Translations under genes and position numbers: made by a program | The notes under the pieces: model-generated | Database searches by the model: none | Seen by the model: only the letters and a program-made list of their open reading frames with translations | What the model was told of the DNA's origin: nothing | Shown: piece after piece, positions 1 to 64,000 of the stretch | Position numbering within the stretch: position 1 is the stretch's first letter | Layout of the letters: every line of letters begins with the position of its first letter | Sequence record: OQ174504.1 | Source: Escherichia phage REP5 | Length of the DNA stretch: 64,000 nucleotides | Strand: one strand, 5' to 3'

Positions 1-1424
1 GCAAGCATATACCTTGAGTCAGCGGTAGATTGTGTATAATATCTAGCATCTAAGTTAGAGAAGTCAGAAGGTTGAACTTGACCAGTGATAGCAAAACTCT
101 TGTTAGCCACAATTACTGATGGTTCAAGGGCAATTTGAGTGCCAGAGTAGCTGTTGTTCCAAGTAACCACGTTGGAATTGTTTCCTCCTACACCAATCCA
201 CCATCTAGAGGTGTTTGCGGTGTCAACACCACGGATATACAAAGGCTGATTTTGTGTTAAATTCTTTACAATCAAACCTTCATTGTTAGCAACAATAGTT
301 TGTGTATTCGTGAAAGTATTAGACACATTAAGTTTAGGGAGATTACTCAAAGTTCCTGCTGGGATATATCTAGAATCGATATTAGTCCAATCAGACGGTT
401 GAACTTGACCAGTGATTTTTACAGGCTTGTTGAATGCAGCACCAGACGAGTTTAAGACAATAGAAGTGTCACCTTTGTAATCGTAAAATGTGATATTGTC
501 ATTTGCGTCACCTTTACCAATATACCACAGGTTATTATCTTCGATGTCTTTTGCTAGGATGAACAAAGATTCATTAACAGCTTTATTTTTTAGCACGATA
601 GCAGCAGCATTAGATTTCACACTGATATAGTTACTAAATGTGTTTGCACCACTAAAAGTGTTATTACCAGTTAACTGTGCAAATCTCTGATTAGCTACTG
701 TCTGAGTAAAGTATCTAGCATCTAAGTTAGAGAAGTCAGAAGGTTGAACCTGACCCATGACTCTTAGTGTCTTGTTAAATGACGCTGTTGCGTCAAGGGT
801 TAACATTGAGCCAGTGGTATGATTGTACAGATAAACATTAGTGTTGTTTGCATTTCCCTGTCCAACAGACCACGTTTGCTGGTTATTAGCATCTCTACCC
901 TGAATATATGAAGCTCCTGTGTTAGTTGCTTTCTTAAGAGTTAACTGCTCACCATCAACGACAATTGCTTGCCTAATGTTGAAGTTATTTGTTACAGTCA
1001 ACCTTGCATATCTTGCATCATTCTCTTCATTAGTTCTCAGCCCAAGTTCATTAGGGCTTGGCTTATTCAGAGTATGATAAACAGTTGCCGACCTTGAAGC
1101 ATCTGCAATAGTTAGTCTAAGGCCGTTTGCGTTGATTTTAAAAGTCTTTAAAACATCCCCAATAGTAATCTCAGAAGAGCCTGTTGGGTCAAAGACTGCC
1201 TTACCACCATAAAGTAACTTAACAATCCCTAAGTCACCAGCCATAGTGCTACCAGCAATCTGAACAAATCTTTCAAGTTTAAAAGATGCTAAGAAGTCTT
1301 GATAGGTCATTCGACGGTCTTCATCGCCAAGCATTTCAGGTCTCTTTTTAACCCTGACATGAAGAAGGTCATCTGAACGGATTGTATCGATTGAGTTTAA
1401 TTCACTCAACTTGTAATCTGCCAT
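1..1424 (-). CDS. tail fiber/tailspike-like protein, N-terminal part (start near 1424; continues past window start)
   Basis: Minus-strand ATG at ~1424 with upstream AGGAAA RBS-like motif; open to window edge; internal ~45-bp DNA repeats (42-91 vs 711-760); position beside tail fiber gene. Confidence 0.45.
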   Translation of the reverse strand, partial: MADYKLSELNSIDTIRSDDLLHVRVKKRPEMLGDEDRRMTYQDFLASFKLERFVQIAGSTMAGDLGIVKLLYGGKAVFDPTGSSEITIGDVLKTFKINANGLRLTIADASRSATVYHTLNKPSPNELGLRTNEENDARYARLTVTNNFNIRQAIVVDGEQLTLKKATNTGASYIQGRDANNQQTWSVGQGNANNTNVYLYNHTTGSMLTLDATASFNKTLRVMGQVQPSDFSNLDARYFTQTVANQRFAQLTGNNTFSGANTFSNYISVKSNAAAIVLKNKAVNESLFILAKDIEDNNLWYIGKGDANDNITFYDYKGDTSIVLNSSGAAFNKPVKITGQVQPSDWTNIDSRYIPAGTLSNLPKLNVSNTFTNTQTIVANNEGLIVKNLTQNQPLYIRGVDTANTSRWWIGVGGNNSNVVTWNNSYSGTQIALEPSVIVANKSFAITGQVQPSDFSNLDARYYTQSTADSRYML

Positions 1425-1470
1425 TATAAATTTTCCTCTTAAAAGGGGCTATCAAGCCCCTGTAAAGAAA

Positions 1471-2643
1471 TTAAGCTGTTCTCTGCCATACATACAGGAC
1501 GAAGGATGGCTGTTCAATATTAACTGCCTGACCTCCACCAACACTATTCGTATTACCACTATGTGTATGCTCAGAAGAAGAGACTGTCACAGTACCACTG
1601 TGTGTATGTGAACCAATACCGACTGTGTGGCTGTGAGCACCAATACCGACTGTGTGGCTGTGGTCACCGGATGCACCAGATGTAACACTAAAGCTATGTG
1701 AGTGTGCACCGTCACTAGATGTTCTTGATGTCCTTCTTGCACCGCCACCATCAGAGTCAGCTACAGCATTACCAGTACCATCATTCTCTCTAGGATACAC
1801 ATCATGGTTGTGAGTACCATTTGTGCTTGTGTTACCTGATACATTGTGTGTATGGTTGCCAGTTGTGTTAGTAGCTTTTGTTCCATAGTCAAAAGAGTTG
1901 GTAGTCTTAGTTCCATAGTCAAAAGCTGAGATTGACACAGTTGCATTATGAGTGTGGCCACCACCACTAAGTGATACAGAGTGGGAGTGTTGAGGCATAT
2001 TATTAACTGACAGAGTGACAGTTGAAGCACCAAATACAGAACCTGCTGGTCTTGCATCAGAGGCATAACCAACCAATGCCCTACCTTTTGAAACCAACTC
2101 CCAAGTACCTCCACAAATTAAATATGTAGAAGGATTTGCAGAGTTCATAGAAAGATGGATAGTACCTACTGGATAAGAAGCCTGAACAGCCTTGTACAAG
2201 TTATTTACTGCTCTTGCTGTAGCATACTTATCTGCATCTTCGTTATACAGGTTAGATGTTGTCCAGTTCTGAACATTACTCAAACCAACCTGTGCCTTAG
2301 TTGTATTGTGCGGATTACTCTTATCATTAATATGCTGTTGAACAAGGCTATTAACCTCTTCGGAAGACATAATCTGTAGATTTGCTCTTGCCTCAGCTAC
2401 ATTAACAATATCTGATAAGTTATTTGCAGCAACTAACTGAAGAGCGTTAATAACATTATCTAAACCAATTTGTGTTTTAGTAACACCATGAGGGTTATTT
2501 CTCAGGCTTGAGTGTGGAGCAAGTAATTGCTCAAGAGTGCATCTCTTATCCTCAATACCCTGCTTAAGATGGAAGATATCACTAAGGTCAATTGGTAAGG
2601 CTGCTTGAGGCAAGGCACTAATTTGAATTTCACCTACCGCCAT
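1471..2643 (-). CDS. tail fiber protein with collar-like domain and His-rich HxH repeats
   Basis: 390-aa ORF; duplicated NPHGxTKxQxGLxNV motif; collar-like segment IHLSMNSANPSTYLICGGTWELVSKGRALVG; C-terminal HSHS/HTHN/HSHT repeats. Confidence 0.65.
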   Translation of the reverse strand: MAVGEIQISALPQAALPIDLSDIFHLKQGIEDKRCTLEQLLAPHSSLRNNPHGVTKTQIGLDNVINALQLVAANNLSDIVNVAEARANLQIMSSEEVNSLVQQHINDKSNPHNTTKAQVGLSNVQNWTTSNLYNEDADKYATARAVNNLYKAVQASYPVGTIHLSMNSANPSTYLICGGTWELVSKGRALVGYASDARPAGSVFGASTVTLSVNNMPQHSHSVSLSGGGHTHNATVSISAFDYGTKTTNSFDYGTKATNTTGNHTHNVSGNTSTNGTHNHDVYPRENDGTGNAVADSDGGGARRTSRTSSDGAHSHSFSVTSGASGDHSHTVGIGAHSHTVGIGSHTHSGTVTVSSSEHTHSGNTNSVGGGQAVNIEQPSFVLYVWQRTA

Positions 2644-2645
2644 TA

Positions 2646-10688
<8,043 letters not shown>

Positions 10689-10689
<1 letters not shown>

Positions 10690-10928
10690 TACATTTTTCC
10701 TGCTCTTCTAAGTTCGTTGTAAGCAATTTCCTCTTTATACGACCTCTGAATTTCAAGAAATTGTCTCAATGATAATAAATCAGAGAATGTCATAGCAAAG
10801 AGTTGGTCAAGTGTTTCTTTACACCCTTCCATACCATAAATAGCAAGCACAAATTTCATCTCGTCTGCTTCTTCATAGGTTGCCTCTACAGCAGCATCAG
10901 TCAGTGGTGTCTGTAGAGTGTTACCCAT
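10689..10928 (-). CDS. tail assembly chaperone, frameshift extension (GT-like)
   Basis: 79-aa ORF in -1 frame relative to upstream chaperone ORF; reachable by slip at TTTTTTC. Confidence 0.45.
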
Positions 10929-10930
10929 AT

Positions 10931-11329
10931 TTACTGAGAAGTTAGGCTTTTGAAAATGCTTGCTTCGAAAAAACTTCCGAAGTTTGCCTCCAGCGCAAAT
11001 GCTAAGTAATCAATAAATTCACCATAGTTTGCTTGGAAGTATGTATCAATATTAAGTGGGAAGTCATCAACAGTTGCCCCTTGAAATAACAGGGTAGCCA
11101 TTTCTTCAAGGTTAATTTCTTCAATTCTGTCAAAACAAGCTTCAACAAGTTCTTTAAATGGAACCATTGGAACTTCTTTCTTACCCTTGTCAGTCAGACT
11201 TGACAGCATCTGTGCAAAAGTTGGAACAACAATTTTACCCAACTTCATAGACATCTTAATACCATCTCTTGCCCCAAGCAGAACGATATTTACTTTCTTA
11301 CCATTAATTACTCTAGATTCTGTTTTCAT
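10931..11329 (-). CDS. tail assembly chaperone (G-like)
   Basis: 132-aa ORF between tube and tape measure; in-frame slippery heptamer near 3' end. Confidence 0.5.
   Translation of the reverse strand: MKTESRVINGKKVNIVLLGARDGIKMSMKLGKIVVPTFAQMLSSLTDKGKKEVPMVPFKELVEACFDRIEEINLEEMATLLFQGATVDDFPLNIDTYFQANYGEFIDYLAFALEANFGSFFEASIFKSLTSQ
10967..10973 (-). other. -1 programmed ribosomal frameshift slippery site (T_TTT_TTC)
   Basis: Minus-strand heptamer TTTTTTC in 0-frame codons agt-ttt-ttc; the -1 frame is open through to the downstream MGNTLQ ORF. Confidence 0.45.
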
Positions 11330-11340
11330 TGTGATTCCTT

Positions 11341-11380
11341 AATACTTTTAAAAGAAACAAAAAAGGGGAAGACCTTTTAA
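11341..11380 (-). terminator. rho-independent terminator after tail tube gene
   Basis: Minus-strand hairpin GGGGAGAC/GTCTTCCCC followed by TTTTTGTTTCTTTT. Confidence 0.55.
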
Positions 11381-11402
11381 AGTCTCCCCCTTATAGGATT
11401 TA

Positions 11403-11849
11403 TTAAACACTTGACGCTGGAATTGTAGAAGTATAGTCTAGCTTCTCACAACCAAAAATCCAAGTTTTAGAGTTCTGGTCACGACCAAGTTCAATCTGTG
11501 GTAACTCCTGCAACCAAGCATTAATACCAGTTGCCAGAACAGAGCCTGATGGGTCGTAGATTACGAAGTTAGAAGAGATATCTTCTTCAAGTTCCATATT
11601 GTCTTGTTTAGCTTGAATTGCAGAAAGCATCTGGTTAGAGAGAGAAGTCTGCATTAGCTCAATCTCAATAGTACCTGTCTTGTCTGCATTTCTTGTCAGA
11701 GCAACTTGACCACCTGCACCAACAACTGGTGTGATAAGTGGTGATGTTCTCTGTAGACGTAAGAATGAGTCTGGAGCAAAGCCTTCAATAGCAATGCCAT
11801 TCCAGCTACATACAACGTCTTTAGGGGAATATTGCTGATACATAGCCAT
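11403..11849 (-). CDS. tail tube protein
   Basis: 148-aa ORF directly downstream of sheath gene. Confidence 0.55.
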   Translation of the reverse strand: MAMYQQYSPKDVVCSWNGIAIEGFAPDSFLRLQRTSPLITPVVGAGGQVALTRNADKTGTIEIELMQTSLSNQMLSAIQAKQDNMELEEDISSNFVIYDPSGSVLATGINAWLQELPQIELGRDQNSKTWIFGCEKLDYTSTIPASSV

Positions 11850-11864
11850 TCCAATTTACCTCTA

Positions 11865-13217
11865 TTATTCGTAAGCCACTGTACCTTTCAAGTCAACATC
11901 CAAGATAGCCCCTGCTAAGATACCTGCGAAGGTAACGTCTTTCAGGATACGTGCTTTCTTGTCTGCTAAAGCAACTTGAGAGGCTTTAGGAACATTAACT
12001 GTGTAAGATGACAGGAAGTTTCTGTTGACTGCTCTTTGCAGAGAGGTTTCAATGACTTGACGAATACGAGTAATACCAGTATCATCATAAGTAATCTTAC
12101 CACCCTTCTGGTTAATTAGCAAGTCTCTCAGAGAAGTTTTCAGGTCTGATTCTAACCAGTCAACGCCACGGACGATATCAATCCATTCCCCACCAGAAGT
12201 AATCCCTCTACGAACCACTGGAACACCACCATCAAGGTCAATAAAGTTACAGTGACGTACATCTAAAGCAGACTTCTGAATACTTGTCAGAGGTCTCTGA
12301 TTAGATGGTTGTAGAGAAGCTGCTACACCAGTTAGCTGAGCATTACCCCAAGCAATTGAACCTGCATCATATGGAGCGCCATAAGCAATGTATGCCATCT
12401 CTGGATAGTCTTCTGCTGCTGCGTGATGCCACAAGCAAACTGTGCGAGTATACATACCCTTAGCAAGCTGTGCTGGAACATCATTTGCACCGGCTAATTC
12501 TGTGCCTTGTAGTGCTGTTACATCAGAGTTAGCAGTGAAGAAGATTTTCTTACGAGCCTGAATCTCAGAAGCCATTGCTAAGACAAACTGTTGAGTTCTG
12601 TCTTCTGCTGCAATGAAATACCAGTCAGTAGAATAAGCTTCAATGGCTGCCAGAGCAGTTGCTGCTGTATCGGCAGTTGTACTTGCAATATACACAGTCT
12701 GTGCTGTAGTTGTTACTTTCACAAAGTCATTATCACCAGCTTTGGTAATAATCATTGTGGCAGAAGCACCACTACCAGTTACGTTCACAGAAACCTTATC
12801 TTTGATTGTTGGGTCAGCTTCAATCTGTGTTTTAAACTGTTGCAACACTGTCTCAGCAGTGTCTGAGCTTTTTGCTGTGTACTGGTATGGTTGAGAGATT
12901 CCACCGCCAGCAGCTACAGTAATCGAGTAGTCTGTACTTTCGGTAACGGCATCAGGAATTGATACAGTGTACTGCATAGCACGTCTACCAATATAAAGCT
13001 GAGTTACTTTAGGAGTCTGACTCCAAAGTTGTTTAGCAGCCTTATATGCAGCAGTATTCTCATCGAAATCTTCAGCAACTTCAGTTAAGGAAGTGTAGCC
13101 ACGTACTCTTTCTTCAAAGTTATCTGTTGAAGCTAAGAATAGTGGTAAACCAAAACCTTCTCTTGTAGTTCCTGCGGTGTTCAATGTAATATCTACATTA
13201 ACAATTGGATTCCACAT
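11865..13217 (-). CDS. tail sheath protein
   Basis: 450-aa ORF upstream of tube; size and order typical of contractile tails. Confidence 0.6.
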   Translation of the reverse strand: MWNPIVNVDITLNTAGTTREGFGLPLFLASTDNFEERVRGYTSLTEVAEDFDENTAAYKAAKQLWSQTPKVTQLYIGRRAMQYTVSIPDAVTESTDYSITVAAGGGISQPYQYTAKSSDTAETVLQQFKTQIEADPTIKDKVSVNVTGSGASATMIITKAGDNDFVKVTTTAQTVYIASTTADTAATALAAIEAYSTDWYFIAAEDRTQQFVLAMASEIQARKKIFFTANSDVTALQGTELAGANDVPAQLAKGMYTRTVCLWHHAAAEDYPEMAYIAYGAPYDAGSIAWGNAQLTGVAASLQPSNQRPLTSIQKSALDVRHCNFIDLDGGVPVVRRGITSGGEWIDIVRGVDWLESDLKTSLRDLLINQKGGKITYDDTGITRIRQVIETSLQRAVNRNFLSSYTVNVPKASQVALADKKARILKDVTFAGILAGAILDVDLKGTVAYE

Positions 13218-13817
13218 TTATTTTACCCCTTTGGAGTCTACATCTAGATGGATAATATATTCTGGTGGCTCTTGTCCTTCTTCATAAACTAACTCACCAT
13301 CAACAATGACACGCTCGATAATACTTCCACGTTCATCTTTCAGGACTGAGTTTTTTACAAGAGTTACAACAAGAGGTGCAGAATTTTCGAAATCTGTATT
13401 GAGATAAGTGTAATCATTAGGGATTGCTCCAGTGTCTAATACTGTAGCTCCTGTTTCTTCAAGGATTAAATCTCTGACTGAACTCATCTCTAATCGTTGT
13501 TTAAGCTCAAGCATAATACTGTGAGCACCTTTACCATTCACCGTAATTAATACTGGAATCTGAAAAGCAATTCTGTAGCAAACTACATCATCCTCAACAA
13601 ACTTATCAAGAACCCAACCATAAGGTGTTGCGGCATCTTGACAATATACGGTAATAAATGGCTGGTCAGGTTTTAAACCTTTGTCATTTGAGTTATCAGA
13701 AGGGTAAGCTCTAATTACGTTTGGTCTATTATTCTTATCACGAGCTAGTCTGTGACCAATAACATCCACTAAGGTTCTAACTAGACCTTTTTCAAGTTCT
13801 GCTGTTTCTAACTGCAT
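13218..13817 (-). CDS. neck/tail completion protein
   Basis: 199-aa ORF between head and tail modules. Confidence 0.35.
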   Translation of the reverse strand: MQLETAELEKGLVRTLVDVIGHRLARDKNNRPNVIRAYPSDNSNDKGLKPDQPFITVYCQDAATPYGWVLDKFVEDDVVCYRIAFQIPVLITVNGKGAHSIMLELKQRLEMSSVRDLILEETGATVLDTGAIPNDYTYLNTDFENSAPLVVTLVKNSVLKDERGSIIERVIVDGELVYEEGQEPPEYIIHLDVDSKGVK

Positions 13818-14193
13818 TCATTTTATCCCTTCTAATAATGATATATTCATAATGGGACGTATGGGCTAATTGCTGTGACCAATCCATAGTCATAAATACT
13901 TCATACTCATGACCATCAATCATAACAATATCAGACTCATTCCACTCTACATCATCTGAAGTTCTAAGTTTATATGTAGTATACAGGATTCTTGTATCGG
14001 TTAGCCTAATACCTTCCGGTAAAGCAATCTGTGTACCATTCTTTACAGAACCTTTGATATATGGCTGGATATTACCTTTACAGTTAACCTCCACAATATC
14101 TTGTGAAGCTACCCAATCACCATCATCGTTATAATAACCGTCTTCAGAGACTTTACGCTTTACTACAAAGCTGTGTCTGTTTAAGAGTCTCAT
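13792..14193 (-). CDS. neck/head-tail joining protein
   Basis: 133-aa ORF. Confidence 0.35.
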   Translation of the reverse strand: MRLLNRHSFVVKRKVSEDGYYNDDGDWVASQDIVEVNCKGNIQPYIKGSVKNGTQIALPEGIRLTDTRILYTTYKLRTSDDVEWNESDIVMIDGHEYEVFMTMDWSQQLAHTSHYEYIIIRRDKMNAVRNSRT

Positions 14194-14672
14194 TTCTTAA
14201 TACCCTTCTTAGTAGAAATTTTATAAGCAAGGTTATCTCTTAAGTCACCTGTCTCAACAAGAGGTGCGTTAAAGCCTTTTTTCTTGACTGTGGAAGGTGC
14301 GTTAGGAGGGAGGATAGCAGAATTACCAAAACCTCTTTTAATTGCCTTTTGAGCATTCTTTGCAAATGCTTCTAAGGTATTTGAAGGGTCTGTGTTGAGA
14401 CTGCTAAGTTGCTTATATAGATTCTTCTTAGTCTGCTCTAACAAGGTCTGTTTGTTTAGCATCATAGTGATTTCAAACAACCTACGATATACTTTACCAG
14501 AAGCTGAAGGGACTCCAATAACTTCTTGTAAATACATTAAAGCAGGATAAGAAAAACCAGAGCTATGTTGACCTTGTTCTTGAAAATACCCAACTTGAGC
14601 ATTAGCCGTTTGCAAGTTCTTCATAGCCCCGACTAATTTTGCTCTCGCGGGGTGAATAACCCTTTCAACCAT
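14190..14672 (-). CDS. head completion/neck protein
   Basis: 160-aa ORF. Confidence 0.35.
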   Translation of the reverse strand: MVERVIHPARAKLVGAMKNLQTANAQVGYFQEQGQHSSGFSYPALMYLQEVIGVPSASGKVYRRLFEITMMLNKQTLLEQTKKNLYKQLSSLNTDPSNTLEAFAKNAQKAIKRGFGNSAILPPNAPSTVKKKGFNAPLVETGDLRDNLAYKISTKKGIKK

Positions 14673-15121
14673 TATTCATCTCGCTCGATAATAAATACGC
14701 CATTAACACGGTTGCAGTAATCTCTGCCTTCGTATCTGGCAGCATCACCATATTCTGTGTATTTCTTGACAGAGCAAGGATTATGACGACGCATGTCAAT
14801 ATCACACTGATTAATACCACCTGCATAGGGTAGTCCTGAAACAGAGCTTTTAACAAGGTCGTCATAAACAGCTTTCAGAGACTTGAATCTGGAAGAGTTA
14901 CGTAAATAAACACCACCAACCTTCTCATCTCCCATCTTGGCTACTTGAAAGAGTAAATATTTAAGAGCTTTGATGGCTGCTTTCTTTTCATCCTTTCCAG
15001 ATTCTAGATAGAACCACTCTAGCACAGACTGTTCAATAAGAATTTCATCATTATTGGTGTCTGTGCAGAGGATTCTTACTCTATCAAGAGGGTTATTGGC
15101 TGGGTCGCCTGTATAACACAT
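14672..15121 (-). CDS. head-tail connector/adaptor protein
   Basis: 149-aa ORF directly downstream of capsid gene. Confidence 0.35.
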   Translation of the reverse strand: MCYTGDPANNPLDRVRILCTDTNNDEILIEQSVLEWFYLESGKDEKKAAIKALKYLLFQVAKMGDEKVGGVYLRNSSRFKSLKAVYDDLVKSSVSGLPYAGGINQCDIDMRRHNPCSVKKYTEYGDAARYEGRDYCNRVNGVFIIERDE

Positions 15122-15142
15122 TCATAACCCTCCTTAAGAATA

Positions 15143-16255
15143 TTATTCGCCTTTAGCGTCAGAACGAACGTCTACCAGCAACTGAGGACGAGTACAGTAT
15201 GGCAGCATGTAAGAGTGAGCTTCAAAGTCGATACCTTCGTCACGGTCTTTTTCGTATTCGAATACGTATAGCTCCTGACCAAGTGTATTTGCATAACCCA
15301 TCTTAGGACATGGGCCATATGCTACTTCGAAGATGTTGTTTGCTTCACCCAGCATAGAAACGTTAGGGAAAGCATGACCTACACCTACAGTTCCATCCTG
15401 AGTAACACCATCAATGCTCACCAGAGTGTGAACCTTACCACGCTTGTCTTTGAATTTACCGTTGTACTGGACAAACTTAACACCACCGTAGTAGAAGGTG
15501 TTCATATGAGCCTGAACGCCGTCAGTACCACCAGTTCTCAGAGAACCAGTAATCTGCTGCCAAGCCAGTGGAGTCTGCTGTGCAAGATAAGCGTCACGAA
15601 TCTTAGGATGCTTAACCAGTTTGCTGAAGAATACACGGTCAACAACTACGTGAATTTCTTCACCGTTGATTACAGTGCCAGTCTTAGCTTCGTCTTCCAT
15701 GTGCATACGCAGTTCTTCAATAGAAGCGTCAATGTCAGCATTAGGGTTGTCAAGGTCGAAGTGAATAGTCTTCTTCTCAACGTCGAACTGCTTGTACAGG
15801 TCAGCGTACAGAGTACCACGAGCATCAACAACTTTACCCTTCAGAGCTTGCATAAACAGGAACTCACGAGTAATATCGAACTTGGTACGAATCTTCATCA
15901 GCTTCTTAGCACGTACTACAGCTTCAGTAGTCAGTTCATTTGCAGTGCCTGGCTGACGTACACCCTGAATCTCATCAGGAGTAATGCTTTCAACTTCTTT
16001 GAAGTACATCATTGGGAAGCTGATTTGACGAACACGCTCAGGTGCGCTAGTCTCTGCTTTACGGCTATCGCGGTCTACCGCATCAAGCAAGCTAACATCC
16101 CAATCCGTCAAGTCCATAAGGAAAGTAGTTTGGGTGATTGGTGCTGAACGGAACAGACCTAAGTTGGAAATATACCCATAAGTATTTGGGATAGACTGGA
16201 CTTCACCAGTCAGGTCAGCAAGGAAAAATCTGCTTTTTTCAGAATTAGTCAACAT
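15143..16255 (-). CDS. major capsid protein
   Basis: 370-aa ORF after protease; strong RBS; non-AT-rich codon usage suggesting high expression. Confidence 0.8.
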   Translation of the reverse strand: MLTNSEKSRFFLADLTGEVQSIPNTYGYISNLGLFRSAPITQTTFLMDLTDWDVSLLDAVDRDSRKAETSAPERVRQISFPMMYFKEVESITPDEIQGVRQPGTANELTTEAVVRAKKLMKIRTKFDITREFLFMQALKGKVVDARGTLYADLYKQFDVEKKTIHFDLDNPNADIDASIEELRMHMEDEAKTGTVINGEEIHVVVDRVFFSKLVKHPKIRDAYLAQQTPLAWQQITGSLRTGGTDGVQAHMNTFYYGGVKFVQYNGKFKDKRGKVHTLVSIDGVTQDGTVGVGHAFPNVSMLGEANNIFEVAYGPCPKMGYANTLGQELYVFEYEKDRDEGIDFEAHSYMLPYCTRPQLLVDVRSDAKGE

Positions 16256-16288
16256 TGTAAAATTCTCCAGAATGTCTTATTATTGTTA

Positions 16289-16666
16289 TTACAGGCCAGT
16301 TGGTACGAAATCAATACCTTTAGCAGCCAGAGCTGCCTTGACGCTCTCGGCATTAACACCAGACTCAAGAGTAAGCATGTCTTTCAGTTCTGCGTCGCGG
16401 TAAATACCAACAACTTTCAACTGACCATGATAAGATAGTTGTGAGTCTGCGTAGAAGTTAACGATACATACAGAATCAGCCTGAGCTTCTTGCCCTGCTG
16501 TAACCTTAGTACCATCTGCTTTCAGAACTTCACCTACACGGTATTCTGTTGAAGCAACTGGAGTGTACTCTTTACGAGAGTGGCCTGTTGGGGTAACCTG
16601 TTCCCAAAGAATGATATCATTCAGAGGTTCTCTTTTACCTAACTTAGTAAAACCTTGATATGCCAT
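16289..16666 (-). CDS. head decoration/scaffold-associated protein
   Basis: 125-aa ORF between protease and capsid genes. Confidence 0.4.
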   Translation of the reverse strand: MAYQGFTKLGKREPLNDIILWEQVTPTGHSRKEYTPVASTEYRVGEVLKADGTKVTAGQEAQADSVCIVNFYADSQLSYHGQLKVVGIYRDAELKDMLTLESGVNAESVKAALAAKGIDFVPTGL

Positions 16667-16677
16667 TATTGTGTTCC

Positions 16678-18024
16678 TTATTTGATAAGAGATTTTAGAG
16701 CATTCTGGAGAGCCAGTTTGCGTTGTTCAGCGGTGTCTTCGGAAGCATTCTTAGCTGGTTCTTTTTCTTCTTCAACCAAATCAGCTTCGCCGTCATTACC
16801 CACTTCTTCCATAGCGTTGGAATGTTCAAGAACAGCACCAGCAGTTTCTTTCAGCTTGGTAATTTCTGATTCTTTTTCTTCCATTGCAGAAGCATGGGAT
16901 GCGATAGTTTCATTAAGTTTCTGGTTAGCACCTTCCATAGCATTCATAAACAGAACACTCAGAGGGTTATCAAGACCAGCACCTAAAATAGTCGTTGCAG
17001 CTTCTTTTGCATCAAATCCAAAAGCTTCAGCAGAAGCAGAAATCTTATTAGTCAAATCTGACAAAGCAGCTTCCTGTTCTTTAGCTTTCATTTGAGCAAC
17101 CTGAAGACGCAAAGCTTCTAGTTCTTGCTTTTCTTGTTCAGTCATTTCTTCACCTGAATTGTTAACGTTTAAACTTACAGGAGCCTCTTCAGAACCTTGT
17201 AAGTAATTTAAGAAATCATCTTGAGACATGATTGAGTTAATTAAACCAAGTTCAAGAGCTTCCTGAGCAGAATAAACATTCGCCTCAGTATTCTTTACAG
17301 CTTCTTCAGAGAGATTACGAGATTCAGCCACAAAACCTGTAAAGGTTGCATAGGTATCATTAATTCTCTTTTGAAGTCTTTCTTTGCTTTCTTCTGAGAG
17401 TGCTTGGAATGGTGAACCCATACCTTTAAACTCACCAGCTTTAATGACGTTAATTGTTACGCCATTCTTTTCAAATGCCTTAGTTAATTCCTGATGAACC
17501 ATAATTACACCAATAGAACCAACATCTGCATCTGGTGATGTAATAATTTCTTCAGCAGAAGATGCAAGAGCGTATGCAGCGGAACAAGCGAACTCATCTA
17601 CATAAGCAATAATTTTCTTTTGGCCTCTTGAAGCCATAATGTGACGTGCTAATTCAAAGCAACCTGAAGCTTCACCACCACCAGAATCGATGTGCAGAAC
17701 AATAGTCTTGATTGACTCATCTGCTAAAGCTTCGTCAAAGCCTCTACGCAAACCTTCATAAGAGCTTAATCCACCTGTACACATTGCATCAATGAACGTC
17801 ATACGATGAGTTAAACCACCCATAATAGGGATAATAGCAATGTCATCTTTTACTTTTAAAAGACTTCTTGCGTCACCTTTGGGTTTATCAAAGTTTACTG
17901 CTGCTTGGACATCACCCAGCAATCTGTTATTCACATAAGTTGCTGCTGAGTGAGCTAATGATTCAGTGGCTAGTAAAGGTTGGTTGAATAATCTATCAGC
18001 AAGTCTGAAGATATTCGAACTCAT
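16678..18024 (-). CDS. prohead protease (S49/SppA-like) with scaffold-like C-terminus
   Basis: 448-aa ORF; S49-like segments IVLHIDSGGGEASG and DEFACSAAYALAS; acidic coiled-coil C-terminal half. Confidence 0.7.
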   Translation of the reverse strand: MSSNIFRLADRLFNQPLLATESLAHSAATYVNNRLLGDVQAAVNFDKPKGDARSLLKVKDDIAIIPIMGGLTHRMTFIDAMCTGGLSSYEGLRRGFDEALADESIKTIVLHIDSGGGEASGCFELARHIMASRGQKKIIAYVDEFACSAAYALASSAEEIITSPDADVGSIGVIMVHQELTKAFEKNGVTINVIKAGEFKGMGSPFQALSEESKERLQKRINDTYATFTGFVAESRNLSEEAVKNTEANVYSAQEALELGLINSIMSQDDFLNYLQGSEEAPVSLNVNNSGEEMTEQEKQELEALRLQVAQMKAKEQEAALSDLTNKISASAEAFGFDAKEAATTILGAGLDNPLSVLFMNAMEGANQKLNETIASHASAMEEKESEITKLKETAGAVLEHSNAMEEVGNDGEADLVEEEKEPAKNASEDTAEQRKLALQNALKSLIK

Positions 18025-18035
18025 TTTTACTCACC

Positions 18036-18368
18036 CTATTTGTTTAAATCTACAGAGACTGAAGAGATAACATAGATACCTTCTTCAGCAAAGAATTGAG
18101 GTTTGCTAAGAGCACCAGTTGCCACGCATTTATCGTTAGCATCCCACAAGCTATAGTGTGAGACCGTTGCAGAAGCTGGGACAGTAATGTTAACTGTATC
18201 TTCTGAGGCGATTAAGCCATTATCCGGTTCAGAAAAATAAATAGCCACTGGCTGAGTAACCTTATTTGCTGTAGGGTCTGCCGTTGGGTCTACATTGTGT
18301 AAAATAATAGTCGTTGGGGTTAGCGTGGCGAGGATTTTATTCTTACCATCAATAGTTAATGTTCCCAT
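18036..18368 (-). CDS. head-associated protein
   Basis: 110-aa ORF. Confidence 0.35.
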   Translation of the reverse strand: MGTLTIDGKNKILATLTPTTIILHNVDPTADPTANKVTQPVAIYFSEPDNGLIASEDTVNITVPASATVSHYSLWDANDKCVATGALSKPQFFAEEGIYVISSVSVDLNK

Positions 18369-18868
18369 TAATTAAACCTTACTTTTTGTTTAAGGACTGT
18401 TGAATGGTTACCAGATTCATCTACCACATTTACAATCATATCATATACTTTACCTTTGACAAGTACTTTGTAATCATTTTGTGAAAAAATGTACTCAAGT
18501 CTGTTTGTTTCTTTATTAACTGTCATTGGAGATTGAAATGCAGTATCGAGGGTAATGAAAGCGGCTTCAATGCTATTAACATTGATACGTTTATTCTCGC
18601 AGTTATATAACTTTACACCCAAAAGGCATGAACTGTCAAATGGAATTTTAACAATTTCACTACAATTTCCTGAAATAAACGGTTTTCCACTCATTGGAGC
18701 ATCAAGTAACCTGCAAATAGTGAAAACGTCAGAGGTTCCACCATCACTTACGTAACCTGAAAGGCTGACCCTTGAGCCAGCCTCTACAGATAACTTGTCA
18801 GTAATGATAAGAACACCTCTATATGAATGCACTCGTGTAGCATTTGAAATAGAGATAACTTCAGCCAT
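18368..18868 (-). CDS. head morphogenesis-associated protein
   Basis: 166-aa ORF immediately downstream of portal. Confidence 0.35.
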   Translation of the reverse strand: MAEVISISNATRVHSYRGVLIITDKLSVEAGSRVSLSGYVSDGGTSDVFTICRLLDAPMSGKPFISGNCSEIVKIPFDSSCLLGVKLYNCENKRINVNSIEAAFITLDTAFQSPMTVNKETNRLEYIFSQNDYKVLVKGKVYDMIVNVVDESGNHSTVLKQKVRFN

Positions 18869-20343
18869 TATTTATTTGCCTTATTTGCTGTGCTTGGGTC
18901 TTTCGCTGAAGGTGTCTTTGCAGTACCTTCTCCAGCGGTCTTATAACCATCTCCTGAGCGGCTTTGGCTATTTGGAGAAAGCTTTTCAGATACTGGTTGA
19001 GACTCATCAGCAGGAGGAAGACCAATATGCTCTCTAAGCTTGTTAGATAGCTCTTTGTCAACTTCCAAAGCACCTACTGCAACAGTCTTCTGGATATAAG
19101 AACCAATTGCTTCAAGGTCTGGAGTTTCGATATCATCATAAGTGATTTGTACATGTTCTTCATCGTCCCACATATTAAGAGCATAAGTCTGTGCAACTAA
19201 ATCACGGTTAATTACGTTCTTAATTTGCTTCAGCAGAATATCTACTGACATTGCTAGTAAGCTTGTCTTAGAATCTGCAAGAGAGAATGAACCATATTTT
19301 GACTGACCCATAGCAAGAACATCTGACATAAATGCCATCATAATCTGCTTGGAATATCTGTCAATAATAGAACCTGTATCGTATGCTTTAGCACCCTGTC
19401 TAGAAACTAATGAGAACTCGAAAATATCCTCTTTAGTATCTGGGTCGATATATCTAGGCCAGATTAAACCTGCTCTGTCATTAGCAATCATATCATTAAC
19501 AACAGTTTTGCAGTATTGTACAAAAGCTTTCTTTTCAGGTTCTGCATTTTCATCCAGATAATCTGGTGGTAAACCAATCTTTGGCATACCTACTAAGTCT
19601 CTTGAAACACCAACAGCTTCATACTCTTCAATCTGTACTTTATACTTCCACGGTACATAAGCATTAAGCAATGGTGAACGACCTTCTGGGTTACCATACT
19701 CATCATCATACTTAAACAGCATGAATTTAGCTCGTGGGAGTTTTCTTGTTAGTGGTCTTTCTCCAAGATTAATTGCTCCAGCAATATGTGAAACATTTCT
19801 CAGATTCTGTCTAACACCGGTAACTTTTCTAAAGTCTTCGTCAAAATACCACTTATCGAGTGTTGATTGGTTTCTGATTGGTAACTTAGCCCATCCAATT
19901 AGACCATCATCAAATTTTGACTGGTACTTTCCTTTTTTACCCTGTCGCTTCTTATAAACTTTCTCGTTAACACAAAACCCATAAGTGCAGAATGACATTA
20001 CAGAGTTAATAAAATCTGCCCAATCATGCTCCATGTCATCCATTAAAGAATTAAAGAAGTCTGCCCTTTCAAGCATTTTAGGGTCTTGCTCTTTTCCCTT
20101 TGGAGGTACAAATCTCCAGTTGACTTTTCTGACAAACATCTTAATAATATTTACAGATGCTGCTACAGCAGGGTCACGCATCATTAATTGGAAAGTTTTA
20201 ATACTTTCAGGGAACCTTAGTGCCTGACGAGGTTCTTCATAGATTCTTCCATTCTTAACCTTCAGACCCAAAGAACCTACTTCACCCATTCTAAATGGTG
20301 GTAAGCTTTCTTGTGTTTCTGTAATATCTGCCATTCTTCTCAC
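18868..20343 (-). CDS. portal protein
   Basis: 491-aa ORF directly downstream of large terminase. Confidence 0.7.
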   Translation of the reverse strand: MRRMADITETQESLPPFRMGEVGSLGLKVKNGRIYEEPRQALRFPESIKTFQLMMRDPAVAASVNIIKMFVRKVNWRFVPPKGKEQDPKMLERADFFNSLMDDMEHDWADFINSVMSFCTYGFCVNEKVYKKRQGKKGKYQSKFDDGLIGWAKLPIRNQSTLDKWYFDEDFRKVTGVRQNLRNVSHIAGAINLGERPLTRKLPRAKFMLFKYDDEYGNPEGRSPLLNAYVPWKYKVQIEEYEAVGVSRDLVGMPKIGLPPDYLDENAEPEKKAFVQYCKTVVNDMIANDRAGLIWPRYIDPDTKEDIFEFSLVSRQGAKAYDTGSIIDRYSKQIMMAFMSDVLAMGQSKYGSFSLADSKTSLLAMSVDILLKQIKNVINRDLVAQTYALNMWDDEEHVQITYDDIETPDLEAIGSYIQKTVAVGALEVDKELSNKLREHIGLPPADESQPVSEKLSPNSQSRSGDGYKTAGEGTAKTPSAKDPSTANKANK

Positions 20344-20350
20344 CTAGCTA

Positions 20351-21967
20351 TCAACGTCTAAGCCCCTCATATGGGTTTCCTCTCACTAAGTCTGTGTGAG
20401 CACCCATTGATGGTGGCTTGAATAATTTAACTTCGTTCAGACTGTTGAAAGCATCACTGGTAGCATCCACTTGGTCATCTTTAGTTTTACCATCGCCACA
20501 AAAGCCTTCAAGCTCTTGAAAGTAAGCTTCATTCCAACTACCCCTTAAGACTTTTACAAGTCCAGCTTCAGAAGCAGCAGAAAATCCCGCAAAGCGGGTA
20601 ACTTTATCTTTATTTGTTGGTTTGGCTCTTGCTCGATAACCTTTCTCGGCAAGTTTCCTGATGAGGGATGTTGCGTAGGATTTACCAGCAGCGCCTGGGT
20701 CTTGAGGGATAAAAATACCAGTTCGCTTACCGTCACTTTCAGCAGTCAAATTAATTTGTGTTTCGACTCCGGAGGGTCTATCTCTAAATCTTACTACATC
20801 AATGATATAATAGCAACCGTCTTTTTTAGATTTACCCATCTTAACACCTGCTGTCCAGTCTGGATTAGGGTTAACCTCAGATGGTAAAGTTGCTGCTAAG
20901 TCCCATGCTCTAACATCAAATACATCCTCTGGGAGTGAATCAACAATCTCACACCATTGTCTTTGCCAATAGTTTGAACCTTCTGCACGAGCCTTCCAGT
21001 TACCGAAACGAAGTCTTGCAACGTTTACAGGAGTGTTGTTTTCAAGCTTACCGCGATACTTTGGTTCTAAGAAGTCAAGAATTGGGTTATCATCAATCGT
21101 ACCAGAGATGAAGGTGTATGTTTGAGGAATCTCAAGAGGGAACATTTCAAGAATCTTGTCTCTCTCCCAATCAGAAACCATCACACCATCATTCATTACA
21201 TACCAACGAATACGACCACACTTTTCAGGGTCTGGATAACCTTCTTCATCTAAGAATGGTTCTACCCAATCATAAATAAAATGGTCTCTGTCTGGGTTCA
21301 TGGAAATCTTCATGTATGAATCGCCTTCAGCACCAGAACGTAGACGGGTTTGTAGGTATGAAATCTGTGAAGCAGAGAAGTGTGTACCTTCGTCAAAGTA
21401 AATAGCTGAGTATTCAATACCCTGATGACCTTCAGCGTGCTTTTCAAGTTCTAGGTAGGTGAACTTAATAGTTGCCCCAGAAGGGAATGTGATAGTCATC
21501 TTCTGCTCGTGAGGAACCCCACCAAACTTACCAAATAGTTTCTTTGCAGCAGGCCATAAACCACCTTGTAACTGTGTTGTATTTCGACGGAAATACACAG
21601 CATTATAGTTAGGGTCTTCAATAAATCTTAAAGAGTCCATTAACAATGCAGCAGTTTTACCAGCACCAGCAGCACCACCATAGAGAACCAAGTCAGCATT
21701 AGTATTTAAAAAGACCTCTTGAGAACCCGGTTGAGGGGCTACATAGTTCTTATCAGTCATCAATTTAAAGATGAGGCGAACTTGGTCTGGTGTGTATCTT
21801 AATAAAGTCAGAATTTGAGTTGGAAGGAATTTAGAGGGGTCTTTACCGAATGATTTGATAATTTCTTTTACTTCATCAGAAAGCCCCAACTCTCCAGCTA
21901 GGACTTTCCTAACATCTTCCACTCGCTTCTGCTTAACAGCATTTAAGTCCATTAAGCGCCTCCGCAA
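20351..21967 (-). CDS. terL: terminase large subunit
   Basis: 538-aa ORF with Walker A LYGGAAGAGKTAAL; size and position typical. Confidence 0.9.
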   Translation of the reverse strand: MRRRLMDLNAVKQKRVEDVRKVLAGELGLSDEVKEIIKSFGKDPSKFLPTQILTLLRYTPDQVRLIFKLMTDKNYVAPQPGSQEVFLNTNADLVLYGGAAGAGKTAALLMDSLRFIEDPNYNAVYFRRNTTQLQGGLWPAAKKLFGKFGGVPHEQKMTITFPSGATIKFTYLELEKHAEGHQGIEYSAIYFDEGTHFSASQISYLQTRLRSGAEGDSYMKISMNPDRDHFIYDWVEPFLDEEGYPDPEKCGRIRWYVMNDGVMVSDWERDKILEMFPLEIPQTYTFISGTIDDNPILDFLEPKYRGKLENNTPVNVARLRFGNWKARAEGSNYWQRQWCEIVDSLPEDVFDVRAWDLAATLPSEVNPNPDWTAGVKMGKSKKDGCYYIIDVVRFRDRPSGVETQINLTAESDGKRTGIFIPQDPGAAGKSYATSLIRKLAEKGYRARAKPTNKDKVTRFAGFSAASEAGLVKVLRGSWNEAYFQELEGFCGDGKTKDDQVDATSDAFNSLNEVKLFKPPSMGAHTDLVRGNPYEGLRR

Positions 21968-21973
21968 ATAGAA

Positions 21974-22174
21974 TTATTCAGAGTCTGTAGTAGTCTCTTC
22001 TTTCTTAACTTCGAACTTTGCATCAACAGCATCAAGAAGTGCATCCATAGATGCTTCTTTAATATCAATACCTGTTGCTACAGATAGTCTGTCTGCAATT
22101 GCCATGATAGTATTCTGCATAAACTCTAACTTCTTGTTAGCTTCATAAAGTTCTTTATAAACGTTCTCGCTCAT
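21974..22174 (-). CDS. small protein upstream of terminase
   Basis: 66-aa ORF with RBS. Confidence 0.3.
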   Translation of the reverse strand: MSENVYKELYEANKKLEFMQNTIMAIADRLSVATGIDIKEASMDALLDAVDAKFEVKKEETTTDSE

Positions 22175-22386
22175 TATGTTTTCTCCAAATAATTAATACT
22201 GTTTCCCCTTAAAAAAGACGGCACAGAGACCGTCAAGGAGAAACCACAATGTACGTCAGAGACATACTGTATAAGTCTTCCTATAAAGTATAACTCTGTA
22301 AAAAAGCCCTGTCTAAAAATACTCTTCGGTAGCGAAAGGAAGAATACTTATAGCAGGGCATTATTATTATTTTAATTGAGAGAGAG

Positions 22387-22462
22387 TAAAATAACTTGGA
22401 GAATCCGAAGGGACTCGAACCCTTATAAACCTGTTTTGCAGACAGGCACATATCCATTTCTG
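22387..22462 (-). tRNA. tRNA-Cys (GCA)
   Basis: Manual fold: acceptor GAATCCG/CGGATTC, anticodon stem CCTGT/ACAGG, loop CTGCAAA, T-loop TTCGAGT, encoded CCA. Confidence 0.6.
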
Positions 22463-22466
22463 TCAC

Positions 22467-22559
22467 GGATTCAAATTGGAGGAAGATACCAGACTTGAAC
22501 TGGTACACCGATTTCTCAGCTACTGGCAGTTTAGCAAACTGCTCCCTTACCTTTTAGGG
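22467..22559 (-). tRNA. tRNA-Ser (GCU), type II
   Basis: Acceptor GGAAGAT/ATCTTCC, anticodon stem GCAGT/ACTGC, loop TTGCTAA, long variable arm, CCA. Confidence 0.6.
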
Positions 22560-22570
22560 TTAATCTTCCA

Positions 22571-23305
22571 TTATTTCTGTAATGCGCTCTTCATTTCTGG
22601 TGTTGCAATAGTGTCAATTACACCAGTTTTACAAGCATCATCAAACCAGTCTGGTAAGATACCTGCTAAGAACCCATTGATATTCGTTTTAAGGTACTCT
22701 GCAATAAGGGCAGCTTCTTCTTCAATCATCTGCACAACTTCATCTGCATAAGCTGTAATCTTTGAGATACCTTCATTAATCTTGCTAACAGCTTGGTTAG
22801 CTAAATCAGAAACAGTATCAAGACCTTTATCAATAGCATCTTGTAAGTCACTTAATACATCATTAACACCGTCTAGTGCACTGTTCATCATGTCAATAGC
22901 TTTTTGACCATGTTCTGTAGCAACACCCATAATACCACTGAATGGTGTACAACCAACTTGTTCTCCTGCTGCACCCATAACATTGGAATACCCCTTTGCT
23001 ACCTGCATACGTGATGAAAACTCATCAATAGACTTTTGACCGTAGTCTGTTAGGGTCTTAGTAGTTGCTGTAGTGCTTGTAAGGCTTGTTGTAAAGCTGT
23101 TTAGAAGGACTGTTGTAAGTCCAGCAGCAACAAGTTTCTCCTTCATTGTAGGGTCTGTTACAGAACTAATAGAGCTTACAAGTGATGTAGAAGCAGCTAC
23201 GGTTCCACCGAGGACTGCTGCACCAGTAATAAGTGGGTTAGAAAACCCTTTACCGGTTTTTAAGAGATTAAAAATCTCCTTACCTTGTTCTGTCATCTCT
23301 TTCAT
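22571..23305 (-). CDS. hypothetical protein embedded in tRNA cluster
   Basis: ORF 22571..23368 trimmed to an internal Met to avoid overlap with tRNA-Phe. Confidence 0.35.
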   Translation of the reverse strand: MKEMTEQGKEIFNLLKTGKGFSNPLITGAAVLGGTVAASTSLVSSISSVTDPTMKEKLVAAGLTTVLLNSFTTSLTSTTATTKTLTDYGQKSIDEFSSRMQVAKGYSNVMGAAGEQVGCTPFSGIMGVATEHGQKAIDMMNSALDGVNDVLSDLQDAIDKGLDTVSDLANQAVSKINEGISKITAYADEVVQMIEEEAALIAEYLKTNINGFLAGILPDWFDDACKTGVIDTIATPEMKSALQK

Positions 23306-23323
23306 TAAGCACCTTTGAAATTG

Positions 23324-23398
23324 GTAGTCCAGTGGGATTTGAACCCTCTTCTCATGTTTTTCAGACACGCGCTTTAACCATATAAGCTACTTGGACTA
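23324..23398 (-). tRNA. tRNA-Phe (GAA)
   Basis: Acceptor TAGTCCA/TGGACTA, anticodon stem CGTGT/ACATG, loop CTGAAAA, T-loop TTCAAAT. Confidence 0.55.
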
Positions 23399-23403
23399 TA
23401 AAT

Positions 23404-23479
23404 TGGGGTGACCTACGGGATTTGAACCCGTATAGACCATGTTCACAGCATGGGTCATTACCATTTATGATAAGGCCAC
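23404..23479 (-). tRNA. tRNA-His (GUG)
   Basis: D-stem TCAT/ATGA, anticodon stem CCATG/CATGG, loop CTGTGAA, CCA. Confidence 0.6.
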
Positions 23480-23510
23480 ATTTAAGGATTCTCGTAAGAA
23501 CCCTTAGAAG

Positions 23511-23586
23511 TGGCAGCGGCATAAGGATTTGAACCTTAATAGGACAGCTTCAGAGACTGTTGCATTGCCAGTTATGCTATACCGCT
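23511..23586 (-). tRNA. tRNA-Gln (CUG)
   Basis: D-stem GCAT/ATGC, anticodon stem ACAGT/GCTGT, loop CTCTGAA, T-arm TAAGG-TTCAAAT-CCTTA. Confidence 0.55.
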
Positions 23587-23591
23587 AAATT

Positions 23592-23670
23592 TGGTACTCC
23601 ATATCGGATTCGAACCGATACATAACACAGATTTTAAGTCTGGCCTCTCTGCCAATTGGAGTAATGGAGC
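23592..23670 (-). tRNA. tRNA with anticodon UAA (Leu-type) but short variable arm
   Basis: Anticodon helix CAGA/TCTG with loop CTTAAAA; Leu-like D-arm CCAATTGGCAGAG; A73; T-arm ATCGG-TTCGAAT-CCGAT; no long extra arm. Confidence 0.45.
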
Positions 23671-23672
23671 AT

Positions 23673-23748
23673 TGGCGGGGGATGTTGGAATTGAACCAAC
23701 TTCTTCGATTTCAAAGACCGAGGTTTTAACCTTGTAAACTAATCCCCT
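23673..23748 (-). tRNA. tRNA-Gln (UUG)
   Basis: Anticodon stem TCGGT/ATCGA, loop CTTTGAA, T-arm GTTGG-TTCAATT-CCAAC. Confidence 0.5.
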
Positions 23749-23756
23749 TTAAATCT

Positions 23757-24314
23757 TTACTTTCTCAGTGGATGAATAAAGAATGCCAACATAACTCTTT
23801 CCCTTGAGAATGCTCTTTCTTCTGGGACAACGCTTTTTAGTTTCCATCCAATATAAATTCTCCAGTAAAACTGTTTACCAAAGACTTTAATTGATGGGAT
23901 AAAAGCGAATAATCCCCAAGCATTACTGTTCCACATTAGGAGATAACCAGTCTGATTATCTTCAGGGTCAGAACTTACGTTGATATTACCTTTCCACTTA
24001 GTAACATCTTTTACATCTCTTCCTAATACATGGTAAGAGAAGTTATAAGCTTTGTTTCTCCAGAGCCACCCAACTCTCTGCATATAGACACCAAGCTTAC
24101 CAATCTTTCTAATTTTAGCCCATCGTTTAACGTGACCTTCATCACCATCAATTGGGTTGTCATATGTCTCCATCCATCTGAAGCCGAAAGGTAAGTGTCC
24201 TTTCTTCTCACTGTAAAATGGAACTACGAAAGGTGCTAAGATAACTGCTAAGATTGCTGCAAATGGCTCTAACAAAGCTAATAAAATCCATGAAGCATAC
24301 TTCAAATATCTCAT
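23757..24314 (-). CDS. membrane protein embedded in tRNA cluster
   Basis: 185-aa ORF with hydrophobic N-terminus ILLALLEPFAAILAVILAPFVVPF. Confidence 0.4.
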   Translation of the reverse strand: MRYLKYASWILLALLEPFAAILAVILAPFVVPFYSEKKGHLPFGFRWMETYDNPIDGDEGHVKRWAKIRKIGKLGVYMQRVGWLWRNKAYNFSYHVLGRDVKDVTKWKGNINVSSDPEDNQTGYLLMWNSNAWGLFAFIPSIKVFGKQFYWRIYIGWKLKSVVPEERAFSRERVMLAFFIHPLRK

Positions 24315-24333
24315 CTAAATAGCCTCTTTAAAT

Positions 24334-24409
24334 TGGCGCAGGATAAGGGATTCGAACCCCTATTAACAGCTTCGTAGACTGTTGCTCTATCCATTTGAAC
24401 TAATCCTGC
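24334..24409 (-). tRNA. tRNA-Arg (ACG)
   Basis: Acceptor GCAGGAT/ATCCTGC, anticodon stem ACAGT/GCTGT, loop CTACGAA. Confidence 0.6.
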
Positions 24410-24414
24410 AAAAT

Positions 24415-24492
24415 TGGTGTTCCAAGACGGATTCGAACCGTCACTAGTACAAGGTTTGAGCTTGCATCCTCTGCCAATTGGGATACTGGAAC
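24415..24492 (-). tRNA. tRNA with anticodon CAA (Leu-type) but short variable arm
   Basis: Anticodon stem GCAAG/CTTGT, loop CTCAAAC; D-arm CCAATTGGCAGAGG; A73. Confidence 0.45.
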
Positions 24493-24493
24493 A

Positions 24494-24568
24494 TGGTACT
24501 CACTAAAGGACTTGAACCTTTTTCTTCATCTTGTAAGGGTGGTGTTTTACCATATAAACTAAGCGAGT
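24494..24568 (-). tRNA. tRNA-Val (UAC)-like, weak anticodon stem
   Basis: Loop CTTACAA; anticodon stem CCACC/GATGA has two C-A mismatches; acceptor and T-arm intact. Confidence 0.4.
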
Positions 24569-24571
24569 ATG

Positions 24572-24658
24572 AAAGAGGTCTGAAGTTGTGCCGCTAACTC
24601 AACTCCGTGGAATTTGTTACGGTCTTCAGTTGACACCAGCGGTCTTTCACTTGACCTC
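24572..24658 (-). ncRNA. tRNA-like structured element / possible pseudo-tRNA
   Basis: 7-bp terminal helix AGAGGTC/GACCTCT enclosing ~73 nt with internal hairpins but no canonical T-loop. Confidence 0.2.
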
Positions 24659-24663
24659 TGAAT

Positions 24664-24740
24664 TGGTGCTGCTCACAGGACTCGAACCCGCATTTCCATC
24701 CTTACAAGGGATGTGTAATAGCCAATTATACGAAAGCAGC
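24664..24740 (-). tRNA. tRNA-Thr (UGU)
   Basis: Anticodon stem CATCC/GGATG, loop CTTGTAA. Confidence 0.6.
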
Positions 24741-24747
24741 ATTAATT

Positions 24748-24822
24748 TGGAGCATCCAGAGGGAATCGAACCCTCAACCTCAGTTTGGAAGACTGTAATT
24801 TTCCCGTTTAAACTATGGATGC
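24748..24822 (-). tRNA. tRNA-Gly (UCC)
   Basis: Acceptor GCATCCA/TGGATGC, loop CTTCCAA. Confidence 0.6.
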
Positions 24823-24828
24823 ACTAAT

Positions 24829-24904
24829 TGGTGGAGAAGCAGGGAATTGAACCCTGTACTTAAGTTTGCAAAACTTATGTTTTAACCATGTAAACTACAT
24901 CCCC
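24829..24904 (-). tRNA. tRNA-Ala (UGC)
   Basis: Anticodon stem TAAGT/ACTTA, loop TTTGCAA; G3-U70 wobble pair present. Confidence 0.6.
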
Positions 24905-24910
24905 AATGTC

Positions 24911-24986
24911 TGGTACAGGTGGAGGGAATTGAACCCATCGTCTTACTGATTAAGAGTCAGCCGCATAACCATTTTGCTACACCTGC
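24911..24986 (-). tRNA. tRNA-Lys (CUU)
   Basis: Anticodon stem GCTGA/TCAGT, loop CTCTTAA. Confidence 0.5.
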
Positions 24987-24993
24987 ATTAATT

Positions 24994-25071
24994 TGGTAGG
25001 AGACAAGGGATTCGAACCCTCAAACATCTCGTTCTAAGCGAGATAGGTTTACCAATTACCGTCAATCTCCC
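24994..25071 (-). tRNA. tRNA with anticodon UAG (Leu-type) but short variable arm
   Basis: Anticodon stem TCTCG/CGAGA, loop CTTAGAA; D-arm GTAATTGGTAAAC; A73; 5-nt variable region. Confidence 0.45.
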
Positions 25072-25316
25072 ATTAAGTCTTTTTAGAGAACTTCTAAGAA
25101 CCTAAGCAACAAGGTTCCACAACAAGCTGTAATAACCTTAGAAGCCCTCTAAAAAGACCTAAAAAGGTCTTTGCATAGTCTTGTTTAATCCGGTGACTAG
25201 AACCTTTGGAGAGCTTGATATTATCTCTTCTCCGTGACACCTACTAGGTGTTTTATCAATGTGTACAACAATACACGCGGTATACCAAAGCAACATCCGA
25301 ATGAAGCTTGGCTTTA

Positions 25317-25406
25317 AATCTTATTAGGCGGTAAGTAAAGGAGTCGAACCCTCACCGTATCTCTACAGTGGCAACTGTTTTCAAGACAGTTTGGCTACCA
25401 TTAGCC
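25317..25406 (-). tRNA. tRNA-Ser (UGA), type II
   Basis: Anticodon stem ACTGT/ACAGT, loop CTTGAAA, ~20-nt variable arm, T-loop TTCGACT. Confidence 0.55.
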
Positions 25407-25429
25407 GCTACCTACCCCTAATAAGACTT

Positions 25430-25512
25430 TGGCATGGGACGGAGGAGTTGAACCCCTTTGAAACGGTGTTGGAAGCCGTTGCTCATGCCTTAGAGTCTTA
25501 ACATCGTCCCAT
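25430..25512 (-). tRNA. atypical tRNA-like gene (Gly-UCC-like loop with 2-nt expansion)
   Basis: Acceptor ATGGGAC/GTCCCAT with CCA; T-arm AGGGG-TTCAACT-CCTCC; anticodon helix ACGG/CCGT enclosing 9-nt loop CTTCCAACA. Confidence 0.3.
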
Positions 25513-25644
25513 ACTATAATTCGAAGCTTACCGTATTATCTCAACACTGTAAAGCCCCTTCTCAGATTATTTACATGTTCTGGAAAACATGAGATACAGA
25601 CCACCTCCCTACAGGAAGACCCGCTTAGGTCGTCTAAGTAATCT

Positions 25645-25721
25645 GCTAACTATTTGGCACACCCTACAGGATTCGAACCTGTAACTCAATGATTAGAAGT
25701 CATTTGCTCTGTCCAGTTGAA
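25645..25721 (-). tRNA. tRNA-Arg (UCU)
   Basis: Anticodon stem AATGA/TCATT, loop CTTCTAA. Confidence 0.6.
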
Positions 25722-25934
25722 CTAAGGGTGCATTAATCTTTAAAGACTCTCTTAGAAAGCCCTTAAAGATGCCCACCTTATTAATCATACCGTGGGCTAG
25801 TACGCCAAATTCTTTGATGAGGGATTGGAAGACCTCACTGGTGTTTAGCCTATCAAGCTACTGCCAGAAAAACATTGTCGTTTGCATTTATTTTAAATTT
25901 GCAAAATAGACGCTACGCAACGAAAACTAAGGTT

Positions 25935-25963
25935 ACTATAAAGTGGTCACATCTCAGTGTCAA
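25935..25963 (-). promoter_or_regulatory. sigma70-like promoter inside tRNA cluster
   Basis: Minus-strand TTGACA, 17-nt spacer, TATAGT; points leftward into a ~200-nt leader then tRNA-Arg(UCU). Confidence 0.4.
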
Positions 25964-25978
25964 CAACTTTATTGAAAT

Positions 25979-26054
25979 TGGTACTGTGAGAAGGATTCGA
26001 ACCTTCTGCCTTTCGGTTATCAGCCGAATGCACATCCATATGTGCTTTCACAGC
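25979..26054 (-). tRNA. tRNA-Ile (GAU)
   Basis: D-stem GCAC/GTGC, anticodon stem TTCGG/CCGAA, loop CTGATAA. Confidence 0.6.
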
Positions 26055-26056
26055 TT

Positions 26057-26133
26057 TGGAGGTTCAGATGGGAATCGAACCCACATTCATAGGGCTTATG
26101 AGACCCTTGCATTACCTTATCTGCGACTGAACC
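26057..26133 (-). tRNA. tRNA-Met (CAU)
   Basis: Acceptor GGTTCAG/CTGAACC, anticodon stem AGGGT/GCCCT, loop CTCATAA. Confidence 0.55.
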
Positions 26134-26137
26134 ATTT

Positions 26138-26213
26138 TGGTAGAAGTGGAGGGATTCGAACCCATCGCCTGTCAGATTAAAAGTCTGCCGCATCACCATT
26201 CTGCTACACTTCC
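26138..26213 (-). tRNA. tRNA-Lys (UUU)
   Basis: Anticodon helix GCAG/CTGA-type with loop CTTTTAA; T-loop TTCGAAT; CCA. Confidence 0.55.
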
Positions 26214-26217
26214 ATTA

Positions 26218-26361
26218 AATTATCTTTGTAGATAAGCTACCCAGACTTGCTTAAGGTCTGTAGCGATGTGCCTTGTTGGGTTTAAATCTAGAATTTACCC
26301 TTTCACCCTTTGTGGTCGCATACTCACAGGTAAGCTTAATAACTTATCTACAAAGATAATT
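26218..26361. repeat. 19-bp perfect inverted repeat (AATTATCTTTGTAGATAAG) flanking ~106 bp
   Basis: Left arm 26218-26236 is the exact reverse complement of right arm 26343-26361. Confidence 0.6.
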
Positions 26362-26400
26362 ACCAGACCGTTGTTTATCATCTTAAGTGCTACCATTACA

Positions 26401-26440
26401 CCAACTCGACATCTGCCGAGTGAAGGAATCGAACCTTCAC
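26401..26440 (-). pseudogene. tRNA remnant (3' half only)
   Basis: Intact T-arm GAAGG-TTCGATT-CCTTC and acceptor-like 3' strand, but no complementary 5' acceptor found upstream. Confidence 0.25.
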
Positions 26441-26474
26441 CTTTTCTTTACCGGAGAAATAGATTGTTTAAGTT

Positions 26475-26497
26475 TTGCTGTAAACGGTCTTCTGTAA
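26475..26497. repeat. tRNA-cluster repeat element, copy 1
   Basis: TTGCTGTAAACGGTCTTCTGTAAA. Confidence 0.55.
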
Positions 26498-26563
26498 ATT
26501 TGTTGAGCCAGACCAAGTTTTAAATTTTTCAAAATTAAATTGGCTTGAAATTTTCATACGTTC

Positions 26564-26586
26564 TTGCTGTATTTGGTCTTCTGCTC
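26564..26586. repeat. tRNA-cluster repeat element, copy 2 (diverged)
   Basis: TTGCTGTATTTGGTCTTCTGCTC. Confidence 0.45.
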
Positions 26587-26643
26587 CTTTAAAGAATACT
26601 CGTAAGAACTCTTTAAGGGAGGGGCTAAATAGCCCTCTCAAAA

Positions 26644-26729
26644 TTGGCGGCTACGATGAGACTTGAACTCACATCATCTCCCAATATCCTTTTACGTGGG
26701 AGTATTTTAACCAAATTAAACTACATAAC
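26644..26729 (-). tRNA. type II tRNA, anticodon unresolved (possibly degenerate)
   Basis: 86 nt; acceptor GGTTATG/CGTAGCC with CCA; T-arm GTGAG-TTCAAGT-CTCAT; Leu-like D-arm; anticodon region CACGTAAAA with only a 3-bp stem. Confidence 0.35.
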
Positions 26730-26734
26730 CTTTA

Positions 26735-26822
26735 TTGGTGTGCCGTGTAGGAGTCGAACCTACCGAGTCTCAATGACAAGGGATTTACAGTCCCCACCGC
26801 TACCATCTACGGGATAACGACA
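26735..26822 (-). tRNA. tRNA-Tyr (GUA), type II
   Basis: Anticodon stem GGGGA/TCCCT, loop CTGTAAA, long variable arm, T-arm GTAGG-TTCGACT-CCTAC, CCA. Confidence 0.55.
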
Positions 26823-26830
26823 CATTTAAA

Positions 26831-26906
26831 TTTGCGGTTAGTCAGGGATTCGAACCCTGTGCCATTCGCTTAACAGGCGACCGCACATACCTTATGTGCT
26901 TCCTAA
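26831..26906 (-). tRNA. tRNA-Asn (GUU)
   Basis: D-stem GCAC/GTGC, anticodon stem GTCGC/GCGAA (one mismatch), loop CTGTTAA. Confidence 0.55.
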
Positions 26907-26966
26907 CCATATTTAGTATTACCAGACCGTATCTTTCAATTTTTTCCGCTAAAAATTTGATAAGTG

Positions 26967-26990
26967 TTGCTGTAAACGGTCTTCTGTAAA
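26967..26990. repeat. tRNA-cluster repeat element, copy 3
   Basis: TTGCTGTAAACGGTCTTCTGTAAA, directly abutting the 3' end of the tRNA at 26992. Confidence 0.55.
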
Positions 26991-26991
26991 A

Positions 26992-27068
26992 TTGGAGGCG
27001 GGTGCAGGAGTCGAACCTGCCGATACCATGCTAATGAGACATGTGAGACGCCCTTTCTCTATACCCGC
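26992..27068 (-). tRNA. second CAU-anticodon tRNA (Met, fMet or Ile2)
   Basis: D-stem GAGA/TCTC, anticodon stem CATGT/GCATG, loop CTCATTA; 1-72 mismatch. Confidence 0.5.
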
Positions 27069-27133
27069 AATTCTTAATGACCAGACCAAATCTCTTCTTT
27101 GTCCGATTTACCTTCAGATGAATAAGATTAAGT

Positions 27134-27157
27134 TTGCTGTAATTGGTCTTCTGTCAA
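27134..27157. repeat. tRNA-cluster repeat element, copy 4
   Basis: TTGCTGTAATTGGTCTTCTGTCAA, abutting the 3' end of tRNA-Glu. Confidence 0.5.
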
Positions 27158-27160
27158 AAC

Positions 27161-27238
27161 TGGCGTTCCAGAAGGGATTTGAACCCTCAGATATCCACTT
27201 TGAAAGAGTGGTGACTATACCATTTTGTCTACTGGAAC
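27161..27238 (-). tRNA. tRNA-Glu (UUC)
   Basis: Acceptor GTTCCAG/CTGGAAC, anticodon stem CCACT/AGTGG, loop CTTTCAA. Confidence 0.6.
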
Positions 27239-27245
27239 ATTAATT

Positions 27246-27325
27246 TGGTCTCCGTTGAAGGATTTGAACCCTCGACCCCTTGCTCCCAAAGCAAGTGCTG
27301 CTAAACCAAACTGAGCTAAACGGAG
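27246..27325 (-). tRNA. tRNA-Pro (UGG)
   Basis: Anticodon stem CTTGC/GCAAG, loop TTTGGGA, T-arm GAGGG-TTCAAAT-CCTTC, CCA. Confidence 0.55.
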
Positions 27326-27449
27326 ATAAACTTTTCAAACTCTATGTAACCACTTTAACATTATTTTTTAGTGGTTGTCAAGAACTTTTTTAAAATATTT
27401 TTCAGTATCTTAGAAAAGCTCTCATTTCGTTTCTATGTAGAACATATTA

Positions 27450-27490
27450 AAGGGTATTAAACACATTGTCAATACCCTTTTTAAAACTTT
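27450..27490. terminator. terminator-like hairpin downstream of vWA-like gene
   Basis: Hairpin AGGGTATT...AATACCCT; T-run is clear on plus orientation, weaker on minus. Confidence 0.4.
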
Positions 27491-28906
27491 TTACCAGATG
27501 TAACGGTCAATCGTTACTGCTTTGAGCATTACGCTGATTGGGTCAAACTTCTCACCACCAAGCAGAGCTTTTAAAGTGGCTGGAGAGAACCCTGATACCA
27601 TTGCTACACCGTTATCCTTAACAGATACTTCGCAAGTACCATTACGGTTTGCTAAGTACCAGAATACCAGTTGTGGCATCTCATATCCAGCTTTTTTGTA
27701 CTTACTCTGAATTGCTTCAAAGTTTGTACGACCGTTAGCTCCATCAACCTGATTGAACTCCATATCGGAGAAGATGATAAGCTTACTTGGCATATCTTTC
27801 TGAGTCAAGTTGTTTCTCTTACCTGTCTCAAGGATGCGGTCAAAAGCTGCTTGTAAGTTAGTTGAACCATATTCAACATGTCGCATCACCTGACGGTGAC
27901 GGTTCTTTAAATCGCCACTCAGTTCGATGAAATGAGGGTTTGTTGAATAAACCATTAACTCGTTCTTAAAGCAACCTGTATTGCGTTCTGCTACATACAA
28001 GGCAAGTGATACACCAATATCAAGGGCAGTAATTGAGCCAAAATTCACCCAAGACATTGAACTTGAAACATCAGACATACATAGAATGTTTTCACCCTCT
28101 GCCATCCAGTTTGGTAGTGCTTTCCACTGCTCATTAGCAACATCTGCATTACCATACTTAACAGATTTAATCACATCGTATGGATAAACAGCACCAGCGT
28201 TAATCTTAGTCTCACCCTTTGATAAGGACTCGATGTAAGCTTTGTAACGCTCTCCATCTTTACGGTTAAACAGTTTTTGGTAACGTGCAGCAGCAAGTGA
28301 AGGAATCTTACTGTAGTCAATATTACCAAACTCATTAGCAGAGATTTTTTGCTCAACTGTATCAGATAGTGCAGACAATAGTGTGCGGTACTCTTTCTCA
28401 CTCAAGTTGGCAAACTTGCAGAAACGTTTTACAAACTGCTTATGACGTGGTTTGACTCGTGGTAACCACTTAGCTGCTAAACCTGCTGTTGCAGGGTCTA
28501 GTAAAGCTGCTTCTAAATGTTTGAAGGCATCTGTCTCGAAACGAGTACCTACAAAGATTTTGAAGTCATCAAAACGACCAAGTTCTGCAATCTTATCCAT
28601 AATGCGAAGAACCTGCGTAGGCTCTAAAACTTTATCTTCAATCGCTTGAAGTAAAACAGTTCGGAAAGCTTTACGCTCACCCATACCCTCTCGTACATCT
28701 CGCATATGCAGTAAAATACGAACTGCAACATCAACATCCTCATGCAAAGCTTTGTAGAACAAGTCTGGTAAGATTTCTACATTGCTACGGCTAGAACCAG
28801 CAGCTTTGTAAAAGTCCACAAGAGCAGACATTGATGAAGTATGGTTTACAGCACCATTTTCAGTTCGACCTGCATGAAGGTGCGCATGTTTAAATAACTC
28901 GCTCAT
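27491..28906 (-). CDS. vWA-like (DUF2828-type) protein
   Basis: 471-aa ORF; MIDAS-like DxSxS motif in CMSDVSSSM. Confidence 0.5.
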   Translation of the reverse strand: MSELFKHAHLHAGRTENGAVNHTSSMSALVDFYKAAGSSRSNVEILPDLFYKALHEDVDVAVRILLHMRDVREGMGERKAFRTVLLQAIEDKVLEPTQVLRIMDKIAELGRFDDFKIFVGTRFETDAFKHLEAALLDPATAGLAAKWLPRVKPRHKQFVKRFCKFANLSEKEYRTLLSALSDTVEQKISANEFGNIDYSKIPSLAAARYQKLFNRKDGERYKAYIESLSKGETKINAGAVYPYDVIKSVKYGNADVANEQWKALPNWMAEGENILCMSDVSSSMSWVNFGSITALDIGVSLALYVAERNTGCFKNELMVYSTNPHFIELSGDLKNRHRQVMRHVEYGSTNLQAAFDRILETGKRNNLTQKDMPSKLIIFSDMEFNQVDGANGRTNFEAIQSKYKKAGYEMPQLVFWYLANRNGTCEVSVKDNGVAMVSGFSPATLKALLGGEKFDPISVMLKAVTIDRYIW

Positions 28907-28986
28907 ATTTTACTCTCTTCTCTCATTGTTGTTTGATGTGACAGACTTTAGAGCAACTTTGTAGAGTCTGTCAACACCTTTTAAAA

Positions 28987-29358
28987 TTATTTTTTGAGAG
29001 TCGCTACAGCAGAGAACGTTGGCTTGTTATCTGTCTGAGACTGACCACCATTATCAGGGGTCTTCTTAGTGTCTGCTGCAATCGCTTTCATCTCACCTGC
29101 TGAGTGAGTCATGATAGTTTTACCAGCCTCCATCATCGACTTCAGGTTTACATCGTCAGTCGTTAAACCGAACTCTGCAAGCTTATCAGCGTCCCTTGTA
29201 ACAATCGCCTCAAACAACTTTGCAGCAAACTCAGCAGAATTATCAATGGTCAGTTGAGCTTTTACGAGTGAGCTTTTGTTACGAGAGCCTTTTGGTCTTC
29301 CAGATGGGTTTCCAGACTGGCCTTTTTTAAACTGGCCTTTGTTTGTTCTGTTTTTCAT
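28987..29358 (-). CDS. basic putative DNA-binding protein
   Basis: 123-aa ORF with N-terminal KGQSGNPSGRPKG motif. Confidence 0.45.
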   Translation of the reverse strand: MKNRTNKGQFKKGQSGNPSGRPKGSRNKSSLVKAQLTIDNSAEFAAKLFEAIVTRDADKLAEFGLTTDDVNLKSMMEAGKTIMTHSAGEMKAIAADTKKTPDNGGQSQTDNKPTFSAVATLKK

Positions 29359-29533
29359 TGGTATGCCTCTTATAAGACCTCTTAAAAGGCTTTTAAGATA
29401 AAAGATAGATATCCAGAAAGATATCTGTTTAAATAGCCTTTTTAGAGGAACCTTTTAAGTAATCTTCTAAGTATTTATAAGCCTACACCTTGTCAAGTAC
29501 CTTGTCAACAACTTTTTTAACTTGCAATAGTTC

Positions 29534-29562
29534 TTGACTTGTTGTATGGATTACTGTACCAT
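29534..29562 (+). promoter_or_regulatory. sigma70-like promoter for plus-strand block
   Basis: TTGACT, 17-nt spacer, TACCAT; preceded by direct repeat CCTTGTCAA x2. Confidence 0.3.
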
Positions 29563-29607
29563 CTTACTTAAAGCTGTAGGTCTGCCTTGTTCTACAAAGG
29601 AGACTTA

Positions 29608-29769
29608 ATGAGAAAATCAAATAAACCGAAGAAAGGTAAGAATACCAATCACTGTAAGGAATCAAAAAGGGTAGAATTAATCTACTATTCGTCCTCTGAA
29701 ATTGGTCTGTACCTGTTCTTTCAAAATTACAGAAGACAAGAGGATTATCTATGTGTAGTTCCCAATTAG
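29608..29769 (+). CDS. small basic protein
   Basis: ORF 29587..29769 re-started at the Met preceded by AAGGAG. Confidence 0.3.
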   Translation: MRKSNKPKKGKNTNHCKESKRVELIYYSSSEIGLYLFFQNYRRQEDYLCVVPN

Positions 29770-29977
29770 AAATCGCAGATATTATAGATTTATATCAAAC
29801 TGCAAAGAGTCATGGCTATATAACCTCAATTGGAAAGAATAGTCACTATGATGCTTTGACTGGAATGTATTTCAGGGCAATGGCTCAATCTAGTGAACAA
29901 CACTTAATGGTTTCTTCCAGTGAGTTTACTTCGTTTCTCTATTGCAGCAAAATTATAAACCGCAGGAGAACTGAAAA

Positions 29978-30568
29978 ATGTTAACAGTAAGTTTTAATTA
30001 CAATAGTGATGGCTCTGTATCAATTAATTCACCATATGCAAATGACCTACTTAAAGAGTTAGTAAACCAGTGTGAAAGAGGTCTTCACTATGTTCAAAAT
30101 TCTTTTAAACAGAAAACTATTGCTAATAACTTGATGCGTGTAACAGTGACGACATCGAATCCAAATTATGATATTGATAGTGGAAGCCCTTACTCTTTAG
30201 TGGCTCTTGGAGAGCTAAATCAACTTAAACTTGTATGCCACGACTCAGAAACATTTCTTAAGGTATTTTCCAACCTTATCCATAATAATAAGTACAGCTA
30301 CGTTGATGGTAGTGTAAACTTCTATCCAGCAAACTATACATGCTTGTTGATTGATAATATGGGAAGTGGCAGGATTGAACCTACAGAAATTTCATTTGAT
30401 GTGAACTCTAGTCCAGATGCAGAAACAGGTAAGAACTTTGATATGAGTTACGCATTGTCACTCAGTAAGAAATCCGAGTTCATTGATTATGTCAATGGAT
30501 TTGGTTTTAAGTTTGATGAGAGTATGAATCTTAAAAAACTTAAGAACCTACTTAAGACTAAAGCTTAA
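29978..30568 (+). CDS. hypothetical protein
   Basis: 196-aa ORF; terminator hairpin downstream. Confidence 0.45.
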   Translation: MLTVSFNYNSDGSVSINSPYANDLLKELVNQCERGLHYVQNSFKQKTIANNLMRVTVTTSNPNYDIDSGSPYSLVALGELNQLKLVCHDSETFLKVFSNLIHNNKYSYVDGSVNFYPANYTCLLIDNMGSGRIEPTEISFDVNSSPDAETGKNFDMSYALSLSKKSEFIDYVNGFGFKFDESMNLKKLKNLLKTKA

Positions 30569-30575
30569 GTGTGAA

Positions 30576-30604
30576 TAGGGGCTGATGCCCCTTTAATTAT
30601 TTAT
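30576..30604 (+). terminator. rho-independent terminator
   Basis: AGGGGCTGATGCCCCT followed by T-rich tract. Confidence 0.45.
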
Positions 30605-30760
30605 AAGCACACCCTATAAAGGTAAAAGTGTAAAAGACTTTATTGCTCCCACAACTACACATCAATTCCGTGAAATAGTGAAGTGCGTCATTGTTGGTGA
30701 TGTGTCCCACTATATAAAGTTTATTTTGAGATTAAACGCACATTTAGAGGATAAAAAGAA

Positions 30761-31642
30761 ATGATTAAAGCAAAGACTTACCCAGACTTCAAAGAGTTTG
30801 TAAAAGGTTTTGTTGCAAATGTAAAGGCTGGTAAGAGATATGATTTTAGAACATATCAAGAGGCTATTTTACCGCTTACCTATAGCTCGTATTGGCCTGA
30901 AGCTGATATTGCAGAAGTTAAGAAGTTTGACTATAAACCAGACTATAAAGTTCCATTTAGTGATGAGTTGCTTTACAGCATTGGTGCTCAAATGAGAACT
31001 TCTGACTTCTTCATGGACTTACAATATGCAATTATCAATGGTAAAGACGTTGATACAGTTTATTGTGAATGGCTGGCAAGAGTTAAACCATTCTCAATGT
31101 TGAATGCTAAGTTGAAGGATGCTGTCAAGACACCAGAAATCACTCAGCAACCAACCAATCAAACAGTAAATGAAGGTGGTACACTTACCCTAAGCATTAT
31201 TGCAACCAATGCAACTGGGTATCAATGGAAGAAAGATGGTTCTGACATTCCTTCGGCTACAGAAGCTACCTATAGCAAGTCTGGCGCACTGCCAGCAGAT
31301 GCAGGTTCATACACTTGCGTTGTAACAGGTGCAGGTGGTTCTGTCACTTCCAACCCTGCAACAGTTACTGTGAACGCACTTCCAGTAATCACTCAACAGC
31401 CAACCAATCAAGAAATCAATGAAGGTGAGACCTTAACGCTGAATGTTGTGGCAACAGGTGCAACAGGTTACCAGTGGAAGAAAGGTGAGGAAGACATCCT
31501 CAATGCAACCTCTGCAACTTACACCAAAGAAGGTGCAACTGCTGCTGATTCAGGAAGCTACACCTGTGTAGTTACTGGTGCAGGTGGTTCTGTAACATCT
31601 AACGCAGCAACAGTTACAGTTAATCCAGTAGGAGGGGCATAA
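30761..31642 (+). CDS. protein with two tandem Ig-like repeats
   Basis: 293-aa ORF; two ~80-aa repeats ITQQPTNQ..GATGYQWKK..SYTCVVTGAGGSVTSN..TVTVN; stop overlaps endolysin start. Confidence 0.5.
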   Translation: MIKAKTYPDFKEFVKGFVANVKAGKRYDFRTYQEAILPLTYSSYWPEADIAEVKKFDYKPDYKVPFSDELLYSIGAQMRTSDFFMDLQYAIINGKDVDTVYCEWLARVKPFSMLNAKLKDAVKTPEITQQPTNQTVNEGGTLTLSIIATNATGYQWKKDGSDIPSATEATYSKSGALPADAGSYTCVVTGAGGSVTSNPATVTVNALPVITQQPTNQEINEGETLTLNVVATGATGYQWKKGEEDILNATSATYTKEGATAADSGSYTCVVTGAGGSVTSNAATVTVNPVGGA

Positions 31643-32106
31643 TGCAACTCTCAAGAAAAGGTTTAGAAGCTATTAAGTTCTTTGAAGGCATTAAGCTAGA
31701 GGCTTACGAAGACTCTGCCGGAATCCCAACAATCGGGTATGGTACAATCCGTATTGACGGAAAACCTGTTAAGATGGGTATGAAGATTACCGCTGAACAA
31801 GCTGAACAGTATCTTCTTGCAGATGTTGAAAAGTTCGTTGCAGCAGTGAACAAAGCCATCAAGGTTCCAACTTCTCAGAATGAGTTTGATGCACTTGTAA
31901 GTGAAACATACAACATTGGTATCACAGCTATGCAGGACTCTACATTTATCAAGCGCCACAATGCTGGTAATAAGGTCGGTTGTGCAGAAGCTATGCAGTG
32001 GTGGAACAAGGTTACAGTAAAAGGTAAGAAGGTCACTTCAAACGGCCTGAAAAACAGACGTAGAATGGAAGCTGACATTTATCTTGACAGTGTATATCCA
32101 AAGTAA
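31642..32106 (+). CDS. endolysin (T4-lysozyme-like muramidase, GH24-type)
   Basis: 154-aa ORF; LEAIKFFEG..EAYEDSAGIPTIGYGT..SETYNIG pattern typical of phage lysozymes. Confidence 0.8.
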   Translation: MQLSRKGLEAIKFFEGIKLEAYEDSAGIPTIGYGTIRIDGKPVKMGMKITAEQAEQYLLADVEKFVAAVNKAIKVPTSQNEFDALVSETYNIGITAMQDSTFIKRHNAGNKVGCAEAMQWWNKVTVKGKKVTSNGLKNRRRMEADIYLDSVYPK

Positions 32107-32115
32107 TATCTTCAT

Positions 32116-32143
32116 AGGCTCCTTCGGGAGCCTTTTTTATTTT
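32116..32143 (+). terminator. rho-independent terminator after endolysin
   Basis: GGCTCCTTCGGGAGCC followed by TTTTTTATTTT. Confidence 0.7.
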
Positions 32144-32157
32144 CTAAGGAGAAAACT

Positions 32158-32556
32158 ATGAAACTTTGGGCTAGTGACTTTGGAACTTTTAAGTACACTC
32201 GTAATGGCTCGCTTGTACGCATTGTCGGAAACAATGTGGTTTCAAGAGGTGACAAGGTATATACACGGTTTACTGTAGAGCTTGTTGAGCTGTCGCCTAT
32301 TGAGTCTGTGAACAATGGACTCTTCAAGTTTGAGACTTACAATGTCAATGAACATGGACAATTCAACCCTCTTGGTGAAAGTGGACTTGATATTATTTCA
32401 GAACACCCATTGACAAAAGAGCAACTTGCAAGTTATTATAAAACTGTTCTTGAAAGGCAGTTAGCAACACATGAACAAGAAGCTAACTATCATTTACAAC
32501 ATTGTGAAGCTTTAAGAGCAAAAATCGAACAAGCAGAGAGAGGTTTTTATGAATAA
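32158..32556 (+). CDS. hypothetical protein
   Basis: 132-aa ORF with RBS AAGGAG. Confidence 0.45.
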   Translation: MKLWASDFGTFKYTRNGSLVRIVGNNVVSRGDKVYTRFTVELVELSPIESVNNGLFKFETYNVNEHGQFNPLGESGLDIISEHPLTKEQLASYYKTVLERQLATHEQEANYHLQHCEALRAKIEQAERGFYE

Positions 32557-32944
32557 TAGCAGTCATATCCACGTTAAAGTTGATGTCAGTCGTTACAGTG
32601 AAAATGAAGAATTAGACCTGCAAGATGCTCTTCTCTTTGAGAAGAATGGCAATCTGCATTTGCATTTTGAAGGTACAAACACATATCTCCACAGATGCCG
32701 AGATGATGCCGATGGTTGTCCTGTTTTTGCTTGGTACAATTTAGAGTTTCCTCTTTATGCAATCCATTATCCAGATGGTGGAGAAGACTGGACAACTCAA
32801 TCAATCTTTGATGAGCTTAATGGTGTTCCAGTTGAGCAAGAAGAGCGAGAGCCTGTTGAACTTACCTTCACCTTTATCAAAGAAGAGAAAGTAGGTGACT
32901 TGTCAGTAACTGAAGCAATTCAAGTCTCACAGGTGATTCGTTAA
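32549..32944 (+). CDS. hypothetical protein
   Basis: 131-aa ORF, overlapping start. Confidence 0.4.
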   Translation: MNNSSHIHVKVDVSRYSENEELDLQDALLFEKNGNLHLHFEGTNTYLHRCRDDADGCPVFAWYNLEFPLYAIHYPDGGEDWTTQSIFDELNGVPVEQEEREPVELTFTFIKEEKVGDLSVTEAIQVSQVIR

Positions 32945-33237
32945 TGAGTAAAGTACAGGTTATTTTCCCTATTTGTGACTTCTCACTAGAGCGTGAACTT
33001 GACCTGTACGAAGAAATTACTGACGAAATCATCTGGTCTGTTGTAGAAGAGGCTATCAAGAAACTGTATGGTGGCCTCTTAAATCCATCAAGTAAAAAGC
33101 TCACTACTAAGCAAGTAGCTGATACGTACACTTCATATGATGCCTACAACAAGCCTTTTGAGAACACCTGCTTTGACCTTATGGTAGGTAATAATAAAGT
33201 CAACTATTTCTTCGTCAGAGAGTTTAACGATGAGTAA
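32944..33237 (+). CDS. hypothetical protein
   Basis: 97-aa ORF. Confidence 0.4.
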   Translation: MSKVQVIFPICDFSLERELDLYEEITDEIIWSVVEEAIKKLYGGLLNPSSKKLTTKQVADTYTSYDAYNKPFENTCFDLMVGNNKVNYFFVREFNDE

Positions 33238-33574
33238 GCTCCATGTCACAGTTTACAAAAACTTCTCAGATATTAAAGAGTCTTTAACAAATAAGCTTGA
33301 CATGCAACGGAAAAGACTCTTTTTAATGTACGATATCGACAACTACGACCATCCTAAAGAGTTTAACTACAAAGATGGTACAAAGGTTGTTGAATTTGAA
33401 GATTCTGTAACGGTGTATGTCAAGTATGACTTACCAGCGAAGTATATAGGGATGTTAGAGTATTACATATTCAAACATACAGGTATGCGTGGTGAATCTG
33501 TCAAGATATCTTCTATAGAAGTTTTTGAGAAACCTAACACCCAACTTAAAAAGTATTTAATGAGGAAACTGTAA
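33230..33574 (+). CDS. hypothetical protein
   Basis: 114-aa ORF. Confidence 0.4.
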   Translation: MSKLHVTVYKNFSDIKESLTNKLDMQRKRLFLMYDIDNYDHPKEFNYKDGTKVVEFEDSVTVYVKYDLPAKYIGMLEYYIFKHTGMRGESVKISSIEVFEKPNTQLKKYLMRKL

Positions 33575-34155
33575 TGTCCGAAGAGCAACAGAATATCACT
33601 CCACAAGTAACACTGGTACAGCATTTTGGAAACATTGAAGGGTGTATTGCACTTTTTCAGCCAAGTATTAACTCTCCCGCAAAAGTTTGTAAGTTGACTA
33701 TGAATGTCAACAATATCAGTGTTTGTCTTGTTGATGAAGTTCAGTACTTCAAGTTCAATGACAGAGAAGTTGATGCAGCTTTGTTGAAGTATCGTGCAAA
33801 TCTCGAAAAAGACATTGACCACAAAGAGCTTGTAACACTGTTTGGTGACCTTCACAAGCTTCTTGAAAAGGTTATGAAGCGTACATACTACATGAACAAC
33901 GGTTCAATTATCACCACTTTGATTTCACCATGTATTTCAGAGCCAATTTTAACTGATGATGGTGGCTACTACGTGGTAGCATCAGCAGACTCTGATTGGT
34001 GGATGAAGAACACAGCACTTAAAACTGTGATTGAGGCTATCCGTGAACACATACCTTCATTCAGCCCGTGGAAAGGCAAAAGTGATGATTTCATTGCACT
34101 ATTGAGTGAAGAGAGTAACAAGCGCAGTGCATTGCTGCCTAAAAAATACTCTTGA
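33574..34155 (+). CDS. hypothetical protein
   Basis: 193-aa ORF. Confidence 0.4.
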   Translation: MSEEQQNITPQVTLVQHFGNIEGCIALFQPSINSPAKVCKLTMNVNNISVCLVDEVQYFKFNDREVDAALLKYRANLEKDIDHKELVTLFGDLHKLLEKVMKRTYYMNNGSIITTLISPCISEPILTDDGGYYVVASADSDWWMKNTALKTVIEAIREHIPSFSPWKGKSDDFIALLSEESNKRSALLPKKYS

Positions 34156-34238
34156 CCGAGTATACAACACTGGTTATGATGGGAGCTATCGAGAGGTAGT
34201 TCCCTTTTTAGTTTCTAGATAAGAGACATGGTAAAAGA

Positions 34239-34457
34239 ATGAAAAAACTAACTACAGTTGAAGATTACTACAAACTGTCCCTGTTAGAACAGTATCGTAG
34301 GAGCCAGAATATCAGAAAATGCTATGGTAAACACGCTGAAGGTGACTTTTACCGTTGCTACGATGCAGATTTAAAAGGTGTAACACCTAGAGGGAAAGTC
34401 CTGCAAAGACTTGTTGACCTTGAGTGGAACAAACGATTGAGAGGGGTTGGGAAATGA
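34239..34457 (+). CDS. hypothetical protein
   Basis: 72-aa ORF. Confidence 0.35.
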   Translation: MKKLTTVEDYYKLSLLEQYRRSQNIRKCYGKHAEGDFYRCYDADLKGVTPRGKVLQRLVDLEWNKRLRGVGK

Positions 34458-34957
34458 TTTACGAAGAAAGATACAAGATAGATTATCAGAAGACTGGTCA
34501 TCACACTTCACTAAGAGTAACCAAACCAAATGGGGATACTGGTATCATAGCACATTTTGGTGGTGATTATTGGTACGGCACAGGTTGCTTTGAAGGCTAC
34601 ACTCAAGAATACTTAAAAGCTTTCTACAGAGACTTTACAAATGACTACAACAGGGTTGTTGAAGAGAAGAATAAGTGCATTAAGCATGAATACCATGCCA
34701 GAGGTTGTCTGAATATTGTTATGATACTGGTTTTCTTCTTAGCAACATTACTAGCCGTATCAGCAATCAGCTACATAGCTCAAGACTTGACCATTACACA
34801 GATTACTGCAAAGGTACATGATGTTTGGTACTTGTATGCTGTTCCTTTAGCTGGTATCATCATCTCACTAATGAGGTTCAGAGTTCATAAGAAACGACTT
34901 AAGGACTCTGAGGTTAAACTTGAAGAGGTAAGTAAAGAATGCAACCTACAATTATAG
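34424..34957 (+). CDS. membrane protein
   Basis: 177-aa ORF with TM segment IVMILVFFLATLLAVSAISYIA. Confidence 0.4.
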   Translation: MEQTIERGWEMIYEERYKIDYQKTGHHTSLRVTKPNGDTGIIAHFGGDYWYGTGCFEGYTQEYLKAFYRDFTNDYNRVVEEKNKCIKHEYHARGCLNIVMILVFFLATLLAVSAISYIAQDLTITQITAKVHDVWYLYAVPLAGIIISLMRFRVHKKRLKDSEVKLEEVSKECNLQL

Positions 34958-35033
34958 CTGTATGTGTTCGTTTTGCAATCGCTGAAATGATTAACAAGGC
35001 AATCTTAAAAGATGCCTATGGAGAGACTAAGTA

Positions 35034-35258
35034 ATGATTAAGACACCTGTACCAATTTTTGGATTTCCTTCTATAGAAGAGTTTAAAGTTTATCTTGACA
35101 AAAACTTCTACAATGAGCAGCCTGTTACTCTGCTGAAGAGTGACTTATCAGAGCTTCTTGATATGGTTATCAAGGCAACTCCTGAGAAGGAGCCTGAACA
35201 GAAAGCTGAGAAGAAGACCAGTAAGAAATCTGATAAGAAGACTGAAAAGTCTGAGTAA
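35034..35258 (+). CDS. hypothetical protein with Lys/Glu-rich tail
   Basis: 74-aa ORF. Confidence 0.35.
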   Translation: MIKTPVPIFGFPSIEEFKVYLDKNFYNEQPVTLLKSDLSELLDMVIKATPEKEPEQKAEKKTSKKSDKKTEKSE

Positions 35259-35311
35259 GAACTTGAGGGGTTACTTGATAGCCCCTTTGTAGAAACTTAG
35301 AAGGTAGCGAA

Positions 35312-35740
35312 ATGAAAGAGCATGTAGGTAAAGAGCTTGACATTGTAGATGCAAAGACACAGAGATATATAACTACTGTTAAGTTTCTTGGAATTAGTGA
35401 TATGAGTGATTTTTATCCTCTCCACTGCATAGTGCTAGACAAATTTGAGGTTTGTGGTATTAATTTTAATGAGGATAACTTTATAAGCTTTGATAAGGAC
35501 GGTTTCTGGCGTGGTAAGAACCACCCTCAAGCAAATGATTTTGATATGCGTCTAGTGATACCACAAAAAGGTAACCAACAAAACGTAAAAGATATCCTTG
35601 TAGAAGCCTATGCAGAAGGTATAATAGATGTTGTGAATGATGTTGAAAAAGCTTTAAAACTCATCATGCCACATTTAGAATCTGGAAAGCTGACTTTAGA
35701 GATGCTTAATAGGGTTATTCGGAGAGCTTATGAAAATTAA
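35312..35740 (+). CDS. hypothetical protein
   Basis: 142-aa ORF. Confidence 0.4.
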   Translation: MKEHVGKELDIVDAKTQRYITTVKFLGISDMSDFYPLHCIVLDKFEVCGINFNEDNFISFDKDGFWRGKNHPQANDFDMRLVIPQKGNQQNVKDILVEAYAEGIIDVVNDVEKALKLIMPHLESGKLTLEMLNRVIRRAYEN

Positions 35741-36269
35741 AGAAGTTGAAGGTAACTATCTAGTCCTTGATTGGAGTGATGTTCAAGAAGCACTCTCCAA
35801 AGAGAGTCTTAGCATACTAGAGCAACTTATCTTCTCAGTACGGCATATCAGAGAAGTTAAAAATGGTAAAGAGCCACTTGAAGGAATCTTTGTAGAGAAG
35901 TCTTATCCGTTCTATGAAGACACCTTGCAGAAAGTTAAAATGTACTTTAAACAGAAGAACCGTAAAGTGGTCACTATGGTATCTCTTGGTGGACAGAGTA
36001 TGTCTGTGATGGAAGATATCAACCCTAAGAGACCGAGTAAAGGCGTTTGTATAAAAATCACAGGACATGAAGAGTATATCTCAGTGGATGACTTTAGTGC
36101 ATTCTGTAATGGGTCTTGTGTCTTTAATGGTTTTCACTATGATATCCGAGTATACCCAATCAAGGGAGATGATATCATGATGCAGGTATTCGATAACAAC
36201 AATGGATTCACTCATTTTTATCAGACAACCAAGTCATCACTGAAGACAGTTCTGGAAACACTGATTTAA
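35730..36269 (+). CDS. hypothetical protein
   Basis: 179-aa ORF; terminator downstream. Confidence 0.4.
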   Translation: MKIKEVEGNYLVLDWSDVQEALSKESLSILEQLIFSVRHIREVKNGKEPLEGIFVEKSYPFYEDTLQKVKMYFKQKNRKVVTMVSLGGQSMSVMEDINPKRPSKGVCIKITGHEEYISVDDFSAFCNGSCVFNGFHYDIRVYPIKGDDIMMQVFDNNNGFTHFYQTTKSSLKTVLETLI

Positions 36270-36280
36270 AATATCTTAAG

Positions 36281-36308
36281 AGCCTCCTTAATTGGGGGCT
36301 TTTTATTG
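36281..36308 (+). terminator. rho-independent terminator ending plus-strand block
   Basis: AGCCTCCTTAATTGGGGGCT followed by TTTTATT. Confidence 0.6.
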
Positions 36309-37920
36309 AGTAAAATTTACGAAATTTATATTTTTTATAAAATTTTATCGGTTGTCCCAACCTCTGGGTCACCATCATATGTGAATAAAAATATCTATCC
36401 TTCTTAACAACCTTCTTAATCTTACTCTCTATATATAGTTATATAGTACTATATAGTATCTTAGTATCTATCTAGTGGTCTTAATAGCCCTCTGTATAAG
36501 CCTTCTAACAAGCCCTCTAACAATCCTTCTAAACACTCTTCTAACAAGCCTTCTTAACAACCTATACAATCACCTTAACCATCTCTCTATACCCTCTTAG
36601 AAGCTCCTATACACCTCTTAATCTCTAGGTTACCTGTGTTACTTAACAGTAACCCATTATGTCAGCTATGTTACCCTCTATAGGTGTTCACTAGGTATTA
36701 CTAAGCCTCTATATAGACTGTTTTAACAAACTTAACAGGAATATCTTTACAGACCTTATCTCACAAGGTCTAACACGGTACTAACAAGGTATCTTATAAG
36801 CCTGTTTATGCCTGTATTTTTAAAAGACTGTCTAGGTAATTATTCAGAATTTTAAAATTTTTATAAAATAGGACTATCAAGTCATTTTTTAGGGTCTTTG
36901 AAGGAACTCAAAAATATCTGTAGAAGATGTATATCTGCTTGGTAGCCCTTAACAGCTCCCTTACAAGTACTTTGCAAAATTTTAAAATATCCTTAACAAT
37001 CTCTTAACAACTCTCTCAAGCTTTTAACATCTCTTTAGAGGTCTTAACAGATTCTTAACAGAACTAACAAGGCTGTAACAAGTTCTTAACAGTCAATACA
37101 TGGTCTTTACAGAGTCTTAACAGATGACTAACAAGAGCTAACAAGTTAATTTTTAAGAGTTATTTTGTTAAGATAATTAACAAGTTCCTAACAAGTGTTT
37201 AATCTTTTTAACAAGCTATTAACATGGTCACTATCTCTGGTCTTATCGTTCCCTTTCTTTCTTAGTGATTCTCTAAACATACCTCTTAAAAGCCCTCTAT
37301 AGCTCTTTGTAAGCTCTTTTAAGCCTCTTCCTAGTAATTACACCCCAACTATACAGACACCTATTTATAAGGCTTTACAGGAGCTTTAAAGGCTATGTCA
37401 AAGACTCTTACAAGGCTTTTACATGATTTTAACAGAGATTTAACAAGGGGCTAACAAGTCTCTAACAAGTGCCTTAAAAGCATAACTATGTAGGGATTGT
37501 TAAGAAATTGTTAAGAAAATGTTAAGGGGGCTAGCATTTACGTAACTTTTAAGCTACTTCAAAGTAACTTTATAGCCCCTATAACATACTTTTAAGACAC
37601 TATCAAGCCCTTTTTAATAGTTCACAAGATAGCTAACGAGATGATAAAGCTTACACCCTTATAAGGTTCTTTTAAGGCTCTAGAAAGCTCTATAAAGGGC
37701 TTTTTAAAGGGAGTTAATGCAATCCCTTAAGTTGGGTTGATAAGGCTGTTATAGGGCTTTATAGAGCGTTTAAATGGTTGCCCTTCCCTTTCGGGTTATG
37801 GGCTTATATTTAAGTTGATTTGATAAAAGGCTATAGGGTAGACTATAGAGTTATTGCTTTTTAAGGTCTGATAAGATTCTGGAAAGGAAAGGGAAAGGGT
37901 TGTATAAGGGATTTGATAAG
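36300..37920. repeat. 1.6-kb ORF-free repeat-dense region (TTAACAR / CTAACAAG family plus AT-rich TATA runs)
   Basis: No ORF of 60 aa or more on either strand; roughly 18 TTAACA and 9 CTAACAAG copies counted by eye between 36400 and 37460; CTATAGGG/TTTTAAGG/GGAAAGGG-type repeats 37500-37900. Confidence 0.7.
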
Positions 37921-37921
37921 A

Positions 37922-37946
37922 CGTAAAAAAGCCCCTATGAGGGGCT
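37922..37946 (-). terminator. rho-independent terminator ending the small-gene cluster
   Basis: Minus-strand hairpin AGCCCCTCATAGGGGCT followed by TTTTTT. Confidence 0.6.
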
Positions 37947-37964
37947 GTATAAAGGTATCTGGGG

Positions 37965-38234
37965 CTATTTAGCCCCGTTGCGTCGATTAGTTAGTGCCTT
38001 CTTTGTCGTAGTACAGGGAGACAATTTTTCTCCCCAATAGTGATAAGTATAACCATCCTTGAGAACTTCTTGTTTTGTTTCCTCCCAGAACTTTTCTGAA
38101 GGATTATAGCCTTTGATAGTCTGACTGATAAGACCTTTCACCATTTCAAAGGCGTTATCAGTTCCTACAATGTCAAATTTAACATCCAGAGAGGAAAAAC
38201 CGAACTCGTTAGCAGTAGCGCGGATAGTTGCCAT
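37965..38234 (-). CDS. hypothetical small protein
   Basis: 89-aa ORF with cassette-type RBS. Confidence 0.45.
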   Translation of the reverse strand: MATIRATANEFGFSSLDVKFDIVGTDNAFEMVKGLISQTIKGYNPSEKFWEETKQEVLKDGYTYHYWGEKLSPCTTTKKALTNRRNGAK

Positions 38235-38300
38235 TTTTGAATCTCCTAGTTTAAGGGTTTTACTTAGTGGGGAAGGTCATTCCCTCCCCGTTGATTGACA
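38235..38300 (-). promoter_or_regulatory. repeated upstream cassette, copy 1 (class A hairpin)
   Basis: CTTAAACTAGGAGATTCAAAA-ATG core; hairpin GGGGAGGGAATGACCTTCCCC; upstream TTGACG-17-TAAATT. Confidence 0.5.
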
Positions 38301-38302
38301 AT

Positions 38303-38833
38303 TTACAGATTTTTGATTGTCTCGTCAATATCTTTTTCAATATCTTTTAAAGTTTTTTCTAAGTTCTTGATATTGAAAGATAAGCCTTCTCCCAGTGTCT
38401 TAGAGTAACCACTAGGACGTGAGTTATATAATTCGATTTCTTCCACTTCGAAGAGACTAACCAACTCACCGCTTACACTGTAAGCCATAGAAACAGTATT
38501 TACAGGGGCTTTATAGAACTTGTTTAAGGTCTTGATAGAACGCTCATAAGCCATTTTATAACCATTTAAAAGGTTTTTAACATGATTACGAACGTTTTTA
38601 CACTCATCTAAGTAAAGCCCTAAAAACATCGGGAGAAGTTCCGCGACAGCTTGCATAAAGTGAGAGACTACAACAGTAGAAACATTACGACGATGAACGT
38701 AATAAGCCCCGTTTTCTGATTTGGTGATGGTTGCAAAGTGTACACCATTGCAGAGAAATTCGTATGTGTCTTTTACAGGTTTAGACATTACAGCATTTGA
38801 ACGAATGAAGTTGATAGCTTTGAACTTGTTCAT
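38303..38833 (-). CDS. hypothetical protein
   Basis: 176-aa ORF with cassette-type RBS. Confidence 0.45.
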   Translation of the reverse strand: MNKFKAINFIRSNAVMSKPVKDTYEFLCNGVHFATITKSENGAYYVHRRNVSTVVVSHFMQAVAELLPMFLGLYLDECKNVRNHVKNLLNGYKMAYERSIKTLNKFYKAPVNTVSMAYSVSGELVSLFEVEEIELYNSRPSGYSKTLGEGLSFNIKNLEKTLKDIEKDIDETIKNL

Positions 38834-38930
38834 TTTTGAATCTCCTAGTTTAAGGATTTTATTCAGTGGGGAAGGTCATTCCCTCCCCGTTGATTAGTAA
38901 TTTACTTGTTTTGATATCTGATTGCAAGCA
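38834..38930 (-). promoter_or_regulatory. repeated upstream cassette, copy 2 (class A)
   Basis: Same RBS core and hairpin; TTGCAA-17-TAAATT upstream. Confidence 0.5.
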
Positions 38931-39057
38931 ATTTTTTAAGTTTATCTTTAAAGAAATCTTTTAAGTGAATCCCTTTAAGATAAACCCCCTCGAACAAAGT
39001 TACCAATGTCAAGAGGGATTGTCAACACTTTTTTAGAAGTTTTTTGTAAGTTCTTGA

Positions 39058-39399
39058 TTAGCTTATAAATATTTTTTCAGGTTTTACGTAGCTGATACGT
39101 TGATTTTTTAGCAGGTCATCCCAGATTAGCGCGGCAATATGAGAATAGCCGGATTCACGTAGAAGCTTCATTGCTTTACATCTCGTTTCAAAGCGGGTTG
39201 CATAGTGCTCACTATTTAAAACCGTTTTAATCCCTTCGTTGTCTGTATGGATAATCTGCATCACTTGGAAGGGGCTTGCTTCCTCGCCTTTATTCCATTG
39301 CTCAAAGTATTTTAGGCACTGCATAGGTGTCATCTTGTCGCTTACTTGGGTTGACCAAGATGAATCCGGTTTATTGGTAATTACAGTTACGTGAGCCAT
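39058..39399 (-). CDS. hypothetical protein
   Basis: ORF 39058..39444 re-started at the Met following the cassette RBS (MAHVTVI...). Confidence 0.4.
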   Translation of the reverse strand: MAHVTVITNKPDSSWSTQVSDKMTPMQCLKYFEQWNKGEEASPFQVMQIIHTDNEGIKTVLNSEHYATRFETRCKAMKLLRESGYSHIAALIWDDLLKNQRISYVKPEKIFIS

Positions 39400-39485
39400 T
39401 TTAGAATCTCCTAGTTTAAGGGTTTTATGTAGTGGGGGGGTCATTACCTCCAGTTGATTAGTAATTTACAGATTTTTATCCGGCT
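39400..39485 (-). promoter_or_regulatory. repeated upstream cassette, copy 3 (class A variant)
   Basis: CTTAAACTAGGAGATTCTAAA-ATG; hairpin GGAGGTAATGACCCCCCC. Confidence 0.45.
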
Positions 39486-39488
39486 TGT

Positions 39489-39722
39489 CTAGTCTTTTTC
39501 TATGATAATTTCATCTTGTCCGTCAACACTGTCAAAATAAACGCCGTCGCTGTCTTCTGTCTTAAAGTAACACTGAATGTCATCACTGGCGGGGTAGTCT
39601 TGTCTTGCTATCTGGCAAACCTGAATGGCATTTTCTTTACTCCCTGTAAACTCCCCAAGCTCTTCGAAATCACATGAATGGCCATTACAAATAGAAAGGA
39701 TGAGGTAAACGGTTGTAAGCAT
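39489..39722 (-). CDS. hypothetical small Cys-containing protein
   Basis: 77-aa ORF; different upstream hairpin (GCCCCTTGTAGGGGC). Confidence 0.4.
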   Translation of the reverse strand: MLTTVYLILSICNGHSCDFEELGEFTGSKENAIQVCQIARQDYPASDDIQCYFKTEDSDGVYFDSVDGQDEIIIEKD

Positions 39723-39788
39723 GATTAAAGCCCCCTAAAAGCCCCTACAAGGGGCTGAATAGTGTTTATAAGGTGATTGCATAGGTTT

Positions 39789-40331
39789 TTATAAAAAGCT
39801 CTTTAAATCCTCTTCTGCGATGTTTCCCGTTAGTGTGTCCATGATGTCACAAAAAACCTGAATGCTGTCCGACTGCTGAACACTTTTAGCAAGTAGTTCT
39901 AATGTCTCATCAAGATAATTCATATTTGGGTTATCCAATGAAGGGAGACAAAAAGGCGAAAACATCGCATTAAACTCAGTTACGTAAACCTTTTTAATCC
40001 AATTTAAATCGAAGTATTCCGTAAAACTTGCCACGTTCGCCATATTATCACAAGAATAATCATCATTTAACTCATCTTCTGGAATATCAAGTTCCAAGAT
40101 AACAATATTTTGGGTTTTCATCTGGAAAGCTGCGGTGATGGCGGCATTGCCCAGAGCTTGCTGGATACCTTCAGAGATTATCTCTTCCTCATCGTCGCCA
40201 TAGATTTTATTTTCTGGATAAACGTAAAAATTCCCATCCATATCCGAACAATTCCATGCACCTGATGGCTTATCACCGTTATTAATCAGGTTGCAGAAGT
40301 TTTCTTGAGTAGTACCGTGAAAGCATTTCAT
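39789..40331 (-). CDS. hypothetical acidic protein
   Basis: 180-aa ORF with cassette-type RBS. Confidence 0.45.
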   Translation of the reverse strand: MKCFHGTTQENFCNLINNGDKPSGAWNCSDMDGNFYVYPENKIYGDDEEEIISEGIQQALGNAAITAAFQMKTQNIVILELDIPEDELNDDYSCDNMANVASFTEYFDLNWIKKVYVTEFNAMFSPFCLPSLDNPNMNYLDETLELLAKSVQQSDSIQVFCDIMDTLTGNIAEEDLKSFL

Positions 40332-40418
40332 TTTTGAATCTCCTAGTTTAAGGATTTAGTGGTAAAGCTCTTTATCTGGGGTTTACTTTATCGAACTATA
40401 AACCCCTTGTAAAGTACT
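40332..40418 (-). promoter_or_regulatory. repeated upstream cassette, copy 4 (class B hairpin)
   Basis: RBS core plus hairpin GGGGTTTATAGTTCGATAAAGTAAACCCC and AAAGTACTTT palindrome. Confidence 0.5.
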
Positions 40419-40622
40419 TTATTTGTTATTTTTGACAACTTTTAAAACTGCACGGTAACCTAAGCAATACGAATCACCGAAGAGAGACCGACCCATGAAG
40501 GAGTCCTCTGTAATATCTTTCGCCGTGACGGTTTTTTCTACGCCGTGAAAGAGAACTACATCACCAACTTTAATATCTTTGATGTGCGTTGTTTCAATGG
40601 TTAAACCGTTAATAATAGCCAT
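40419..40622 (-). CDS. hypothetical small protein
   Basis: 67-aa ORF, starts MAII. Confidence 0.4.
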   Translation of the reverse strand: MAIINGLTIETTHIKDIKVGDVVLFHGVEKTVTAKDITEDSFMGRSLFGDSYCLGYRAVLKVVKNNK

Positions 40623-40715
40623 TTTTGAATCTCCTAGTTTAAGGGTTTTTATTTAGTGGGGAAGTCATTTCCTCCCCGTTGATGTGTAATTTAATCTATC
40701 TAAAAACCAGTGTCA
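40623..40715 (-). promoter_or_regulatory. repeated upstream cassette, copy 5 (class A)
   Basis: RBS core plus hairpin GGGGAGGAAATGACTTCCCC. Confidence 0.5.
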
Positions 40716-40724
40716 AGAAAATTT

Positions 40725-41129
40725 TTAAAGTTCTGCATAAATTGCATCGCAGATATTACGGAAATCGTGATTTGGCAAATTACGCTGCAACCAAGTGGCG
40801 AAAAAGTCAGCGATTGCATAATTAGCATCATACTCAACGGATAGCCATACTTTCACGGCGAATCTAAACATTTTTAAATCAAGCTCTTTATTCATTACCT
40901 TAGATTTGCCCAACATGTCGGCCATTTCGTATTGTGCACCGTCTAGCGTGATACCTGCTGCAACGTCAGCCAGTGAGTTTTTTACGCTTTCAACGTCTAA
41001 GATAACACTTTGAATCTTCCCAATAATGTTGTGCAATGTTTCATCTGGTGCTGATGACGTAATAACATTAATCCGGTTAACGGTCAAACGTGCTTTTAAG
41101 ATTGATAATTCACGGTTATTAATAGCCAT
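40725..41129 (-). CDS. hypothetical protein
   Basis: 134-aa ORF, starts MAIN. Confidence 0.45.
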   Translation of the reverse strand: MAINNRELSILKARLTVNRINVITSSAPDETLHNIIGKIQSVILDVESVKNSLADVAAGITLDGAQYEMADMLGKSKVMNKELDLKMFRFAVKVWLSVEYDANYAIADFFATWLQRNLPNHDFRNICDAIYAEL

Positions 41130-41214
41130 TTTTGAATCTCCAATTTAGGATTTAGTGGTAAAGCTCTTTATCTGTGGATTAAGGTAACAACTTTTAAACC
41201 CCTTGTAAAGTACT
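41130..41214 (-). promoter_or_regulatory. repeated upstream cassette, copy 6 (class B variant)
   Basis: CCTAAATTGGAGATTCAAAA-ATG plus AAAGAGCTTTACCACTAAATCC block. Confidence 0.45.
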
Positions 41215-41487
41215 TTACACTAAATGCAGCTTTTTACCTTTTACCATGATGTAACTTGATGCGCTATTGCTGTAAACATCCTGATAAATTCTGCGCAAAC
41301 GTCCTTCGTAGTATACTTTCCAACTAGTTGGAATCTTTTTACCGTATCCGGTAGCAGTTTTTTGGAATCCTGCAAGTTGCCAATCCAAAATATGCTGTTC
41401 AGCTTGTAAATCCTCGAAGTGCATTACACCGTTCACGTAGTGGCGTAGGGTTACGTTTAAGGTGCGACCGTTGTTAGTAGTATGCAT
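41215..41487 (-). CDS. hypothetical small protein
   Basis: 90-aa ORF. Confidence 0.4.
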   Translation of the reverse strand: MHTTNNGRTLNVTLRHYVNGVMHFEDLQAEQHILDWQLAGFQKTATGYGKKIPTSWKVYYEGRLRRIYQDVYSNSASSYIMVKGKKLHLV

Positions 41488-41573
41488 TTTGAATCTCCTA
41501 GTTTAAGAGCTTTATGTAGTGGGAGGTGATGACCTCCCGTTGATTAGTAATTTACTTGTTTTTAAAATCAAAA
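41488..41573 (-). promoter_or_regulatory. repeated upstream cassette, copy 7 (class A variant)
   Basis: RBS core plus perfect hairpin GGGAGGTCATCACCTCCC. Confidence 0.45.
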
Positions 41574-41906
41574 TCAAGAAAAATTTTTTCGTTTGTTCAG
41601 TTCTTGAACAATTACAGCGTAGTAGTCTTTTAAGTCACTGATATTTAAAGCATTTATCAGGGAATTATAATCATCGACTAACTGAAAATCCTCTTTGAAG
41701 ATGTCACTAATCTGGTAGGTTTTCGCTTTAAATCTGAAGCTCATTTCTAGCCGCTTTATTTGCTCATCACTGAGGCGCCCTAGAAAGCTTTCTACAAGGT
41801 TATTGCTAACCTGCTGTGTGATTGCCTTACTTGCCAGATTATAGGCTTTATATGCCTTATATAGTGCCAGAATGGCTATGATTGCGGTGATGCCAGTCAT
41901 TAGCAT
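41574..41906 (-). CDS. hypothetical membrane-anchored protein
   Basis: 110-aa ORF with hydrophobic N-terminus; overlaps upstream gene (no own cassette). Confidence 0.4.
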   Translation of the reverse strand: MLMTGITAIIAILALYKAYKAYNLASKAITQQVSNNLVESFLGRLSDEQIKRLEMSFRFKAKTYQISDIFKEDFQLVDDYNSLINALNISDLKDYYAVIVQELNKRKNFS

Positions 41907-42196
41907 GGTGTTACCTCTTTTTGTGAGATTTTGCCATTTACAGTTATCTCATAGGATTCTAATAAGTCACTTTTAGACTTTACTGGACTTTTAAAAGTAT
42001 TATCGTAAATATTGACTTGCAATACAGGTTTTTTATACTCCCTGCAACTATTCCATAAACAAATCACTACACGACGGCCTTTTATTTTGCCGTGTAACCA
42101 TTCCATAACATCATGATTATTTCTTGATGTTTCAATGAAATCAATTTTGTTGAGTAACTTGCTTAGATTTTCACGGACTTTATTTGATAATTTCAT
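41900..42196 (-). CDS. hypothetical small protein
   Basis: 98-aa ORF with cassette-type RBS. Confidence 0.4.
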   Translation of the reverse strand: MKLSNKVRENLSKLLNKIDFIETSRNNHDVMEWLHGKIKGRRVVICLWNSCREYKKPVLQVNIYDNTFKSPVKSKSDLLESYEITVNGKISQKEVTPC

Positions 42197-42284
42197 TTTA
42201 GAATCTCCAGTTTAGGATTTAGTGGTAAAGCTCTTTATCTGGGGCTTAAGATATCAGCTTTTAAGCCCCCTGTAAAGTACTTTA
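42197..42284 (-). promoter_or_regulatory. repeated upstream cassette, copy 8 (class B)
   Basis: RBS core plus hairpin GGGGCTTAAAAGCTGATATCTTAAGCCCC. Confidence 0.5.
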
Positions 42285-42542
42285 TCAGATTAAATTGCCA
42301 GTTAATGATAAGTGCATTTTATAGCCTTGCTTAGTGAATACGTTCACTTTACCGAGTGTTTCCACACCTTTAAAAAGGTTGTTTGAACTATGTTTTAAGA
42401 TTAAACGTTTATCAACCTTTACGCCCCATCTTACAGCAGATTTTTTCCCGTTGTCAATCACTTTCCCGCATAACTTTTTAGCCATAACGCGAGCGTCATC
42501 ACGAGTTTTTGCAGAAATTACAACGTTTTTGATAATAGCCAT
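42285..42542 (-). CDS. hypothetical small basic protein
   Basis: 85-aa ORF, starts MAII. Confidence 0.4.
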   Translation of the reverse strand: MAIIKNVVISAKTRDDARVMAKKLCGKVIDNGKKSAVRWGVKVDKRLILKHSSNNLFKGVETLGKVNVFTKQGYKMHLSLTGNLI

Positions 42543-42630
42543 TTTTGAATCTCCAATTTAGGATTTAGTGGTAAAGCTCTTTATCTGGGGCTTACTTTAT
42601 CGAACTATAAGCCCCTTGTAAAGTACTTTA
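42543..42630 (-). promoter_or_regulatory. repeated upstream cassette, copy 9 (class B)
   Basis: Near-identical to copy 4 (hairpin GGGGCTTATAGTTCGATAAAGTAAGCCCC). Confidence 0.5.
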
Positions 42631-43011
42631 TTAGTTAATTTTGAAAATTGTCACATAACCATCACTGCCGATTATTTGAGACACTCCAGCTTTTTCCACT
42701 TGATAGCCCATATTTTCAAGATGATAAACAGCATCATCGTAACCATATGCGCCGCCCTGATAACGTCTCTTATTGCATTTTATCAGGTTTTTACCACGTC
42801 CAGCAAGCGCATTCAGTACGGCTTTTTCACTTGAAAGAGTACCGTCTAACATGGTTGCCGTGTAATGGTTAATCCTGTTACCATTTACGTCATATTTAAA
42901 ATTGAATGCGTGAACAACAATCAATTTGCCGTTAAATTTTTCATCAAGTGACTTCTCCAGTGCGTTGCGGAAGTTGTCTTTGTTGATGAATTTCGGTGCA
43001 CGATAAGCCAT
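42631..43011 (-). CDS. hypothetical protein
   Basis: 126-aa ORF. Confidence 0.45.
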   Translation of the reverse strand: MAYRAPKFINKDNFRNALEKSLDEKFNGKLIVVHAFNFKYDVNGNRINHYTATMLDGTLSSEKAVLNALAGRGKNLIKCNKRRYQGGAYGYDDAVYHLENMGYQVEKAGVSQIIGSDGYVTIFKIN

Positions 43012-43100
43012 TTTTGAATCTCCTAGTTTAAGGTTAGTTAATAAAGCTCTTTATCTGGGGCTTAAGATACCAACTTTTAAGCCCCCTGTAAAGTACTTTA
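43012..43100 (-). promoter_or_regulatory. repeated upstream cassette, copy 10 (class B)
   Basis: RBS core plus hairpin GGGGCTTAAAAGTTGGTATCTTAAGCCCC. Confidence 0.5.
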
Positions 43101-43307
43101 TTAGATTTCGTAGTAGTAAACTGCTGTCTGTCTTATGTGCTTTCTTGTGATTCTCGTAAGGTAGCAATTAGAATTTATAGCCGTTTCTACATGGTTGCAA
43201 TAGTCAGTTTCTGATATCCTAGTCCATACGTCACAAATTTTCATGTAGAAACGTTTTACATCTGTATCAACGTTGGTTGTAACCATCAATTCACGGCAGT
43301 AAGTCAT
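43101..43307 (-). CDS. hypothetical small Cys-rich protein
   Basis: 68-aa ORF, first gene of the cluster. Confidence 0.4.
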   Translation of the reverse strand: MTYCRELMVTTNVDTDVKRFYMKICDVWTRISETDYCNHVETAINSNCYLTRITRKHIRQTAVYYYEI

Positions 43308-43348
43308 TTTTCAGTTCTCCAGTTTAGGAAGTGGGCTTGTCGCCCCGT

Positions 43349-43377
43349 CTGATGCAGATACTATAAAAACCCGTTCA
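43349..43377 (-). promoter_or_regulatory. sigma70-like promoter for the small-gene cluster
   Basis: Minus-strand TTGACT, 17-nt spacer, TAGTAT, with AT-rich upstream tract; ~40 nt upstream of first gene. Confidence 0.35.
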
Positions 43378-43565
43378 AGGAGTCAATAAAAATTTTAAAA
43401 ATATTTTTGGCAAAAATGTAATGAAACGGGCGCACGCGACTACCACAAAACAGAACTACAATCAAGAATTATTTTTCAATCCGCTACAAATTTTTATGTT
43501 GACTTTTCTTTTCAGATGTGGTAGCCTCGTGAGAAATGGCGACATCCCCACCTACACCCACCTAC

Positions 43566-43742
43566 CTGCACAATTCTAAAATGATTTTTCTTGCCCGACC
43601 TGATTTTTATCTGCACGTTTTGAAAATGAAAAAGCTCTTTGGAGATTACCTGCACAGTTTGAAAATGAATTTTCTCTTTGGAGTTCAAAATTCTCTCTAC
43701 AGATTTCTCTATAGAAATCTACCTGCACAATCCTGAAATGAA
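43566..43742. repeat. four ~20-bp direct repeats CTGCAC(A/G)NTTNTGAAAATGA(A/T)
   Basis: Copies at 43566, 43611, 43650, 43723; CTCTTTGGAG also recurs twice between them. Confidence 0.6.
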
Positions 43743-43814
43743 AAAGCCCTCCTTACCTGAAAAATTTACCAGATAAGAAAGGCTTAACCTATTGTGAATA
43801 TCCTACAGAGTTTC

Positions 43815-44600
43815 TTAGTTATTTGCGTCTAAGAAGGTAACTTCTGGTGAAGAGAAGATTGCCCCAATATCCTCATCAGTTCTTGCATAGATGTAGGCAT
43901 CTGCATCACTGCCAAATGTTACTGCAATCCTGTGATTGCTCTTCGACAGGTGGGTAACTAGAGCGTTACTTAGAGACATCTTTTCAACCGGAGGGTTACT
44001 TTGATGTACCTTACCTTTTCTTCGTCTGAAGAGGGTAACTGCATTATCTGAGAACACTGCTACGCCTGCAAAGTATTCTGGTTCACAGTAGTTCTTCCAA
44101 CCTGAGTGTAACTCATTATACATTTTTGCTTCATAGACATACAGATAAACATCTACACTCTTCATTGCCTGATTAATGATAACTGTGACAGCTTGAGGGT
44201 CAAGTCCACCGATACCTGCGCCAATCATAGGTAACCCAACTTTCTTCAACTGATTAACTTCACAGTATCTGTTAAGTTGCTTCAAAGATGACTCTAAAGC
44301 ACTGTAACGGGCATCTTTACCAGTCTTAAGCTGAGTGTAAAGATTAGCTATACGACCTTGTTTTAAACGCGCTACAGAGAAATTACCTAGTAAATTTTCA
44401 CAGGGTTTGTGGCCTATACCACCTGCATACAGATAAACTTCTGTATCGGTCTCATATGCTTTTGGGTAAAGTTTAGAAATCTTAGCAGCGATACCTGCAC
44501 CCATTAAGTTCATACAGTTGCAACCGTGACCAATGATATCAAACTTACCCTTATCAAATGCGGAGAAGATATCCCCATTGATGATTTTTACAATACCCAT
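43815..44600 (-). CDS. macro-domain (ADP-ribose-binding/processing) protein
   Basis: 261-aa ORF; N-terminal IVKIINGDIFSAF..DIIGHGCNCMNLMGAGIAAKI resembles macro-domain P-loop region. Confidence 0.5.
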   Translation of the reverse strand: MGIVKIINGDIFSAFDKGKFDIIGHGCNCMNLMGAGIAAKISKLYPKAYETDTEVYLYAGGIGHKPCENLLGNFSVARLKQGRIANLYTQLKTGKDARYSALESSLKQLNRYCEVNQLKKVGLPMIGAGIGGLDPQAVTVIINQAMKSVDVYLYVYEAKMYNELHSGWKNYCEPEYFAGVAVFSDNAVTLFRRRKGKVHQSNPPVEKMSLSNALVTHLSKSNHRIAVTFGSDADAYIYARTDEDIGAIFSSPEVTFLDANN

Positions 44601-44801
44601 TTAGCATCTCTCCCAAGATTCTTTATCTTCTGAAGGTTTTACACGTTGCCCTTCGTGGTCTACCCAGATACATCCACAACCTTCACAAATTACTGGCATT
44701 GCATAGCCAGCTTTAAAGTCATCTTCAGTGATAAGACCTTTTAAGTCACCTGTATCACGTCCGAACATTTCAATAGAACAGTCTTTGCAGAAGTCAGCCA
44801 T
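44601..44801 (-). CDS. zinc-ribbon-like small protein
   Basis: 66-aa ORF with CKDC ... CEGCGC cysteine pairs. Confidence 0.4.
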   Translation of the reverse strand: MADFCKDCSIEMFGRDTGDLKGLITEDDFKAGYAMPVICEGCGCIWVDHEGQRVKPSEDKESWERC

Positions 44802-44813
44802 ATAATATATACC

Positions 44814-45041
44814 TTATAGTTCAGTTTCTCGTAATTCTTTACCTTCATCATAGAAGCATTTATAGAATGTGTCTATAGAGATTCTGGCAAAGGTAAGGTC
44901 TTCAAAGTATTCTTCTGGAGTTATCCCTGTAAAGCTAAAACTACCGAGACTGTAAAATGGTATCACTGTGTCGTGACTCACGAAAACACATGCTGACGTG
45001 ACTTCTCCAGTATCTTTGTCAATTACCTCTAGAGCTTTCAT
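44814..45041 (-). CDS. hypothetical small protein
   Basis: 75-aa ORF. Confidence 0.35.
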   Translation of the reverse strand: MKALEVIDKDTGEVTSACVFVSHDTVIPFYSLGSFSFTGITPEEYFEDLTFARISIDTFYKCFYDEGKELRETEL

Positions 45042-45342
45042 AGCTTACCTTTTCGGTTAGTTCATATAAATCAACATGCTCAATACTGTCAATGTTGATA
45101 TCAATCTTTTTGAAACGCTCCATCACTTCGTTGTCAGTCATCCATATCAGACACCAATGATTCTGGATGGATTCTTCAAGAAGGTCAACACAATCTTTAA
45201 AGGTTTTTGTATCACTTCTTGTCCCTACTACTGCGATTGTTCCATATAGCCACTTACCATTGCCATAGGTTACCTGTGCTACACCAACTTCTTTATCGTT
45301 CTCATAGTAAACGGCTACAAAGTCTCTTCCATTAATCTGCAT
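45019..45342 (-). CDS. hypothetical protein
   Basis: 107-aa ORF. Confidence 0.4.
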   Translation of the reverse strand: MQINGRDFVAVYYENDKEVGVAQVTYGNGKWLYGTIAVVGTRSDTKTFKDCVDLLEESIQNHWCLIWMTDNEVMERFKKIDINIDSIEHVDLYELTEKVSYESSRGN

Positions 45343-45344
45343 AG

Positions 45345-45614
45345 TTACTTCCTCGTTTTTAGAACTGCTAAGATTTCTTTAGAGTCTGGTAAGAACCATG
45401 TGTAGTGATTCTCTTTGATTTCTGGATGAGTGTCAACCTTTATTTTGCACTCTTTACCAACATGCTTAAGCTGTGCTGTGACACCTTGCATAAAGATATG
45501 ACACATCACATTATCCATAACGGTTGGTGAAAAATCAAACCGCATATAAGTTTCTTTTGGTCGTGGTAGCAGTAAGTACCCTTCTACATAGAAAGTGTCT
45601 TCATTCTCTGTCAT
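45345..45614 (-). CDS. hypothetical protein
   Basis: 89-aa ORF. Confidence 0.4.
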   Translation of the reverse strand: MTENEDTFYVEGYLLLPRPKETYMRFDFSPTVMDNVMCHIFMQGVTAQLKHVGKECKIKVDTHPEIKENHYTWFLPDSKEILAVLKTRK

Positions 45615-45880
45615 TGCTGTTTGTTTCCTAATAAAATCATATCAATAAGGTTATTAGCTTTGATTGTGCACTGGTAAAAACCATCACGATAAAACTCAAG
45701 GGCTGCTGCTACATCACTGCCTGTGCTCCCTTTGATAGTATACCGTGATTCTTCTTGAGTGTACTTATCACTCTCACTTACTTGGGAGTTTTTGAATGTA
45801 CTGTTCACTTTGTTCGTTGAACACCCTGACATAATTATCAGTAACACAAACATTATAAAATTCTGGCTTAGTTTTTTCAT
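45611..45880 (-). CDS. lipoprotein, o-spanin-like
   Basis: 89-aa ORF; signal peptide with lipobox-like IIMSGC; start overlaps 3' end of upstream membrane-protein gene in another frame. Confidence 0.35.
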   Translation of the reverse strand: MKKLSQNFIMFVLLIIMSGCSTNKVNSTFKNSQVSESDKYTQEESRYTIKGSTGSDVAAALEFYRDGFYQCTIKANNLIDMILLGNKQQ

Positions 45881-46121
45881 ATGTTAGTACCTCTTTTGTA
45901 TGCTTATTCTTAGCAAGCACATCTTTCAAATCATTTTTGTAATTGGTGCTCAGTGTGACTAAACCTTCCTGATAAGCATCTTTAGCAACACTTATTAGCT
46001 TCTCATTATTTAGCTCAGCTTCAGCAACTTGATAGTCTCTGTAAGAGTATCCTCCCCAGACACCTGCTCCAACTAAGAAAACAATTATGAAAGTAGCTTG
46101 ACAAAACTCTTTAAATGTCAT
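45774..46121 (-). CDS. membrane-anchored protein, i-spanin-like
   Basis: 115-aa ORF; N-terminal TM FIIVFLVGAGVWGGYSY then charged helical region; RBS AGGAG. Confidence 0.4.
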   Translation of the reverse strand: MTFKEFCQATFIIVFLVGAGVWGGYSYRDYQVAEAELNNEKLISVAKDAYQEGLVTLSTNYKNDLKDVLAKNKHTKEVLTYEKTKPEFYNVCVTDNYVRVFNEQSEQYIQKLPSK

Positions 46122-46140
46122 TTAACAATCTCCTGAAATG

Positions 46141-46164
46141 AAAAAAGGCTCCCGAAGGAGCCTG
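46141..46164 (-). terminator. rho-independent terminator
   Basis: Minus-strand hairpin GGCTCCTTCGGGAGCC followed by TTTTTT. Confidence 0.6.
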
Positions 46165-46168
46165 TGTA

Positions 46169-46981
46169 TTATTCTTGACTGTAATAGTTGACAAGTGAAA
46201 TCGCTTGATTCATCAACAACTTATCAGCCTGTGCTCCGCGACCAGCTTGTAATGCCAGTTGGTATACCTCTGTAACATATTTGTTAGACATACCTTCACA
46301 GTAGTCATTATAGTCTTCCCAAAAGGAAAATGCAGCATCACCATATAGGCGTAGTGTAATTAACATTGCTGCACGAATCCCAGAAGAATATTTCCGTTTT
46401 GCGTTTACTACACCTTTAAGCTGTACTTCAAGAGAATCAATTTGTTCCAGCTCATTTTTAAAGTCGTTAAGATATTTAACTGTTTCAGTGTTAGATACTT
46501 GTTGTACACCGTAGTATGCAGCAACATACTTAATAGCAGTTGCCCAAGATGCTTTCATCAGTTCTGACTCTGGGTTGAAAGAAATCATCTTCATATTTCC
46601 GTAATAAACTTCTGAAGGTTTTTCTCTTGCTAACTCAGAGTCAAAATGAGTGTACAAATCTGTGACATCCAATATGGAGTTCACATGGTATATAACTACA
46701 ATCAAGTTTTCTGGTCGTGTCAGGTTACCAACTTTCCATGCCTCTCGACGTGAGTGCCCATCAATGATGAACAGTGAACTGCCGAACTTAGCCACATGGA
46801 CTACTGTTTGGTCTGGTGATACGTCACCATTAAGGTGTTTACTTTTCAGACGCTTAAGTGTATTTCGTTGACGAGGGTTTTCTTTGTAACGTTTTTCATT
46901 AAGAAAATCCTCGACACTGATAATCTTAGTGTGAATTTTAACAACCTTGCCATTCAGTGCTACATTGATGCTGTTTGCCAT
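46169..46981 (-). CDS. ParB-like N-terminal domain protein
   Basis: 270-aa ORF; KENPRQR (box-I-like) and IIDGHSRREAW (GxxRxxA-like) motifs. Confidence 0.5.
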   Translation of the reverse strand: MANSINVALNGKVVKIHTKIISVEDFLNEKRYKENPRQRNTLKRLKSKHLNGDVSPDQTVVHVAKFGSSLFIIDGHSRREAWKVGNLTRPENLIVVIYHVNSILDVTDLYTHFDSELAREKPSEVYYGNMKMISFNPESELMKASWATAIKYVAAYYGVQQVSNTETVKYLNDFKNELEQIDSLEVQLKGVVNAKRKYSSGIRAAMLITLRLYGDAAFSFWEDYNDYCEGMSNKYVTEVYQLALQAGRGAQADKLLMNQAISLVNYYSQE

Positions 46982-46992
46982 AACTTGATACC

Positions 46993-47877
46993 TTAGTTGT
47001 GGATAATTACTTCGTTAATATCTTTGCTTCTCTGTGCATGTATTGTGTATGAATGGCTAACCTCTGTCAAGTTAAAATTTTCAGGAATTAGTTTTGCCCA
47101 TCCATCCCACTGAGAGTTTGACATCAAAACTTTAGAGCCTAACTCCCCCCAAGAAATCATATCTTCGCATAATTTTACAGACATCTCAATGTCAAACTTT
47201 GCACCATATTTCTGGTTGGTGTTGATATACGGGGGGTCACAGTAAATAACTGTGCCTTCTCCATGTTTTATGTCAACCCTGTCATAAGGTTCACTGCTAA
47301 GTATTACCCTCTCATCAGTGATAAAACTGTAGAACGCGGATAGTGATTCTTTAGTTTTTGTGAAGAAAATCTCTTCTTCCAGTAAATACCCACAAGGTGT
47401 TGCATAGTGACCTTTCATCTCTTTAGTAGTCTGCCATACACCACCAAAACTTAGTTTTTGAAGGAAAAACTGTCTGGCGTAGTACCTGTAGTCATATGCT
47501 CCCTCTTCACCAAGCAAAAGAAGTTCCTCTCTTACACTGTAATACATTTTATAGCGTAGACGGTTATGACGCTGGCCTTTCACGGCATACTCTTCCTGCA
47601 TAGGTAAGGCTAAGTACCTCTTTGACAAGTACTCAAATTCTTCCATGAAGTTCTCATAGTCATCTCTGAAAGTTGTGTAAAGACCTATAATATGTTTATT
47701 TATCTCATTAATAAACACTTTTGCCTCTGGATATCTGTTATAAGCCCATATAGCTACTGAACCACCACCTGAAAACAGGTCATAGAAGTTTGTACAGTTG
47801 TCTGGAAAGACACCTAAACGCTCATACTCTTTTAATATTCTTGTTTTACCACCAAGATATTTGAACATCGGCTTCAT
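46993..47877 (-). CDS. dam: DNA N6-adenine methyltransferase (Dam-like)
   Basis: 294-aa ORF; motif I FSGGGSV and motif IV DPPY. Confidence 0.75.
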   Translation of the reverse strand: MKPMFKYLGGKTRILKEYERLGVFPDNCTNFYDLFSGGGSVAIWAYNRYPEAKVFINEINKHIIGLYTTFRDDYENFMEEFEYLSKRYLALPMQEEYAVKGQRHNRLRYKMYYSVREELLLLGEEGAYDYRYYARQFFLQKLSFGGVWQTTKEMKGHYATPCGYLLEEEIFFTKTKESLSAFYSFITDERVILSSEPYDRVDIKHGEGTVIYCDPPYINTNQKYGAKFDIEMSVKLCEDMISWGELGSKVLMSNSQWDGWAKLIPENFNLTEVSHSYTIHAQRSKDINEVIIHN

Positions 47878-47894
47878 TAATACTCCTTGAAATT

Positions 47895-47918
47895 TAAAAA
47901 GGCTCCCGAAGGAGCCTG
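47895..47918 (-). terminator. rho-independent terminator
   Basis: Minus-strand hairpin GGCTCCTTCGGGAGCC followed by TTTTT. Confidence 0.6.
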
Positions 47919-47928
47919 TATCTTAACC

Positions 47929-48393
47929 TTAACCGAGGACTTTAGCAAGGATATTCGCAGCCATCGAAGAAGCTTTTGCAGCAGCAACTACGCCAGCTTT
48001 GACAGTGCTATCCTTAATAGCAGATACCGTTGCAGCATCAGTAAAGAGATAAGTGATTGTTTTAGAACCACTTGTAAAGGAAAGCATAAGAGTAGTTTCC
48101 AGATTGAAAGAGCGATACGGAGCACCTTCTTTAACGATACCTTCAGCACCTAACTCTGAAGCCTTACCCATATCATAGATAGTCATCAGGTTTTCTTTGT
48201 GTGCAGTCGTTGAACCAGCACCTTTTACGTGTTTTTTAACATTCAACAATGCACGATATTCACGAATGCTGCCATCAGCTTTTACATTAACAGCACGGAA
48301 GATTTTACCCTCAAAGTTGCTCTTGATAATGTTACGAACTACTTCAGATTTGTTTTCCGTAACGTCCAGTGCTACCGTAATGATATTGTTCAT
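47929..48393 (-). CDS. hypothetical protein
   Basis: 154-aa ORF with RBS. Confidence 0.4.
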   Translation of the reverse strand: MNNIITVALDVTENKSEVVRNIIKSNFEGKIFRAVNVKADGSIREYRALLNVKKHVKGAGSTTAHKENLMTIYDMGKASELGAEGIVKEGAPYRSFNLETTLMLSFTSGSKTITYLFTDAATVSAIKDSTVKAGVVAAAKASSMAANILAKVLG

Positions 48394-48402
48394 AAGTTTC
48401 TC

Positions 48403-49098
48403 TCAATGTTTAACTAACATGGTTTTGATGTGTGGAAGGATTCTGTTAACCTTCTGAACATTCTTCTCTGTATCTTCTATAAAACATACTATATTAAAGT
48501 AAGGAAGAATGCAAGACTGAATCATCCTAACCTTTAAACTTTCTGCACTTAGGGAATTTGTTCCAAAGCCACGCATAAAAAGCAAGTAATCATGCTCTAT
48601 ATTGTGTCTTAAAAACATCTCAGTAGGTATTCTCTGAGTCTCACCTCTTGCTGTCAAGAACCCAACGGCTGCATGATTTGCAATTGCATCAATGATGTGG
48701 AAAACATATGTTGGTTTTGCTCTTACAGCATCAAGTAAGTTGGTGTACTGTGAAAATGACCCATCAGTCAACTCTGCTGAGTAAGCTTCGTGATTAAAAT
48801 ATGTTAGAACACCATCAATATCTGCTAGGATAAGATTTCCTTTCTCTACAAGGTCTTTATTGACTATGACTAGGCTATCACGTCTTACACCTATGGCTTT
48901 CCCAGTCTCTTTATCGACAACATTCACAATTGGCTCCGGTGTGTGGAACTCTTCGAGTGAACATACAACTTCTCTTGCAGTGTCTTCAAAATCCCTACAC
49001 TGTTCTGGAGTCCATACACAGGAATCAAGACCTAACTCATGAGGATGTAAGTCGTAAGCATGACACAGTACTTCATCAGACTTTTTTAATTTTTTCAT
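48403..49098 (-). CDS. HAD-superfamily phosphatase-like protein
   Basis: 231-aa ORF; motif ILADIDGVLT. Confidence 0.5.
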   Translation of the reverse strand: MKKLKKSDEVLCHAYDLHPHELGLDSCVWTPEQCRDFEDTAREVVCSLEEFHTPEPIVNVVDKETGKAIGVRRDSLVIVNKDLVEKGNLILADIDGVLTYFNHEAYSAELTDGSFSQYTNLLDAVRAKPTYVFHIIDAIANHAAVGFLTARGETQRIPTEMFLRHNIEHDYLLFMRGFGTNSLSAESLKVRMIQSCILPYFNIVCFIEDTEKNVQKVNRILPHIKTMLVKH

Positions 49099-49624
49099 GG
49101 TTTACCTTAGAAATGTTTGTTGCAAATTCACATTGAGCAATGACTTTCATGTTGTTATAGACATCTTGAGAATATTTCTTAGCTTTAGGGATTTTGTACG
49201 AATACCCAGCATTATATGATGCTAAAACTTTTTGTAAAGTCTTCTTTGACTTTGGCTGACCATGCACCTTTGTCCAAAACTCAAGCTCTTTGTGAGTTTC
49301 CTTCGCAGCATAATCAAAGTCTCTTAAGAGTTTCTTTTTAGCCACATTAGGGCTAATTTTGTTACGCTTTACAACAGTCTTCAAGTGATTCTGGAAAATA
49401 CCATAATCATGTGTCTTTTTATTCTCTACCTTCAGACCTAACTCTGACTCTTGTAAGGCTATAGCAGCTAGAGTGATACCCCAACCTTTACCCATGTTGT
49501 TCTCACCATACTGGTAAGCTTTTAACATGTTTACTTTTTGGCTAATTGATAGCTCTGGGCAGTCAACTGCATAAGATAAGTGTGCTGTAAACATTAAGCA
49601 CAAACCTAGAATCAATTTCTTCAT
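49076..49624 (-). CDS. secreted protein, possible lytic transglycosylase-like
   Basis: 182-aa ORF; N-terminal signal peptide; AIALQESELG resembles SLT catalytic region (weak). Confidence 0.4.
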   Translation of the reverse strand: MKKLILGLCLMFTAHLSYAVDCPELSISQKVNMLKAYQYGENNMGKGWGITLAAIALQESELGLKVENKKTHDYGIFQNHLKTVVKRNKISPNVAKKKLLRDFDYAAKETHKELEFWTKVHGQPKSKKTLQKVLASYNAGYSYKIPKAKKYSQDVYNNMKVIAQCEFATNISKVNHEKIKKV

Positions 49625-49683
49625 TGGTTCTCCTGTTTAGTTTATCGTGACAACAATTATACAGCACTCTGCACAAAATACAA

Positions 49684-49710
49684 ATAAAAAAGGCCGCCGA
49701 AGCAGCCTTT
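49684..49710 (-). terminator. rho-independent terminator after rIIB-like gene
   Basis: Minus-strand hairpin AGGCTGCTTCGGCGGCCT followed by TTTTTTATTT. Confidence 0.55.
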
Positions 49711-49724
49711 TAAGAAATTACTTA

Positions 49725-50834
49725 TTAGATTTCACGTTTACGCTGAGAGATAAGTTCACCAGCAGTGCCAACGATGACATGCAAAGCTTCAGTCTTGCCA
49801 TCCCATGCTTTCAGTACTTTACGTTGATTATCAACGATTGCTGCAACTTCATAACGAGACGAGCGCATCTTCATATCGTTGTAATCAGTTGGTACGGATA
49901 CAACGTCTCGTGGATGGACACGAACCTTCAGAATTGTATCACCTGAGAAGTAACGAACATAATCCCAAGCACCAACGTGAAGACCTTGAGAGCAAGTCAC
50001 GTTACGGTTATTATCAACCATCCAACGTGGCATTTCTACAATGTTACCCAAATCATTAGGTACTTTGCAGGTGCGGGAGTCAACCAGCTTGCCTTCACGA
50101 GTAGAGACTTTCTTCCAACCAATGATGTAGCCTTCTTCATCAATTTCAACATCAAGGTGAGATATGAATCCCCAAAGTTGTTCTACAGAATCTTTAGATG
50201 GGTTTTCCATCAGTTTTTCGAAGAACATTACAAGTCGTTCAAAACCTTTATCACCAGTCTTCATCATGTGAAGTATACGGTCAACCAGAGTAGAACGCAT
50301 CTCAACAGCACCGTAGAATAGCTTATCACCTTTGATTGTGATAGCTCCCTGCGTGAAGTTTTCGATAGACTTACGAATGTTCATCAGTTCAAAGGCTTTC
50401 TTGAACTCACCTTTCACAACATGAACTACAATCTCTTGATAGTTCGGATGAGTAGACTCAACAATTTCAGATTCTGAACCGTAAGTCATAATTACAGAGT
50501 CACCAGTAATCATGTACTCAATCTTGTCATCTTTCTGCATAGCTTCGTGCAGTTTATTTACTGGAGCTTTCTGTACAGAATCTTTAACAACCTTTTCAAC
50601 TGGTTTGTCAGCTTTCTTTTTAAAGGTCTTAGCAACTTGCTTCAAAGTCTTCGTAGCTGGTGTAGAAGTTACCTTCTTATTCCCTTTTAATGTTGCTTCA
50701 TGACGCTCTACAGCACGACCGACTGAACGGGTTGAAGTATTAAATTTCTGTGCAATAGCTGTTTTAGTCAGCTTACCTTCTTTAACCAGTTTGTAAATTT
50801 CTGCGTCAATCTGTGCTTTAGTTTTAGTAGTCAT
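49725..50834 (-). CDS. rIIB: rIIB-like protein
   Basis: 369-aa ORF directly downstream of rIIA-like gene; size and order. Confidence 0.55.
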   Translation of the reverse strand: MTTKTKAQIDAEIYKLVKEGKLTKTAIAQKFNTSTRSVGRAVERHEATLKGNKKVTSTPATKTLKQVAKTFKKKADKPVEKVVKDSVQKAPVNKLHEAMQKDDKIEYMITGDSVIMTYGSESEIVESTHPNYQEIVVHVVKGEFKKAFELMNIRKSIENFTQGAITIKGDKLFYGAVEMRSTLVDRILHMMKTGDKGFERLVMFFEKLMENPSKDSVEQLWGFISHLDVEIDEEGYIIGWKKVSTREGKLVDSRTCKVPNDLGNIVEMPRWMVDNNRNVTCSQGLHVGAWDYVRYFSGDTILKVRVHPRDVVSVPTDYNDMKMRSSRYEVAAIVDNQRKVLKAWDGKTEALHVIVGTAGELISQRKREI

Positions 50835-50913
50835 CTTATTACTCTCTCTTGTTAGTTAATAAATCATTTTGTGAGGATATTCTAAGGGGCTTTGAAGCCC
50901 CTTGTCAAACACT

Positions 50914-53280
50914 TTAATCGTAAATTGTAGTCCCTTCTGGAACACACTTCACATCAAAGCCCAAGAACTTGCTCACTTCGATGGGTGACACTTTATTCCA
51001 ATCTAAATGAGAAAGCAAGAAGTTTTCTTGTTTTCTTTTTGAAAGATAGTTTGTCACCTTAATAACCATACGGTCACCAGCTTTTTTGATTTTCTTGTAC
51101 AGCTTTGTATCGTTGTCAAGGCATTCTTTCAAAGTTTGCAACCTGCTAACAGTGTAAGTGTATGCAAACGGTGCAGCAACGTATTGGATTTTACCAAACA
51201 TTGCCTCAACAGCATCTTCATTACCTTCTAAGAAGATAGTTTTATTTGTGTCTCGTGAATAGCAATAACCACGAGAAATCTTCCTGTTATTGAACGTAAA
51301 GTTTCTGGCAATAATCCAATTGCTTGTAAGGTCAAGGACACCATTCATATAGATACGTGTCATATACCTGTTATGGTTAATCCAGTGAACATCAGTTAAG
51401 CTGTCGTTCAAGAGCTTCTCATCTACTTCAATCCAGTCTTCTGGTATCTTTTTCCAATTTGCTTTTCGGAAAACATATACTGTCTTTCCAATGACATTGG
51501 CAACTGACTTAGCTACATCTTCTGGAGATGAGCAAAAACATTCGCCATCAACTGTGTCGCCTACTGCCTTAATATAAAGCTGAGGCTCTTCAATCGTATC
51601 TAAGTCTTCTGACACCTCTTTGTATGAAGCTACACCTTCTGCTGGAACAGCTTTCCAAAGTTTTACAACACCTCTTACAGCTTCTTTACGCTGATAATGA
51701 TGTTCATTATCAGACATCTTAACAATCTTTAACAAGCTTTTATCAAGTTTGTGCAGATTGATTAAGTCGTCTAACTCTTTCTCTGTAGAGAATACAAAGA
51801 CAATACCATTATATCTGTGAAACATACTCGACTCACTGGCATAGTCTCGACATGCACCACGCAAGATTTGATTGCGTCCTACAGTCTTCTCAGTACCGTT
51901 TTTATTGCGACGGTCATTGATAACAAACAAAAACTGTTCAATTTGGCTTTTGCGCATTGCACCAAAGATATTGAACATACTTGCCTCTTGAGTGTAGGAA
52001 AGTGATGTTGCACGAATCTTACTCTCTAAAGAGTTGAACTTGACATAAGCAACTGGGTCATAAAGATAATCTACTTTAGGGATGTTGTTTCCGTTCCTAT
52101 CAACCTTAATATTACCTTTACCGTCACGTTCATAAATGACTGAGCCGTCTTCTGCGTAGATAATTCCACGACGAATGTTTAGTAATTCTTCTTCCAGAGA
52201 ATCAAGCTTAACACCTCCCCACTCTAACTTTGGACACACAGCATTAAACATCTCTCGTGAGTTCAAACGTAACTCAGCATAAGCCTGTGCAGCATCCATG
52301 AGTGTAGGTTGACTGTTAACTTTCTTGATAACATCCTTTGTAATTGCTTCAGTTATCTTTTTAGTAGCCTCGATGATAACATTTTTTGTCGTGTCATTCA
52401 TCTGCAATGCTTCACGAGAAGCTGCAATAGCAACTGAACCAATAGGCATGTAGATGTTTACAAGGTCTACGCTCCTACGGAAAAACTCTGGCAAGACTTT
52501 GAAGAAATCATCACCAAGTAACGCTTCCATGTTAACTGGATAGGCAATATTACCCATCACCACATTGAATTCTGTCCTGTTACTACTAGAGCGCCAGCTT
52601 TGCTTATGAATCATGGCATCATAAACACCTTCTTCACGGGCAATGACATTCATATCTGCTAATACATCATCGTATACAATGTTGCTTTCTGGTTTTACAG
52701 TGAAGTATGAGTATACGTTACCAGCTTCTTCAAAGAACTTTGAAATACGGTGGTCAGCAACTGCTACACGTACAGCTAAACCATTAGGCTCTTTTGTTGG
52801 GTTAGTGGTCAGCTTAGTTACTTGAGGGATACCATTCTCAAGATAAACAGAGTACTTGTTAACAACACCATCAACATAGCTAGACACTGTGAATGACTGA
52901 GCAATTGCAAATGGAGATTTTGAACCAATACCCATTGCACCAATGTAGTCATTAGAGTCATTCTTCGTAGAAGCCCCGTAATTTAGATACAAACTCATAA
53001 CTTTATCATGAGTCAATCCAGTTCCAAAATCACGAACTTCGAAGTAAGGCTCAAAACGAGTAGGTAAATGCACATGGAATGGGATGTTCTCTTTTCCAGC
53101 TTCTTTCTGAGCATCTACTGCGTTACATGACAGTTCACGAATAACTGCCCTTTCTTTAAAGGTATACACACCAGAACTCAAAAGGCTGAACATTTCAGGT
53201 GTCATTGTAATCTGTGCTTGAGACGTCTCTAAAGAAGTTGAACTCTTAATCACTTCTGCGTGGTTGTTTACCATGCGCAT
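50914..53280 (-). CDS. rIIA: rIIA-like protein (GHKL ATPase fold)
   Basis: 788-aa ORF; N-box-like ELSCNAVDA and G1-like DFGTGL motifs. Confidence 0.65.
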   Translation of the reverse strand: MRMVNNHAEVIKSSTSLETSQAQITMTPEMFSLLSSGVYTFKERAVIRELSCNAVDAQKEAGKENIPFHVHLPTRFEPYFEVRDFGTGLTHDKVMSLYLNYGASTKNDSNDYIGAMGIGSKSPFAIAQSFTVSSYVDGVVNKYSVYLENGIPQVTKLTTNPTKEPNGLAVRVAVADHRISKFFEEAGNVYSYFTVKPESNIVYDDVLADMNVIAREEGVYDAMIHKQSWRSSSNRTEFNVVMGNIAYPVNMEALLGDDFFKVLPEFFRRSVDLVNIYMPIGSVAIAASREALQMNDTTKNVIIEATKKITEAITKDVIKKVNSQPTLMDAAQAYAELRLNSREMFNAVCPKLEWGGVKLDSLEEELLNIRRGIIYAEDGSVIYERDGKGNIKVDRNGNNIPKVDYLYDPVAYVKFNSLESKIRATSLSYTQEASMFNIFGAMRKSQIEQFLFVINDRRNKNGTEKTVGRNQILRGACRDYASESSMFHRYNGIVFVFSTEKELDDLINLHKLDKSLLKIVKMSDNEHHYQRKEAVRGVVKLWKAVPAEGVASYKEVSEDLDTIEEPQLYIKAVGDTVDGECFCSSPEDVAKSVANVIGKTVYVFRKANWKKIPEDWIEVDEKLLNDSLTDVHWINHNRYMTRIYMNGVLDLTSNWIIARNFTFNNRKISRGYCYSRDTNKTIFLEGNEDAVEAMFGKIQYVAAPFAYTYTVSRLQTLKECLDNDTKLYKKIKKAGDRMVIKVTNYLSKRKQENFLLSHLDWNKVSPIEVSKFLGFDVKCVPEGTTIYD

Positions 53281-53308
53281 AATACTTTCCTCTTAGTTTA
53301 CTGTTAAA

Positions 53309-53485
53309 TTACTTATTAAACATTTTACCAGAACCACCACAAATAGGGCAACAACCTGCTCTTGTATACCCTTCTCCGTTACAGTAGTCACACTTTTTGT
53401 GTTCTGCAAAGTACTTACAAAGAAGGCAAACAAATATTGCTACACTACCAAGTGACAGTAAAATTTCTATCCAATATGCTTGCAT
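53309..53485 (-). CDS. small membrane/zinc-ribbon protein (below ORF-track cutoff)
   Basis: 58-codon ORF with RBS GAGGTGA; predicted MQAYWIEILLSLGSVAIFVCLL...CDYC...CPIC. Confidence 0.3.
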   Translation of the reverse strand: MQAYWIEILLSLGSVAIFVCLLCKYFAEHKKCDYCNGEGYTRAGCCPICGGSGKMFNK

Positions 53486-53802
53486 GACTCACCTCTCATG
53501 TTTTTGTAAAGGATAAAGCTTCTGTCATGAACGATACTTGTAGATACTGCAAAGTTACTTTCAAGCATCTGTTTATTTGGATTGTAGAAGCTTTCTTTGA
53601 ACTCGTCAAGTGCAAATTGGTGATTGTCTGGAAGACCTTTTACACAGACCTTTATTGTGATTGCTGCTGCAATCTTACCAGTCAGTTCTTCTTTAGCCGC
53701 TACTAAAATTTTGTTAAGGAACTTATGACCATCTTCAGGCTTCTTGATGTTCTCCCAACGTTCTTCTAAGACAATGTTGATGTTCATCTCTTTGATTTTC
53801 AT
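53467..53802 (-). CDS. hypothetical protein
   Basis: 111-aa ORF. Confidence 0.4.
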   Translation of the reverse strand: MKIKEMNINIVLEERWENIKKPEDGHKFLNKILVAAKEELTGKIAAAITIKVCVKGLPDNHQFALDEFKESFYNPNKQMLESNFAVSTSIVHDRSFILYKNMRGESCKHIG

Positions 53803-53817
53803 AGTTTTCTCCAGAAA

Positions 53818-53842
53818 TTAAAAAGGCTCCCGTAGGAGCCTC
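53818..53842 (-). terminator. rho-independent terminator
   Basis: Minus-strand hairpin GGCTCCTACGGGAGCC followed by TTTTT. Confidence 0.6.
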
Positions 53843-53855
53843 TTATCATATACTT

Positions 53856-55637
53856 TTAAAGCTGCTTGTCAATATTATTTCGAATATCACCAAGAGTTGT
53901 GTAGCCGAACTGCTCAGAGTCGCTAAAGACTAGACGTAAAGCACAAGCTGGATGTTCAAGTGCATCTGCAAAGCTCTGGAACCCATAGCCATCTACAGCT
54001 TTCAGATTTTCACCATCCCACATAGGTGCTACACCACCAAAAGCAGACTTCTTAACACCGCTATCTGTTTTAGGGTCTTTTGCAAGCATAATCTCTTTAC
54101 CACCAATGCTTGCAAGAGTTGCTTTGACAGCAAATGCAAAGGTATCACGAGTCATGTACTGGTAAGTGTAAGAACCCACACCAAACACTACGTTAGAGCT
54201 TGCAAAACCCATTTCATACAAACGCTTCAGGATTTCGTTTGCACGTTCCAACGTGATAGAGTCACCATAAATAAGGCCAATGTGTTCATCCAGTACCTTA
54301 AAACCTTTAGAGTTGATAGTCCCTCCAAAGATGTTATACAAGGTCTTAATAGCCCCATCAATCTCTGCTACAGGACGTGTTACAACGTTTGCAGAACCAA
54401 CCATATAAGCGTTTTTCAACATCACTGTATCAGCAACTTCAAAGTCTTCTCTGTCAACAACCATTTCGTAGCCTTCTGACAGTAGCCATCCAGCAATACC
54501 ATAATTGATGTTTTCAAGCTTCATGTTCAGGACGGTGCTCAGCATTGTATCACTAGCTTCCAGCTTGCTAAGATGTTCGTAATAAGCCTTTTTAGCACAC
54601 TCTAAATGGATTGCTTTGTATCCTGTGACAATATGTACAGGGTCTCCAGAGTCAGGACGAATTACCAGTTTACCATCACGTTCCATAATCTCTTTACGGA
54701 GTTCTGGTAATATAACTGATACAGTTCTCCAGAAGTTATAAGTATCTGAAACAACACTTGCAATACCAGTTGGGTAAGTTTCTGTTAAGAAACGACGGAA
54801 GGTTTGTAACTCACCTTTAAAACGTCTTTCTTCTTCAATCAACTCATTACCACCTTCCCAAGCAATGTTTGCACACATTACAGAGTGTTCAGTGGCTGGT
54901 ACAGAGCTACCAATATCAGAGATTGGGTAGGACTGTCCATAGATTCGTTTAGCCGTGTATACAGCAGGGAAGCTATCAGTCCCTTTAAAGCTGGTTAAGT
55001 GACCTACAGCATTAAATGCGTCATCAGTAAAGCCAGACATACCACGCATAGCAAAGTCATGGCACTGATAAGGCAAATGTAAGTCATTGTCACAAGTAAG
55101 GTCAGACCACTTCTTACAAATACGTTTGTAGTGCAATGCAATAGTTGCAATGGTACAAGCCTTCCAAATCTCAGCAGAGAAAGCATCTTCCAGATAACCT
55201 GCTACCCAATGGAAACCTGAAACAGTGTTCTGGAAGACAATCATTGGTACACGCATCGGAACAACTGTACCTTCTTCTACAGCGTATACTTCAACTGGTA
55301 GATAACCTAAGTCGTGAAGTGCTTCCCAATGCTCTCGACCGATAGCATCTTTACCTAGAACACCATTCATGACTTCTAAGATTTCGTCAACGGCTTCTTT
55401 TTTATCACGTTCAAAGAAAGTGGCGTTCCAGTGGTCTATCAAGTAATCTTTAACAAAACGTTGAATACCAAAAGCTACTACACCGTCAATTGCTAAAGGA
55501 CTGTTAAACCATTTATCACTACGTGGTGTCAGGTTCAACATAAGATATTGCGTAGCATCTGGATACTGATATATATGTGATGCCTTGTAAGCATCTGCAT
55601 TAAGACCTGCTGGTACTGCATAAAGTGATTTAGTCAT
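53856..55637 (-). CDS. nadV: nicotinamide phosphoribosyltransferase family protein (NadV/NAMPT-like; possibly a NARP1 Namat)
   Basis: 593-aa ORF; size and sequence character of NAMPT family (by recall); directly downstream of Prs-like gene. Confidence 0.7.
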   Translation of the reverse strand: MTKSLYAVPAGLNADAYKASHIYQYPDATQYLMLNLTPRSDKWFNSPLAIDGVVAFGIQRFVKDYLIDHWNATFFERDKKEAVDEILEVMNGVLGKDAIGREHWEALHDLGYLPVEVYAVEEGTVVPMRVPMIVFQNTVSGFHWVAGYLEDAFSAEIWKACTIATIALHYKRICKKWSDLTCDNDLHLPYQCHDFAMRGMSGFTDDAFNAVGHLTSFKGTDSFPAVYTAKRIYGQSYPISDIGSSVPATEHSVMCANIAWEGGNELIEEERRFKGELQTFRRFLTETYPTGIASVVSDTYNFWRTVSVILPELRKEIMERDGKLVIRPDSGDPVHIVTGYKAIHLECAKKAYYEHLSKLEASDTMLSTVLNMKLENINYGIAGWLLSEGYEMVVDREDFEVADTVMLKNAYMVGSANVVTRPVAEIDGAIKTLYNIFGGTINSKGFKVLDEHIGLIYGDSITLERANEILKRLYEMGFASSNVVFGVGSYTYQYMTRDTFAFAVKATLASIGGKEIMLAKDPKTDSGVKKSAFGGVAPMWDGENLKAVDGYGFQSFADALEHPACALRLVFSDSEQFGYTTLGDIRNNIDKQL

Positions 55638-55649
55638 CTTTTAATCTCT

Positions 55650-55675
55650 CTCAAAATGGGGCTTTTAAGCCCCTA
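55650..55675 (-). terminator. intergenic hairpin between Prs-like and NAMPT-like genes
   Basis: GGGGCTTAAAAGCCCC followed by ATTTT; may be attenuator rather than full terminator. Confidence 0.35.
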
Positions 55676-55682
55676 TAAACTT

Positions 55683-56582
55683 TCAATCAAGGTTTGCTAC
55701 AGTAACTTGACTATAATGTGTTAAGCTACGGTCTTTAGCTTCTCCTAAAGAGTTTGTAGTGTAGATGTGGTCAATACCATTGTCAAGTAAGTTTTCAACA
55801 CCTTTAGAGAAAATACCATGAGTTACATAGAGTTCCACACGTTTTGCACCTGCTTCACGTAGGTGTTTAGCTGCCTCTACGAAGGTTCGACCACCATCAC
55901 AGATATCATCAAGAATCATAACAGTTTTATCTGTCAAATCAACATCATCAAGGATTCGCATACCAGTAATTTCACCAGTCTTAAGGTTACGTACTTTAGA
56001 CATTGTGATATATGGTTTATCCACCTCTTTAGCAGTCTCTGCAATCTTCTTAGAAGCACCTGCATCTGGGGCTACTAAGTAATCAACCAGTGGGTCATTT
56101 GCATAGTGGACTGCAATTTCCTTTTGAGAAATACTCTGGAAGCAGTTAAACAGGTTATCTGATACATAACTGTGAGGGTCAACGGCACAGACTGCATCAA
56201 AACCCATTGCATTAACCTGTTGTGCAAACACTTTCAAAGCTGCTGCATCACCTTTAAACATGTGACGGTCATAACGTGCATTTGGCAAATAGTAAAAGAT
56301 AGCAGTCTTCATAGCAAACTTATGAGGTACTAAATCATCAATTGCCTCTTTAGCAAGTGCCACAGCAAATAATGTGTCCTTGTCATAACCTTTCACAATC
56401 ATAATCACATTGTTGATAGACGATGCTGCATAAGCAGTAAAATCAACAAGCTCTTGTGAAAAATGTCCACCAATCTCACCAGAAGGGAATTGGATGATGT
56501 TAAACTCTTCTTCATGAGTTCCTTTAGTCGGTGAATGAACTGTAACACGGATAGATGTTTTCATAGTTTCTCTCTTAGTCAA
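55683..56582 (-). CDS. prs: ribose-phosphate pyrophosphokinase family protein (Prs-like; possibly a NARP1 Adps)
   Basis: 299-aa ORF; PRPP-binding loop ILDDICDGGRT. Confidence 0.75.
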   Translation of the reverse strand: MTKRETMKTSIRVTVHSPTKGTHEEEFNIIQFPSGEIGGHFSQELVDFTAYAASSINNVIMIVKGYDKDTLFAVALAKEAIDDLVPHKFAMKTAIFYYLPNARYDRHMFKGDAAALKVFAQQVNAMGFDAVCAVDPHSYVSDNLFNCFQSISQKEIAVHYANDPLVDYLVAPDAGASKKIAETAKEVDKPYITMSKVRNLKTGEITGMRILDDVDLTDKTVMILDDICDGGRTFVEAAKHLREAGAKRVELYVTHGIFSKGVENLLDNGIDHIYTTNSLGEAKDRSLTHYSQVTVANLD

Positions 56583-56853
56583 AAGTTACGTTTGTTACTG
56601 CCATTGCAGATTTGCATTTTGCAGGGTCTACAACGTGATAAAGTACACTACAGTTACCTGTGCTGTCTGGTACAGGCTTTACCCATTGATGCTTTATAGT
56701 TGGCTCTCCTAAGTCTTTGTAAGAACCATCTGTAAAGTTGTTTACCATCTCAAGTGCAATTGGTTCTGGAACATGACCACGTATCATGTACATTTCACAA
56801 CCATTACCGCCTTCACTGACTAATGGTAAAATCTCCCACTTCTCTTTAGCCAT
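56575..56853 (-). CDS. hypothetical protein
   Basis: 92-aa ORF. Confidence 0.4.
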   Translation of the reverse strand: MAKEKWEILPLVSEGGNGCEMYMIRGHVPEPIALEMVNNFTDGSYKDLGEPTIKHQWVKPVPDSTGNCSVLYHVVDPAKCKSAMAVTNVTFD

Positions 56854-57361
56854 TGTAAGTTGCCCTATAAACTGTCTCGAACTTCAACAGGAGAGATATT
56901 GCCAAATCTGTATAGTTGTTGTCAAGCACATCTGGCATATTATTTTTGATATATTTCTCTTGTTCTTCATAGGTCATCTTAGGGATACTTAGGAGGCTAT
57001 CCCCTTGCTTCTGGTTATCAAGTTTAGTCTGAATAAACCAGTTTGCACAGTGATGCTCACCACCCTTTGTAACAGGTTTGTAGTGGCCTAATGTGAAGGA
57101 TTGACTACCTGTGTATCTGCAAAGTTTATTGAGTACCGTAATGGTGTTCTTCACAACAAAACATTCATACAGGTTGTCTATGGTGTAGTGTGGGTAATAT
57201 CGGAATAGTGCTCTTTCACGAGTACTCTCACGATTCCAGAGAACCATATGATTAGAGTTAGAAGGGTCGTATTGGTGGGAGTCAATGAACTCTTGACGTT
57301 CCTCAAAGCTAAGTCTTAACACTGACATTGCAGCAGAACGTTTTAGGTTTGACAGATACAT
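56846..57361 (-). CDS. hypothetical protein with HNH-like motif
   Basis: 171-aa ORF; HYKPVTKGGEHHCANW resembles HNH core (weak). Confidence 0.35.
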   Translation of the reverse strand: MYLSNLKRSAAMSVLRLSFEERQEFIDSHQYDPSNSNHMVLWNRESTRERALFRYYPHYTIDNLYECFVVKNTITVLNKLCRYTGSQSFTLGHYKPVTKGGEHHCANWFIQTKLDNQKQGDSLLSIPKMTYEEQEKYIKNNMPDVLDNNYTDLAISLLLKFETVYRATYNG

Positions 57362-57371
57362 TTTATCTCCA

Positions 57372-57400
57372 AAATAAAAAGGGAACCTTTACAGTTCCCC
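57372..57400 (-). terminator. rho-independent terminator
   Basis: Minus-strand hairpin GGGAACTGTAAAGGTTCCC followed by TTTTTATTTT. Confidence 0.6.
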
Positions 57401-57412
57401 TATAGTATCTGT

Positions 57413-57733
57413 TTACTGAGCTACTTTCAAGATACTTGTGAATGAAATCTCACTCTCATCCATAAACTCTTTTGCTTCTCCAGTAACTTTTACAAAGTTA
57501 TCTAGGCAGATAATCTTCTTATCTTTCTTGCTGTAGGTTAGCTTAACCTTTTCAATATCTTTCTTAGAGCTTTCCTCTCCATTGAAGAGTTTTACAGCCT
57601 CTTTGAATGGTAGATATGAGCCGTCATTATCACTAATGAACCCTGTGCCACAATAGTAGTAGTTATACTCTTTAGCCATAAACTTGCACAGTACGAAAAT
57701 CTGTAATTTACGAGTGTTATAAACTTTGCTCAT
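57413..57733 (-). CDS. hypothetical protein
   Basis: 106-aa ORF. Confidence 0.4.
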   Translation of the reverse strand: MSKVYNTRKLQIFVLCKFMAKEYNYYYCGTGFISDNDGSYLPFKEAVKLFNGEESSKKDIEKVKLTYSKKDKKIICLDNFVKVTGEAKEFMDESEISFTSILKVAQ

Positions 57734-57735
57734 GA

Positions 57736-57993
57736 TTATTTAGCCTTCTTGTTACGTTTACGGTTACGAGCTTTCTTAGCTGCTCGTTTAATAGCTGCTG
57801 CACCAGACGGACGGTGGGCTTGTTTCTTACCACCTTTGCCACGGCCTACATAGATACTTTTCATAATCTCATTAGCCAGCTTCTCATCCATCTTAAAGTT
57901 CTGCATAAGATGAGTCACATCAACACCAGTGAGCATACCTAGTGATGCCAGTGCTGCTTTTACTTTTGATTTAAAACTGTTCCAGAGTCCCAT
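57736..57993 (-). CDS. small basic protein
   Basis: 85-aa ORF with Lys/Arg-rich C-terminus. Confidence 0.4.
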   Translation of the reverse strand: MGLWNSFKSKVKAALASLGMLTGVDVTHLMQNFKMDEKLANEIMKSIYVGRGKGGKKQAHRPSGAAAIKRAAKKARNRKRNKKAK

Positions 57994-58265
57994 TTCGTAT
58001 CTCTCTCAATCTTTTCACAAAATGTTTTAAGTTCTTCTTCAGTGACACCAACAATACTATCACCGACGTTTAAATTTGTTTTGTAGAATATTGTGTAATG
58101 GCCTTTGCCAACAACTTCGAATGTTCCAGCTTTCTCAATCTCTGCTAAAGCTTCCATTCCAACATTACCGAAGAGTGAGTTTGTATACTTTTTCCACTCA
58201 TCGAGGAGTTCGGTCTTAACCTTATAAGTGCCTAACAAAGCACTGTTAAAAGAGATAATCATCAT
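57960..58265 (-). CDS. hypothetical protein (start uncertain)
   Basis: ORF 57960..58418 trimmed to an internal Met so it does not overlap nrdG. Confidence 0.3.
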   Translation of the reverse strand: MMIISFNSALLGTYKVKTELLDEWKKYTNSLFGNVGMEALAEIEKAGTFEVVGKGHYTIFYKTNLNVGDSIVGVTEEELKTFCEKIERDTKWDSGTVLNQK

Positions 58266-58299
58266 CTCACCCTTTCCGTAGCCAATTTTACGACGAGAT

Positions 58300-58785
58300 T
58301 TACTCTGCTCGCCACTGACAATCACCTTGCCACCCATACTCTTTTCTCCAGAGGTTTTGGTTATCAGAACCACGATATGGTTTAACTGTTGGTTTAGATG
58401 AATCATACTTACCATCAATCACCACGTCAACATATTTCATTACATCTAGGTGAATTTTTTCGTGTAACTGAAAACCTGTCCAGAGCCATATAGTCTTCTC
58501 TGGGTAAACAGTTTTAACACGTTTGCATATGTCTGTAACCTCTTGAATATTTCTATCATCCAGAGGTTCTCCACCAAGTATTGACAAACCACTGACAGCA
58601 TTATCACCCATTAGCTGGATGATTCCGTAGAGGTTTGCATAAGTGAACACTTTACCAGCATTAAACTTCCAAGACTCCCTGTTAAAGCAACCTTCACAGT
58701 GATGTTTACAGCCAGCTACGAAGAGGCTTACACGAACCCCTTCACCATTAGCTGTGTCAAATGGTCTAATCTCCATGTAATTCAT
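58300..58785 (-). CDS. nrdG: anaerobic ribonucleotide reductase activating protein
   Basis: 161-aa ORF; radical-SAM cluster motif CKHHCEGC. Confidence 0.8.
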   Translation of the reverse strand: MNYMEIRPFDTANGEGVRVSLFVAGCKHHCEGCFNRESWKFNAGKVFTYANLYGIIQLMGDNAVSGLSILGGEPLDDRNIQEVTDICKRVKTVYPEKTIWLWTGFQLHEKIHLDVMKYVDVVIDGKYDSSKPTVKPYRGSDNQNLWRKEYGWQGDCQWRAE

Positions 58786-58794
58786 CTAGTTACC

Positions 58795-59094
58795 TCACCA
58801 ATACATATAAGTGTTCTTAGCGGCTTTCTTTGGAGACTTGCTATCAATGTCAAAGTCTTCATCTAAGAAGGATGTCTTAGAAAGCTGCCTGATTTGTGTT
58901 CTTGTAAGACGTTTAGTAGCCTTCTTAATCTCTCTACAAGGCTGACTTGTGAAGTCGTAAGAGCCACCTTTTCTGGACATCATATCAGAGTGGTAGTAGA
59001 CCTCTGAAGCATTTTCTCTGTTACGTACCTCATTTCTCCACTCATAGAGTCCATGAACGTTCTTTAAACCTTTTCTTCGAATTGTTTTACTCAT
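58795..59094 (-). CDS. hypothetical protein
   Basis: 99-aa ORF. Confidence 0.4.
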   Translation of the reverse strand: MSKTIRRKGLKNVHGLYEWRNEVRNRENASEVYYHSDMMSRKGGSYDFTSQPCREIKKATKRLTRTQIRQLSKTSFLDEDFDIDSKSPKKAAKNTYMYW

Positions 59095-59486
59095 TCAAAC
59101 ACCACCTGACAAGGAACCTGTTTAGTAATAAATTCTTCACAGTGTTCTTTAATGAAGTTTTGTAATGGTACACAGTCTTGTGCACAAGTCATTAGCATAA
59201 TGTACTCTGGATTCATAATATTTTCAAGACTGTAGAAGACAACATCGTTAGATAGTTCATGACCGTCTTCTTCAGACCAAGTTCCAGTGACTACAGCTAA
59301 TTTGTCAAGCAATTCATTAGGTAATGCTACACCATCTTCTACAGAATCACTTAGAACATTGTCACTGATGTACAATGTGAAGACCGTGTGGAATGTTGAG
59401 TACCTTACGTGATTCTTTTCGCAAGAGCCACACTCTGAGGCGTAATCTTTAAGCCACTCTAACTGTTTTTGGTTTAACTTCATCAT
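59091..59486 (-). CDS. hypothetical protein
   Basis: 131-aa ORF. Confidence 0.4.
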   Translation of the reverse strand: MMKLNQKQLEWLKDYASECGSCEKNHVRYSTFHTVFTLYISDNVLSDSVEDGVALPNELLDKLAVVTGTWSEEDGHELSNDVVFYSLENIMNPEYIMLMTCAQDCVPLQNFIKEHCEEFITKQVPCQVVFE

Positions 59487-59698
59487 AATTTCACCTTAGT
59501 TGGTAATGCACTGAATGCTATAGCTAACCCTAAAAATGGTTTGAAACATGACCATAAATCCATCTGACCATGATATGAGAAACTCCATTGTGGGTCTGAA
59601 AAACCCCATACCATAATGCTAACCCCAAAGAAGAAGACTGTTATATGTAGTATGGGTATCAATACTTTTAAGAGTGTTGTCATTGTTAATTCCACCAT
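59483..59698 (-). CDS. small membrane protein
   Basis: 71-aa ORF with two hydrophobic segments. Confidence 0.35.
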   Translation of the reverse strand: MVELTMTTLLKVLIPILHITVFFFGVSIMVWGFSDPQWSFSYHGQMDLWSCFKPFLGLAIAFSALPTKVKL

Positions 59699-60072
59699 AT
59701 AGTTTTACCATTATCACATGTGTAAAGATACTCTACAGAAGTTTGTGGGACAAGTATAGTGGTGCTACCACTAAGTACACTCACAAAATGAGTAACCTCA
59801 CGATGCTGATGAGTTTTTACACAATTGTTTGCCTCCATCCATATCACAGTTTTGTATGAATAGAATACCGCCAAGACACAAAGTGTAATAACTCCAACTA
59901 TCATGGCAAACTCAGGCAAAAAATCTGACTGTATGATGTCTCTAAATCGCATTATTCCAAGAATAAATAAGATTATCAGACATACAATCCCACAAACTGC
60001 TACATAAAGCCACAAGTCCATAATGTAACTCCAAATAAAAAGGTGATGTAAGCCTATCAAGACCCACATCAC
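59686..60072 (-). CDS. multi-pass membrane protein
   Basis: 128-aa ORF with 3-4 hydrophobic segments. Confidence 0.4.
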   Translation of the reverse strand: MMWVLIGLHHLFIWSYIMDLWLYVAVCGIVCLIILFILGIMRFRDIIQSDFLPEFAMIVGVITLCVLAVFYSYKTVIWMEANNCVKTHQHREVTHFVSVLSGSTTILVPQTSVEYLYTCDNGKTIWWN

Positions 60073-60083
60073 CTTGTCAAGTT

Positions 60084-61031
60084 TTACATAGAAACCCTAT
60101 CCTTAATTTCTGCCATCTTAGCGTCATTCATTCGAGACTGACCTTTAATTTTTGTGAATGACAAGTACCCACACACCCTGTTAATCACAGAGATATCATG
60201 TGAATGGCAAACCTCACATTCTTCAACATCAGCCTTTGGTCTGTGACCACAATGTTCACAGATTGCTAAGTCAAAGTTAAGTCCTTGATAAAAACCTTTC
60301 AACATCCCTCTTGTAATACAACTTTTAAGTGCTGATAAGTTTTCTGGATTAGCTACCCTTACATACTGGATTCTTCCGCCTCTACAGATATGGAAGAAGG
60401 GTTCTTCTAAGTCCTGCTTCTCAAATGGTGTAATATCTGCTGCAACATTCATATGGAAACTGTTTGTAAAGTATTCCTTATCAGAAACACCTTTGATAAC
60501 ACCAAACATATCTCTGAACTGTTTTAGCTGAGTCCCACAAAGTGATTCTGCTGGAGTGCCATAGACTGCATATAAGAAACCGTCTTCATTTTTAAACTCT
60601 TCAGTTTTCATGTTGATGTATTCCAGAACATCGTATGCAAAACTACAGCTTCCAACTTCATGAAGTCGTTTACCTTCAGCAAGAACAGATAGCTCATCAA
60701 GCGCAGTAACCCCAAAAGAAGCTGTGAAGGACTTCACAATATCCCAACCAACCCTGTCAGTAGGCTTCTTAGTTCCTTTATACAGACCACCTTGTGTAAA
60801 TGCAAGAGGGTTAGAACTTGCTGGCATATTAGCAATCATTTCGTAACGTTTCTTGTGGAAGTTGCGAATCATCTCTAGGTACTTATCAAGCTCTTTCCAG
60901 AAATCTAAACCATTCTCTTTAGAGTACTGGTAAATCATTGGCAAGTTCAAAGATACAGCACCAATGTTGGCACGACCTACATAAAACTCTTCACCATATT
61001 CGTTATGGTATGGTGATAAAAATGCTCTACA
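60084..61031 (-). CDS. nrdD: anaerobic ribonucleoside-triphosphate reductase, exon 2
   Basis: Begins CRAFL...GRANIGAVSLNLP; C-terminal zinc ribbon CEHC..CEVC and glycyl-radical motif RVCGYLS. Confidence 0.75.
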   Translation of the reverse strand, partial: CRAFLSPYHNEYGEEFYVGRANIGAVSLNLPMIYQYSKENGLDFWKELDKYLEMIRNFHKKRYEMIANMPASSNPLAFTQGGLYKGTKKPTDRVGWDIVKSFTASFGVTALDELSVLAEGKRLHEVGSCSFAYDVLEYINMKTEEFKNEDGFLYAVYGTPAESLCGTQLKQFRDMFGVIKGVSDKEYFTNSFHMNVAADITPFEKQDLEEPFFHICRGGRIQYVRVANPENLSALKSCITRGMLKGFYQGLNFDLAICEHCGHRPKADVEECEVCHSHDISVINRVCGYLSFTKIKGQSRMNDAKMAEIKDRVSM

Positions 61032-61347
61032 CTTGTTGTTCAGGTAAGTTCGCTAAGCTTACCCCGCTTTATTCAAGCTGCTTACTGTCGCCAGTAAGTC
61101 CAGACTATATCTTCTACTTATTTCTAAGTAGCGTACCATTTCGAGTCGCTTGACCCTACACCGCTACATTCATCACGGTTAGTCGTTCGGCATTTAGATG
61201 TATTCAAACTCATATTCGAAGTTATTTGGCATGTAAGACCCCTATGTTGTATAGTTTCTTACATCGTACATCATTTAGCACAGGATTGTCTACATCTGTA
61301 GAGTTTCCCTGTTTAGGCACGTTTTAGATGAGCTATAGAGCTTGTTA
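61032..61347 (-). other. group I intron (ORF-less) in nrdD
   Basis: 316 nt between exons; P/Q/R/S-like elements TGCCTAAACAGGGAAA, AATCCTGTGC, GAACGACTAACC, AAGATATAGTC; P9-like hairpin CTTACTG-GCGA-CAGTAAG; 5' exon ends in U, intron ends in G. Confidence 0.65.
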
Positions 61348-62544
61348 ACCCATCGGCGAAATAACCTTGCCAGAACGCTCAAAAGCTTCTGCTACAGCAC
61401 CATGACCAGATACACTTAAGAAGTCTGGATACATTGCTTTAGAACAACACTCAATAGCTTTACTGTACAGGTGGCCTTGACAGATATTCTCATTGTGTCT
61501 CTTCTGGTCATAAATATAAACCAGTTTAGGGAATACAACAGGCTTCTTGCTCTTACCTTGTCCATTCATACGAACATCTAGGAGAGTACTTGCAATCATG
61601 TATTGCAGTCGGTTGTCTTCATTAGACATGTCTGAGTCAAGTAACCCAAATGTCAAAGTTGTGAATGCAAAATCCCCACGACTACAAGGTACAGTATTTA
61701 GTTTCATTTCAAGTGACTGGAAACCTTGAGTTAGCTCAATCTGTAGCTGCTCCATGACATAATTGTGGTGATGTTCTTTAGGAATACCATAAGATGCTGC
61801 TTTCTCAGCATGATAGCGTAGAGACTTCTTAGCATACGGTACAAGTACCTTATCAATCTCTGCTAAAGTAAAGCCACCAAATTGCTGTGCAGTTGCTGAA
61901 AGTACTACGTCACCAATAACCTGTAAGGCTGATAGTACAGATTTAGGTTCACAGTATTCAATGCCAGACATTTCAAAGCCACCTTTCAGTACTTTACCAA
62001 TGTCAAACAGGCAACAGTTGATACCACCAAAAATTAGGTCTCTTAAATCATGGATATAGATAAACCCTTTTTCAATGGCTTCCAATTCCTCTGGTGTTAA
62101 ATGGTACTGTTTAAAGATTTCTTTAGTCAGGTAACCACGGATAATTGAACCTTTCGTAGAAATTAAACTGCTGTCAAAGTTAGCATTTTCACGGTCACCT
62201 AAGAAGAGTGTATCTTTAGTCTTCTGGTAGAGTTCATCCCAGTTTTGAGCAACCTCTTTACGGTAATTTCTATATGTTGAGTAAGACTCATAAATCTCGT
62301 GATTGACTTCTGCCAAAGCACCCTCAACAATACTGTGAATATCATTTACTGAAACGAGTAAATTATTCTGCTTAGTAGATTTTACCAGAATCCTCATAAA
62401 TGCTGACTCAAGAGCTTGAGTAACATCTGGTGGAAGCTCTTTATAACCAACTCTGTTAGCTGACTTTGTGACTGCTGCTAAAACTTTTTTGATATCAGGT
62501 TCTTCAAGTGAGCCATTCTTTTTAATAATCTGTACTTTGTTCAT
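61348..62544 (-). CDS. nrdD: anaerobic ribonucleoside-triphosphate reductase, exon 1 (ATP-cone N-terminus)
   Basis: N-terminal ATP-cone-like VQIIKKNGSLEEPDIKKV; exon ends ...VISPMG before intron. Confidence 0.75.
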
Positions 62545-62561
62545 TATTGCCCCTTTACATG

Positions 62562-62586
62562 CTAAAAAGGTCTCCGAAGAGACCCT
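62562..62586 (-). terminator. rho-independent terminator
   Basis: Minus-strand hairpin GGTCTCTTCGGAGACC followed by TTTTT. Confidence 0.6.
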
Positions 62587-62592
62587 TTCATT

Positions 62593-62799
62593 TTAAATCT
62601 TTTTAGAAAACTTCGCAAAGAGTTCTCTTAGTTTTTCAGTGATGCCAAGATGTATCTCTAGGATTTCAAATATAACCCATAGTAACATGACTCCAAACAA
62701 CAAACCTTGTTTAAAGTCAGTAAATAGGTTAGCAATAAGCATACCAATTACAATAACTGGTGCATCAATAACCAAACCTTCCCAAAGGCGTTTAAGCAT
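62593..62799 (-). CDS. small two-TM membrane protein
   Basis: 68-aa ORF. Confidence 0.35.
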   Translation of the reverse strand: MLKRLWEGLVIDAPVIVIGMLIANLFTDFKQGLLFGVMLLWVIFEILEIHLGITEKLRELFAKFSKKI

Positions 62800-63034
62800 T
62801 ATTCACCTCTGCCATAAAATTCTGTAGCGTCCCAACAGGTTTTAGGTTTTGTCCATCAGTTTTCATGATGAATGGCATCTGACGAACTGGCATCTGTGCA
62901 ATGTCCATTAGTTCCGATAGCTCATAGTCCTGCCCTAACATTCTCACAACATGGTCAATACCACGAGCTTTTGCAAAATTCTTTGCAGTCTCACACTGAG
63001 GGCATCCAGTTTTGGAGTAAATTACATAAGTCAT
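62792..63034 (-). CDS. nrdH: glutaredoxin/NrdH-like redoxin
   Basis: 80-aa ORF with N-terminal CPQC; sits between nrdB and nrdD. Confidence 0.55.
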   Translation of the reverse strand: MTYVIYSKTGCPQCETAKNFAKARGIDHVVRMLGQDYELSELMDIAQMPVRQMPFIMKTDGQNLKPVGTLQNFMAEVNNA

Positions 63035-64000
63035 TAAGGAACCTCTAAAAATCCACTATTCAAATCATCTACAACAGTATTCAATAGGTACGCACCGTTC
63101 TGTTGCTCCTGATTAGCATTCTGCTCTTTATCAATTTCCATCTTCTTAATCATGTACTTCAAAGGTGGTTCTTTAGGAGCTACAAAATCTCTGGGAATGC
63201 CAAACATATCATACAGTGGGGCAGCATTATAGTAAACCCACTCATGAAGAAGCTTTGTATTTAAGCCAACTACAGCACGTCCTTCGGAGAAGATATAATA
63301 CGACCATTTCTCTTCACTTTCAACTACTTCATCCAAGATTACTTTAATCTCTGGAAGAATTTGTTGAAAAGCTTTCTGCCACTCATCATCTCTCAAAGTT
63401 TCTTTTAAAACTTCAATATCAATTTTAGTGTGGAGGATTTCATCAAGCATAATCTTCTGCACAGCTTGAGCAATACCCTGAAATTTATCTTGAGCATCAA
63501 GTGCAAAAGTACATGCAAAGGATGCCATAAAAGATATACCTTCCAGTGCAGTCACTGCAAATAGACCTTTCAGAATCACTTTATGGAAGTGTAAAGGGTC
63601 TTTGTCCAGAAGTGAATCACGGACATAACTCAGACGGTAGTTTATACCTTCATCCAGTAATTCTTCAAGAACACGATTCACAGTTTTTAATCGGTCTTGC
63701 ACAGCAACATTCTGGTTAATCTCATCTAAGATTGTTTCAGGGTTTTTAATACATTGCCTTACAATCTCTGAGTAAGTAAGAGCATGTAGGTTTTCAATCT
63801 CAGACTGCTTCATGATTGCAGTTGCATAAATGTCATCAGAGATAAAGGGTGCAAAGGCAAATGCCAAGCTCTTAGCAACTTGAGTATCTGCTTCCCACTG
63901 CCACTTAAGAATCTCAAGCATTACACCTGACATTGATGCTGGGACACTCTCAAAATCAAGACGTGATTGTTCAAAAGGGAACTCATCTTCTGACCAGTCT
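63034..64000 (-). CDS. nrdB: ribonucleotide reductase small subunit (beta), 5'-truncated at window end
   Basis: Open to window edge; E..H...Y pattern (SEIENLHALTY) and second ExxH (MLDEILH) consistent with di-iron/tyrosyl site. Confidence 0.65.
   Translation of the reverse strand, partial: DWSEDEFPFEQSRLDFESVPASMSGVMLEILKWQWEADTQVAKSLAFAFAPFISDDIYATAIMKQSEIENLHALTYSEIVRQCIKNPETILDEINQNVAVQDRLKTVNRVLEELLDEGINYRLSYVRDSLLDKDPLHFHKVILKGLFAVTALEGISFMASFACTFALDAQDKFQGIAQAVQKIMLDEILHTKIDIEVLKETLRDDEWQKAFQQILPEIKVILDEVVESEEKWSYYIFSEGRAVVGLNTKLLHEWVYYNAAPLYDMFGIPRDFVAPKEPPLKYMIKKMEIDKEQNANQEQQNGAYLLNTVVDDLNSGFLEVP

Follow-up and report, generated by a model that had tools for sequence, protein, structure and literature searches.

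Three short-armed leucine tRNAs in a Felixounavirus tRNA cluster and the breadth of their class in phages and tRNA arrays

Bacterial tRNA-Leu is a class II tRNA in textbooks and in recent primary papers alike. The known precedents for leucine tRNAs built without the long arm are those of mitochondria, one from Streptomyces coelicolor and one noted in passing for a tRNA cluster of Mycobacterium, and the sole characterised bacterial exception, the one from S. coelicolor, was presented as a first (PMC6614811). The type I tRNA-Leu(CAA) of this species, which is the only bacterial one assayed, is not charged by the LeuRS of Escherichia coli (EcLeuRS), an enzyme described as charging type II tRNA-Leu only (PMC6614811). 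Leucine identity in E. coli is made up of A73, A15-U48, G18G19 and A20a, the long arm being no part of it (PMC9976931), and the same review reports that arm-less and anticodon-arm-less variants of E. coli tRNA-Leu are still active (PMC9976931). The literature searched yielded no account of arm-less tRNA-Leu from phages; such molecules go unmentioned in the tRNA-array papers, in a review of non-canonical tRNAs and in the paper devoted to the tRNAs of Sf14 (PMC12482277).

Escherichia phage REP5, the Felixounavirus under study, carries three minus-strand tRNA-Leu genes with the anticodons UAA, CAA and UAG, which lie in a large tRNA cluster of the window, i.e., the 64,000-nucleotide stretch of record OQ174504.1 that was analysed (Table 1). 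The original prediction had arrived at these three anticodons by manual folding, and both the coordinates and the anticodon loops were reproduced by ARAGORN. The loops are 7 nt long with U33, reading CUUAAAA (UAA), CUCAAAC (CAA) and CUUAGAA (UAG). The region separating the anticodon stem from the T-stem measures 7 nt in Leu(UAA) (GUUAUGU), 6 nt in Leu(CAA) (ACUAGU) and 5 nt in Leu(UAG) (UGUUU) according to ARAGORN, and the Infernal alignment to Rfam RF00005, which spans model positions 1-71, agrees on the short variable region and on the anticodon arm, so that the claim of 5-7 nt without a long arm stands with both programs. None of the three has the stem-loop variable region, 10 nt or longer, that defines type II, nor any helix at this place; all three combine a Leu anticodon and the identity nucleotides with a variable loop of 4-7 nt, as type I tRNA-Leu is defined here. 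A pseudogene score was not seen, all three lying well above the gathering score of 29 set for RF00005. The GenBank records of REP6 and its relatives label all three as tRNA-Leu, and the Sf13 record derives them explicitly from tRNAscan-SE, with lengths of 78, 78 and 79 nt.

Table 1. Position and type of the tRNA features considered in the window.
Feature	Coordinates	Strand	Length	Remarks
tRNA gene cluster holding the three Leu genes	22397..27325	-		25 ARAGORN tRNAs
tRNA-Ser(GCU), type II	22477..22569	-	93 nt	V=21; internal control, long arm kept
tRNA-Leu(UAA), type I	23592..23670	-	79 nt including encoded CCA	ARAGORN; Rfam 47.5 bits
tRNA-Leu(CAA), type I	24415..24492	-	78 nt including CCA	ARAGORN; Rfam 43.6 bits
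tRNA-Leu(UAG), type I	24994..25071	-	78 nt including CCA	ARAGORN; Rfam 44.5 bits
tRNA-Ser(UGA), type II	25327..25416	-	90 nt	V=20; internal control, long arm kept
tRNA-Tyr(GUA), type II	26736..26823	-	88 nt	V=15; internal control, long arm kept

Nearly all tRNAs of the cluster have an encoded CCA, and the gaps between them are either 1-8 nt long or taken up by small ORFs. As first proposed, the two tRNA-Ser and the tRNA-Tyr of this cluster keep their long arms (Table 1), and the premise that bacterial tRNA-Leu is normally of type II holds for leuZ, leuX and leuW of the host, with S. coelicolor and Mycobacterium as exceptions (PMC6614811, PMC6582537). Degenerate tRNA-like elements also occur in the cluster, e.g., an Asp homolog whose anticodon loop measures 13 nt. 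A scan of the cluster for promoters and terminators returned sites no more numerous than in shuffles and is silent on expression. Pfam matches for the ORFs in and beside the cluster were limited to domains of unknown function (DUF7217, DUF7338, and DUF2828 plus DUF7788), and no synthetase was found by Pfam among the 7 large window ORFs that were scanned; outside the window lies about 23 kb of the phage genome.

All three Leu tRNAs have A73 followed by CCA, A15 together with U48, and the AAUUGG motif of the D-loop with its G18G19, in agreement with the Leu-like D-arm and A73 that had been predicted; in Leu(UAA) and Leu(CAA), U8 and A14 also occupy their standard positions. The D-arm of Leu(UAA) consists of a 3-bp stem and the 11-nt loop CAAUUGGCAGA, and that of Leu(CAA) has the same architecture (UCC/CAAUUGGCAGA/GGA). 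This D-loop, NAAUUGGYAGA, superimposes on the host GAAUCGGUAGA / AAAUUGGUAGA, and a domain-by-domain comparison finds its length and register to be those of host leuW, leuZ and leuX; plain pairwise alignment to the same three genes was uninformative. The D-loop of Leu(UAG) is UAAUUGGUAAA, the numbering of which is ambiguous because the stem is shifted. Indeed, the D-arm of this tRNA is irregular, with a CGGU/ACCU stem that contains a C.U mismatch and one extra nucleotide ahead of the D-stem. ARAGORN gives it a 7-bp acceptor stem (G1.U72, U7.G66) and a 3-nt connector to the D-stem, and the acceptor register of Infernal is 1 base off from this one; in the ARAGORN register, A73 lies immediately 5' of the encoded CCA, which is the arrangement seen in the neighbouring tRNAs. 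Position 37 is A in Leu(UAG) and G in host leuW, and Leu(UAA) has a G1.U72 pair and a C27.U43 mismatch. The D-arm/connector and A37 of Leu(UAG) and the C27.U43 mismatch of Leu(UAA) count against full function. MFE folding of the bare sequences produced a cloverleaf from Leu(UAG) only; the MFE folds were not taken as evidence, since such failure is usual for unmodified tRNA sequences.

These genes are strongly conserved. Leu(UAA) recurs at an identity of at least 99% in 215 phage records and Leu(CAA) at an identity of at least 95% in 247, and the three tRNAs are nearly invariant through several hundred Ounavirinae genomes, the three arm-less isoacceptors being fixed throughout a large and well-sampled set of phages that infect E. 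coli, Salmonella and Shigella. An alternative Leu(UAG) allele, found in Sf13, differs in the anticodon stem only, by three compensated pair switches (U-A to C-G, U-A to A-U and G-C to C-G). Erwinia phage phiEa104, from the same subfamily and a different genus, also has three type I Leu tRNAs, one of these homologs being marked 'Undet' in an older tRNAscan-SE annotation. A blastn search with Leu(CAA) gave no match in 5,426 complete E. coli genomes, so that a close relative of this gene is absent from the host and its prophages.

Among 246 distinct type I Leu-anticodon tRNAs, stem pairing is 96% canonical, with 4-6 pair types per position, and pairing falls to 45-47% when the 3' partner is slid by 1 base, a count that is partly circular because the cloverleaves were selected by ARAGORN. 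Leucine codons in the 56 ORFs of the window are distributed as TTA 27%, CTT 27.5%, CTG 14%, TTG 13%, CTA 11% and CTC 6%. Usage in E. coli is dominated by CUG. The three complementary anticodons fit Leu codons heavily used by the phage, and all three Leu tRNAs of Sf14 have been classed as consistent with codon compensation (PMC12482277). It is against this background that one may ask whether the genes are decaying or non-translational tRNA-like sequences, be they pseudogenes, decoys or processing signals, and could not be charged by host LeuRS. The inactivity of EcLeuRS on S. coelicolor type I tRNA-Leu (PMC6614811), the irregularities of Leu(UAG) and Leu(UAA), the presence of degenerate elements in the cluster and the 'Undet' label on a phiEa104 homolog would all suit such a reading, which we nevertheless regard as very unlikely: near-invariance over hundreds of genomes, compensated stem changes between Leu(UAG) alleles, A73, A15:U48 and canonical anticodon loops that are conserved over the 246 distinct sequences, and three complementary anticodons that match the codon bias of the phage all argue against decay.

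A second question is whether the amino acid is leucine at all. Losing a class-defining feature could in principle alter synthetase recognition, and charging with another amino acid would recode Leu codons. For the near-identical tRNAs of Sf14, the published isotype models rank Leu first in each case, with scores of 67.4 (UAG), 49.1 (CAA) and 60.2 (UAA) (PMC12482277). The Leu score of the UAG gene, which is probably the other, Sf13-type allele rather than the one of the present phage, is narrowly ahead of those for Ile2 (65.7) and Lys (63.4) (PMC12482277), a closeness that can be read in favour of recoding. Set against it are the full Leu identity set, anticodons unsuited to every anticodon-reading synthetase, and the lack of the long arm that would direct serylation and of the G3:U70 pair that would direct alanylation, the latter being absent from all three tRNAs as read off their sequences. 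In addition, a change to 8% of the phage codons would be destructive, and mischarging is accordingly the most improbable of the explanations weighed here.

The structures, identity nucleotides, conservation, covariation, codon match and class breadth observed instead make it probable that the three genes are working phage-encoded type I tRNA-Leu charged by host LeuRS, and we infer that they are expressed and used in translation. They would be transcribed along with the other tRNAs of the minus-strand cluster and processed by enzymes of the host, with the CCA already supplied by the gene. Host LeuRS would then leucylate them by reading A73 and the tertiary core, i.e., U8:A14, A15:U48 as the Levitt pair, and a Leu-type D-loop that carries G18G19. 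The UAA and CAA anticodons would decode UUA and UUG, and the UAG anticodon CUA and other CUN codons, all of these being codons to which the AT-rich phage resorts far more than its host. Loss of the arm would be possible in Leu alone because bacterial SerRS and TyrRS require the arm and LeuRS does not, and the Ser and Tyr tRNAs would therefore retain theirs. Charging efficiency may be reduced, since the crystal complex shows the C-terminal domain of EcLeuRS in contact with nucleotides 47f-47i of the arm.

Short-armed tRNA-Leu forms a class that occurs widely among phages and tRNA arrays and is not the peculiarity of one phage. The short-armed share of Leu-anticodon tRNAs amounts to about 33-43% in the sampled viral contigs, and in 86 viral loci, which were chosen through a non-Leu tRNA, short and long arms number 27 and 36 for Leu, 0 and 42 for Ser, and 2 and 20 for Tyr. 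Cultured phages that infect many different hosts carry type I Leu tRNAs as well, and so do tRNA arrays of bacteria. A73 is present in 100% of the viral ones and, among the matches listed, in 99% of the bacterial ones; A73 and U48 are conserved at 98-100% in type I Leu tRNAs, while the other isotypes have them at about 50% and 40%, respectively. The first viral scan relied on a D-loop and T-loop pattern only, to which later scans added the anticodon loop; AAUUGGYAGA was dropped as a Leu-specific marker, as it also caught Thr, Lys, Trp and other tRNAs. The core of the class is distinctive, with C13 in 79% of its members and C12 in most, whereas type II Leu tRNAs have G or A at position 13 in 93% of cases and mostly G12. 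The 5-nt variable loops group into a few motifs, e.g., ACAGU and AGGUU, the former being the commonest in viruses. The two types meet in one syntenic slot, occupied by a type II gene in T5 (85 nt) and by a type I gene in the T5-like phage DT571/2 (77 nt), and a single Salmonella Demerecviridae phage has both.

How the arm came to be missing is a separate matter. It may simply have been lost without consequence: compact phage genomes would fix deletions, which are tolerated because the arm is not read by the LeuRS of bacteria, and an arm-less lineage would then spread horizontally among phages and arrays with no special benefit. The independence of E. coli Leu identity from the arm (PMC9976931), the confinement of arm loss to Leu, and the shared slot of T5 and DT571/2 together with the coexistence of both types in one phage are in keeping with such neutral loss, which we consider a credible account, if one that falls somewhat short of probable. 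The type I genes are not simple deletion products, however, given their C12-C13 core and their few loop motifs, which suggest that the core has been remodelled under selection and that the lineage is old, and each gene is shortened by a trivial 10 nt or so.

Alternatively, the missing arm could be an adaptation against host immunity, some toxins and nucleases recognising class II tRNAs by their long variable arm, such that an arm-less tRNA-Leu would stay usable when the host tRNA-Leu is inactivated. The nucleotidyltransferase toxin MenT3 requires a long variable loop: tRNA-Ser deleted for the loop escapes modification at low toxin concentration, and tRNA-Met becomes a target once a long loop is grafted onto it (PMC11541572). 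Human SLFN11 is likewise reported to cleave type II tRNAs, in a study cited by PMC13056530. Moreover, phages and dense tRNA arrays, elements thought to counter tRNA-directed defence, frequently carry type I Leu tRNAs, and the anticodon-stem swap of Leu(UAG) and the loop differences from the host fit escape from tRNA-directed enzymes. Yet arm-dependent attack on tRNA-Leu is not known for any defence of E. coli or Salmonella, the long-armed Ser and Tyr tRNAs of the same phages would stay exposed, and T5 encodes a type II tRNA-Leu, as does T4. MenT3 itself favours Ser over Leu (PMC11541572), and neutral loss accounts equally well for the distribution of type I Leu tRNAs. We therefore hold protection from immunity to be rather unlikely as the origin of the short arm. 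The same doubt attaches to the broader proposal that arm-less tRNA-Leu is a distinct old lineage, with its C12-C13 core and ACAGU/AGGUU-type loops, that lives mainly in phages and mobile arrays of many phyla and persists by escaping arm-recognising immune toxins and nucleases, leucine being the one class II identity able to forgo the arm. If this proposal were true, E. coli-type LeuRS would charge natural type I tRNA-Leu efficiently, against the published type II-only statement.

If the breadth of the class holds, it would offer a natural test of the arm independence of LeuRS in the best-studied synthetase system and account for occasional 'undetermined' or 'pseudo' annotation calls. It would also provide compact Leu tRNA scaffolds ready for engineering and a testable tie between tRNA architecture and tRNA-directed antiphage defence.

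[quoted passage not shown] Unlike the phage genes, it is a chromosomal actinomycete gene with C48 instead of U48, in a system where A73 is not a key determinant and LeuRS has a specialised leucine-specific domain (PMC6614811), whereas the phage tRNAs have the full E. coli identity set and must suit an E. coli-type LeuRS. The tRNA-Leu(UAG) of Mycobacterium mucogenicum/phocaicum has a short variable loop and resides in a horizontally acquired tRNA cluster with an HNH endonuclease, next to normal long-arm chromosomal Leu copies (PMC6582537). In kind, this cluster matches the bacterial tRNA arrays carrying type I Leu; the case concerns another host phylum and was mentioned in one sentence, without analysis of identity, distribution or function (PMC6582537). 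Animal mitochondrial tRNA-Leu(UUR/CUN) is also of type I, with A14 and A73 as main identity elements (PMC9976931), but is organellar, often structurally relaxed and served by a dedicated mitochondrial LeuRS, and the conserved bacterial D-loop/T-loop core of the phage tRNAs is not found in it. The canonical type II molecules, E. coli leuZ, leuX and leuW and the tRNA-Leu(UAG) of T5, share with the phage genes their anticodons, A73, A15:U48 and a 3-bp D-stem with an 11-nt NAAUYGGUAGA loop; they differ in measuring 85-87 nt, with a stem-loop arm of 13-15 nt and G or A at position 13, as against 78-79 nt with CCA, 5-7 unpaired nt and C13 in two of the three phage genes. Finally, the engineered arm-less E. 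coli tRNA-Leu molecules are laboratory constructs (Asahara 1998, Tocchini-Valentini 2000 and Larkin 2002, as reviewed in PMC9976931), which, according to that review, EcLeuRS charges without the long arm as long as neither A73 nor the D/T-loop tertiary core is disturbed (PMC9976931), and it is this mechanism that is proposed for the phage Leu tRNAs.

The original prediction of three Leu-anticodon tRNAs with short variable regions, in a cluster whose Ser and Tyr tRNAs are long-armed, is confirmed by ARAGORN, Infernal and GenBank annotation. ARAGORN called tRNA-Leu at all three sites of what are here termed the REP6 Leu tRNAs, with variable regions (V, the length from anticodon stem to T-stem) that form no helix; the host genes leuZ, leuX and leuW, in contrast, are 87, 85 and 85 nt long (see table). 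Long arms are retained by both tRNA-Ser of the cluster (V = 21 and 20) and by its tRNA-Tyr (V = 15). Infernal alignment to the Rfam tRNA model gave the same anticodon arms and short variable regions, and all three genes are annotated as tRNA-Leu in the GenBank records of REP6, VpaE1 and Sf13, explicitly from tRNAscan-SE in the last. For Leu(UAG), both programs concur on a D-stem CGGU/ACCU with a C.U mismatch and place the acceptor register one base apart, A73 directly preceding CCA only in the ARAGORN register. The Infernal scores of Leu(UAA), Leu(CAA) and Leu(UAG) (47.5, 43.6 and 44.5 bits; threshold 29) are not those of pseudogenes, and the proposal that these genes are pseudogenes or decoys is poorly supported and very improbable.

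Coordinates of the tRNA genes and neighboring features (lengths of the REP6 Leu tRNAs include the encoded CCA)
Feature	Sequence	Position	Strand	Length	V (nt)
tRNA cluster, 25 tRNAs (ARAGORN)	window	22397-27325	minus		
DUF7217 ORF	window	22571-23305			
tRNA-Leu(UAA) (ARAGORN)	window	23592-23670	minus	79 nt	7 (GUUAUGU)
DUF7338 ORF	window	23757-24314			
tRNA-Leu(CAA) (ARAGORN)	window	24415-24492	minus	78 nt	6 (ACUAGU)
tRNA-Leu(UAG) (ARAGORN)	window	24994-25071	minus	78 nt	5 (UGUUU)
tRNA-like element	window	~25437-25520	minus		
"tRNA-Thr(GGT)" (GenBank)	window	26414-26544	minus	131 nt	
tRNA-Asp(GUC) homolog	window	26645-26730	minus		
DUF2828/DUF7788 ORF	window	27491-28906	minus	471 aa	
tRNA-Leu(UAG), Sf13-type	Shigella phage Sf13 locus (L335)	3001-3078			
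tRNA-Leu(UAG), type I	Escherichia phage DT571/2 locus (L336)	5997-6073		77 nt	
tRNA-Leu(UAA), type II	Salmonella phage vB_Sen_SG_WM_SEW_6S locus (L343)	31-116		86 nt	
tRNA-Leu(UAG), type I	same locus (L343)	2501-2577		77 nt	

All genes of this phage tRNA gene cluster lie on one strand. The surrounding 5.1 kb (22300-27400) is 100% identical, with matching coordinates, to Escherichia phages REP6 and REP7 (OQ174505/6; Felixounavirus, subfamily Ounavirinae), and numerous Felix O1-like phages (Escherichia, Salmonella and Shigella) match it at 95-97% identity. Among 5,426 complete E. coli genomes, nothing closely related to the Leu(CAA) gene was found. The ORF directly upstream of the cluster (DUF2828 and DUF7788; labeled "RNA-binding protein" in GenBank) and two small ORFs within it have no known tie to tRNA function. 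The 7-nt anticodon loop CUGUCAC of the VpaE1 and Sf13 tRNA-Asp(GUC) is replaced in the REP6 homolog ("tRNA-OTHER NNN" in GenBank) by the 13-nt CGUAAAAGGAUAU, closed by a 6-bp stem, which leaves no Asp anticodon; this homolog scores 44.3 bits with Rfam and goes uncalled by ARAGORN, which therefore reports no tRNA-Asp in the window. A further tRNA-like element, reported by neither ARAGORN nor Rfam, ends 3′ in GCCA and contains a T-arm-like GGGGTTCAACTCC as well as TGGGACG/CGTCCCA, which pair like an acceptor stem; it is similar to elements that the T5 annotation calls "tRNA-like stable RNAs". The GenBank "tRNA-Thr(GGT)", also uncalled by ARAGORN, has as its sole tRNA match a partial, sub-threshold one (22 bits, 26421-26471); this may be a tRNA that has degenerated or been interrupted.

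The Leu genes are strongly conserved: Leu(UAA) recurs at ≥99% identity in 215 phage records and Leu(CAA) at ≥95% in 247. Leu(UAG) exists as two alleles, Sf13-type and REP6, differing only in the anticodon stem, which is exchanged as a whole (UCUCG/CGAGA versus CCAUC/GUUGG) with three pairs compensated (U-A to C-G, U-A to A-U, G-C to C-G) and one becoming U.U; from the sequences, this looks like cassette-like stem replacement rather than point drift. Another member of the subfamily, Erwinia phage phiEa104 (Kolesnikvirus), encodes three divergent Leu tRNAs (CAA, AAG and UAA) of type I (short variable region), one of them labeled "Undet" in the 2011 annotation of the phage. Across 56 long window ORFs, Leu is encoded by TTA (27%), CTT (27.5%), CTG (14%), TTG (13%), CTA (11%) and CTC (6%), whereas in E. 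coli CUG makes up about half and CUA is rare; the three anticodons thus cover codons over-used by the phage. A 2025 paper on the Moogle-like phage Sf14, which has near-identical copies of the three genes, also judges them "consistent" with compensation of codon usage (PMC12482277). Recoding of Leu codons is poorly supported and scarcely credible.

In CUN-reading Leu tRNAs, G37 is methylated to m1G37. Leu(UAG) carries A37, C32 and A38, against G37, U32 and U38 in host leuW, three differences also given for Sf14 (PMC12482277). Leucine identity in E. coli comprises A73, the A15-U48 Levitt pair, G18G19 and A20a in the D-loop and D/T-loop tertiary pairs; the anticodon and the long arm lie outside it, and armless variants are still active (PMC9976931). 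A73, as predicted, A15 and U48 are present in all three phage tRNAs, and the predicted Leu-like D-arm is borne out in Leu(UAA) and Leu(CAA), whose 11-nt loop CAAUUGGCAGA on a 3-bp stem superimposes on the host GAAUCGGUAGA / AAAUUGGUAGA. Read directly, none of the three sequences has G3:U70, all lack the arm required by SerRS, and their anticodons exclude synthetases that read the anticodon. In Sf14, tRNAscan-SE isotype models score highest for Leu (UAG 67.4, with a narrow lead; CAA 49.1; UAA 60.2), and the variable arm is nowhere mentioned (PMC12482277). The REP6 genes are thus probably functional Leu tRNAs that the host LeuRS would leucylate through A73 and the tertiary core. A Pfam scan of seven large window ORFs found no synthetase, which points to charging by the host enzyme. 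The chief argument against this reading is the failure of E. coli LeuRS to charge the type I tRNA-Leu of S. coelicolor (PMC6614811), a tRNA that lacks the U48 of the REP6 tRNAs. In a crystal complex, the C-terminal domain of the E. coli enzyme touches the long arm, so that armless Leu tRNAs may be charged less efficiently.

The more interesting by-product is a survey showing that phages and mobile arrays commonly carry armless Leu tRNAs and that arm loss is specific to Leu; all its frequencies come from motif-dependent samples (first ~120 contigs listed). A pattern fixing the Leu-type D-loop, Leu anticodon loop and T-loop, with arm length free, gave 123 matches in the first 120 IMG/VR contigs, which may contain host DNA: V was 5-7 in 40 and 11-18 in 83, with none between. 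In a less biased sample, 86 loci of an earlier viral scan picked up via a non-Leu tRNA, short and long forms numbered 27 and 36 for Leu, 0 and 42 for Ser, and 2 and 20 for Tyr, every short Leu tRNA having A73, A15 and U48. Of the three bacterial class II (long-armed) identities, Leu would be the only one able to do without the long arm, which would explain why Ser and Tyr keep it in REP6 and in the survey. Across all loci (85 distinct viral and 180 bacterial type I Leu tRNAs), A73 (100% and 99%) and U48 (100% and 98%), both outside every search pattern, far exceed their frequencies in other isotypes (about 50% and 40%). In a set of 246 distinct sequences, canonical pairs occupy 96% of stem positions, each position showing 4-6 pair types; with the partner slid by one base the share is 45-47%. 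This count is partly circular since ARAGORN selects cloverleaves. A type I-specific bacterial scan (one genome per species), indicating presence rather than frequency, gave at least 120 matches; those listed are mostly from Actinomycetota, with Acidobacteriota, Planctomycetota and cyanobacteria well represented, and include 32 arrays (≥10 tRNAs within 8 kb) and 46 loci with a lone tRNA.

Among cultured phages, type I Leu tRNAs also occur in Acinetobacter phage phiAbaA1, Aeromonas phage AhP_Mru1, Lactobacillus phage LpeD (three), a Mycobacterium prophage and Streptomyces phage JXY1. The gene of T5-like DT571/2 adjoins tRNA-Ala(UGC), and the same slot in T5 holds an unrelated 85-nt type II tRNA-Leu(UAG); vB_Sen_SG_WM_SEW_6S (Demerecviridae) carries both types in one cluster. 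The DT571/2 anticodon loop, CCUAGAA, has C33 instead of the near-universal U33.

Position 13 is C in 79% of type I Leu tRNAs, usually with C12, versus G or A in 93% of type II, mostly with G12, and 5-nt type I loops fall into few motifs (e.g., ACAGU, AGGUU, CCAGU, AUGUU), suggesting a distinct core and no simple deletion product. Leu(UAA) and Leu(CAA) of REP6 belong to the major C13 class, and Leu(UAG) to a minor one, in which the D-arm is type II-like and the loops are U-rich; the closest relatives of Leu(UAG) are the T5-like type I genes. Neutral arm loss in one lineage followed by spread, a tentative explanation, agrees with the arm independence of Leu identity but fits the remodeled core less well. 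An anti-defense benefit of arm loss appears unlikely. In its favor, class II tRNAs are apparently preferred by AbiEii, a long loop is required by MenT3 (PMC11541572) and type II tRNAs are cleaved by SLFN11, according to a reference within PMC13056530; against it, no such system is known to attack enterobacterial tRNA-Leu, and the tRNAs for Ser and Tyr are still long-armed.

In the literature searched, no description of armless tRNA-Leu in phages, or of its frequency, was found. A tRNA-Leu(UAG) with a short loop receives a one-sentence mention as part of a tRNA cluster in Mycobacterium (PMC6582537). Type I tRNA-Leu was known earlier in animal mitochondria and in S. coelicolor; in the latter, a single LeuRS charges both types (PMC6614811) and the tRNA-Leu(CAA) loop, ACAGC, is near the major motif but is accompanied by C48. 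By the features tested, the three REP6 genes are tRNAs of type I architecture that carry the identity set of E. coli tRNA-Leu and lack the long arm that defines class II; they therefore belong with the known type I tRNA-Leu, as further members.

What the first reader, a model, noticed from the sequence alone, without database searches (positions are those of the whole stretch)
24572..26729. Degenerate or atypical tRNA-like genes scattered through the cluster
Four loci look tRNA-derived but non-canonical: 24572-24658 (7-bp terminal helix, no T-loop), 25430-25512 (Gly-UCC-like loop expanded to 9 nt, CTTCCAACA), 26401-26440 (T-arm and 3' acceptor strand with no 5' half) and 26644-26729 (type II scaffold with a poorly paired anticodon stem around CACGTAAAA). 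They may be pseudogenes, decoys, frameshift-capable tRNAs or other structured RNAs.
Basis: seen in the sequence. Interest (0 to 1): 0.4.

Follow-up and report, generated by a model that had tools for sequence, protein, structure and literature searches.

The report
Hidden Y-like RNAs and odd tRNAs
The four 'degenerate tRNAs' in this phage's tRNA island are four different things, and one of them is the tRNA-shaped part of a previously unmapped family of small RNAs that sit beside a divergent Ro60-like protein in hundreds of phages.

Summary
The window is Escherichia phage REP6 (Felixounavirus); its tRNA island is on the minus strand. All four loci exist, but they are four different things.

ACAGCAA elements accompany this protein in very distant phages (Mycobacterium, Listeria, Campylobacter, Klebsiella), with strong covariation (27 of 31 pairs). 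They work like YrlA Y RNAs but lack YrlA's GNCGAA motif.

Locus 2 is a conserved, unannotated, non-canonical tRNA-Trp(CCA)-like gene. Locus 4 is a natural allele of tRNA-Asp whose anticodon loop is replaced by 15 nt (9 of 173 genomes). Locus 1 is a conserved rod-like hairpin, not tRNA-like and independent of the Ro-like gene.

Binding, expression and function were not tested.

The parts
27491..28906 (-). Gene for a divergent Ro60-like protein (471 aa: helical-repeat ring plus vWA domain). Ortholog of Bas63 gp130.
26359..26495 (-). Element D, a YrlA-like RNA. Closing helix AGACCGUU (26490-26483) / AACGGUCU (26372-26365); ss motif ACAGCAA (26481-26475); AC-like hairpin (26459-26443); T-arm (26438-26422); closed 7-bp acceptor hairpin (26421-26404); D-arm (26401-26387).
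   Evidence: Sequence and fold. Within the genus, 97.7% of cells pair and 3 of 7 acceptor pairs are compensatory. CM R1 finds homologs in distant phages. In alignment A3, 95.2% pair, 27 of 31 pairs show double-sided change, and 0 of 500 shuffles reach this.
27077..27154 (-). Element A, a short Y-like paralog: AGACCAA-UU-ACAGCAA...UUGGUCU-GG.
   Evidence: R1 34.9 bits.
26918..26987 (-). Element B, a short Y-like paralog: AGACCGU-UU-ACAGCAA...ACGGUCU-GG.
   Evidence: R1 44 bits.
26505..26586 (-). Element C, a short Y-like paralog: AGACCAA-AU-ACAGCAA...UUGGUCU-GG.
   Evidence: Orthologs in relatives.
25430..25512 (-). Locus 2, a non-canonical tRNA-Trp(CCA)-like gene. A1-U72, G73, encoded CCA, 10-nt connector GAUGUUAAGA, 3-bp D-stem, 9-nt anticodon loop (31:39 unpaired), normal T-arm.
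   Evidence: E. coli tRNA-Trp reference checked. Present in 235 phage records and almost never annotated. Missed by ARAGORN and Rfam.
26645..26730 (-). Locus 4, an allele of tRNA-Asp in which the loop CUGUCAC is replaced by the 15-nt ACGUAAAAGGAUAUU.
   Evidence: Rfam tRNA 44.3 bits with a 15-nt insert. Alignment to the relatives' tRNA-Asp(GTC). Allele found in 9 of 173 records.
24574..24659 (-). Locus 1, a conserved rod-like hairpin RNA element with a 7-bp terminal helix and apical loop AACAAAUUCC.
   Evidence: z = -3.34. Present in 259 phage records. No covariation within the genus. One compensatory change and two wobble changes in the Vequintavirinae phage TH18 copy.

Best explanation
The four loci are four different things embedded in one non-coding RNA island.

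(1) Locus 3 belongs to element D. This is one of four paralogous small RNAs (A-D, 26359-27154) that share a module: a 7-8-bp helix AGACCRN/NYGGUCU, a 2-nt spacer, then single-stranded ACAGCAA. I infer that this module is the binding site for the Ro60-like protein encoded immediately upstream. I also infer that the RNAs act as that protein's Y RNAs, docking on the ring and presenting a variable effector module. In D the effector module is a complete, circularly permuted tRNA mimic (T-arm, closed 7-bp acceptor hairpin, D-arm, AC-like hairpin), the same topology as YrlA. By analogy with M. smegmatis YrlA, the 7-bp hairpin could be opened by RNase P and given a CCA end.

Shown: the RNA structures, their covariation, the strand- and position-specific association with the gene across distant phages, and the Ro60 fold.

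Inferred: binding, expression, processing, and any role in the anti-Ppl defence function reported for Bas63 gp130.

(2) Locus 2 is the island's missing tRNA-Trp(CCA). It is structurally non-canonical but conserved, and probably functional.

(3) Locus 4 is the tRNA-Asp ortholog with its anticodon loop replaced, so it cannot decode GAY normally. It is either a recent pseudogene or a repurposed tRNA-like RNA.

(4) Locus 1 is an independent, sequence-constrained hairpin RNA of phage tRNA islands. Its function is unknown.
For: Protein: Ro60 fold, with DUF2828/DUF7788 as the only sequence families.

RNA family:
- Exactly four canonical copies in 64 kb, all in the island on the gene's strand.
- In 75 loci whose protein is 39-47% identical, ACAGCAA occurs 69 times on the gene strand within -1000..+500 nt, against 6 on the other strand.
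- The strict helix geometry holds at 46 of 73 sites, against 22% of random and 10% of opposite-strand sites.
- The same elements flank the gene in Mycobacterium phage Krypton555, Listeria A511, Campylobacter F361 and Klebsiella KP13-26.
- D-type structure: 27 of 31 pairs covary, 95% paired against about 40% for slid controls.
- Natural control: Wc4-1 (same subfamily) has neither the gene nor the elements.

Literature: Bas63 gp130 is Ro60-like and counters Ppl, and the authors guessed that Y RNAs hide among the tRNAs. Listeria phage CKA15 has three very highly transcribed unannotated regions upstream of its Rsr-like gene. YrlA topology is T-arm, closed acceptor stem, D-arm.

Locus 2: 99.4% paired, 6 of 19 pairs compensatory, 0 of 500 shuffles. 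CCA stays at the anticodon position even in Wc4-1. Its A1-U72, G73 and CUCCAAA loop match E. coli tRNA-Trp. Trp and Asp are the only amino acids missing from the ARAGORN list.

Locus 4.

Locus 1.
Against: - No expression, binding or processing data exist for this phage.
- The canonical Ro-binding motifs (GGUCCGA, GNCGAAN0-1G) are absent, and Rfam matches no Y-RNA family.
- The protein-RNA link rests on co-location and co-absence only. tRNA islands are general hotspots for ncRNA genes, so neighbourhood alone is weaker than it looks.
- Alignment A3 was fitted to the model, which inflates pairing somewhat.
- Exact ACAGCAA within 800 nt was found in only 40 of 75 divergent loci.
- Locus 2 fails every automated tRNA test (best: tRNA-Sec 16.9 bits). 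It has a 10-nt connector and an unpaired 31:39, so aminoacylation and decoding are unproven.
- Locus 1 has almost no informative variation.
Confidence: 0.72

Rival explanations
1. All four loci are decaying tRNA pseudogenes left by duplication and deletion in a fast-evolving tRNA island. They have no function of their own.
For: Locus 4 has lost its anticodon loop. Locus 2 fails the tRNA covariance models. The depositors' tools call these sites inconsistently: tRNA-OTHER, Thr or Tyr.
Against: Loci 2 and 3 show compensatory changes in several helices and are kept across genera. Locus 1 is about 96% identical across lineages in which element D drops to 73-88%. Element D's architecture recurs next to the same protein in phages of Actinobacteria and other Proteobacteria.
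Confidence: 0.07
2. Element D is a genuine circularly permuted tRNA gene, as in Cyanidioschyzon merolae. Its transcript is circularised and re-opened to give a working tRNA, for example tRNA-Thr(GGU).
For: All four arms are present in permuted order, with a 7-bp acceptor stem and a 7-nt loop reading GGU in several relatives. The REP6 record calls it tRNA-Thr GGT.
Against: The AC-like hairpin is the least conserved part: 82% paired, loop sequence variable, and replaced altogether in L021 and L022. No conserved discriminator or CCA follows the 3' acceptor strand. The enclosing ACAGCAA module is shared with short paralogs that have no tRNA part. From my own knowledge, no bulge-helix-bulge splicing endonuclease is known in E. 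coli or these phages.
Confidence: 0.06
3. The ACAGCAA elements are real structured RNAs, but they do not bind the Ro-like protein. They are processing or stability elements, or independent sRNAs of tRNA islands, and lie beside the gene only because non-coding genes cluster together.
For: Most loci also have tRNAs nearby. Locus 1 shows that island RNAs can exist without the Ro-like gene.
Against: The elements follow the gene whether the tRNAs are upstream, downstream or nearly absent (L030, Krypton555, F361). They are always on the gene's strand. They are missing from a sister phage that has the tRNA island but not the gene. Their topology matches YrlA, the known partner RNA of Ro60 proteins.
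Confidence: 0.12
4. Locus 2 is not a decoding tRNA-Trp. It is a specialised tRNA-like RNA, such as a nuclease decoy, a quadruplet or frameshift decoder using its 9-nt loop, or a primer-like or regulatory RNA.
For: The 31:39 pair is never Watson-Crick (C.A or C.C), so the 9-nt loop is itself conserved. The 10-nt connector is invariant. All tRNA finders fail on it.
Against: CCA is invariant at positions 34-36, with U33 and A37. G73 and CCA-3' are present. Trp is otherwise missing from a nearly complete tRNA set.
Confidence: 0.2

Closest known systems
YrlA (Y RNA-like A) of S. Typhimurium, M. smegmatis and mycobacteriophages (Chen et al. 2014, PMC4201824; Wang et al. 2018, bioRxiv 10.1101/312249)
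   Same: Encoded next to, and co-directional with, a Ro60-fold protein. The 5' and 3' ends pair to form a protein-binding module. The effector module is a circularly permuted tRNA mimic in the order T-arm, closed-loop acceptor stem, D-arm. Shorter paralogs lack the tRNA part (YrlB-like). The acceptor stem is 7 bp, as in M. smegmatis YrlA.
   Different: The 5'-strand motif is ACAGCAA after an AGRNNNN helix, not GNCGAAN0-1G or GGUCCGA. The partner protein is DUF2828/DUF7788 with no TROVE match. Element D has a separate AC-like hairpin rather than an AC stem formed by the two strands. No Rfam model matches. There are up to five copies per locus.
Thermus phage phiLo Ro60 with Yrl1 and Yrl2 (PMC12135203)
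   Different: phiLo's protein is TROVE-annotated and its Yrls carry the CGAA motif. No tRNA-like module is reported for them.
Bas63 gp130 (PhageMaP preprint, PMC11482910)
   Same: The orthologous gene in the same position in a Felixounavirus. It is reported as Ro60-like and as a counter to the Ppl defence system. The authors guessed that Y RNAs hide in the tRNA stretch.
   Different: No RNA was identified there. The candidates found here lie in the 'spacers', or under small opposite-strand ORFs, and not among the annotated tRNA genes.
E. coli tRNA-Trp(CCA)
   Same: Locus 2 shares A1-U72, G73, CCA-3', the anticodon CCA, and (in most relatives) the exact loop CUCCAAA.
   Different: A 10-nt connector instead of 2 nt between the acceptor and D stems. 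A 3-bp D-stem. 31:39 unpaired. A49.C65 mismatch. Below threshold for every tRNA model.
Circularly permuted tRNA genes of Cyanidioschyzon merolae and Thermofilum (as cited in 10.1101/312249)
   Same: The 3' half precedes the 5' half, and the acceptor stem is initially a closed hairpin.
   Different: Those are matured into decoding tRNAs by a splicing endonuclease and ligase. Here the anticodon-like loop is not conserved, and the ends carry a conserved protein-binding-type module.

Membership tests
YrlA / bacterial Y RNA | Encoded within about 4 kb of, and on the same strand as, a Ro60 ortholog | tested here: met
   Elements A-D lie 337-2547 nt downstream of the Ro60-fold gene on the same strand. 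The same holds in 40 of 75 divergent loci and in four cultured phages.
YrlA / bacterial Y RNA | Partner protein is a recognisable TROVE-domain Ro60 | tested here: not met
   No TROVE hit at E<=10 in five diverse members; only DUF2828 + DUF7788. The fold is nonetheless Ro60.
YrlA / bacterial Y RNA | GNCGAAN0-1G (or GGUCCGA) motif near the 5' end | tested here: not met
   The conserved motif is ACAGCAA. G.CGAA is absent from the elements.
YrlA / bacterial Y RNA | tRNA-like module ordered T-arm, closed acceptor stem, D-arm, with the 5' and 3' ends paired | tested here: met
   Topology as described.
YrlA / bacterial Y RNA | Match to a curated Y-RNA covariance model | tested here: inconclusive
   No Y-RNA family appears among Rfam hits at E<=10. 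I could not confirm which Y-RNA models Rfam 15 holds.
YrlA / bacterial Y RNA | Bound by the Ro60 protein; modified by TruB and DusA | not testable with these tools
   Needs RIP/CLIP and modification mapping.
Canonical bacterial tRNA (locus 2) | 7-bp acceptor stem, discriminator, CCA end, 5-bp T-stem with UUCRANY loop | tested here: met
   The T-stem is 4 bp plus an A.C mismatch.
Canonical bacterial tRNA (locus 2) | 2-nt connector (positions 8-9), 4-bp D-stem, 5-bp anticodon stem with a 7-nt loop | tested here: not met
   10-nt connector, 3-bp D-stem, 31:39 unpaired in all lineages.
Canonical bacterial tRNA (locus 2) | Scores above threshold with tRNA detectors | tested here: not met
   ARAGORN finds none, even at -ps85. 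The Rfam tRNA model gives no hit; tRNA-Sec gives 16.9 bits against a threshold of 47.
Canonical bacterial tRNA (locus 2) | Aminoacylation by TrpRS and decoding of UGG | not testable with these tools
   Identity features (CCA anticodon, G73, A1-U72) are present.
tRNA-Asp(GUC) (locus 4) | Orthologous position and tRNA body | tested here: met
   Same slot after tRNA-Tyr. The acceptor, D and T arms align with the relatives' tRNA-Asp. Rfam tRNA 44.3 bits.
tRNA-Asp(GUC) (locus 4) | 7-nt anticodon loop with GUC | tested here: not met
   The loop is ACGUAAAAGGAUAUU, 15 nt between the stem strands.

The most novel reading that the evidence does not exclude
ACAGCAA-box RNAs are the cognate Y RNAs of a sequence-divergent Ro60 family (DUF2828/DUF7788). 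That family is found in about 700 cultured phages infecting Proteobacteria, Firmicutes, Actinobacteria and Campylobacter. TROVE-based surveys missed this class. In Felixounavirus the RNP, and not the protein alone, would be the anti-Ppl counter-defence. Its D-type member would be a permuted tRNA mimic that RNase P can open into a two-piece, CCA-ended tRNA-like RNA.
Probability: 0.4. Interest if true: 0.8.

Novelty: new variant of a known kind. Interest (0 to 1): 0.65.

Why it matters
- It turns a published guess ('some Bas63 tRNA genes may be Y RNAs') into specific, testable RNAs with coordinates, a consensus motif and a structure model.
- It suggests that Ro60/Y-RNA-type RNPs are much more common in phages than TROVE-based searches indicated.
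- It shows that 'spacers', and small opposite-strand ORFs, in phage tRNA islands can be ncRNA genes.
- It adds a conserved tRNA-Trp-like gene that every annotation pipeline misses. This matters for studies of phage tRNA repertoires and of evasion of tRNA-targeting defences.

Tried and rejected
- Rfam at gathering and permissive thresholds gave no informative family for loci 1-3.
- ARAGORN with introns or lowered thresholds only re-called locus 4 as Tyr(GTA) and produced spurious intron models.
- PDB sequence and profile searches of the protein found nothing. The single-sequence AF2 model was unusable, pLDDT 45.
- My first, lenient helix search around ACAGCAA was uninformative: 73% of random positions also scored. 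I replaced it with a strict-geometry test.
- Reading the conserved TTTACAGAAGACC as a sigma-70 promoter was rejected. Promoter and terminator hits were no more frequent than in shuffles, and the helix covaries with a distant 3' partner.
- Locus 1 as a fifth Y-like paralog or Ro-dependent RNA was rejected as a firm claim. It is not hit by R1, lacks ACAGCAA, and occurs in TH18, which has no Ro-like gene.
- Host complementarity of locus 1: none.
- The origin of the locus 4 insert within the window: no second copy.
- Supplements of Chen et al. 2014 and the 2020 Annual Review are not held. I could not check whether any DUF2828-type phage was in their list of 22 phages.
- CKA15 coordinates could not be mapped onto the ACAGCAA elements.
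Full report
**Identity and layout**

The window is Escherichia phage REP6 (OQ174505.1, Felixounavirus) at identical coordinates. A tRNA island lies on the minus strand at 22397-27325. ARAGORN finds 25 tRNAs, covering every amino acid except Trp and Asp. Rfam adds one more tRNA hit at 26648-26730. The four loci of the finding lie in the 'spacers' between these genes.

**Locus 3 is part of a larger RNA**

Read on the minus strand, the T-arm (GAAGG-UUCGAUU-CCUUC, 26438-26422) is followed by:
- ACUCGGC-AGAU-GUCGAGU, a closed 7-bp acceptor-like hairpin (26421-26404);
- 'UG';
- a D-arm, GUGU-AAUGGUA-GCAC (26401-26387).

Upstream of the T-arm is an anticodon-like hairpin (26459-26443). The whole unit is enclosed by the helix AGACCGUU/AACGGUCU. 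The 5' strand of that helix is followed by single-stranded UACAGCAA. So the '5' half' is present but permuted.

Three shorter units share the same closing module (AGACCRN-NU-ACAGCAA...NYGGUCU-GG):
- A, 27077-27154;
- B, 26918-26987;
- C, 26505-26586.

In the 64-kb window only these four sites have this geometry.

The REP6 record's 131-nt 'tRNA-Thr GGT' at 26414-26544 is a mis-call built on part of element D.

**The neighbouring gene**

The gene at 27491-28906 (471 aa, annotated 'RNA-binding protein') matches only Pfam DUF2828 and DUF7788, and PHROG 850. It has no TROVE hit even at E<=10 and no PDB sequence hit.

An AlphaFold2 model built from a 36-sequence alignment is confident (pLDDT 88.7, pTM 0.88).
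- The nine best Foldseek matches are all Ro60/TROVE structures over the full length (TM up to 0.65, 11-16% identity).

The gene is therefore a sequence-divergent Ro60-fold protein.

It is the positional ortholog of bas63_0130. The PhageMaP preprint reports Bas63 gp130 as Ro60-like and as a counter to the Ppl defence system. [quoted passage not shown] Bas63 carries elements D, B and A. Element D lies under an opposite-strand hypothetical ORF.

**Generality of the protein-RNA association**

The protein family occurs in 709 cultured-phage records:

| Host genus in phage name | Records |
|---|---|
| Escherichia | 119 |
| Mycobacterium (annotated 'Ro-like RNA binding protein' in the listed examples) | 95 |
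| Salmonella | 77 |
| Vibrio | 56 |
| Listeria | 54 |
| Staphylococcus | 42 |
| Campylobacter | 40 |
| Enterococcus | 36 |
| Bacillus | 28 |
| Aeromonas | 23 |

In 75 metagenomic viral loci whose protein is only 39-47% identical:
- ACAGCAA occurs 69 times on the gene's strand within -1000..+500 nt of the gene, against 6 times on the other strand.
- A helix of at least 7 bp ending exactly 2 nt before the motif is present at 46 of 73 sites, against 22% of random positions and 10% of opposite-strand sites.
- The consensus is 5'-AGRNNNN-NU-ACAGCAA...NNNNYCU-G, with the inner helix pairs differing from locus to locus.

The same elements flank the gene in cultured phages:
- Mycobacterium phage Krypton555: three, the middle one D-type;
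- Listeria phage A511: three;
- Campylobacter phage F361: two;
- Klebsiella phage KP13-26: five, two of them D-type.

They also occur in loci L030-L034.

**Structure of the D-type RNA**

A covariance model built from 13 Felixounavirus D sequences finds full-length matches in many divergent loci. All are on the gene's strand: 67, 60, 55, 50, 47, 44... bits.

| Alignment | Cells paired | Slid controls | Double-sided changes | Covariation score | Shuffles reaching it |
|---|---|---|---|---|---|
| 21 sequences across divergent phages | 95.2% | about 40% | 27 of 31 pairs | 0.549 (slid 0.05-0.10) | 0 of 500 |
| 13 sequences within the genus | 97.7% | 43-51% | 3 of 7 acceptor-hairpin pairs | 0.117 | 0 of 500 |

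Within the genus the acceptor hairpin alone has three unrelated sequences, all of which pair.

The divergent alignment was fitted to the model, so it leans toward the structure. The gap to the slid controls is nonetheless large.

**Natural control**

Pectobacterium phage Wc4-1 (same subfamily) has the tRNA island. It has no homolog of the protein anywhere in its genome (best tblastn E = 0.33) and no helix-enclosed ACAGCAA element in the island.

**Comparison with the known (YrlA)**

YrlA RNAs are encoded beside Ro60. They carry a GNCGAAN0-1G motif and a tRNA-like module ordered T stem-loop, closed-loop acceptor stem, D stem-loop. They are described as resembling circularly permuted tRNAs. M. 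smegmatis YrlA, which has a 7-bp stem, is cut by RNase P and receives CCA.

Element D has that topology and a 7-bp stem. It lacks the motif, matches no Rfam Y-RNA model, and partners a non-TROVE protein.

Chen et al. searched only genomes with TROVE-annotated proteins, so this family would have been out of scope. Their supplementary lists were not available to me.

I therefore file A-D as working like Y RNAs (YrlA-like and YrlB-like), but as a new variant and not as members of the YrlA family.

Independent hints of expression come from Listeria phage CKA15. Three of the most highly transcribed regions of its genome are unannotated. They lie within 2 kb upstream of, and co-directional with, its Rsr-like gene, whose protein is also found in virions. 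I could not map those regions onto the ACAGCAA elements.

**Locus 2**

Locus 2 is conserved in 235 phage records, including Felix O1 and Bas63, and is almost never annotated.

Its structure is:
- A1-U72 in a 7-bp acceptor stem, G73 and an encoded CCA;
- an invariant 10-nt connector, GAUGUUAAGA;
- a 3-bp D-stem;
- the stem AACGG/CCGUU under a 9-nt loop;
- a 5-nt variable loop and a normal T-arm.

On nine distinct sequences, 99.4% of cells pair and 6 of 19 pairs show double-sided changes (0 of 500 shuffles; none in slid controls). These include the D-stem change CUC/GAG to CAC/GUG and a fully swapped anticodon stem.

The most distant homolog (Wc4-1) changes acceptor pairs 1-72 and 2-71 and both inner stems compensatorily. 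It keeps the connector and the 9-nt loop.

The loop is C|CUCCAAA|A in most relatives, C|UUCCAAC|A here, and C|UUCCAAA|C in Wc4-1. That places U33, the anticodon CCA and A37 in register, with 31:39 never Watson-Crick.

CUCCAAA, A1-U72 and G73 are the features of E. coli tRNA-Trp. I verified that sequence against 5,426 genomes. Trp is otherwise absent from the island.

The best reading is a non-canonical tRNA-Trp(CCA), not a Gly-UCC derivative. All detectors miss it, and charging is untested.

**Locus 4**

Relatives have tRNA-Asp(GTC) at this position, with the anticodon arm CUCCC-CUGUCAC-GGGAG. REP6 has CUCCC-ACGUAAAAGGAUAUU-GGGAG on an otherwise intact body.

The allele occurs in 9 of 173 records (REP6-12, Shigella phage Tf, Salmonella phage FGS030). 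The loop is identical in all of them, and the few other substitutions keep the pairing. Depositors call it OTHER, Thr or Tyr.

It cannot decode normally. Pseudogene and repurposed tRNA-like RNA cannot be told apart here.

**Locus 1**

Locus 1 is a rod-like hairpin (z = -3.34) present in 259 records. It is nearly invariant within the genus, with no covariation.

A copy that is 81% identical sits in the tRNA island of the Vequintavirinae phage TH18.
- It has one double-sided change in the terminal helix (G-C to U-A).
- It has two wobble-compatible changes.
- Its 27-nt apical core is identical.

TH18 has no Ro-like gene, and Wc4-1 lacks locus 1. The host genome has no complementary target.

Locus 1 is a real, sequence-constrained RNA or DNA element. 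It is not tRNA-derived, not tied to the Ro-like system, and of unknown function. It shares the 9-mer GAAGACCGU with elements B and D, which remains unexplained.

**Verdict**

This had been anticipated only as a guess in the literature available to me.

Noticed in passing
window 61081-61462 (-): Group I catalytic intron, Rfam RF00028, 53.6 bits (gathering score 50).
   Followed up: no
window 25073-25162 and 26218-26361: Two long inverted repeats in other island spacers: 26-nt arms at 88% complementarity with 38 nt between them, and 22-nt arms at 95% with 100 nt between them. They may be further structured RNAs. The first also gives miRNA-precursor-like Rfam hits.
   Followed up: partly
window 26414-26544 (-): The REP6 GenBank record annotates a 131-nt 'tRNA-Thr GGT' here. 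It is an artefact built on element D's AC-like hairpin and T-arm.
   Followed up: yes
L115 (Bas63) 2511-2663: The opposite-strand hypothetical CDS bas63_0137 overlaps element D (R1 164 bits at 2539-2675). It is probably a spurious ORF.
   Followed up: partly
window 26736-26823 and 26993-27069 (-): ARAGORN's tRNA-Tyr and one tRNA-Met do not reach the Rfam tRNA gathering score. The Tyr gene scores only as tRNA-Sec, 29.6 bits.
   Followed up: no
L121 (Listeria phage A511) 1410-2070: A 660-nt unannotated gap with a strong promoter-like site lies upstream of the three ACAGCAA elements. It may correspond to the 492-nt most-transcribed region reported for phage CKA15. The CKA15 Rsr-like protein was also detected in virions.
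   Followed up: partly
L116 (Pectobacterium phage Wc4-1) ~4085-4190: An unannotated type II tRNA-Ser(UGA)-like sequence directly follows the locus 2 homolog.
   Followed up: no
L123 (Klebsiella phage KP13-26) 2510-2584: The record annotates a 'tRNA-Pyl' in the tRNA island next to the Ro-like gene.
   Followed up: no
TH18 genome (L127) ~10265 (-): A single site, AGAAAGU-GC-ACAGCAA...GCUUUCU-GU, fits the element consensus in a phage with no Ro-like gene. It is antisense to a CDS and is probably chance.
   Followed up: no

What the first reader, a model, noticed from the sequence alone, without database searches (positions are those of the whole stretch)
26218..26361. Perfect 19-bp inverted repeat flanking ~106 bp inside the tRNA island
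AATTATCTTTGTAGATAAG at 26218-26236 is the exact reverse complement of 26343-26361. The enclosed segment has no tRNA fold. A perfect IR of this length is unlikely by chance in about 5 kb and resembles either the long stem of a structured RNA or the ends of a miniature mobile element.
Basis: seen in the sequence. Interest (0 to 1): 0.4.

Follow-up and report, generated by a model that had tools for sequence, protein, structure and literature searches.

The report
Stem of phage Y-RNA-like noncoding RNA
The inverted repeat is the closing stem of a conserved, unannotated ~144-nt structured RNA in the tRNA operon of a Felix O1-like phage, sitting beside tRNA-mimicking "Y RNA"-type modules just downstream of a Ro60-like anti-defence gene, so it is probably an RNA partner of that protein rather than a mobile element.

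Summary
The repeat is real: 26218-26236 and 26343-26361 are perfectly complementary over 19 bp. It reaches 22 bp if a G·U pair is allowed, which works only on the minus strand, the tRNA-sense strand. The window is identical to Escherichia phage REP6 (Felixounavirus).

Every Ounavirinae relative examined has a 140-146 nt element at this site, and no empty site was found. There is one copy per genome and none in E. coli genomes. Two sequence types exist, and the stem is kept between them by compensatory changes and a paired deletion. The internal hairpins also covary. The overlapping plus-strand ORF is frameshifted in close relatives. This points to a structured RNA, not a MITE, a gene or a tRNA.

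Context supports a Ro60 link. The gene directly upstream of the tRNA operon (27491-28906) has a Ro60/TROVE-like fold. Directly 5' of the element is a circularly permuted tRNA mimic with YrlA-like architecture. Related RNAs lie beside homologous genes in distant phages. One hairpin of the element carries the same sequence signature as the four Y-like modules.

I infer a lineage-specific Y-RNA-type RNA. Binding and function are untested.

The parts
26340..26361 (-). P1, 5' strand of the closing stem in RNA sense (AAUUAUCUUUGUAGAUAAGUUA).
   Evidence: Covariation with 26218-26239 is shown.
26218..26239 (-). P1, 3' strand of the closing stem (UAGCUUAUCUACAAAGAUAAUU). It is followed by UUAAU and then tRNA-Lys.
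26329..26339 (-). Junction J1/2. It contains GCUUA, which is complementary to UAAGC in the P4 loop and is a candidate pseudoknot.
   Evidence: GCUUA/UAAGC in type A becomes GCUAA/UUAGC in type B. The pairing is 5/5 in 18 of 20 sequences. This rests on one compensatory event only.
26307..26330 (-). P2 hairpin (CCUGUG...CACAAAGG).
   Evidence: MFE fold. Support is weak. The type-B counterpart has 5 bp and is broken in 3 of 10 sequences.
26278..26300 (-). P3 hairpin with the invariant loop AUUCUAGAUU, which contains the palindromic hexamer UCUAGA.
   Evidence: The columns are invariant in A3. The type-B outer helix P3a covaries at 3 positions. UCUAGA is present in 20 of 20 sequences.
26237..26263 (-). 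P4 hairpin (CUACAGACC UUAAGCAA GUCUGGGUAG). It carries the AGACC-AGCAA-GUCUGG signature shared with the four Y-like modules.
   Evidence: G-C to A-U covariation. The signature occurs only 5 times in the 64-kb window, all on the minus strand.
26359..26495 (-). Adjacent YrlA-like permuted tRNA mimic (module 4). Order: closing helix AGACCGUU/AACGGUCU, UACAGCAA motif, V hairpin, T arm, closed acceptor hairpin, D arm.
26504..26584 (-). Short Y-like module 3. It has the same closing helix and the CAGCAA motif but no tRNA-like core.
26918..26987 (-). Short Y-like module 2, between tRNA-Met and tRNA-Asn.
27077..27154 (-). Short Y-like module 1, between tRNA-Glu and tRNA-Met.
27491..28906 (-). Ro60/TROVE-like protein gene (Pfam DUF2828 + DUF7788), the ortholog of Bas63 gp130. 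It is the first gene upstream of the tRNA operon.
   Evidence: plus PMC11482910.
26138..26213 (-). tRNA-Lys(UUU). Its 5' end lies 5 nt 3' of P1. RNase P cleavage there would create the 3' end of the element; this is an inference.
27352..27472 (-). Two sigma-70-like promoter matches upstream of tRNA-Pro. They are the likely start of the transcription unit that contains the element.
   Evidence: consensus matches only.

Best explanation
SHOWN: The inverted repeat is helix P1 (22 bp including one G·U) of a ~144-nt RNA encoded on the minus strand, the strand of the tRNAs. The RNA folds as a four-way junction. P1 encloses three hairpins: P2, P3 with an invariant AUUCUAGAUU loop, and P4 with a UUWAGCAA loop. 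It is conserved at the same site in Felixounavirus, Mooglevirus and Suspvirus in two sequence types, and its helices are maintained by compensatory change. It lies inside a tRNA polycistron about 1.1 kb downstream of, and on the same strand as, a gene whose predicted fold is Ro60/TROVE+vWA. It directly abuts a circularly permuted tRNA mimic with YrlA architecture. Relatives of that mimic accompany homologous genes in distant phages. INFERRED: The element is released from the precursor by RNase P cleavage of tRNA-Lys 5 nt downstream. The long terminal stem with its short tail would protect it from 3' exonucleases. It acts as a lineage-specific Y-RNA-type partner or regulator of the phage Ro60-like protein. 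P4 would be the protein-recognition hairpin, because it repeats the AGACC/GGUCU helix plus AGCAA signature of the four neighbouring Y-like modules. The conserved P3 loop would be an effector-docking or dimerisation surface.
For: Stem conservation: P1 is 97.7% paired over 20 distinct sequences. Three pairs changed on both sides (U-A to C-G twice, G-C to C-G). One base pair is deleted on both sides together. Several A-U to G·U changes are tolerated only on the minus strand. Internal helices: P4 shows G-C to A-U, and P3a covaries at 3 positions. Strand: the element's covariance model scores 140.5 bits on the minus strand and 41.3 on the plus strand. Site occupancy: a query made of the two joined flanks matches every relative in two pieces about 140 nt apart, so no empty site exists. 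Coding: the plus-strand ORF is frameshifted in L014, L015 and L027 and absent in type B. Neighbouring protein: its AF2 model (pLDDT 88) has its ten best PDB matches all to Ro60/TROVE chains, E 2e-8 to 1e-4. The same similarity, and a role against the Ppl defence system, was published for the Bas63 ortholog gp130 (PMC11482910). Adjacent module: it has the YrlA order of arms described in PMC4201824. Its closed acceptor hairpin has three different complementary versions. Model R1 finds full-length relatives on the gene's strand next to DUF2828 genes in about 12 distant loci. On that alignment 24 of 29 pairs changed on both sides, and 95% of cells pair against about 40% in slid controls. Signature: AGACC-N(1-8)-AGCAA...G(G/T)TCTGG occurs 5 times in 64 kb, namely the four modules and P4. 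Precedent: Thermus phage phiLo Ro60 binds two phage-encoded Y-like RNAs (PMC12135203).
Against: No transcript or binding data exist for this element. The element lacks the motifs that define known Ro60 ligands (GGUCCGA, GNCGAAN0-1G/CGAA). It has no tRNA-like T/AS/D core. Model R1 does not detect P4 even with filters off, so the P4 resemblance rests on a pattern I defined after seeing the sequences. The element is absent next to YrlA-like RNAs in more distant phages, so it is not an obligatory partner. Bas63 gp130 alone, moved into T7 or expressed from a plasmid, counters Ppl, so phage RNAs are not needed for that activity. Most covariation separates just two sequence types, which means few independent events. 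The alignment used for the distant tRNA-mimic family was fitted to the model.
Confidence: 0.5

Rival explanations
1. The long duplex is mainly a processing and stability device. It would be an RNase III-type cleavage site or a 3'-terminal protective hairpin. It would separate the non-tRNA spacer RNA from tRNA-Lys and shield the spacer from 3' exonucleases, with no specific role for the interior.
For: A 22-bp near-perfect duplex is the length class that RNase III cuts (established knowledge). The stem ends 5 nt before an RNase P site. A second long stem at 25073-25162 has the same UUAAU spacing before tRNA-Leu. Shorter hairpins precede other tRNAs in the island.
Against: The interior is not free to drift. 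AUUCUAGAUU and the P4 loop are invariant or nearly so across both types. The internal helices P3a and P4 covary. Overall size is held at 140-146 nt.
Confidence: 0.2
2. It is an independent phage small RNA unrelated to the Ro60-like protein. It could be a decoy or sponge for a host nuclease or defence sensor, or a regulator acting by base pairing. Its place in the tRNA operon would simply provide expression.
For: The structure is conserved. There is no Ro60-binding consensus in the element. It is restricted to one phage subfamily. No Rfam family matches.
Against: It abuts a YrlA-like module and shares the AGACC-AGCAA-GUCUGG signature that otherwise marks only the four Y-like modules in 64 kb. 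It lies on the same strand within 1.1 kb of the Ro60-like gene, which is the criterion used to find Y RNAs (PMC4201824).
Confidence: 0.2
3. It is a miniature inverted-repeat mobile element, or a remnant of one, inserted between a tRNA-like gene and tRNA-Lys.
For: It has terminal inverted repeats of 19-22 bp and a compact size. HNH homing endonuclease genes are inserted elsewhere in this tRNA region in some relatives.
Against: No empty site exists in Felixounavirus, Mooglevirus or Suspvirus. There is a single copy per genome (198 places in 195 records). Nothing matches in E. coli genomes. There is no clear target-site duplication. The arms co-vary, including a paired deletion.
Confidence: 0.03
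4. It is a DNA-level element (a cruciform, origin or protein-binding palindrome), or the annotated plus-strand ORF (Felix O1 ORF94, skuden_68, bas63_0138) is a real gene.
For: The plus strand also folds well (-44.8 kcal/mol, z -4.8). An 85-codon ORF spans 26266-26523 and is annotated as a CDS in several records.
Against: Seven stem positions carry G·U on the minus strand, which is C·A in the plus strand and breaks DNA symmetry. The ORF is cut to 21-30 codons by 1-2 nt indels in L014, L015 and L027. It ends in two different frames in other relatives and is absent in type B.
Confidence: 0.03

Closest known systems
Bacterial and phage Y RNAs of the YrlA/YrlB type (Chen et al. 2014, PMC4201824)
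   Same: They are encoded within a few kb of a Ro60-type gene and on its strand. Several RNAs sit in tandem and are processed from one precursor. The 5' and 3' ends pair into a terminal stem that encloses hairpins. The immediately adjacent module (26359-26495) has the full YrlA order: stem, V, T, closed acceptor, D, stem.
   Different: The inverted-repeat element itself has no T/AS/D tRNA-like core and no GNCGAAN0-1G motif. The partner protein belongs to Pfam DUF2828/DUF7788, not the annotated TROVE family. The RNAs are embedded in a tRNA operon. The conserved motif of the neighbouring modules is UYCAGCAA.
Yrl1 and Yrl2 of Thermus phage phiLo with phiRo60 (PMC12135203; PDB 9KOP, 9L5Y)
   Same: This is a phage-encoded Ro60 homolog with phage-encoded stem-bulge-stem RNAs beside the gene. 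9KOP is the best structural match of the window's protein.
   Different: The phiLo RNAs were picked by their CGAA motif and lie upstream of the gene. The element here lacks CGAA, is larger, and is a four-way junction closed by a 22-bp stem.
Bas63 gp130 (PhageMaP preprint, PMC11482910)
   Same: It is the orthologous gene in a Felixounavirus. It is Ro60-like by structure and counters the Ppl defence. The authors suggested that some 'tRNA genes' downstream are Y RNAs.
   Different: No RNA was identified there. In Bas63 the element and the tRNA mimic are annotated as CDS bas63_0138 and bas63_0137. gp130 works without them in T7.
Small stable RNAs (species 1 and 2, rnaD/rnaC) of the phage T4 tRNA cluster (from memory, not tested here)
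   Same: They are structured RNAs of about 120-140 nt and unknown function, co-transcribed and co-processed with phage tRNAs.
   Different: No sequence comparison was made. To my knowledge T4 has no Ro60-like gene next to its tRNA cluster.
RNase III processing stems that bracket rRNAs in bacterial rRNA operons (established knowledge)
   Same: A long duplex is formed by sequences flanking an RNA inside a polycistronic stable-RNA precursor.
   Different: Here the enclosed RNA is about 100 nt with its own conserved junction. Cleavage has not been shown.

Membership tests
Y RNA / YrlA-type Ro60-associated ncRNA | Encoded within about 4 kb of a Ro60/TROVE gene, on the same strand. | tested here: met
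   The element (26218-26361, minus strand) lies 1.1 kb downstream of 27491-28906 (minus strand). The ten best PDB fold matches of that protein are all Ro60/TROVE. The criterion is taken from PMC4201824.
Y RNA / YrlA-type Ro60-associated ncRNA | The 5' and 3' ends pair into a terminal stem that encloses an internal loop or hairpins. | tested here: met
   P1 is 22 bp, 97.7% paired, and shows compensatory changes. It closes a four-way junction.
Y RNA / YrlA-type Ro60-associated ncRNA | A Ro60-binding sequence is present (GGUCCGA in animals; GNCGAAN0-1G/CGAA in bacteria and phage phiLo). | tested here: not met
   There is no CGAA or GGUCCGA in the window's element (read). Only some type-B relatives have GCCGAAG. 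P4 carries a different signature (AGACC-AGCAA-GUCUGG) shared with the neighbouring modules.
Y RNA / YrlA-type Ro60-associated ncRNA | A tRNA-like domain is present (T arm, closed acceptor stem, D arm). | tested here: not met
   It is absent from the element: ARAGORN, Rfam and R1 with filters off find nothing. It is met by the adjacent module 26359-26495.
Y RNA / YrlA-type Ro60-associated ncRNA | The RNA physically binds the Ro60 protein. | not testable with these tools
   This needs RIP/CLIP or EMSA.
Any Rfam 15 family | The covariance model matches. | tested here: not met
   No hit over 26218-26361 at E<=10. The distant YrlA-like relatives also have no Rfam hit at gathering score.
MITE / miniature mobile element | Several copies, and occupied versus empty sites among relatives. 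| tested here: not met
   There is one place per record, one hit per genome with R2, no empty site, and no E. coli copy.
MITE / miniature mobile element | A target-site duplication flanks the terminal repeats. | tested here: inconclusive
   The flanks are ...CATTA | element | ACCAG... with no direct repeat. A palindromic duplication hidden in the outermost AATT cannot be excluded.
RNase III processing stem | A near-perfect duplex of about two helical turns. | tested here: met
   22 bp including one G·U.
RNase III processing stem | Staggered cleavage in vivo that depends on rnc. | not testable with these tools
   This needs end mapping in wild-type and rnc hosts.
tRNA | Cloverleaf with an anticodon. 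| tested here: not met
Intrinsic terminator | A G+C-rich hairpin followed by a U run. | tested here: not met
   The scan finds none on the minus strand here. The stem is followed by UUAAUGG.
Protein-coding gene (Felix O1 ORF94 and equivalents) | The reading frame is conserved among relatives. | tested here: not met
   Frameshifts and truncations in L014, L015 and L027, two alternative C-termini, and absence in type B.

The most novel reading that the evidence does not exclude
The roughly 1-kb stretch 26218-27154 is an array of five Y-type RNAs that program the phage's Ro60-like anti-defence protein: three short modules, one YrlA-like tRNA mimic, and the inverted-repeat RNA. The inverted-repeat RNA would be a new class of Ro60 ligand. 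In it the protein-binding hairpin (P4) is internal, a 22-bp terminal stem makes the RNA exonuclease-proof, and the invariant palindromic UCUAGA loop mediates kissing-loop dimerisation or recruits a host nuclease. The result would be a higher-order RNP like the phiLo Ro60 dimer or RYPER complexes.
Probability: 0.15. Interest if true: 0.8.

Novelty: new variant of a known kind. Interest (0 to 1): 0.6.

Why it matters
Ro60-Y RNA particles are well studied in animals and a few bacteria, but their role in phages is only starting to be explored. A 2024 preprint showed that the Felixounavirus Ro60-like protein gp130 defeats the Ppl defence and guessed that Y RNAs hide among the downstream "tRNA genes". 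This analysis names concrete candidates with coordinates and structures: a YrlA-like tRNA mimic family that travels with DUF2828 genes across distant phages, three short modules, and the inverted-repeat RNA. All can be tested directly by RIP, EMSA and deletion. It also corrects spurious CDS annotations present in many Felix O1-like genomes. Finally, it ties a large Pfam "domain of unknown function" family found in tRNA-rich phages to an RNA partner.

Tried and rejected
- Rfam at E<=1 over 22000-28000 and at E<=10 over 26200-26660 gave no family for the element.
- A sequence search of the neighbouring protein against PDB chains and NCBIfam gave nothing. Only the fold search revealed Ro60.
- The empty-site search with joined flanks found none.
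- The E. coli genome search found no match.
- The element's covariance model R2 found only Ounavirinae copies, both in 75 distant DUF2828 loci and in 22 loci retrieved with a loose core pattern.
- A search for comparable long stems beside the distant YrlA-like RNAs found a maximum of 12 bp.
- The idea that the module next to the element is a genuine permuted tRNA gene that yields a functional tRNA was set aside. Its acceptor stem is closed by a loop, and its anticodon-like loop is 6 nt in Felix O1 and unrelated in Moogle.
- An alternative pairing of ACGGUCUGG with the P4 5' strand was rejected, because type B changes P4 without compensation there.
- A hammerhead-like reading of CCGAUGA in type B was rejected, because the core does not fit and Rfam is silent.
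- Literature searches for transcript data on Felix O1-like phages found none.
- The PhageMaP text has no data for genes 137/138, and no supplements are held.

Full report
**1. The observation**

The sequence at 26218-26236 (AATTATCTTTGTAGATAAG) is the exact reverse complement of 26343-26361. The repeat finder extends the arms to 26218-26239 and 26340-26361: 22 nt with one mismatch and 100 nt between them. The mismatch is C·A on the plus strand, so it is G·U on the minus strand. In 200 shuffles of the 6-kb island, the longest perfect inverted repeat with a spacer of 200 nt or less was 14 bp, against 19 observed.

**2. Where the window comes from**

The window is 100% identical to Escherichia phage REP6/REP7, a Felixounavirus of the Felix O1 group. 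Twenty-five tRNA genes lie on the minus strand between 22.4 and 27.3 kb. The repeat lies in a 431-nt gap between a tRNA-Asp homolog (26645-26730) and tRNA-Lys(UUU) (26138-26213). It ends 5 nt before tRNA-Lys.

**3. Not a mobile element, gene, tRNA or terminator**

- *Copy number.* A 152-nt query covering the element finds 195 phage records, with essentially one place per record. No E. coli genome has it.
- *Empty site.* A query made by joining the two flanks matches every relative in two pieces about 140 nt apart. This includes Mooglevirus and Suspvirus, where the element's sequence is too diverged for blastn. No empty site exists.
- *Coding.* The plus-strand ORF is annotated as a hypothetical protein in Felix O1 (ORF94), skuden and Bas63. 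It is cut to 21-30 codons by 1-2 nt indels in three close relatives. It ends in two different frames in others and is absent from the second sequence type.
- *tRNA.* ARAGORN and Rfam find nothing in the element.
- *Terminator.* No U run follows the stem.

**4. It is a structured RNA on the tRNA strand**

Twenty distinct versions were collected from GenBank and IMG/VR. They fall into two types:
- Type A: Felix O1, REP6, wV8, EC6 and others.
- Type B: pSJ21, Moogle, Michonne, Sf13-19, SUSP2, KMM4 and others.

The flanks are nearly identical between types, while the interior is heavily diverged. The length stays at 140-146 nt.

For P1, 97.7% of cells pair. Three pairs changed on both sides (U-A to C-G twice, G-C to C-G). 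One base pair is deleted on both sides together. Seven positions carry G·U, which would be C·A on the plus strand. Sliding the partner columns by 1-3 drops pairing to 25-47%.

The P4 hairpin switches G-C to A-U. Within type B alone, RNAalifold recovers P1, P2, a two-part P3 and P4, with three covarying positions in P3a.

The P3 loop AUUCUAGAUU is invariant in all 20 sequences. The junction sequence GCUUA (type A) or GCUAA (type B) is complementary to the P4 loop UAAGC or UUAGC. This is a candidate pseudoknot, but it rests on one compensatory event.

The element's covariance model scores 140.5 bits on the minus strand and 41.3 on the plus strand.

One caveat applies. Most double changes separate just the two types, so the number of independent events is small.

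**5. The neighbourhood gives the likely meaning**

*(a) The upstream gene.* The first gene upstream of the tRNA operon, on the same strand, is 27491-28906. It matches Pfam DUF2828 + DUF7788 and PHROG 850 "RNA-binding protein". An AlphaFold model built on 33 homologs (pLDDT 88, pTM 0.88) has its ten best PDB matches all to Ro60/TROVE proteins over the full length. These include Thermus phage phiLo Ro60, Xenopus and human Ro60, and Deinococcus Rsr. The Bas63 ortholog gp130 was independently reported as Ro60-like and as a counter of the Ppl defence. Those authors speculated that some downstream "tRNAs" are Y RNAs (PMC11482910).

*(b) The adjacent tRNA mimic.* Immediately 5' of the element in RNA sense, 26359-26495 folds in every relative into:
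- a closing helix (AGACCGUU/AACGGUCU),
- a UACAGCAA motif,
- a variable hairpin,
- a T arm (GAAGG UUCGAUU CCUUC),
- an acceptor-like stem closed by a loop,
- a D arm (GUGU AAUGGUA GCAC).

This is the order described for YrlA, the tRNA-mimicking Y RNA: stem, V, T, AS, D, stem (PMC4201824). The closed acceptor hairpin exists in three mutually complementary versions: ACUCGGC/GUCGAGU, ACACG/CGUGU and ACCCUUC/GAAGGGU.

A covariance model of this module (R1) finds full-length relatives in about 12 of 75 distant phage loci that were retrieved only through their DUF2828 gene. The hits are always on the gene's strand and often within a few hundred bases of it. On that model-fitted alignment, 24 of 29 pairs changed on both sides. 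Pairing is 95%, against about 40% in slid controls. These hits are not tRNAs by ARAGORN or Rfam.

*(c) Three shorter modules.* Three further modules at 27077-27154, 26918-26987 and 26504-26584 share the same closing helix and the CAGCAA motif. Their variable positions covary between paralogs (GACCAA/UUGGUC versus GACCGU/ACGGUC).

*(d) The shared signature.* The composite signature AGACC, 1-8 nt, AGCAA, then up to 160 nt, then G(G/T)TCTGG occurs five times in the 64-kb window. All five are on the minus strand. They are the four modules and the P4 hairpin of the inverted-repeat element. I defined this pattern after seeing the sequences. My rough hand estimate of the chance expectation is about 0.1 per window.

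**6. Interpretation**

*Shown:* a conserved structured RNA domain closed by the repeat, in tRNA sense, inside a cluster of Y-type RNAs, downstream of a Ro60-like gene.

*Inferred:*
- It is cut out of the precursor by RNase P acting on tRNA-Lys.
- It is made stable by its long terminal stem.
- It serves the Ro60-like protein as a lineage-specific Y-type RNA, with P4 as the recognition hairpin.

*Against this reading:*
- The element lacks the known Ro60-binding motifs and a tRNA-like core.
- R1 does not detect P4.
- The element is missing from more distant phages that have the tRNA mimic. One example is L042, where the mimic abuts tRNA-Gly directly.
- gp130 alone suffices against Ppl in T7.

The main rivals are two. 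The first is a processing and stability stem, supported by a second long stem at 25073-25162 with the same spacing before tRNA-Leu. The second is an unrelated small RNA.

**7. Comparison and novelty**

The closest known systems are YrlA/YrlB with bacterial and mycobacteriophage Ro60, and Yrl1/Yrl2 with phiLo Ro60 (PMC12135203). The element meets the context and terminal-stem criteria. It fails the motif and tRNA-domain criteria. I therefore describe it as working like a Y RNA, not as a member of the YrlA family.

I found no paper or Rfam family that describes it or the DUF2828-associated tRNA mimics. The only prior statement is the speculation in the PhageMaP preprint.

**8. Verdict**

The structured-RNA reading is supported and the mobile-element reading is rejected. 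The function as a Ro60-like-associated RNA is plausible but untested.

Noticed in passing
window 26359-26495 (-); L063:10362-10486, L112:7790-7923, L054:2583-2724, L058:5823-5946, L091:7398-7520 and others: A circularly permuted tRNA mimic with YrlA architecture: closing helix, UYCAGCAA, V, T arm, closed acceptor hairpin, D arm. Relatives lie next to DUF2828 (Ro60-like) genes in distant uncultured phages, on the same strand, with strong covariation. They are not in Rfam and are not called as tRNA.
   Followed up: yes
window 27491-28906 (-): A DUF2828+DUF7788 protein annotated only as 'RNA-binding protein'. Its predicted fold matches Ro60/TROVE+vWA. In many of the 52 homologous loci scanned for tRNAs, the gene sits directly upstream of a tRNA array.
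   Followed up: yes
window 27077-27154, 26918-26987, 26504-26584 (-): Three short spacer RNAs bracketed by CAGAAGACC-NNN-UACAGCAA and (A/U)(C/U)GGUCUGG. The bracket positions covary between paralogs. They look like minimal Y-like modules without a tRNA core.
   Followed up: partly
window 26645-26730 (-): In REP6 the tRNA-Asp(GUC) of relatives has its anticodon loop CUGUCAC replaced by a 13-nt loop (CGUAAAAGGAUAU) on a 6-bp stem. ARAGORN misses it and REP6 annotates it as 'tRNA-OTHER'. It could be a disabled tRNA or an anticodon-loop variant that escapes an anticodon nuclease.
   Followed up: partly
window 25073-25162 (-): A second long-stem element (about 25 bp stem, 38-nt interior containing AUUACAGCUU). 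It ends with the same UUAAU spacer directly before tRNA-Leu(UAG) and is conserved in relatives. An AGACC/GGUCU mini-hairpin overlaps its 5' arm.
   Followed up: partly
window 25430-25513 (-): An unannotated tRNA-like sequence ending in CCA. It has a 9-bp acceptor-like stem, a T-like arm (GGGGUUCAACUCCUC) and an anticodon-like arm with a 9-nt loop. Neither ARAGORN nor Rfam calls it.
   Followed up: no
L010, L011 versus L006 (V hairpin of the tRNA mimic; window equivalent 26443-26459): The 7-nt anticodon-like loop of the V hairpin reads CUGGUAA in the Sf19 group but CUUAUAA in ESh20 and Sf16. It is CCGGUAA in REP6, a 6-nt CGGUAA in Felix O1, and unrelated in Moogle. U33- and A37-like positions are kept in some lineages only.
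   Followed up: no
window 23481-23505, 25739-25763, 26589-26613: A repeated hairpin (UUAAAGRNUCUUACGAGNAUYCUUUAA-like) occurs three times, twice directly 5' of a tRNA and once just after tRNA-Asp. It may be a processing or stability signal of the tRNA operon.
   Followed up: no
window 26284-26295 (-): The invariant P3 loop contains the self-complementary hexamer UCUAGA. This could allow kissing-loop dimerisation of the RNA.
   Followed up: no
L002 753-983, L003 753-983, L117 3034-3144 and 3156-3308: GenBank records annotate plus-strand 'hypothetical protein' CDSs over the element and the tRNA mimic (Felix O1 ORF94, skuden_68, bas63_0138, bas63_0137). These are very likely spurious.
   Followed up: yes
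L062:11822-12176, L072:12119-12479, L076:12694-13067, L089:12356-12709: In several distant phages a phage-encoded tmRNA gene lies about 5 kb downstream of the DUF2828 gene, on the same strand.
   Followed up: no
L058:11696-11922: Rfam group I intron match (71.5 bits) in a phage locus that also carries the DUF2828 gene and a YrlA-like RNA.
   Followed up: no

What the first reader, a model, noticed from the sequence alone, without database searches (positions are those of the whole stretch)
26475..27157. Recurrent 23-nt element TTGCTGTAAACGGTCTTCTGTAAA at tRNA 3' ends
Four copies (26475-26497, 26564-26586 diverged, 26967-26990, 27134-27157) lie in the spacers of the tRNA island. Two abut the 3' terminus of a tRNA within 1-3 nt (the CAU tRNA at 26992 and tRNA-Glu at 27161). 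On the transcribed strand the element reads TTTACAGAAGACCGTTTACAGCAA with an internal direct repeat TTTACAG. Placement suggests a 3'-trailer processing signal, a protein-binding site or a recombination scar from tRNA gene duplication.
Basis: seen in the sequence. Interest (0 to 1): 0.45.

Follow-up and report, generated by a model that had tools for sequence, protein, structure and literature searches.

The report
Phage Y-RNA-like genes beside Ro60-like protein
The repeated 24-base element is the conserved 5' half of four small structured RNA genes, one of them a tRNA mimic, that sit among the tRNA genes of a Felix O1-like phage and look like the so far unidentified RNA partners of the phage's Ro60-like protein, and the same RNA signature lies next to this protein family in hundreds of unrelated phages.

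Summary
There are four copies, all on one strand, all in tRNA spacers, and none elsewhere in the 64 kb.

The element is only half of the feature. Each copy pairs with a CCAGACCR partner 40-110 nt away. On the transcribed minus strand this closes four RNA units of 71-138 nt. The shared stem is: a 4-bp outer helix, an AGA bulge, a 7-8-bp helix AGACCR/YGGUCU followed by an unpaired G, and UACAGCAA in the loop.

Unit A's loop is a circularly permuted tRNA-like domain, ordered V hairpin, T arm, closed acceptor stem, D arm. This is the topology of bacterial YrlA Y RNAs.

The signature is a helix starting 9 nt before NCAGCAA, with a G after its 3' strand. It recurs beside homologues only 30-47% identical to the window protein, in IMG/VR contigs and in Mycobacterium, Listeria and Campylobacter phages. 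It is strand-specific there and the helix covaries heavily.

No Rfam 15 family matches. The one paper found on the Felixounavirus orthologue only guessed that Y RNAs might exist downstream.

Verdict: a new variant of Ro60/Y-RNA systems. Binding to the protein is inferred, not shown.

The parts
27491..28906 (-). Gene for a 471-aa Ro60-like protein (helical ring plus vWA domain with a DxSxS MIDAS motif). Annotated 'RNA-binding protein' in Escherichia phage REP6 and Felix O1. It is the orthologue (97% identical) of Bas63 gp130.
27078..27156 (-). Unit D (79 nt), a Y-RNA-like gene between tRNA-Glu and tRNA-Met. Outer helix UGAC/GUCA, AGA bulge, helix AGACCAA/UUGGUCU, unpaired G, loop UU-ACAGCAA plus a variable hairpin.
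   Evidence: Fold. Partner motif. Orthologues with variable loops and a conserved stem. Bas63 copy with heptamer GCAGCAA.
26919..26989 (-). Unit C (71 nt), a Y-RNA-like gene between tRNA-Met(CAU) and tRNA-Asn. Outer helix UUAC/GUAA, AGA bulge, helix AGACCGU/ACGGUCU, unpaired G, UU-ACAGCAA.
   Evidence: One orthologue has a compensatory UUGC/GCAA outer helix.
26505..26586 (-). Unit B (82 nt), a Y-RNA-like gene. Outer helix GAGC/GCUC, AGA bulge, helix AGACCAA/UUGGUCU, unpaired G, AU-ACAGCAA.
26360..26497 (-). Unit A (138 nt), a YrlA-like tRNA mimic. It has the same closing stem (UUAC/GUAA, AGA, AGACCGUU/AACGGUCU, G) and U-ACAGCAA. Its loop runs: 5-bp CUUAA/UUAAG helix, V hairpin (26443-26459), T arm GAAGG-UUCGAUU-CCUUC (26422-26438), closed 7-bp acceptor ACUCGGC-AGAU-GUCGAGU (26404-26421), D arm (26387-26402).
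   Evidence: MFE fold. ARAGORN calls the circularly rotated sequence a tRNA and the native order not. Same architecture in distant loci L096, L129, L150. Same in mycobacteriophage LeBron. The order V-T-AS-D matches YrlA as described in PMC4201824.
26475..26498 (+). On the minus strand it is the 5' part of unit A (outer helix, bulge, 5' strand of the helix, ACAGCAA).
26564..26587 (+).
26967..26990 (+).
27134..27157 (+).
27161..27238 (-). tRNA-Glu. Its encoded CCA end lies 4 nt upstream of unit D, so 3' processing of this tRNA would define the 5' end of unit D.
   Evidence: Sequence. The processing step is inferred.
26993..27069 (-). tRNA-Met(CAU). RNase P cleavage at its 5' end would release the 3' end of unit D, and its own 3' end precedes unit C by 3 nt.
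   Evidence: Sequence. The processing step is inferred.
27352..27472 (-). Two sigma-70-like promoter matches between the Ro60-like gene and tRNA-Pro, which could drive the tRNA/Y-like RNA array.
   Evidence: These are consensus matches only.

Best explanation
The four elements are the 5' halves of four paralogous small non-coding RNA genes, units A-D, interleaved with the tRNA genes of a Felixounavirus (the window matches Escherichia phage REP6).

Shown by sequence and comparison:
- Each unit is closed by pairing of its 5' and 3' ends.
- The stem is: a short outer helix, an AGA bulge opposite a single G, a 7-8-bp helix that always starts A-G and ends C-U, then a conserved single-stranded NCAGCAA that begins exactly 9 nt after the helix start.
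- The loops differ between units. Unit A's loop is a circularly permuted tRNA-like domain, as in bacterial YrlA.

Inferred:
- The array is transcribed on the minus strand with the tRNAs. The units are cut out by the host tRNA-processing enzymes: RNase P at the 5' end of the next tRNA, and RNase E plus exonuclease trimming after the CCA of the previous one. This would explain why they abut tRNA 3' ends.
- The conserved stem and heptamer module is the docking site for the Ro60-fold protein encoded just upstream (the Bas63 gp130 orthologue).
- The variable modules, especially the tRNA mimic, give the ribonucleoprotein its specificity or partners. This would work by analogy with Ro60/Y RNA/PNPase complexes. 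It may be part of the counter-defence role reported for gp130.
For: Observation and anatomy:
- Four copies against about 0 expected.
- Each copy has a partner.
- All four units give the same MFE closing stem, with compensatory differences between them: UUAC/GUAA, GAGC/GCUC and UGAC/GUCA in the outer helix, ACCG/CGGU versus ACCAA/UUGGU in the inner helix.

Protein:
- The MIDAS residues are invariant.

Linkage to the gene, in 75 IMG/VR loci whose protein is 39-47% identical:
- ACAGCAA lies within 700 nt of the gene 62 times on the gene strand and 7 times on the other. Expected 8.1, P about 3e-33.
- 66% of those sites have a perfect 7-bp Watson-Crick helix in the fixed register followed by G, against 0.7% of random positions.
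- A structural pattern finds 77 units within 1 kb on the gene strand, 17 farther away on the same strand, and 1 on the opposite strand in 640 kb.

Covariation: 52 distinct cores show all four Watson-Crick pair types at three helix positions. The covariation score is 0.81, against 0.09-0.18 when the partner columns are slid.

The same signature lies beside the gene elsewhere:
- Mycobacterium phage LeBron: 3 units, one of them tRNA-like.
- Listeria phage LP-083-2: 3 units.
- Campylobacter phage PC14: 2 units (for all three phages).
- Bacterial genome and MAG contigs: 44 units on the gene strand, 6 on the other.

Specificity: of 72 IMG/VR loci that match the Felix-type 5' element, the 30 with a partner helix are Felix-like (25 carry the gene in the fetched DNA). 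The 42 without a helix never carry it.

In 10 distant loci a unit's 3' end runs straight into the Shine-Dalgarno sequence of the protein gene. This is what one would expect of a binding site also used for autoregulation, or of RNAs processed from the leader as in M. smegmatis.

tRNA mimicry.

Literature: Bas63 gp130 is Ro60-like, counters the Ppl defence, and the authors suspected Y RNAs among the downstream 'tRNAs'.
Against: - Nothing here shows that the RNAs accumulate, where their ends lie, or that they bind the protein.
- The canonical bacterial Y-RNA motif GNCGAAN0-1G is absent from the units. No Rfam family, Y-RNA-type or other, matches them.
- The protein is not a sequence-level TROVE member. 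There is no Pfam TROVE hit and no profile hit to Ro60 chains in the PDB.
- 29 of 75 distant loci showed no unit within 1 kb under my pattern, and Aeromonas phage Aeh1 showed none.
- Fold energies of the short units are only modestly better than shuffles (z -0.7 to -2.2).
- The helix set used for the covariation counts was chosen by pairing, so its 'percent paired' value is circular. The independent support comes from the null tests.
- My covariance model of the trimmed core recovered the window units only weakly, because their loops are long.
Confidence: 0.75

Rival explanations
1. The units are cis-acting protein-binding or regulatory sites on longer transcripts (the pre-tRNA or the mRNA leader), not stand-alone stable RNAs. 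The Ro60-like protein, or another factor, would bind them to control processing of the tRNA array or translation of its own gene.
For: In 10 distant loci the last unit ends 1-12 nt before the Shine-Dalgarno sequence of the protein gene, and some of those units are minimal 32-40-nt hairpins. In the window the units lie inside a polycistronic tRNA array.
Against: - In the window the units lie downstream of the gene, separated from it by promoter-like sites, so they cannot be its leader.
- Units carry elaborate, conserved variable modules, including complete tRNA-like domains. A mere operator would not need these.
- tRNAs on both sides of units C and D make excision as separate molecules nearly unavoidable (inference from known RNase P action).
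- Canonical YrlA and YrlB are likewise processed from the rsr leader and are still stable RNAs.
Confidence: 0.12
2. The elements are leftovers of tRNA gene duplication and recombination (scars or pseudo-tRNAs) with no function of their own. Unit A would be two truncated tandem tRNA copies.
For: Unit A contains a tRNA 3' half followed by a 5' half. GenBank annotates part of it as an odd 131-nt 'tRNA-Thr GGT'. The island contains at least one degenerate tRNA, and homing endonuclease genes interrupt it in Felix O1.
Against: - The stem and heptamer signature is conserved next to the Ro60-like gene in phages of Actinobacteria, Firmicutes, Campylobacterota and Proteobacteria, with compensatory changes.
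- The permuted tRNA-like arrangement recurs independently with different sequences.
- All four paralogue types persist across Felix-like phages.
Confidence: 0.04
3. The element is a 3'-trailer processing or termination signal for the preceding tRNA, or a promoter for the next gene.
For: Two copies start 2-3 nt after a tRNA CCA end. The element begins with a TTTACA that resembles a -35 hexamer.
Against: - Only 2 of about 26 tRNAs have it. Copies A and B do not follow a tRNA.
- No promoter or terminator consensus match overlaps any copy.
- In many distant phages the signature is not preceded by a tRNA.
- The element needs its distal partner, which a trailer signal would not.
Confidence: 0.03
4. 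The RNAs are free-standing tRNA or anticodon-arm decoys against host tRNA-targeting nucleases. They would act without the Ro60-like protein, and their adjacency to its gene would reflect only a shared 'RNA island'.
For: Unit A and its counterparts mimic tRNA. The loci are rich in tRNAs, and the Listeria phage locus includes an RtcB-like ligase.
Against: - Most units (71 of 77 in the IMG/VR set) have no tRNA-like part.
- The part conserved in all units is the stem and heptamer, not the mimic.
- Linkage to the protein gene is tight and strand-specific even where no tRNAs are nearby, as in LeBron.
Confidence: 0.06

Closest known systems
Bacterial Y RNAs YrlA/YrlB bound by Rsr (Ro60), Chen et al. 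2014, RNA 20:1715 (PMC4201824)
   Same: - Several small RNAs are encoded within about 2 kb of, and on the same strand as, a Ro60-fold protein gene.
- The 5' and 3' ends pair into a stem that carries a conserved motif on or next to the 5' strand.
- One paralogue has a tRNA-like domain in the order V, T, closed acceptor ('AS'), D, and the others are simpler hairpins.
- In some loci the RNAs lie in the leader of the protein gene.
   Different: - The conserved motif is an AG...CU helix plus G plus NCAGCAA, not GNCGAAN0-1G (tested).
- The protein is Pfam DUF2828/DUF7788, not TROVE.
- In the Felix-like phages the RNAs are embedded in a tRNA array rather than next to an rtcBA/rsr operon.
- No Rfam match. 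Binding is untested.
Thermus phage phiLo Ro60 with Yrl1/Yrl2 (NAR 2025, PMC12135203)
   Different: The phiLo protein is a recognisable TROVE protein, and its RNAs carry the canonical CGAA motif. The window RNAs do not.
Metazoan Y RNAs and Ro60
   Same: A ring-shaped HEAT-repeat plus vWA protein, and a small RNA with a bulged closing stem as its binding site and a variable loop module.
   Different: The conserved helix sequence differs (GGUCCGA/UUGACC type). Metazoan Y RNAs are RNA polymerase III transcripts with La-binding tails and have no tRNA-like domain.
Small stable RNAs co-transcribed with phage T4 tRNAs (species 1 and 2, rnaC/rnaD); from my own knowledge, not tested here
   Same: Small structured RNAs of unknown function that sit inside a phage tRNA cluster and are released by the host tRNA-processing machinery.
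   Different: No Ro60-like partner gene is known for T4, and no sequence relationship was examined.
Circularly permuted tRNA genes (Cyanidioschyzon merolae; from my own knowledge) and two-piece permuted tmRNA
   Same: The 3' half (T arm, 3' acceptor strand) is encoded before the 5' half (5' acceptor strand, D arm).
   Different: Here the acceptor stem is closed by a 4-nt loop and the open ends are extended into a protein-binding stem. There is no bulge-helix-bulge splice motif, no anticodon loop, and no evidence that a functional tRNA is made. ARAGORN and Rfam find no permuted tmRNA.

Membership tests
Y RNA (Ro60-associated ncRNA) in the functional sense | Binds a Ro60-family protein | not testable with these tools
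   Only inferred, from strand-specific co-occurrence with the gene.
Y RNA (Ro60-associated ncRNA) in the functional sense | Encoded close to, and on the same strand as, the Ro60 orthologue | tested here: met
   The window units lie 335-2550 nt downstream of the gene on the minus strand. In 75 distant loci, 77 units lie within 1 kb on the gene strand and 1 unit on the opposite strand in all 640 kb scanned.
Y RNA (Ro60-associated ncRNA) in the functional sense | 5' and 3' ends pair into a (bulged) stem that carries the conserved recognition element, with a variable loop module | tested here: met
   Same closing stem in all four MFE folds. Fixed-register 7-bp helix at 66% of sites against 0.7% of random positions. 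Covariation counts.
Bacterial YrlA family as defined by Chen et al. 2014 | GNCGAAN0-1G motif near the 5' end | tested here: not met
   The motif does not occur on the transcribed strand of 26350-27165. The conserved motif here is NCAGCAA.
Bacterial YrlA family as defined by Chen et al. 2014 | tRNA-like domain with T and D arms flanking a closed acceptor-like stem, preceded by a V hairpin | tested here: met
   Unit A fold. ARAGORN accepts the rotated sequence as a tRNA. Same architecture in L096, L129, L150 and LeBron. Definition read.
Any RNA family curated in Rfam 15 | Covariance-model match | tested here: not met
   No non-tRNA family matched the units credibly at E up to 10 in the window. 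No family reached gathering score in 14 distant loci.
Ro60/TROVE protein family (for the partner protein) | HEAT-repeat ring plus C-terminal vWA domain, i.e. the full Ro60 fold | tested here: met
Ro60/TROVE protein family (for the partner protein) | Sequence-level membership (Pfam TROVE PF05731, or HMM similarity to Ro60 chains) | tested here: not met
   Pfam gives DUF2828 + DUF7788 only. phmmer and the profile search against PDB sequences find no Ro60.
Ro60/TROVE protein family (for the partner protein) | MIDAS motif DxSxS in the vWA domain | tested here: met
   D279, S281 and S283 are invariant in 33 homologues. The sequence is MSDVSSSMS.
tRNA 3'-trailer processing signal | Present downstream of most or all tRNAs of the cluster, and active without a distal partner | tested here: not met
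   Only 2 of about 26 tRNAs have it. The element always has a complementary partner.
Sigma-70 promoter / intrinsic terminator | Consensus hexamers with proper spacing, or a GC-rich hairpin followed by a U run | tested here: not met
   No predicted site overlaps any copy.

The most novel reading that the evidence does not exclude
The DUF2828-type Ro60-like proteins of phages, found in more than 700 GenBank phage genomes from Felix O1 to mycobacteriophages, Listeria, Staphylococcus, Campylobacter and Vibrio phages, form with these RNAs a previously undescribed class of ribonucleoprotein. Its RNA-recognition code (AG...CU helix, 3' G, NCAGCAA) differs from that of all known Y RNAs. In this reading the RNAs, particularly the tRNA mimic, are the working part of an anti-defence device, for example being required for gp130 to neutralise the Ppl system, or recruiting or blocking host RNases.
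Probability: 0.35. Interest if true: 0.8.

Novelty: new variant of a known kind. Interest (0 to 1): 0.65.

Why it matters
Ro60/Y-RNA particles are a classic but poorly understood RNA-surveillance system. In phages, only TROVE-type proteins with CGAA-motif RNAs have been described.

Here a much larger, sequence-divergent branch of Ro60-fold proteins acquires candidate RNA partners with a simple, testable recognition signature. In the Felixounavirus Bas63 the orthologous protein is already linked to a phenotype, counteracting the Ppl defence system, and the authors could only guess that Y RNAs lie among the downstream 'tRNAs'. This result says exactly which four spacers to delete, mutate, probe or pull down.

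It also corrects annotation:
- spurious small ORFs and an odd 'tRNA-Thr' in GenBank records;
- it explains long 'empty' spacers in phage tRNA islands;
- it supplies a seed for a new RNA family model.

Tried and rejected
1. Rfam scans of the island and of 14 distant loci gave only tRNA and tmRNA hits and noise.
2. A covariance model built from loop-trimmed cores (R1) scored the real window units poorly, because their loops are 35-100 nt. I used explicit pattern and helix scans with null controls instead.
3. A MAFFT/RNAalifold run on seven tRNA-like units failed to align them, giving 0 pairs. Individual folds were used instead.
4. The promoter and terminator reading was rejected.
5. CRISPR-like and anti-CRISPR-repeat ideas were dropped. 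The spacing is irregular (89, 403, 167 nt) and each repeat pairs with its own partner.
6. The internal TTTACAG repeat was dismissed, as it occurs in only 2 of 4 copies.
7. A fifth ACAGCAA hairpin at 41236-41292(-) lies inside an ORF and breaks the conserved G:C pair, so it was judged a chance match.
8. A profile search of the protein family against PDB sequences gave no sequence-level link to Ro60.
9. The supplementary tables of Chen et al. 2014 and the 2020 Annual Review on bacterial Ro60 were not available. I therefore could not check whether any DUF2828-type phage was in their lists.
Full report
**Source and setting.** The window is 100% identical, at the same coordinates, to Escherichia phage REP6, a Felixounavirus related to Felix O1. 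Positions 22397-27325 hold a minus-strand island of 25 tRNA genes found by ARAGORN. Rfam finds one more tRNA-like gene at 26648-26730.

**Checking the observation.** The exact 24-mer occurs twice, and once more with 3 mismatches. None is expected by chance. The core TTGCTGTANNNGGTCTTCTG occurs four times, at 26475, 26564, 26967 and 27134, against 0.04 expected. GGTCTTCTG occurs nowhere else in the 64 kb. The 'internal TTTACAG repeat' is present in only two of the four copies, so it is incidental.

Each copy has a conserved partner, CCAGACCR, 40-110 nt away at 26363, 26508, 26922 and 27081. On the transcribed (minus) strand the element is the 5' arm and the partner is the 3' arm of a closing stem. 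RNAfold gives the same architecture for all four units. It consists of:
- a 4-bp outer helix;
- a 3-nt AGA bulge opposite a single G;
- a 7-8-bp helix;
- a loop that begins (U)UACAGCAA.

Both helices differ between the paralogues by compensatory changes. The outer helix is UUAC/GUAA, GAGC/GCUC or UGAC/GUCA. The inner helix is AGACCG/CGGUCU or AGACCAA/UUGGUCU.

The units are D (27156-27078), C (26989-26919), B (26586-26505) and A (26497-26360). Across Felix-like contigs the same four types recur. Their loops drift while their stems are kept, and one orthologue has a compensatory UUGC/GCAA outer helix.

**Unit A is a tRNA mimic.** Its loop folds into the following, in order:
- a 5-bp helix;
- a V-like hairpin;
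- a canonical T arm (GAAGG-UUCGAUU-CCUUC);
- a 7-bp acceptor stem closed by a 4-nt loop;
- a D arm carrying the usual A14, G18 and G19 features.

So the tRNA 3' half comes before the 5' half. ARAGORN finds nothing in the native order. It calls a tRNA over the whole length once the sequence is rotated at the acceptor loop, treating the closing stem as an 'intron'. This order, binding motif then V, T, closed acceptor and D, is the one described for bacterial YrlA Y RNAs. The odd 131-nt 'tRNA-Thr GGT' in the GenBank record is a mis-call of this region.

**The neighbouring protein.** The gene immediately upstream on the same strand (27491-28906, 471 aa) is annotated 'RNA-binding protein'.
- It matches Pfam DUF2828 and DUF7788, not TROVE.
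- It has no sequence-level hit to solved structures, even with a family profile.
- A confident AlphaFold2 model (pLDDT 89) has Ro60 or TROVE proteins as its nine best Foldseek hits.
- The MIDAS residues DxSxS are invariant in the family.

So it is a Ro60-fold protein from a divergent sequence family.

**Linking the RNAs to the protein by comparison.** I fetched 80 IMG/VR loci that encode homologues. 75 of them are only 39-47% identical to the window protein.
- The heptamer ACAGCAA lies within 700 nt of the gene 62 times on the gene strand and 7 times on the other strand. Expected 8.1, Poisson P about 3e-33. 37 of 75 loci have it.
- 66% of these sites have a perfect 7-bp Watson-Crick helix whose 5' strand starts exactly 9 nt upstream of the heptamer, and the 3' strand is always followed by G. 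For random positions the figures are 4.4% with the helix and 0.7% with the helix plus G (Fisher P about 1e-57).
- A relaxed structural pattern finds 77 units within 1 kb on the gene strand, 17 farther away on that strand, and only 1 on the opposite strand in 640 kb. 46 of 75 loci have at least one unit.
- In an alignment of 52 distinct cores with the loops removed, the invariant or near-invariant positions are the first helix pair (A:U or U:A), the second (G:C), a U before the heptamer, the heptamer itself and the 3' G. The other five helix positions change freely but stay paired. Three of them show all four Watson-Crick types. The covariation score is 0.81, against 0.09-0.18 when the partner columns are slid.

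Because that set was chosen by pairing, the independent support is the null comparison, not the percentage paired.

**Breadth.** tblastn finds the protein in 709 GenBank phage records. They include Escherichia, Salmonella, Mycobacterium (there annotated 'Ro-like RNA binding protein'), Vibrio, Listeria, Staphylococcus, Campylobacter, Enterococcus and Bacillus phages. The RNA signature sits beside the gene in:
- Mycobacterium phage LeBron: three units followed by a terminator, the middle one tRNA-like;
- Listeria phage LP-083-2: three units;
- Campylobacter phage PC14: two units between tRNA-Tyr and the gene.

It was not found in Aeromonas phage Aeh1. In 80 bacterial genome or MAG contigs with homologues there are 44 units on the gene strand and 6 on the other. 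The heptamer generalises to NCAGCAA.

tRNA-like units with the same architecture as unit A occur in several distant loci.

The reverse test also holds. Of 72 IMG/VR loci that match the Felix-type 5' element, the 30 with a partner helix are Felix-like (25 include the gene in the fetched DNA). The 42 without a helix never include it.

**Mechanism.** What is shown is a conserved, covarying RNA structure in several paralogues, one of them a tRNA mimic, tightly and directionally linked to a Ro60-fold protein gene. The rest is inferred.
- *Release.* Units C and D are flanked by tRNAs, with 3-4 nt after the upstream CCA and 8-10 nt before the next tRNA. RNase P and the 3'-end machinery should therefore cut them out. 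No promoter or terminator match overlaps the elements. Promoter-like sites lie upstream of the gene and between the gene and tRNA-Pro.
- *Docking.* The invariant stem and heptamer module is proposed as the protein's docking site. The basis is analogy with Ro60, which recognises a bulged stem mainly through its 5' strand.
- *A hint for docking.* In ten distant loci a unit, sometimes a minimal 32-40-nt hairpin, ends right at the Shine-Dalgarno sequence of the protein gene. That fits autoregulation, or processing of the RNAs from the leader as in M. smegmatis.
- *Variable modules.* These would recruit or mimic other partners. For canonical systems the partner is PNPase.

**Comparison with what is known.** The system works like Ro60/Y RNA, and unit A like YrlA. 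It fails two membership tests: the canonical GNCGAAN0-1G motif is absent, and the protein is not a sequence-level TROVE member. No Rfam 15 family matches.

In the accessible literature only one paper touches this protein in a Felixounavirus. The PhageMaP preprint found that Bas63 gp130 is structurally Ro60-like and counters the Ppl defence. [quoted passage not shown] Bas63 gp130 is 97% identical to the window protein, the gene order is the same, and all four units are present there. The RNAs are not among the annotated tRNAs. They lie in the spacers, two of which Bas63 annotates as tiny reverse-strand ORFs.

Chen et al. 2014 searched only genomes annotated as encoding a TROVE-domain protein. 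Their phage list was not available to me, so prior description elsewhere cannot be fully excluded.

**Verdict.** The feature is four Y-RNA-like genes of a previously uncatalogued type, which makes it a new variant of a known kind. Confidence that this is a functional RNA family tied to the Ro60-like protein is about 0.75. Direct binding and the biological role remain to be tested.

Noticed in passing
window 26214-26362 (-): A 149-nt, very stable multibranched hairpin with a 24-bp closing stem (dG -48.3 kcal/mol, z -5.85). It lies between unit A and tRNA-Lys and has no Rfam match. It is probably another structured RNA. The homologous stretch in Bas63 is annotated as two tiny reverse-strand hypothetical ORFs.
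   Followed up: partly
window 26645-26730 (-): A tRNA-like gene found by Rfam (44.3 bits) but not by ARAGORN. It is the Felix O1 tRNA-Asp with its anticodon loop rewritten by an 8-nt insertion into a 13-nt loop, so it can no longer be a normal tRNA-Asp.
   Followed up: partly
window 26414-26544 (-): GenBank (REP6) annotates a 131-nt 'tRNA-Thr GGT' here. It joins the 3' half of unit A's tRNA-like domain to sequence from unit B, and is an annotation artefact.
   Followed up: yes
window 26993-27069 (-): ARAGORN calls tRNA-Met(CAU), but the Rfam tRNA model gives no hit (only 15.9 bits to tRNA-Sec). It has U at position 37, so it is an atypical tRNA.
   Followed up: no
window 28940-28975 (-): Just upstream of the Ro60-like gene, a 9-bp hairpin UGACAGACU...AGUCUGUCA overlaps a sigma-70-like promoter (TTGACA, 18 nt, TAAAGT). 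Its arms resemble the outer helix and bulge of unit D, but it has no NCAGCAA. It may be an operator or a degenerate binding site.
   Followed up: no
window 41236-41292 (-): A 37-nt hairpin with UUACAGCAA in the right register (covariance model R1, 22.6 bits, E 0.011). It lies inside a 90-aa ORF and the conserved G:C pair is broken, so it is probably a chance match.
   Followed up: partly
L081:3954-3986, L086:1764-1795, L091:2859-2890, L123:3907-3943 and others: In distant phages a minimal 32-40-nt version of the stem and heptamer hairpin ends 1-12 nt before the Shine-Dalgarno sequence of the Ro60-like gene. This suggests translational autoregulation.
   Followed up: partly
L083:5467-5720, L097:6125-6294, L113:5754-5936: Many distant loci have a short unit followed directly by a long unit of about 170-250 nt. 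The long unit has the same closing signature and a large, conserved-looking interior, and is followed by an intrinsic terminator. Its interior was not analysed.
   Followed up: no
L156 (Listeria phage LP-083-2) and L157 (Campylobacter phage PC14): The Listeria locus has an RtcB-like RNA ligase gene 1.3 kb downstream of the Ro60-like gene. The Campylobacter locus has the same tRNA trio, Met-Asn-Tyr, as the Felix-like island, immediately upstream of the units.
   Followed up: no
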